A DNA stretch of 20,000 bases from an uncultured virus (IMG/VR IMGVR_UViG_3300020197_000011) (lineage: Duplodnaviria; Heunggongvirae; Uroviricota; Caudoviricetes). The DNA lies in the IMG/VR virus record IMGVR_UViG_3300020197_000011. The stretch is one strand, 5' to 3'. The notes beneath the pieces are model-generated. The model had not been told where the DNA came from and did not search any database. It saw only the letters and a list, made by a program, of their open reading frames with translations. The position numbers and the translations under genes were made by a program. Numbering within the stretch: position 1 is the first letter of the stretch; each line of letters starts with the position of its first letter. Shown in pieces: positions 1 through 20,000 of this stretch.

Positions 1-1376
1 GTTCCAAAAGGATTCTTTTCACTAAAATCAATAATTTGATCAGATTCTTCTTCAATTACATCATTCTGTGCATAAGGATCGACAAGATTATATGCTTGAA
101 CCTTCCTTAATTTATAAGATGCTGATGATGCTGTTCCAACAACAACATCACCATCTACAAAATCTTTTGTGATTTTGTAAACTTCTAATGCGCCAGTTGT
201 AGCATTCCAAGACTTAACTAATGCGGATGCTCCACTTATACTGCCAGTAACCGTTTCGTTAATAACATAAGTTCCAATACCGATCATATATGGGGATCCA
301 ATTGTAATTGTAGGTGCAACAGTATATCCGAGGCCTGCGTTAGTGATTGTAATTGACGTAACCACACCAGCAGTATTAATTTTTGCTCTACCTGTTGCTG
401 TAATACCTGTTCCAACTGGAGCCGCGCTAAAAGTAATGATTGGTGGAGTCGCATATCCACCACCACCACTTGTGAGATTTATTGCTCCCACAATACCATC
501 ACCAATAGTTGCTGTTGCCGCGGCCCCTGCACCACCTCCACCAATAAAAACAACAGATGGTGCTACAGTATATCCAAATCCAGGGTTTGTAAGTTCAACT
601 CCCTGAACTTTTAATGCACTTGTACCATTACAATCTACAAGATTACCAATCATTGTAGCGATACCAATTGCAGTTTGTCCTCCTGATGGAGCAGATGAAA
701 TTGCAACTGTTGGAGTTGATTTGTATCCACTACCTCTATTAGTGATCGTTATAAATCTAACGCCACCATTAACTACATTAGTAGTCGCTGTTGCAGTTGT
801 ACCAACTCCAACTAAAGTGAGTGTTTGAATATAACCATCATTTTCTACATTATCGTCAATTTCTTCAATTCCAGTATCAACGACTTCATCTTCATATCTA
901 AAGAGTTCACACCTCAGTTCATAAACATATGTTTTTTGAAGTTGATAAAATGGTTTTTCTTGCTCAACAAATTTTATTTCAAATAATCTATCGCCTAATG
1001 GAAAATAAATTAAGTCCCCCTCTTTGGGACGAGTTGATAATTTAATATTTGGTAAATTTTGAATCAATGGAGTAATATAATTTTCAAATCTGTCTTTTGA
1101 AATAATTAAAGTTAAATCTGTGAGTGGTTGAATTCCAAATTTTGATAAAATTGTTCCTTGTCCTTCATATCCTTCATAAGTATCAACATATGCTTCTAAT
1201 GGATATGCATTATCAAATTTTGATTCGATAACTTCTTTAATAATCGTTTTTTCCGTTACATATTGACGAGGAAGATAATGAATATCAACACCATACATGC
1301 GGAGTTGTTCATTGATCAAATCTTGAATCAATCCTTGTTCGTTTTTTGATCCCTGTAAAAAAAATGGATTGAGCAT
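1..1376 (-). CDS. gp14: T4-like neck (head-tail connector) protein gp14, enlarged cyanophage form; 3' end just outside the window
   Basis: Hand translation from ATG at 1376 gives MLNPFFLQGSKNEQGLIQDLINEQLRMYGVDIHYLPRQY...SKFGIQ...RPKEGDLIYFPLGDRLFEIKFVEQEKPFYQLQKTYVYELRCELFRYEDE, then a Gly/Thr-rich insert, ending ...DQIIDFSEKNPFG at the window edge. 458 codons without a stop. RPxEGDLIYFP, PFYQL and terminal DFSExNPFG are gp14-type motifs. Starts 1 nt after the gp13 stop. Confidence 0.93.
   Translation of the reverse strand, partial: MLNPFFLQGSKNEQGLIQDLINEQLRMYGVDIHYLPRQYVTEKTIIKEVIESKFDNAYPLEAYVDTYEGYEGQGTILSKFGIQPLTDLTLIISKDRFENYITPLIQNLPNIKLSTRPKEGDLIYFPLGDRLFEIKFVEQEKPFYQLQKTYVYELRCELFRYEDEVVDTGIEEIDDNVENDGYIQTLTLVGVGTTATATTNVVNGGVRFITITNRGSGYKSTPTVAISSAPSGGQTAIGIATMIGNLVDCNGTSALKVQGVELTNPGFGYTVAPSVVFIGGGGAGAAATATIGDGIVGAINLTSGGGGYATPPIITFSAAPVGTGITATGRAKINTAGVVTSITITNAGLGYTVAPTITIGSPYMIGIGTYVINETVTGSISGASALVKSWNATTGALEVYKITKDFVDGDVVVGTASSASYKLRKVQAYNLVDPYAQNDVIEEESDQIIDFSEKNPFG
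300..800 (-). repeat. Four degenerate protein-level repeats (IxIxNxGxGYxxxPxV) inserted in gp14
   Basis: ITITNRGSGYKSTPTV, VELTNPGFGYTVAPSV, INLTSGGGGYATPPII and ITITNAGLGYTVAPTI, spaced roughly 40-50 aa apart. Confidence 0.8.
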
Positions 1377-1377
1377 T

Positions 1378-2223
1378 TTATCCGATCATGTCCAGTGGGG
1401 GTAATTCGTATGTACTGGACATTCTCTCCATAAGAATATCTAGTTCTCTCTGAGCATCGTCATATATCTGTCTTCCGTTCAATTCAACTCCTCCAGGAAG
1501 TTTGACTCCTTGGAATTTAATTAAATTTTGTCCCCACTGACGTTTAATCAACGCTGTTAAGTATGGTTTTAAGAAAGAATCATTCCACACTCGTGCATAA
1601 TCATTACCGTCCATTGTTCTCCAACAATCGATAATGATCCAATTTCCCACTGCTGCACTACCCCAATCAATATCTAAGTAAAGTCTATCTTGTCTTTTAT
1701 TAAACCTAATTTGTTTATCAGTTGTCAAAAGAAAATCAATATCTTCAAGATAAGTTTTAACCATTGCATAAGTTAACAATTCAGTAGATCCCCAATAATA
1801 AACATCGTTGAGAAACAACTGATATTTAACACTAAACATATTATGAGTAATACTATTAGTGCCGTCAAATTTATAAATTTTGTTTACTCCAATTACGGAT
1901 GGATGAACTGGCAAATAATTTCCATTCTCTTCATATTTAAATGATGTACTATATCCTACAGTTTCAGTTACAGTTGTGGTTGTAATGCCTACAGATCCAG
2001 ATGATCCACCTCTTGCTCTTCCTCTATCAATATCATCTTGTGTGATCTGATATTTCATATAAGTTTGATAGACACCATCAAAGTGTCTTTCTTGGAAGAA
2101 TTGAACTGCATCATCAACAAGATCTTCAATCTGCTCATCAGCAACATTGATCTCTAAAACTGGATAACCCAGTTTTCTTTTACAATAATCGATAAGCTCT
2201 TGTCGAGTAGATGGTTGTGCCAT
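1378..2223 (-). CDS. gp13: T4-like neck protein gp13
   Basis: 281-aa ORF with RQELIDYCKRKLGYPVLEINV...QIEDLVDDAVQFFQERHFDG and ALIKRQWGQNLIKFQGVKLPGGVELNGRQIYDDA...PPLDMIG, typical of gp13; directly upstream of gp14 as in T4. Confidence 0.95.
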   Translation of the reverse strand: MAQPSTRQELIDYCKRKLGYPVLEINVADEQIEDLVDDAVQFFQERHFDGVYQTYMKYQITQDDIDRGRARGGSSGSVGITTTTVTETVGYSTSFKYEENGNYLPVHPSVIGVNKIYKFDGTNSITHNMFSVKYQLFLNDVYYWGSTELLTYAMVKTYLEDIDFLLTTDKQIRFNKRQDRLYLDIDWGSAAVGNWIIIDCWRTMDGNDYARVWNDSFLKPYLTALIKRQWGQNLIKFQGVKLPGGVELNGRQIYDDAQRELDILMERMSSTYELPPLDMIG

Positions 2224-2387
2224 TAGAGTTGTGTCAAGACTTCTTGTTGTTTTAGATACAACTTAATATACATCCTTGAAAGGGTTTTCAAAGTTTCAAG
2301 ATCATTAATACTATCTATATCTCTTGAATGTTTCTCATATTCAAACATTTTATTAATATTTTCTAATGTAATACTATTTGGATCCAT
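2223..2387 (-). CDS. 54-aa helix-loop-helix protein, putative NblA-like phycobilisome degradation adaptor
   Basis: Below the ORF-track cut-off. ATG at 2387, TAA at 2223-2225. Translation: MDPNSITLENINKMFEYEKHSRDIDSINDLETLKTLSRMYIKLYLKQQEVLTQL. AGGAG lies 8 nt upstream and the stop overlaps the gp13 start (TAATG). It exactly fills the gap between its neighbours. The gene itself is well supported; the NblA resemblance is by eye only. Confidence 0.7.
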   Translation of the reverse strand: MDPNSITLENINKMFEYEKHSRDIDSINDLETLKTLSRMYIKLYLKQQEVLTQL

Positions 2388-2601
2388 TGATCATACTCCT
2401 GAGCAAATTTTTAATCTCATCTAAATCACTTTTCATAGAATTTACTTCATTTTCTAGAGACTGAATTTTTTCAAATTCAATCTCCTTAACACGTTTTTGT
2501 TCTAAGTAATTTTTATATTCAACCATGTTAACATTCAAAATTGCTTGAGTTTGTTCGTCACGAACTAAGTTGTCATGTCCGTCTACTTTAGAAAACATCA
2601 T
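2374..2601 (-). CDS. Small hypothetical phage protein (~75 aa) with C-terminal coiled coil
   Basis: The ORF track starts it at a TTG at 2616, inside the upstream gene. ATGATG at 2601/2598, 1 nt after the upstream TGA, is the more likely start. The N-terminal KVDGHDNLVRDEQTQAILN motif resembles small genes found after the large structural protein in T4-like cyanophages. Heptad pattern in IQSLENEVNSMKSDLDEIKNLL. Confidence 0.8.
   Translation of the reverse strand: MMFSKVDGHDNLVRDEQTQAILNVNMVEYKNYLEQKRVKEIEFEKIQSLENEVNSMKSDLDEIKNLLRSMINGSK
2396..2400 (-). promoter_or_regulatory. Shine-Dalgarno site (AGGAG) for the 54-aa ORF
   Basis: Minus strand reads AGGAG-TATGATCA-ATG (8-nt spacer), embedded in the 3' end of the upstream 75-aa gene. 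Confidence 0.7.
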
Positions 2602-2602
2602 A

Positions 2603-5600
2603 TCATGCGAGAGCAATAACTCTAAATTCTCTTAATCTTGGTGGATGAGCCTGATCTTGAGAAGATCCAATTAATTTAACACTAAAGTATCTAAACTCTG
2701 GTAAGTTATTAATAGTGAATTGATACTCTTTATATTCCAATTCAGGACTTAAGTTCTTAAAGTTTGCTGATTTTGCAATATTCTTGTCAGGAAGTCCATC
2801 ATTATTTGCTGAATCAATGATTGATCCAAGATTAGTTAAATTATTATAACCTGGGAATGGATAGTATACTGGAGTTTCATTTGGATCTTTCATGATGGCA
2901 TATAATGCTCTCAGATCGCTCAATTGATTTACATAACCAGCTGTGATAATCTTTAATGATGATGCAGGAACTTCAAGCGAAATTGCATTTGTAGCATAAA
3001 CAAATGCAGATGGATCGTCTTTCAAAGATGAAACTCTAAAGTCTGTAGCATAATTTGTGATTGGACTATTTACTCTATTGCTTGTAAGAATTACACTTAC
3101 CCTATCTAAGTCAATAACTGGAGAAATATTTTCATCAGCACTACTTAATTTCATATTCAATGTCAAAGATTTACTTCCTGGGAATGTTGCTGGGATAAGT
3201 TTAGTAGATTCGTTAATCTTAGATGCAATAATTCGAGGTGTTGAGAAGTAAGTGTTGCCATCCAAATTAATGGGTTCAAATCCTTGATCCAGATAGGACT
3301 CTTCGGTGCCATCAATACTACTACCACTAGTTGTTCTCACAGTTGCAGTAATATTAGTATTTGTCAACTTCATTGTTTGAATATTTGGTTTGATGATTTC
3401 AAACGGAATATTTTGAGTTGCATAAATGTTTGGGCCGCCAGCAGACTTAGTTTCATTAATATAAAGTCTTGGGAATGAAGTACTAACGCTCCTATCAACT
3501 TGTCCGTGTGGTGAAGATTCAGTCTTACCTGCCTGACTTGTATCTACTTTGATATAATAATAATCAAGATCTAAAGATCTATCTAAATCTGATGCATCTT
3601 GAAGAGTATGTGTTTTATTGATTCTTCTCAACGAAACACCATCAAGTTCATATTTAAATACTGGAGTTCCTGTAGTGTAAGTAAACGATTTGGTTTGATC
3701 AATTTGTCTTGTAATTCCAGTAAGAGTATTTCCACTTACACCTTCATAAGCAATAATTTCTTGATCAATTAATACATAACCTGGATTTGTAGAACTTACG
3801 CTTACGTTTTCAAATGTCTGGAAAATACTGATTCCCGTAATTGGATCAAGAATCATATCTGACAATGAAATTGATGCAGTAGAATCTTTAGCAACATCAG
3901 CAGTTAAAAATGATGGTAAAGAATCTGGATATACTCCAGAAATTGTAACATCATTGTTTAATGCATACATTCCATGATTCTTATGATTTACCTTAATGAA
4001 GGTTCCTTCCTTATCTTCAGAATCGACAGTAGCATAAGTTACCTCTACATTTCCTGCCGTTCCATTTAAGTTTGTGGATCCAATTCCTGTTGCAATATAC
4101 GCAATAGTGCTTCCTGCACCAGTTGTAAATGTTCCTTGAACATTATCAACGATCAGTTCATTAATTGCGTCAATTGATGAGACTGACAGTCTCAGGTTTC
4201 TTCCCAATACACTACCACCAAAATTAGTTGCAGTTAAAACATCACCAACTCTATATCCAGAACCTGGATAACTGATTGTGGCTGCTGTAGCTACATTGTT
4301 AATAATTGTAATTTTTGCAGTTGCGTCTCTTCCAGATCCTGTTACATTTGCAAGAGCAACGTCTGCAAAAACACCATCAGAATAACCGATACCTGCATTC
4401 ACAATTGTCATGGTTCCTGTTGCAGAACCGGCAGCACCTACATAATTGCCACTTGCATTTGAATTCGTTTGAATAATCGTATTTCCAAGAGTTAATCCAG
4501 TGTCTGTTACAGTTTTTCCTAATCCTATTCGGAGAACTCTTGAATTAAGTTCCAATGGATTTATAAGCAAGTTTGCAATTTGCTTGTTTCCAATATTTAA
4601 ATCTGGATTGTAGAAGTTGATGTCGCCAATTGAAGATGTATTAAACTCTGCCCTATACAGAGTCATCTTGAGATCTTCATATTGACTTGGATCCCAAGTT
4701 GATCCATTTTGAGACTTAAACAGAGATCCTAACAGAGGTTGTTGAGTAACAATAACTTGTTGAGACTCTGGGCCAGATGCCGTATCTGCAGTCGCTTCTC
4801 CCAATCTAGAAATCCAAACATTATATTCATTGGATTCTGAAAGAAGAACAATTGCATGTTCTTGTCCACCTTTCAAATAAACTGGTGAGGGGAAGACAAT
4901 AGTAGTTTTTACTGAACCATCATCTGAAACATTGATATCTTTTGGTTCTACCGCAATGGAACTTAATGGATAAACCTCAGATTTGGGTGTTCCCAATGTC
5001 ATTGGACGAAATTGAACAATGACTGGTAAAGTGTCATCTTTTGTTCTAAAGTAAAGATCAACTTTGGTTACAAAAATACCATTCTCTTCGTCAACAAAGA
5101 ACGATTGTGCGAGAGGATCCCAATAGCAGTATCCCCAACGTCCATATCTATACCAAGGATTATATCCAACAACATTAGATGATGCACTGGTTGATGTTTC
5201 AGTTATAGTTCTATTTTCAGTTAATGTTTCTGACGTAAACTCAGCACTTCTAGTTGAAACAATAGTTTCTTGGATTGTATCAAGTTTTCCTTGAGCGTAA
5301 TAACTTCCTTCGCCACTTGTATCAACTACACCGTCAATTTGAGAATTGACAGAACTACTTGTTAATCTAAAAGTTTTGGTTCCGGTTTCAAATGTTGGAT
5401 TTGTTGGTACATTTGGATTTGGAATGAGGAAAGATCCAATAACTGTTCCTACATTGTCAGTAACTAATCGAACATTATTAATTGTTGCCTCAGCACCACT
5501 AGTTTGTCCCCTCAATTTAATACCACTAACAACACTTCCATAGAAAGATCCTAAAGCCTGCTCAGCAAGACTTGAAACGTCTATATTAAGAATTGTAGAT

Positions 5601-8600
5601 GTGGATGAGTAATCTGAAGGTAATGCAGTGGTATTTTGTTGATCATATGGGTTTCTTACAAATATATCTATTGGATTATTAAATGGCCCATATTTATGAT
5701 TCGGCGCAGCAACTCTAAAAACAATAGACTCTAGAGTCGTTTGTGGAGTAAAATTTTCTGCAATTGCATTTAGTGGCAGTGATCCAACGACAGTTTCGCC
5801 AACTTCAAATACACCAGACTCCATGGTAATTTCGAGTAATTTTGGAGTGATATATGTGTTAACGTCTTGTCCATCAAAGAACGAATATACTTGAGTAAAA
5901 GGCCTAAATCTCTTTCCTGTAAACTCAACGTTTCGAGATCTCATGTACTGGAGCATCTCACTGGATACTACAGAATCTCCTAAAGATTCGGTAGTAACTC
6001 TTTCATGCAATTGTAAACGAGTACCAGATCTTTGCTGCTGCTTTGTGGTTGTTGCGGTTGTTGTGGTTGTTACTAAAGCGCCGCCCCACCAGCCGCCCCA
6101 CCATCCACCATAACGGGGATGTCCTGCATAATATCCATAATATCCACCATACCAACCATAATATCTTCCCCAACCCCAATATGGCCAACCATAACCATAA
6201 TATTGAGCCGATTGGGATTGTGATGATGTAGTTCCACTCCAAGTTGTCTCCCAAGCACCCCAAGTTACTGGACTATATCCTGTTTGAGGATCCCATCCTT
6301 GAGCAATTAATTGATCTTGTGTAGCTGTAAAGTTATCAATTTCAACACGCTTTGCATCAATTCTAACTTGATCAACCCAAGTATCTGATGATGGGAACAG
6401 TTCAATTTGTCCATTATATTTTGTAACTAAGAAAGGAGTGACATTAACAGATCTTGTAGCATATGGTTGAATAACTTTTTCAACATCAGTATAATCAAGA
6501 GTAATTAACTGTCCTGTTCTTCTAATATTATTACCAACCAAATCGGTTACAAATCTAGAATCTGCAGTAGGATCTACAGATTGTCCGATACCGATTAAGG
6601 ATTTAGAACCAATTAATAAGTCAACTTGAGTTGTGTATGGAGATGGACGCAACTCTGAGTTTACTGGATCAATACTATTTTTGATAATTGTTGATTTATT
6701 TTGAGAATTTGTTGTTGTAAAATCGTCAACAAAGAATCCAGATTTAAATCTATCAACACCCAAAGTATCTTTAATTGTTGTGTTTTGAGTAACTGTTTCT
6801 AAAAGATTTAAAGTTGTATATGACTCTAAATTTTTAATTCTTTCTTCAAGATTTGAGATATCTTTCATTTGATATCTCTTATGCTGTAAGAAGTTTATTT
6901 GTACTTTTGATACATCACACAGATATGGTGGTAATGTAATTGTAGCAACTTCTAATGCGTCTGGTAACGCTGGAGGTAATTCGGGATTTTCTGCAGGATC
7001 TCCTAAGTTTAATTGGAAAATTCCTTCTTTAGTTAAAAACAATCTATCAACTCTTGGAAGATAATGTGAATAACTTAATACAATAGATTCGTCTGATGCA
7101 AGAATATTTCTTCCACTATTGCCACTGATAGAAAATGTTCTTGATAAAAATTCAAATGGGGATCTAGTACCTTCAGTAGTTGTATAATTTGCAACTCTTG
7201 GCCTAATATCTAAAATATCTGTATTATTTACATTTGGTTTTGCAAATGCAACTGTACAATAATCGAATTGATTATAAGAATCTGCAGTTGTAATATCTCC
7301 CAAATCAGAAGATGCAAATCCTGCAGACTCAAAAATAATTTTTAATTTTTTTGATGGTTCTTTAGTGTTTGCTTTTCTAATTACCCTTACATAATTATAA
7401 ATTGTATCAGTTTGTCCATAATCCAATTCATAGTTGTTTAAAATGTTTGTAGATCCTAATTCAATAGTCTGAATGACTCCAGTGATTCCCGATTCTTTAA
7501 ATGTAACAACTTCGTTTTCTTGAAAGGTTTTTTCATTTAAATATAAAAAGTCAATTTTTAAATCATTATTTCTAGCAACATAAACGCCAACTGCTTTACT
7601 GGTTTTTCCAACAAATTGCTCACCAACCAATAAATCGCCCGTTTTTGCGGTTGGGCCATTTAATTGATTGAATGTAATTGCTGGAGTAATTGGATCGTCA
7701 GTATTATTTGATTCTAAAATTGCATATAAGAAAGTAACTTCTGGAGTATTCAGCGAAATTTCTTCATCCTGAACTCTTGTACCATATGGATATGATCCAT
7801 ATGTAAGTCCATCATTTAATGTCGTGGATCCAATCCCAGATGCACTTAACTTTGAATTATTAATAACTAAAGTATTGATTCTGTTTTTATTTTTTACTTT
7901 TGATGTAACATTAATTTTTCTTAATGTTGTAATTAATCTAGCATTTGTATCATTTGTCCCCAATCCAAAGATTGTAAGTTGCTTAGATTCACTATCAAAA
8001 ACCAACTTGTCGGAAGTTAAAACTTCAAATGTTCCATCTGAACGGGTTAAAACATATCTTTCTTCGTCAAAAGGTAAGAAGAACTCGTTAGTTCCTGCAG
8101 TAACAGTATTTGTCTGATTGCTCGTAATTGAAACAGAAAATTCTTTTCTAATGGTTAAATTTGATTCAGTCAAATCTACCGACATGACATATGATTTTGG
8201 AAGTTGAGTATATAAAGTATTGTCTGAAGAAATTTGGAACCTTGATCCAAGAATAGTTAAGTCAGTTACATTAGAAGATGTTGAAGGTGGAGATCCCTTA
8301 TTGATTCCCGTAACAGTAGTAATACCAGTAACTGTAATTGTTCTTGGTTCTATTGTTAATACTTTAGATAAAGTTGGAAGTGCAGAACCTGGGACTGTAT
8401 ATCCAACTAATGATCCAACTTTTAAATTATTTGTAAATGTAAAATCAGTTGATGTTGGAATTGTAATGCTACTAATACCTGCTGTTGATAGTGCAGTAAT
8501 AGAAGCAATTCCAACGTTGTAAACTGCTGATGGAATAATATCTCCGGTAAAGATAGTGCTAATACCACTTAATTGAGATACGGATTGTATATCTCTAGTA

Positions 8601-10222
8601 GTATACTCGGTAATTGCAGTAGAAACTCTACTTGTAGTTTCAACTCCATTGAAAATAAACTTTTCTCCAGATGCAAAAGATCCTTGAACACCGTATGCCG
8701 TTATAATACCGGCATTATTAACATCAAATCTCAGATAACCAGTAGCTCCACTTGCCTTTCCTTTAATGTGAACTGGAGTAGATAATGTAATTGGTTCATT
8801 CAATGAAATTTCGGTATAAGTTTCAATATCAAATAATGCAATATCCCATTGATTTAAGTTTGCATTTGAAGTAGTATAGGATCCTGATTCTAGAGCAAAA
8901 TCATAAACTCTAGCAACTCCAATTTCTTTTCCTGCCCCAACTGTCTGAGATGTTCCAACTCTCGAATCTCTTAAACTTACAATAAAAGGACTTGCAAGAT
9001 CTAAGTTAGGAGCGCCATAAACACGATTTAATGTATAAGTTGAACCAGTTAAGTATTGAATACTTGCGTTGGGTTGTGTTTTAGTTGTTCTTGGTTTCTT
9101 AAAGTCTAAAAATACAGTAGAAGTTGTTTCTACCTCACAACCTTTGATATAAGCTTTTCCTGGAGAAATTTTATAAGTTCCTAAATCATCTGCTGGAACA
9201 TTATTATTATATGTTAACTGTACGGGATCAAATACCCCACTATTTCCCAAATAATTGTTTAATGTCTCTTTTGGAGTGATTGAAAACGATTTTACATAGT
9301 AATCGCCAGATTCGTCTGAAGTTCTTCTTGCCAACTCTGTTTGAAGAACATTATACTGTGGATTTGGTGTAGTGTTTTTGATTAATACACCATTTCTAAT
9401 TTCAAGAAGTCCTACAAAGTTTTCTGTATTAACTACATCAATTTCTTTTTTAGATAACTGTGCTGAAATTTTAAAACGATCAGCGCCTGGAGCAGCATAA
9501 TTTGAAAATCCTTGAGCATTATCATTTAAACTTTCATCTTCGTCTGAAGTAATGATTTCTTCAATAACATCAAGTCCGACTTTGTATGATGGTTGGTTTG
9601 AGTATGGATCTAAAATTAAAGTTTCATCATCAACTTCAACAAAAGATCCTCTTAAGAAATAGATACCAGCAGATAAAATGATTGCTGATCCAATAGCTGA
9701 GCAGTCTGAAGTTGTATTTGCAAATCCTTCCCCTGCCTGAATAATAATAGCATCTTTAGTAAAAAGTTCTTGCAGGTTTAATTTTTCTCTATCGGAAAAT
9801 ACTCTTTGCTCTTCAATACCAGATGCCAAATAACTTACATATAATGTAGCATACTCGTTTCCAATTTCATTTTCAGTCAAAACATGAATAATTTTTGCTT
9901 CAACTTTAGTAGTATCTCCAATAATAGTTTTTCCTACTAAGCCTGGAAGATATTGATTTACATCTATTCCCAAATATTGATTTTCAATTTTTACAGCAAA
10001 AAATTGATTGTTATAGTTTATCTGGCCTGGAATTACAACAGATCCTTCTTTAAATACATGATTACCAAATTGCTCAATTTGATTTTGTAGAGTTGATTGT
10101 AAAGTCGTTAATTCTCTTGCCTGAACAGGATATCCCGGTTTGAATAATACCTTATGATAATTTTTTGTTGCATCAAAATCATCAAAATATGGCGAAACGT
10201 TGAGGTTAGTCTGTTGAGGCAT
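2603..10222 (-). CDS. Giant virion structural protein, DUF4815 / VrlC-like (baseplate/tail-associated)
   Basis: 2539-aa ORF. N-terminus NLNVSPYFDDFD...KVLFKPGYPVQARELTTLQSTLQNQI...VFKEG, plus NDNAQGFSNYAAPGADRFKI, LARRTSDESGDY, YLPRVDRL, RFKSGFFVDDF, DPLAQSF, GSLFKSQNGSTW and terminal PPRLREFRVIALA, are characteristic of the DUF4815-type protein that follows gp8 in T4-like cyanophages. Confidence 0.88.
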   Translation of the reverse strand: MPQQTNLNVSPYFDDFDATKNYHKVLFKPGYPVQARELTTLQSTLQNQIEQFGNHVFKEGSVVIPGQINYNNQFFAVKIENQYLGIDVNQYLPGLVGKTIIGDTTKVEAKIIHVLTENEIGNEYATLYVSYLASGIEEQRVFSDREKLNLQELFTKDAIIIQAGEGFANTTSDCSAIGSAIILSAGIYFLRGSFVEVDDETLILDPYSNQPSYKVGLDVIEEIITSDEDESLNDNAQGFSNYAAPGADRFKISAQLSKKEIDVVNTENFVGLLEIRNGVLIKNTTPNPQYNVLQTELARRTSDESGDYYVKSFSITPKETLNNYLGNSGVFDPVQLTYNNNVPADDLGTYKISPGKAYIKGCEVETTSTVFLDFKKPRTTKTQPNASIQYLTGSTYTLNRVYGAPNLDLASPFIVSLRDSRVGTSQTVGAGKEIGVARVYDFALESGSYTTSNANLNQWDIALFDIETYTEISLNEPITLSTPVHIKGKASGATGYLRFDVNNAGIITAYGVQGSFASGEKFIFNGVETTSRVSTAITEYTTRDIQSVSQLSGISTIFTGDIIPSAVYNVGIASITALSTAGISSITIPTSTDFTFTNNLKVGSLVGYTVPGSALPTLSKVLTIEPRTITVTGITTVTGINKGSPPSTSSNVTDLTILGSRFQISSDNTLYTQLPKSYVMSVDLTESNLTIRKEFSVSITSNQTNTVTAGTNEFFLPFDEERYVLTRSDGTFEVLTSDKLVFDSESKQLTIFGLGTNDTNARLITTLRKINVTSKVKNKNRINTLVINNSKLSASGIGSTTLNDGLTYGSYPYGTRVQDEEISLNTPEVTFLYAILESNNTDDPITPAITFNQLNGPTAKTGDLLVGEQFVGKTSKAVGVYVARNNDLKIDFLYLNEKTFQENEVVTFKESGITGVIQTIELGSTNILNNYELDYGQTDTIYNYVRVIRKANTKEPSKKLKIIFESAGFASSDLGDITTADSYNQFDYCTVAFAKPNVNNTDILDIRPRVANYTTTEGTRSPFEFLSRTFSISGNSGRNILASDESIVLSYSHYLPRVDRLFLTKEGIFQLNLGDPAENPELPPALPDALEVATITLPPYLCDVSKVQINFLQHKRYQMKDISNLEERIKNLESYTTLNLLETVTQNTTIKDTLGVDRFKSGFFVDDFTTTNSQNKSTIIKNSIDPVNSELRPSPYTTQVDLLIGSKSLIGIGQSVDPTADSRFVTDLVGNNIRRTGQLITLDYTDVEKVIQPYATRSVNVTPFLVTKYNGQIELFPSSDTWVDQVRIDAKRVEIDNFTATQDQLIAQGWDPQTGYSPVTWGAWETTWSGTTSSQSQSAQYYGYGWPYWGWGRYYGWYGGYYGYYAGHPRYGGWWGGWWGGALVTTTTTATTTKQQQRSGTRLQLHERVTTESLGDSVVSSEMLQYMRSRNVEFTGKRFRPFTQVYSFFDGQDVNTYITPKLLEITMESGVFEVGETVVGSLPLNAIAENFTPQTTLESIVFRVAAPNHKYGPFNNPIDIFVRNPYDQQNTTALPSDYSSTSTILNIDVSSLAEQALGSFYGSVVSGIKLRGQTSGAEATINNVRLVTDNVGTVIGSFLIPNPNVPTNPTFETGTKTFRLTSSSVNSQIDGVVDTSGEGSYYAQGKLDTIQETIVSTRSAEFTSETLTENRTITETSTSASSNVVGYNPWYRYGRWGYCYWDPLAQSFFVDEENGIFVTKVDLYFRTKDDTLPVIVQFRPMTLGTPKSEVYPLSSIAVEPKDINVSDDGSVKTTIVFPSPVYLKGGQEHAIVLLSESNEYNVWISRLGEATADTASGPESQQVIVTQQPLLGSLFKSQNGSTWDPSQYEDLKMTLYRAEFNTSSIGDINFYNPDLNIGNKQIANLLINPLELNSRVLRIGLGKTVTDTGLTLGNTIIQTNSNASGNYVGAAGSATGTMTIVNAGIGYSDGVFADVALANVTGSGRDATAKITIINNVATAATISYPGSGYRVGDVLTATNFGGSVLGRNLRLSVSSIDAINELIVDNVQGTFTTGAGSTIAYIATGIGSTNLNGTAGNVEVTYATVDSEDKEGTFIKVNHKNHGMYALNNDVTISGVYPDSLPSFLTADVAKDSTASISLSDMILDPITGISIFQTFENVSVSSTNPGYVLIDQEIIAYEGVSGNTLTGITRQIDQTKSFTYTTGTPVFKYELDGVSLRRINKTHTLQDASDLDRSLDLDYYYIKVDTSQAGKTESSPHGQVDRSVSTSFPRLYINETKSAGGPNIYATQNIPFEIIKPNIQTMKLTNTNITATVRTTSGSSIDGTEESYLDQGFEPINLDGNTYFSTPRIIASKINESTKLIPATFPGSKSLTLNMKLSSADENISPVIDLDRVSVILTSNRVNSPITNYATDFRVSSLKDDPSAFVYATNAISLEVPASSLKIITAGYVNQLSDLRALYAIMKDPNETPVYYPFPGYNNLTNLGSIIDSANNDGLPDKNIAKSANFKNLSPELEYKEYQFTINNLPEFRYFSVKLIGSSQDQAHPPRLREFRVIALA
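6080..6165. repeat. Short in-frame tandem repeats inside the Trp/Tyr/Gly-rich segment
   Basis: gccgccccacca x2 at 6080-6103 (WWGG units); cataatatc at 6127-6135, 6136-6144 and 6157-6165 (G/R-YY units). Confidence 0.8.
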
Positions 10223-10228
10223 GATTCT

Positions 10229-11782
10229 TTAGAATTGCAAAATGACTTTAATATCTTCTTTTTGGTTAGTTGATCTAGTAATCGATGGACGATTATCAAC
10301 ATAAATTGTATTTCCAGAATATTTTTTGACTTCTGGATTTGCTACACCACTTGTAAAATCTTGGCCCAAATAATATGTCCTACTATTTATTGTAGTTGAA
10401 ATACCACTAAATCCAGTGTCAATTGAAAGGTTTGTGCTGCCACCTTGAATCGTTAGAGAACCTCCACTTGCTGGTAAGGAAGTAAATCTATTTAATTTAA
10501 ATCCATATGTTGGAAGAGAATTTTGGGTTCCATCAGTATTAAACCCAACCAAGGTTCTGTCTTGCCAATATTTTAAAACACCAGTATTTTGATCATATGA
10601 AATAACCCTACCAACCGCTGTAGATCCAACACCAACTGTTTGAGTGATTCTACTATCTGCTGCGAATGTAGCTGAACTATATCCAACTCCAGTCAATTTT
10701 AGAGCATAGACTGCACTTGCTTTATCAAGATTTAATAAAGAAGTTGATCCATATGCCTCTGGATTTTCAATAATTCCAACCCTAGCAATTTGATTTCCTG
10801 TAATAAAATCTGGATTTTGGGAGTCATTTTCAATTCTAGAGTAAATTAAAACATTAAATGCACCCAATTCTCTATAAATGTTTGCACCATGTCCACCTTT
10901 AGGTGGAATAATTACATCAAAAGTTGGTGCGGTTGTTCCTGTCGGTACATTTCCAGCAACTAAATCAACAGTTCCGTAGGTATATCCAGATCCTCCATTA
11001 GAAATAGTAATAGATTCTACTTTAGAATCATTATTAATAATGACTGTTGCTTCTGCATTAAAACCATCTCCACGAATAGGAACTCTGGTATAAGTTTTGT
11101 TTGCTGTTCCTAAACCAACTCCACGATTTACAATTGTTACAATTTTTAATTGTCCACTAGTAGAAGCATTGTTTCTTACAGCCGAATCTGTAGAATTGGT
11201 TTCCCAATCTCTAGGAACTGGCATAAAGTTAATAGAATCAAACTTAACAATATCGCTTGGTTTAATTGTATAAAGATACTTCCAAATATATCCATCTCCA
11301 CTATTACCAGCAGATCTTGGCTCTAAATCTGTAAAAGTTGGCTCATCTAATGATGGTTTTCCTTCTGGATTTTCAGGATCAATGCCATTATAAAGACAAA
11401 TATAAACTTTATAATCGCTATTTACTACATAAAAATTTGATGAATATAAACTGGTTACTCCTGAAGGCTTTGATAAATTAGTTCTACTAATATCATGCCG
11501 ATACATGTCATATGTTGTACCAGAAGTCCAAGTGATTTTTCGAATTACTTGTTTTACGTCACTGGAATTAATTTTTTTTAATGCAATTGCAGTGTCCCAA
11601 TGATCATTTTCTTGATCAAAATTATCCTTTGGGGCAGGAGGATTAATATCCCAATTAGAGCTATAATTTGTTGCATTGGGAAGTCCTACAAAAGCATAAT
11701 AAGAATTTGCTGAAGATGTTGCTGCAGCAACGAAATTCTTCGCATTTAAAATTCTTAATTGATCAGTTATAATTGCAGACAT
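10229..11782 (-). CDS. gp8: T4-like baseplate wedge subunit gp8
   Basis: 517-aa ORF with MSAIITDQLRILNAKNFV, WTSGTTYDMYRHD, FYVVNSDYKVYICL, DGYIWKYLYTI, FMPVP and terminal YVDNRPSITRSTNQKEDIKVILQF; positioned right after the gp7-like gene. Confidence 0.92.
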   Translation of the reverse strand: MSAIITDQLRILNAKNFVAAATSSANSYYAFVGLPNATNYSSNWDINPPAPKDNFDQENDHWDTAIALKKINSSDVKQVIRKITWTSGTTYDMYRHDISRTNLSKPSGVTSLYSSNFYVVNSDYKVYICLYNGIDPENPEGKPSLDEPTFTDLEPRSAGNSGDGYIWKYLYTIKPSDIVKFDSINFMPVPRDWETNSTDSAVRNNASTSGQLKIVTIVNRGVGLGTANKTYTRVPIRGDGFNAEATVIINNDSKVESITISNGGSGYTYGTVDLVAGNVPTGTTAPTFDVIIPPKGGHGANIYRELGAFNVLIYSRIENDSQNPDFITGNQIARVGIIENPEAYGSTSLLNLDKASAVYALKLTGVGYSSATFAADSRITQTVGVGSTAVGRVISYDQNTGVLKYWQDRTLVGFNTDGTQNSLPTYGFKLNRFTSLPASGGSLTIQGGSTNLSIDTGFSGISTTINSRTYYLGQDFTSGVANPEVKKYSGNTIYVDNRPSITRSTNQKEDIKVILQF

Positions 11783-11799
11783 TTTGTCGTTTTTTTATC

Positions 11800-11807
11800 T
11801 ATTTATG
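11800..11807 (-). promoter_or_regulatory. T4-type late promoter-like element (CATAAATA)
   Basis: Minus strand reads CATAAATAGATAAAAAAACGACAAAATG: 7/8 match to the T4 gp55 late promoter TATAAATA, overlapping the gp7 stop codon and 17 nt before the gp8 ATG. Confidence 0.7.
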
Positions 11808-14800
11808 TGTTATAATTGCGGTATTTGAGTGGATTTACTCTTTGAATTGTTGGTGAAGTACTAATTCCTAAAATACCATTATTATAAATTGTAAATTCTT
11901 TAGGATCTAATCTGACAAAAGAACTTAATCTTCCCCAACTATATTCACCATAGAAACTACTAAATCCAAATCCACTTAATCCATTATAAGAATCAAGACT
12001 TACAGTTACTTGAGCAACATAAGTTAATCCAACTCCAGCAACATCAGTTTGCGCGATAGAAACTGATGCTACCTCGTAAATATTATCAATAAAAGTACTT
12101 CCTAGTCCAACAACAGATCCATCTTGTCTTAAAGAGGTAACTCCATATCCAATATTGGAATTATCAATAATAAAGTAATATCCAGTTTGAATTCCACTAA
12201 CTCCTGTAGTTGCAATACCAACAGTATTAATGTTTAAATCTCTTAAGAAAGAATCTTGAGGAATAAAGAAATCAAACACAATACCCGTAGATGCAACTCC
12301 AACAGATGTTGAATTGACTCCTACAATAATACCAAAGTCACCTTCATAAGAAACATTATCAATTATCTCATACTTGGGTGGAGGTTGCTCTATTAAAACA
12401 GATGGTGGATTTGTGGTAGTATACCCATATCCAGGATAATCTATGGAAATAGATGTTACACTTCCAGATGATATAGTTGCTGTTGCTGTCGCTCTTGTTG
12501 TTCCAATTCCAATTGGATCAGAAATCGTGACAGTTGGTGTTGTTGTATATCCAACGCCTCCATCAGAAATAACGATTGAACTAATTGTTCCAGCGATTGA
12601 AACTAAAGCAGTTGCGATTCCTCCAACAATTATATCTTGATCTATAAGAATTAATTTTCGTGGTAACTTAGAACTTGAATCATACTCTTTAGCATGATCA
12701 AAAAATGTTTTAACACTTTCGACAAAAATTTCATCTGAAGAAATGCCTACATTTTGAATAATATTTGTTGTTGGTTGAATCAAAGGTTCATAAGAAATTC
12801 TATCTTTACCAACACCAACACCATTAATAATTTTATCTTCAGTTTGTCTACACCAAATCAAAGGCCTCAATAGTGTACTATCTTGAGTTAGTCCTGGTTT
12901 ATAATAAGCATTAGTTTGAATTATATCTGTAGAGTTTATTTGAGTAACCAATCTCTTATTTTGTGTCAAGTCAATGCTATCATCATATAATTGTACGGTG
13001 TCGCCTTCTTTGATTGTTTCAAGAATATCAACAGTTATAACATCAATATCACCATTGCCTTTATAAAAAAGTAATTTTGATATGTCTCCAGGTTTTGGAG
13101 GCTCTGGGAAAGTAATTGTACTTCCGCCATCAAATGTGTATCCATTTCCGGGAACTTGCAAAATGTCATTAATGAAAACTAATAATGTTGCTTGAATATC
13201 AATATTTGATCCTTTTCTTGCTCTAATTGTCGTTTGAAGTCCGTCAATTTTTAATGGGAAAGTTTTTAACTCGCCATCAAATAGATTATCAATAGGATCT
13301 AAAACTTGTAAATCTCCAATCGTCATTCCAAAGAAAGAATCTGTTTGAGTTCTATCAATTGCAATTTGGAACTCTTCAAAAGTAAGCGCAGTGTCTGTTG
13401 GAATACCAGTTGATCCTCCAGTAGCAACAGTTAGAATTTCGCCTTGTCCATAAGAATATCCAGTGTTTCTAATTTCAAAGTTAATTACGCTTGAACCTTG
13501 GCCAACAACAATATCGACAACCGCTCCAGTACCTACTCCAAGAACGGAAGAGGAACTATAAATTAATGGAATATTTGAATATGAAAGTGGATCATCAAAT
13601 ACTACAATTGGGGGATTGGATGATGTATAACCAATCCCAGGATTTGTGATTGCAACTCCAATAACATGTCCATCACTTATAGTAGCAATTCCAATATACT
13701 CAATATTGACAATTCCAGTGCTTTCGGTAATAACTCCAACATTGACGTGAGTTTGAATTCCAGATCTATATCCAGAACCACTGTTTCCAATACTAATTGA
13801 TTCAATAGTTCCCGCAATAGAAACAATTGCAGTTCCTCCTGCAGCAACTAATGGTTGATACCCAAATCCTTCAGTTGATGCGACAGAAACTATAATTCCA
13901 CCACGAGGAATGCTTGCAGTATTGACATCATAATCTGTAGAAATTCCTGTTCCAGTAAATGTGATTGACGTAATTCCTGATTGCTCACTAAGATCATAAT
14001 CGCCAATAATTGGATTTGCTCCATCTCTTGCTGGCCCTTGGAAAATTTGATTAATTAAAACTACAGCATTGCTGGTTGAGAATCCTGTGACATTTGAATT
14101 GTTTGTTTGTAGCGTAAATGTTTTATCGGATCCATTAAATTGCGAAGAAATATCATCAAAAATGTAATTATTATAGTATGGTTCATTAGAAGTTTGTGGG
14201 ACTCCAGATTTTGTAAAAACTCTTCCACTAAATGTGGATCCAGTAGTCAATCCAACATAATCTTGTTCATCTGCTCTATTTGATGGATTGGAAAAGGGAA
14301 CTAGTCCATATGGAGCAGTAACAAAATGAATAGTATTATTAGTAATATTGTAATTTCCTAAAACTTTAGTTATAATAGAATTTTGAGCGTGTGTTGCAAC
14401 TCCAGTTCCAAGAAGAGGACGTTCAACCACTACAGCATTAGTAAATCCAATTCCAATTGAACTAATCTTCATAATTTCATTATCGATCTTAATTAAATCC
14501 CCACCAAAGAATGAGGTGATTCCACTTAATGTTATTTGAGTATCTGTTGCCGAAACATATGTACTAATAGTTGTTGTTATTGCTGTAGAAACAATGGGAG
14601 ATTGTATTACATTATCGATACTAATCAATGCTTTATTATTTTGATTCAAAGATCTTAAAACATGAGAAGTTCCGATTCCTACACTGCTCAAAGTTAATAC
14701 AGATGGAGGAACACTTAAAGCTTCAGATGCTGATGCTGCTACCCGAACATAAAGATCATTAACTTTTACGACATACAAATCTGTTGGCAATTTGTCGGTA

Positions 14801-17800
14801 GTGCCAATACCAACAATTGACGTTGTGGAAATTCCAATTGCATTTAATGTGCCCGCACCAGAATCATCATAAGTGTATGATATTTTTTCACCTGTAACAA
14901 AGAAGTGATTTGGAACTTTAATTGCATTTAAACTCAAATCTACAATTGAGGAATCATTTCCAAGAACATATCTTTCAAAAATTGAAAGTTCTTTATAAGT
15001 TAGTGGAAAAGACTTTTTGATGTCAATGTCAGTTCCACTATATGATCCATAATCACCCTCAATATTTGCTAATTCTAAATCTATTTCTGAATCTAAAGAT
15101 AAATTGTGAACATGACTAACTAAATGTTCAAATACTCTAACTTGGCAATCTATATTTGCATTTGGAGTAAATTTAAGTTGATAATTATTACCAGAAAGAT
15201 CTGCACTGAAATCGCCAAGATATGAGTTTGTAGTTAAAGTTCCAAACTCTGTTATATAAGCATTTGAACCTTCAGAAATACCAATTATCTCTTCAGTTTG
15301 ATATTGATTATTGGTAGTATCTTCTATTGAAACAATATAATATGCAGAAGTATAGTCATCAAGATTGAATTGAGAAACTACCGTAGCTGTTGGTGATGTT
15401 GATGATGCAATAGAAACAAAGTTAGAAGAAAGTTGCGTGTCAAGAATTGTTGAAGTTCCAACTCCTACTGAGTTTGTATTTGCAATAGAAACTTGGATCG
15501 TATTTACATTATAATCAGTACTCAATCCAACATTTGGAGTAAAATCGATATTTAAAGTAGATCCCGAAATATATGCAGAGTATGTTCCCAATCCAGGGAT
15601 TCCGTCTGGTTGAAGAGTATCAGTGGTTAACTGTCCATACTCAAGTAACTCTACATTAGTGTTATCATGTATTAAAGTAATCTCATCGACTTCAAAATAT
15701 GACTCATCTGAAGCAGTAAATAAAATTAAAACTTTCGTTGATCTATATGTAGATGCAATTCCAACAATAGTTGTTGCTGTAGATGTTCCTATAGATACAA
15801 GAGTTGTTGAACTTTGAATTTTTACGACATCACCTAAATTGCAAGTTGCAATTCCCGAAGCAATATCTCCAATTCCATAGGATGATAATGAAATGTCGTA
15901 ATTATTTAATGCAAATTGTTTTGGGAAAAATAAGAGTTGCCCATCAGTTCCACTTATATTAAAATCAAAAGAACCCAAATCATGAACAGTTTCAACTCTT
16001 CCATATTGATTCAAATATGCATTACCACCATCATCATGCAACATCGAAATTATAAGAGTTTCTCTTTCATTTGTGTCAAATGTGTCAAATATAGATGCGA
16101 TATATTTTTTATACCTATGAGCACTTGTTAGGAAAGTATCAACTACACTGAATTTTGTTGGCCTTGGATTACTATTGAATTGATTTCCTAAATCATCAAC
16201 AACTAAAACTCTATTGCCTATCGATTCTAAGTAATCTTGCACCACTTGAGAATTCAATACAATCTCATTTGAAGCAAAATTGCCACTAATATTAATAATT
16301 CTTTCCGATGCCAAATCAAAATCATATGTGCAGTTTAAACTTACATTTCTAGTGAGATCTGCTATTCCACTAACATCTCCATTATCTTGAGAAGTAGAGA
16401 TTCCTGAATAAATTGATGGTGACGAATTAAGTAATAAATCACTGAATTTTTTAAATCCGGCAGTGTGATTCAAAGAACTAACAGGATCATTCCAAGTTTC
16501 AATTTCTACTTCAGATTTCAGTGAATATGAGAAATATTGATAATAATCATTATCATGAATTCTTTGTAAATCATTATTCAAAAATCCCGTCTCAGTATTC
16601 CATCCTTTTCTTACGGTTGATCCGGATCCAACATTATATACTGAGTCTGCTTTAATAACATTATTAATTAATGCTTTAGTTCCCGAACTTTGGCCAATTA
16701 ATATTTCGTTAGCAATAAAATCTTTGTTAGTTGCTACCTTTAAATTTCCATTCAATTCATCCCATTCTTGAACTACTCCTAAAGAAGAATTTGAATATAC
16801 ATTTTCCCCAACACTAAATTCATTTGGTTCAATTTCTATATCGAAAATTGGAAAATGACTTTGAGGAATTATTCTTCCAGCAGAATTGAGTGGATCAAAT
16901 GTTCCGGGAATTTGTCCCGCAGAAAGATATGATGTTAAATTATAAGAGACAGTTGCGCCAATACCGCCAATATTTGGATCAGTATTTACAATCGCAAATA
17001 AAGCATAGTTATATCCTGAAGAATTATATCCCCTAGCAGTAGTAGCAATACCAACACCTATACCTTCAATTAGAACTTTATCTCCAATTCCAAAGGGGAA
17101 ATCTGATGCGTTACTAAAACTAGATCCTAAAGTTACAATAACATCTTTAGTTGATTCTATAAAACGAATTGTACTTATACCAACTCCATTAATATTGTTA
17201 ACTGGCAAAATTGTGGGAGTAGCATTACTTAAACTCTTTGTATTTTTAAGAATAGTAACACTCTGGTTATCCAAATCATATTCCAAATCAACATCATTAA
17301 TAGTTTGATTTGTTATACCATCAATAACCAATAAATCTGGTGCTAAAGTATAATTTCTTCCAACCGAAGAAATTCCAATCGATTTGAATGATGAAAGATT
17401 TTCTATTTGCAAAACATCTGGTAATTTTGCAGAAGGACGAACAGTTAGATCGGAGGGATAATCAAATCCAATATCTTGAATTTCAATTTTATTAATTAGT
17501 CCTATTGAAGAACTGTTTACCTTAAGAATTGCATTGTTGCCAAATGTAGATTTGATAAAAGAAACTTTTGGAATTTTTTTATAATTTCTACCTTTTGAAT
17601 TCAGTTCAATTGATGATATTGTGCCATATACTGTTTTCGAATCTGTAGTATATTCAATTATAGCTTCGGATGATGTATATTCGGACTTTTCTGGAGTAGA
17701 TGATGTAGTATATGTGAAAGAAGTTGAAGAGTTTTGGAAAATATTATGCAATCCATTATAAATGCTATCTACTAATAAAATTTGATTATAATTAACAACC

Positions 17801-20000
17801 TCATTGTCCGTTATAATCTCAGTTTTAACCGATTCATTATTCAATAAATCTGCTGCTTCTAACCTATAATATAAAACATTAGGAAAATTATCATTAGTTC
17901 TTAAAGTTACTTTTGCTAAAGAACTAATGCCAATACTTCCAGATTTTACAACTTCAAATGTATTATTAGTTCCAGTGGATTCAAATTTATTTAAAAATTC
18001 AGAATCTGTGTAAAAATTTAAATTAAATGCTGGATAGTTTTGTCCGCCTTTTGTAAATGATAATGATGAATCTGAAACATCAAAAACTAAATTATTATTT
18101 TTTGTTAATTTAATTGGCGGATTAATTTCGGAAATTGTTCCCGAACCCGCTGTGGTGATGCCAACAAAACTTGGATTTGTTTTTGTTGACTCGTAAAATG
18201 AATTTGAAAGTTTAATTTCATTATCATTAACAACTACAACATAATAAACTTGTTCACTCAATAATCCTCCAGAAAGTGCAGTTGTTGCTGTGTGGAGAAT
18301 CTTTTGTCCCGTAAAATAACGATGATTGGGAATATTAATAGTATCATTTATGACATTTACATCTCCTGCTACAAATTCTCTAGGATTTGCAATTAATCTA
18401 CGATTATAATTGTCATATTTCAACACAACCGTAGTAGTTATTCCTGGTTTTACCGAAATAACAACATTGTCCTCAGTTAAAAGTCCATGAGTAGAGGAAG
18501 TTGATACAGTAACTGTATTTTTGCTAATTTGTCCAGTTAATATATTTGAATAGTTAGTTGTTAAACTATGCGTATCTCCAGTTCCAACATTTGTAAAGTA
18601 TAATAGATTAGTTGATGTACTTCCAATTCCAACAAAAATTCCAGTAGATCCTAAACCAACTTTAATAGTAGAAATGCCAATTAAGTCATCTGATAATTTA
18701 GCAGCATAAACAATTTGATTATCTAAAAGTTGAAAACTTGAAATACCATCAGTAGAAACAGAAACCGCTGTTCCACCATTTGAAGAATATACCAATTCCA
18801 ATCCAGTTAGTAATCTGTGATTTGGTAAGTAAATTGACTGGGTTGGAACATTGATTTGCGTAATTCCAACTCCAGGATTTGTGAATGTTAAAGTGTATCC
18901 AATTCCAGGGCCAGAAGTTGTTCCAAGTCCGACAGATTCTTCTGGATTAAAATAAAATTCGGTATTTAAATCATATTGATATGATGTGGATAATCCGATA
19001 TTAATTTCAAATTTTCTAGAATTTTCAGTTAAAGCTATTCCAGCACTATATGTAGAAACTCCAAGAGTTCCATTTTGATTTCTAAGAACTCTAATTCTTG
19101 AAGAATTTGTATCAATATTGAGAACTCTAACCTGTTCAGTTAAAATTTGATATATGTCATTCTCTTTTATTGAAGGATAAGTTAAAGATCCAGAAACTTC
19201 AAAATAAGTAACAAGTCCAGTGTACCCTACAGATCCAATTCCACTTACTAGTGTGAGTTTATTGGGTGTAACTGTAATCTTTCCAGATTGTTCTGAATCA
19301 TTTAATGAACTAAAGGTAACAATTTCATTTGTAAGTAAATTGTGAGGTGATGTTGCAAATCCAATAAGTGCATTTGGTTTATTAAACGGCACAAATTCAA
19401 TATTTGAAATTGTTGATGTTGCAACGCTAACTTGAGATACTGTTTTTCCTTTAACTGAAGAAACTTTTGCAATTACTCCCGCACCACCAGTATTTGAATT
19501 ATCAAAACCAATTTGATCACCTACTTGATAATTATTTCCACCAGTTACAATACCTATTGAGTCAACTACTCCTCTTGAACTATTCTTAACAATAGAAAGT
19601 TGCTTTTTAATAGAGTTTGGATTTAAAAGGTAATCATAATAACTTCTGGATTTAGTTGCATTATATGGTGTAGTATTTCTAATCCATTTTGTTTCATTTA
19701 AATCAATATCATCTTGATTTGATGTTTTAATGAAGTTAAATTCAATTGGAGTTGATTTGTAAGTATTACCGATCAGATATGGAAATACTGGTTTTCTATA
19801 ATTTTGGAATGGGCCAACCGATTCAAGATATTGTGAGTTTACTGTGGAGAAATAAGCATAAACTCCATTTGGATAATCTGGAGTGATGCAGAATCTTCCA
19901 TTATGCTCATCCAAATCTCCACTGTTTGTAAATTCATAATCGTTAACAAAAATACCTAAAGGATAAGTAGATGTGCTTGGCCTTCCGGGTTTTGAAACCA
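11803..20000 (-). CDS. gp7: Giant baseplate wedge initiator (gp7-like), 5' part outside the window
   Basis: The frame stays open beyond the track's TTG at 19914 up to the window edge (VSKPGRPSTSTYPLGIFVNDYEFTNSGDLDEHNGRFC...), so the protein is >2730 aa. It contains the gp7-type motif RIHDNDYYQYFSYSLKS...W.DPVSSLNHTAGFKKF and lies immediately upstream of gp8. Confidence 0.85.
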   Translation of the reverse strand, partial: VSKPGRPSTSTYPLGIFVNDYEFTNSGDLDEHNGRFCITPDYPNGVYAYFSTVNSQYLESVGPFQNYRKPVFPYLIGNTYKSTPIEFNFIKTSNQDDIDLNETKWIRNTTPYNATKSRSYYDYLLNPNSIKKQLSIVKNSSRGVVDSIGIVTGGNNYQVGDQIGFDNSNTGGAGVIAKVSSVKGKTVSQVSVATSTISNIEFVPFNKPNALIGFATSPHNLLTNEIVTFSSLNDSEQSGKITVTPNKLTLVSGIGSVGYTGLVTYFEVSGSLTYPSIKENDIYQILTEQVRVLNIDTNSSRIRVLRNQNGTLGVSTYSAGIALTENSRKFEINIGLSTSYQYDLNTEFYFNPEESVGLGTTSGPGIGYTLTFTNPGVGITQINVPTQSIYLPNHRLLTGLELVYSSNGGTAVSVSTDGISSFQLLDNQIVYAAKLSDDLIGISTIKVGLGSTGIFVGIGSTSTNLLYFTNVGTGDTHSLTTNYSNILTGQISKNTVTVSTSSTHGLLTEDNVVISVKPGITTTVVLKYDNYNRRLIANPREFVAGDVNVINDTINIPNHRYFTGQKILHTATTALSGGLLSEQVYYVVVVNDNEIKLSNSFYESTKTNPSFVGITTAGSGTISEINPPIKLTKNNNLVFDVSDSSLSFTKGGQNYPAFNLNFYTDSEFLNKFESTGTNNTFEVVKSGSIGISSLAKVTLRTNDNFPNVLYYRLEAADLLNNESVKTEIITDNEVVNYNQILLVDSIYNGLHNIFQNSSTSFTYTTSSTPEKSEYTSSEAIIEYTTDSKTVYGTISSIELNSKGRNYKKIPKVSFIKSTFGNNAILKVNSSSIGLINKIEIQDIGFDYPSDLTVRPSAKLPDVLQIENLSSFKSIGISSVGRNYTLAPDLLVIDGITNQTINDVDLEYDLDNQSVTILKNTKSLSNATPTILPVNNINGVGISTIRFIESTKDVIVTLGSSFSNASDFPFGIGDKVLIEGIGVGIATTARGYNSSGYNYALFAIVNTDPNIGGIGATVSYNLTSYLSAGQIPGTFDPLNSAGRIIPQSHFPIFDIEIEPNEFSVGENVYSNSSLGVVQEWDELNGNLKVATNKDFIANEILIGQSSGTKALINNVIKADSVYNVGSGSTVRKGWNTETGFLNNDLQRIHDNDYYQYFSYSLKSEVEIETWNDPVSSLNHTAGFKKFSDLLLNSSPSIYSGISTSQDNGDVSGIADLTRNVSLNCTYDFDLASERIINISGNFASNEIVLNSQVVQDYLESIGNRVLVVDDLGNQFNSNPRPTKFSVVDTFLTSAHRYKKYIASIFDTFDTNERETLIISMLHDDGGNAYLNQYGRVETVHDLGSFDFNISGTDGQLLFFPKQFALNNYDISLSSYGIGDIASGIATCNLGDVVKIQSSTTLVSIGTSTATTIVGIASTYRSTKVLILFTASDESYFEVDEITLIHDNTNVELLEYGQLTTDTLQPDGIPGLGTYSAYISGSTLNIDFTPNVGLSTDYNVNTIQVSIANTNSVGVGTSTILDTQLSSNFVSIASSTSPTATVVSQFNLDDYTSAYYIVSIEDTTNNQYQTEEIIGISEGSNAYITEFGTLTTNSYLGDFSADLSGNNYQLKFTPNANIDCQVRVFEHLVSHVHNLSLDSEIDLELANIEGDYGSYSGTDIDIKKSFPLTYKELSIFERYVLGNDSSIVDLSLNAIKVPNHFFVTGEKISYTYDDSGAGTLNAIGISTTSIVGIGTTDKLPTDLYVVKVNDLYVRVAASASEALSVPPSVLTLSSVGIGTSHVLRSLNQNNKALISIDNVIQSPIVSTAITTTISTYVSATDTQITLSGITSFFGGDLIKIDNEIMKISSIGIGFTNAVVVERPLLGTGVATHAQNSIITKVLGNYNITNNTIHFVTAPYGLVPFSNPSNRADEQDYVGLTTGSTFSGRVFTKSGVPQTSNEPYYNNYIFDDISSQFNGSDKTFTLQTNNSNVTGFSTSNAVVLINQIFQGPARDGANPIIGDYDLSEQSGITSITFTGTGISTDYDVNTASIPRGGIIVSVASTEGFGYQPLVAAGGTAIVSIAGTIESISIGNSGSGYRSGIQTHVNVGVITESTGIVNIEYIGIATISDGHVIGVAITNPGIGYTSSNPPIVVFDDPLSYSNIPLIYSSSSVLGVGTGAVVDIVVGQGSSVINFEIRNTGYSYGQGEILTVATGGSTGIPTDTALTFEEFQIAIDRTQTDSFFGMTIGDLQVLDPIDNLFDGELKTFPLKIDGLQTTIRARKGSNIDIQATLLVFINDILQVPGNGYTFDGGSTITFPEPPKPGDISKLLFYKGNGDIDVITVDILETIKEGDTVQLYDDSIDLTQNKRLVTQINSTDIIQTNAYYKPGLTQDSTLLRPLIWCRQTEDKIINGVGVGKDRISYEPLIQPTTNIIQNVGISSDEIFVESVKTFFDHAKEYDSSSKLPRKLILIDQDIIVGGIATALVSIAGTISSIVISDGGVGYTTTPTVTISDPIGIGTTRATATATISSGSVTSISIDYPGYGYTTTNPPSVLIEQPPPKYEIIDNVSYEGDFGIIVGVNSTSVGVASTGIVFDFFIPQDSFLRDLNINTVGIATTGVSGIQTGYYFIIDNSNIGYGVTSLRQDGSVVGLGSTFIDNIYEVASVSIAQTDVAGVGLTYVAQVTVSLDSYNGLSGFGFSSFYGEYSWGRLSSFVRLDPKEFTIYNNGILGISTSPTIQRVNPLKYRNYNT
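15125..16150 (-). repeat. Three tandem ~110-aa degenerate domains in the gp7-like protein
   Basis: HRYKKYIASI...ISMLHDDGGNAYLNQYGRV...LGSFD...LLFFP; YRSTKVLIL...EITLIHDNTNVELLEYGQL...LGTYS...IDFTP; YTSAYYIVSI...EIIGISEGSNAYITEFGTL...LGDFS...LKFTP. Confidence 0.8.

Follow-up and report, generated by a model that had tools for sequence, protein, structure and literature searches.

The 54-aa ORF at 2223-2387 of the window (the whole 20,000-nt stretch of DNA analysed here) is a real, conserved gene. Judging from sequence comparison and structure modelling, it is likely to encode a divergent NblA-like proteolysis adaptor of an uncultured freshwater T4-like cyanophage (Kyanoviridae-type).

Reading the sequence bore out every detail of the gene layout given in the original prediction, namely a 54-aa ORF that is preceded by an AGGAG motif, overlaps the upstream gene by 14 nt and meets gp13 in a TAATG junction (Table 1). 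The minus strand reads ...ttgctc AGGAG tatgatca ATG gat cca..., which places a spacer of 8 nt between AGGAG and ATG. The start codon occupies 2387-2385 and the stop codon TAA 2225-2223, and this stop has one A in common with the ATG of gp13. All large genes of the window lie on the minus strand, and the neighbours named beforehand, a baseplate gene and the neck gene gp13, were confirmed through matches to phrog_211 and PF09215/phrog_438.

Table 1. Features of the window around the NblA-like gene
Feature	Position	Strand	Remarks
gp14 neck protein / head closure	3..1376	(-)	PF11649, E 6.8e-31; phrog_460; runs off the window
gp13 neck protein / head-tail adaptor Ad2	1378..2223	(-)	281 aa; phrog_211, E 6.2e-47
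NblA-like gene	2223..2387	(-)	54 aa; phrog_27081; MDPNSITLENINKMFEYEKHSRDIDSINDLETLKTLSRMYIKLYLKQQEVLTQL
Overlap of upstream small gene end and NblA-like gene start	2374..2387	(-)	14 nt; upstream TAG at 2376-2374
AGGAG Shine-Dalgarno motif	2396..2400	(-)	8 nt 5' of ATG; within the end of the upstream gene
Small virion structural protein gene	2374..2616	(-)	80 aa from TTG; phrog_473, E 2.5e-20
2539-aa ORF	2603..10222	(-)	Gene at the same position in S-SM2 and S-SRM01 annotated VrlC / virulence-associated VriC (position only)
ATAAATA	5691-5697	(-)	Nearest copy upstream of the NblA-like gene; inside the 2539-aa ORF
gp8-like baseplate wedge gene	10229..11782	(-)	PF09215, phrog_438; ATAAATA at 11806-11800 just 5' of the start
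ATAAATA	10384-10390	(-)	Motif match
ATAAATA	11800-11806	(-)	17 nt 5' of the gp8-like start (11782); resembles a late promoter of the T4 type

Two neighbouring genes deserve a remark of their own. With the TTG start at 2616, the small virion gene would overlap the 2539-aa ORF by 14 nt; an ATG at 2601 lies 1 nt past the stop of that ORF and gives a small virion protein of 75 aa. Because the phrog_473 match begins at residue 9, the ATG at 2601 is probably the true start. The giant virion-type 2539-aa ORF contains a Trp/Gly/Tyr-rich low-complexity stretch (YYGYGWPYWGWGRYYGWYGGYYGYY...GGWWGGWWGG) at residues ~1180-1230.

An ORF of only 54 aa in an AT-rich region might overlap real genes by chance and never be expressed. 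Conservation ruled this reading out, and we give it practically no credence. The protein matches phrog_27081 with an E value of 3.5e-21 (residues 1-53 of a 59-position profile), and its relatives form 478 clusters at 90% identity and 214 clusters at 50% identity (E<=0.001); at least 490 stretches confirmed in IMG/VR encode such a relative. Relatives with 65-83% identity to the window protein (41 sequences) share 16 invariant columns (M1, I6, L8, K13, F15, E16, Y17, E18, R22, D25, I27, L43, Y44, Q47, Q48, and E49). A Shine-Dalgarno-like motif is kept in 71 of 80 loci, these being the best 80 of the at least 490 from IMG/VR.

Homologues in isolated phages were found by tblastn, with 46-65% identity for those of S-SCSM1, S-SRM01, S-SM2, S-TIM5, and Bellamy. 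With 94-100% of the window protein aligned, identity is 57% to S-SCSM1 ORF237, 65% to the S-SRM01 protein, and 46% to the proteins of both S-SM2 and S-TIM5. Two of the 25 isolate records with a homologue carry an nblA annotation, S-SCSM1 ORF237 as 'phycobilisome degradation protein (nblA)' and S-SCSM2R ORF118 as 'NblA'. A 2022 paper gives an HHpred value of 95.5% for the match of S-SCSM1 ORF237 to Nostoc PCC 7120 NblA, and values of 96.4-97.3% for the matches of the S-B43, S-B05, S-SM2 (YP_004322257), Bellamy, S-SKS1, SynMITS9220M01, and S-SRM01 homologues to T. vulcanus NblA (PMC9602691). A 2010 genome paper that included S-SM2 states that nblA was not observed among marine cyanophages (PMC3037559).

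The NblA-like gene was once overlooked but is no longer so, as both publications and GenBank entries already cover the family and assign it to NblA. The original prediction had described the gene as hidden, which holds for ORF lists with a 60-aa cut-off only: homologues are called as genes in GenBank (e.g., S-SM2 SSM2_101), and the family has been in print since 2022. Pfam misses the whole clade, and most records for that reason still list the family as a hypothetical protein. A cluster look-up of ten relatives returned no informative names. In S-SKS1, the homologous stretch (L004, locus 2264-2677) lies in the C-terminal part of the 137-aa CDS SWZG_00226; a start called too far upstream could explain this, as could a fusion.

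The link to NblA is that of a remote match. It draws on the public nblA annotation, the published HHpred values (95.5-97.3%), our own hhalign comparisons, and the fold and dimer models, and in this sense the NblA-like identity put forward in the original prediction was supported. The comparison with the Pfam NblA family that had been suggested alongside it turned out negative. The Pfam model PF04485 (gathering score 25 bits) did not match the window protein at E<=10 and matched 0 of 75 family representatives; none of the 4 carrier phage records searched in six frames (4/4) gave a match, and the same model did match the Synechococcus elongatus control genome. Searches of PDB sequences with phmmer and hmmsearch returned no NblA, only leucine-rich-repeat and other chance matches. 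When the phage collection was searched by tblastn with the NblAs of Ma-LMM01 and Nostoc, only Microcystis phages were found.

Profile-profile comparison was more informative. Canonical NblA sets were assembled from Ma-LMM01, cyanobacterial plasmids, their relatives, and IMG/VR contigs, and the hhalign queries were a diverse alignment of the 75 family representatives (A2) and a narrow family alignment (A1). A2 matched the first canonical set at 47.5% (P 1.9e-4, score 25.8, 59 columns), the second at 60.4% (P 8.5e-5), and an 18-sequence set at 50.7% (P 1.6e-4). Against the Microcystis-phage type alone the value was 34%, and against a non-Microcystis canonical set it was 10.2% (P 3e-3). These five comparisons (10-60%) share one constant register from end to end, at an identity of only 13-16%. 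The register places helix 2 on the canonical EQAQ..L..YKQMMIRE helix and F15 on the F of LEQEF, in agreement with the conserved-looking F that had been picked out by eye.

The controls set the real score apart. Reversed alignments scored lower (12.8-14.5), and none of the 100 column shuffles made in either set 1 (mean 10.2, sd 2.3, max 17.9) or set 2 (mean 10.0, sd 2.1, max 17.0) came up to the real score. The A2 alignment gave 0.4% against a Nostoc-type-only set, and the narrow A1 gave 0.2-2% as query. The hhalign support for the NblA link thus appears real but moderate and depends on the make-up of the alignments; our figures fall short of the published HHpred values, for which deeper alignments and secondary-structure scoring were used. 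Resting on the published HHpred matches (PMC9602691) and this moderate hhalign signal, homology to NblA is probable. In the ESM Atlas, the rank-3 cluster (viral, score 0.90) carries the automatic name 'Phycobilisome degradation protein family protein', and the nearest cluster with a Pfam family has PF04485 in 14% of its members (0.76), which is only a lead.

The predicted model of the protein comprises a helix at residues 8-26, a loop at 27-29, and a second helix at 30-52, and so has the helix-loop-helix layout and approximate size of NblA that the original prediction had read from the sequence. Foldseek searches with the model returned no PDB match at E<=10 and nothing in BFVD at E<=0.001. 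A homodimer was predicted with a score of 0.50, against 0.00 for the best control, which supports, as a prediction, the pairing that had been proposed for modelling; of proteins with solved structures, 20 of 30 pairs and 1 of 23 single chains reached this mark. The homodimer runs agreed in at least 96% of their contacts with a partner pLDDT of at least 77, and the predicted interface involves mainly residues 36-49 of helix 2, with symmetric contacts 33:33, 37:37, and 40:40. The prediction may lean on solved NblA dimers; it speaks for likeness rather than for binding.

The C-terminus sets the window protein apart from canonical NblAs. An alignment of 11 canonical sequences has an invariant W56 and a nearly invariant K53; this C-terminal K..W segment is absent from the window protein, which ends one column before it. 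Nostoc NblA requires its C-terminal Leu and Lys residues to bind phycobiliproteins. According to a recent study (Nature 2025, PMC12695635), the NblAs of picocyanobacteria retain the dimer architecture despite strong sequence divergence, and a general profile misses many of them; because of this divergence, the K..W motif may not define the wider NblA family. As the Pfam model is not matched and the K..W columns are missing, we file the protein under phrog_27081, the NblA-like family of cyanomyoviruses, which is probably a remote branch of NblA, and do not count the protein as a strict member of PF04485.

We compared the layout of the locus in the best 80 of the at least 490 confirmed IMG/VR loci, among which the closest relatives are over-represented. 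The slot upstream of gp13, which the original prediction had marked for a survey in related phages, recurs: in 78 of these best 80 loci the NblA-like gene begins where a homologue of the upstream small virion gene ends, and in 55 TAATG is found at the NblA-like stop. Within the same best 80, gp13 follows after no more than 15 nt in 50 loci, after 41-51 nt in 5, after 399-416 nt in 8, and after 639-972 nt in 12, and was not seen within the flank in 5.

The isolates show a wider range of contexts. The S-SM2 and S-SRM01 records place the gene after the small virion gene, annotated with the overlap seen here, and ahead of gp13; there is one gene in between in S-SM2 and there are two in S-SRM01, whereas in the window the gene abuts gp13. 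The Bellamy homologue lies ~430 nt before its neck gene. The homologues of S-TIM5 and S-SKS1 are found among small hypothetical genes and tRNAs, that of S-SCSM1 between a virion protein gene and a helicase gene, and that of S-SCSM2R directly ahead of the large terminase gene, several genes beyond the neck gene. Given these varied contexts elsewhere and the one slot here, the NblA-like gene is mobile, yet settled in one slot in this lineage. In the paper library searched, we found no published discussion of nblA placement next to gp13; the supplementary or Extended Data of PMC12695635 may bear on the clade.

A fixed slot between two virion genes fits an assembly role, and the main rival to an NblA-like adaptor is a small morphogenesis factor, for example a chaperone of assembly or a minor protein associated with the neck or baseplate, built as a dimeric hairpin whose likeness to NblA would be convergent or irrelevant. 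We regard this as unlikely. The gene is present in 25 records compared to 473 with gp13, too sporadic for a core assembly factor, and it is restricted to cyanophages. It also lies away from gp13 in S-TIM5, S-SKS1, and S-SCSM1 and past the neck gene in S-SCSM2R; the non-structural contexts in the first three are as would be expected of a mobile auxiliary gene. The virion proteome of S-SCSM1 names only three proteins that were predicted to be non-structural, and the NblA homologue is not among them, a weak point given that mass spectrometry easily misses small proteins.

The records with gp13 were those with a homologue at E<=1e-40, and comprised 364 Synechococcus, 61 Cyanophage, 24 Prochlorococcus, and 24 other entries without a cyanophage name. 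Because 25 records carry the NblA-like homologue against the 473 with gp13, cyanomyoviruses carry the gene only sporadically, in the manner of auxiliary genes. The three phages with the closest gp13 proteins (69-71% identity), SynMITS9220M01, Bellamy, and S-SM2, all carry it. The original prediction had named homologues in phages of non-cyanobacterial hosts as evidence that would speak against it. In our tblastn search of the isolate collection these were not common, all 25 of the 25 records with a homologue being Synechococcus phages or cyanophages. We considered the absence of the gene from the 24 Prochlorococcus-named phages as a further piece of evidence and rejected it, as the absence is not significant when about 25 of about 449 cyanophage-named records carry the gene.

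The window itself comes from fresh water. Its DNA was found at half or more of the sampled words in 23 lake-water metagenome runs, 12 of which may be the source of the DNA, and a lagoon run has about a third of the sampled words. S-SRM01, the isolate with the closest homologue, is also from fresh water. A search of a genome collection with the narrow alignment A1 gave four loci, all in non-cyanobacterial MAGs with phage context, and 0 loci in picocyanobacterial genomes; the patterns used are specific to the phage clade and silent on host homologues. The four loci (L007-L010) lie on short contigs labelled Crocinitomicaceae, Methanobacteriota, Pirellulaceae, and Acetobacteraceae. They look like mis-binned cyanophage DNA, because the upstream small virion gene is present on three of the four contigs and gp13 on two.

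Several metagenomic relatives combine the NblA-like domain with other sequence. P0154, which stands for a cluster of 13, has a ~70-aa phrog_3426 domain of unassigned function N-terminal to the NblA-like domain, and P0139 has the phrog_3426 domain C-terminal to it. P0152 has a C-terminal extension with no phrog_3426 score. P0121 (134 aa) contains two NblA-like repeats in one chain and P0245 (134 aa) also has two matched stretches, which suggests that these chains are a covalent 'dimer' form of the family.

A different host-takeover or adaptor protein on an NblA-like scaffold could account for such fusions with phrog_3426 in either order, for the tandem duplicate, and for the missing K..W columns; it might recruit Clp to targets other than phycobilisomes, or be a small regulator or counter-defence protein. 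We hold this to be distinctly improbable, as no positive evidence points to any specific alternative target and all isolate carriers were isolated on Synechococcus hosts.

We favour an NblA-like proteolysis adaptor, which could act in the following way. The 54-aa chain would fold as a helix-loop-helix and pair through helix 2 into a four-helix dimer, as modelled. By homology with cellular and other viral NblAs, the dimer would bind phycobiliproteins and ClpC and so deliver the antenna to ClpC-ClpP3/R; it may also couple host proteins other than phycobiliproteins to ClpC-ClpP. Degradation would free amino acids for phage protein synthesis and lower light harvesting, as shown for S-TIP37. To judge by the layout, the gene probably shares its transcription and translation with the morphogenesis genes, because the double overlap leaves no room for an intergenic promoter.

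The timing of its expression is judged here by position. Overlap with virion genes on both sides would point to late expression, as would the slot in the morphogenesis block. The T4 late-promoter motif TATAAATA occurs 0 times in the window compared to 3.3 expected; ATAAATA occurs three times compared to 12.7 +/- 3.6 expected, all on the coding strand (Table 1). Scans for sigma-70 promoters and terminators around the NblA-like gene were below or near shuffle expectation. In a bolder version, which we consider quite unlikely, the adaptor would have moved to the late morphogenesis operon and become coupled to gp13 such that Clp proteolysis, of the antenna or of other proteins, is timed to assembly and not to DNA replication; or else the scaffold, which has no canonical C-terminus, would have been re-targeted and would bring another host or phage substrate to ClpC during assembly.

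These questions of timing matter in view of what viral NblAs do elsewhere. The NblA of the T7-like phage S-TIP37 shortens the latent period and directs phycobilisome degradation, and its gene, located after an exonuclease gene, is co-expressed with DNA polymerase ahead of the morphogenesis genes; viral NblA speeds infection and cuts host light harvesting at ocean scale, all in work on T7-like phages (PMC12695635). The phrog_27081 family would be the myovirus counterpart of the T7-like phage NblA; its members abound in metagenomes and occur in both lakes and the sea. Its fixed slot in a virion-gene block differs from the replication module in which the tested T7-like nblA sits and from the pre-morphogenesis timing of that gene (PMC12695635), and makes it possible to test directly whether T4-like cyanophages schedule antenna degradation late.

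Compared with canonical NblA/Ycf18 (PF04485; 1OJH, 2Q8V), the window protein is of similar size (about 55-65 aa) but falls below the Pfam model and lacks the C-terminal K..W segment. It belongs to the same family, phrog_27081, as S-SCSM1 ORF237 and the S-TIM5-type NblA (PMC9602691), and differs from those in coming from lake-water metagenomes rather than from an isolate. The NblAs of S-TIP37 and Ma-LMM01 are likewise encoded by cyanophages. They resemble canonical NblA in sequence, whereas the window protein is far more divergent, and the viral NblAs tested by experiment belong to clades other than the phrog_27081 family. In both phages nblA is found with DNA-metabolism genes, in Ma-LMM01 between nrdA and nrdB, whereas the window gene sits inside a morphogenesis block. 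The new element is modest: a freshwater, uncultured member of the family, whose gene is locked between the small virion gene and gp13 in this lineage.
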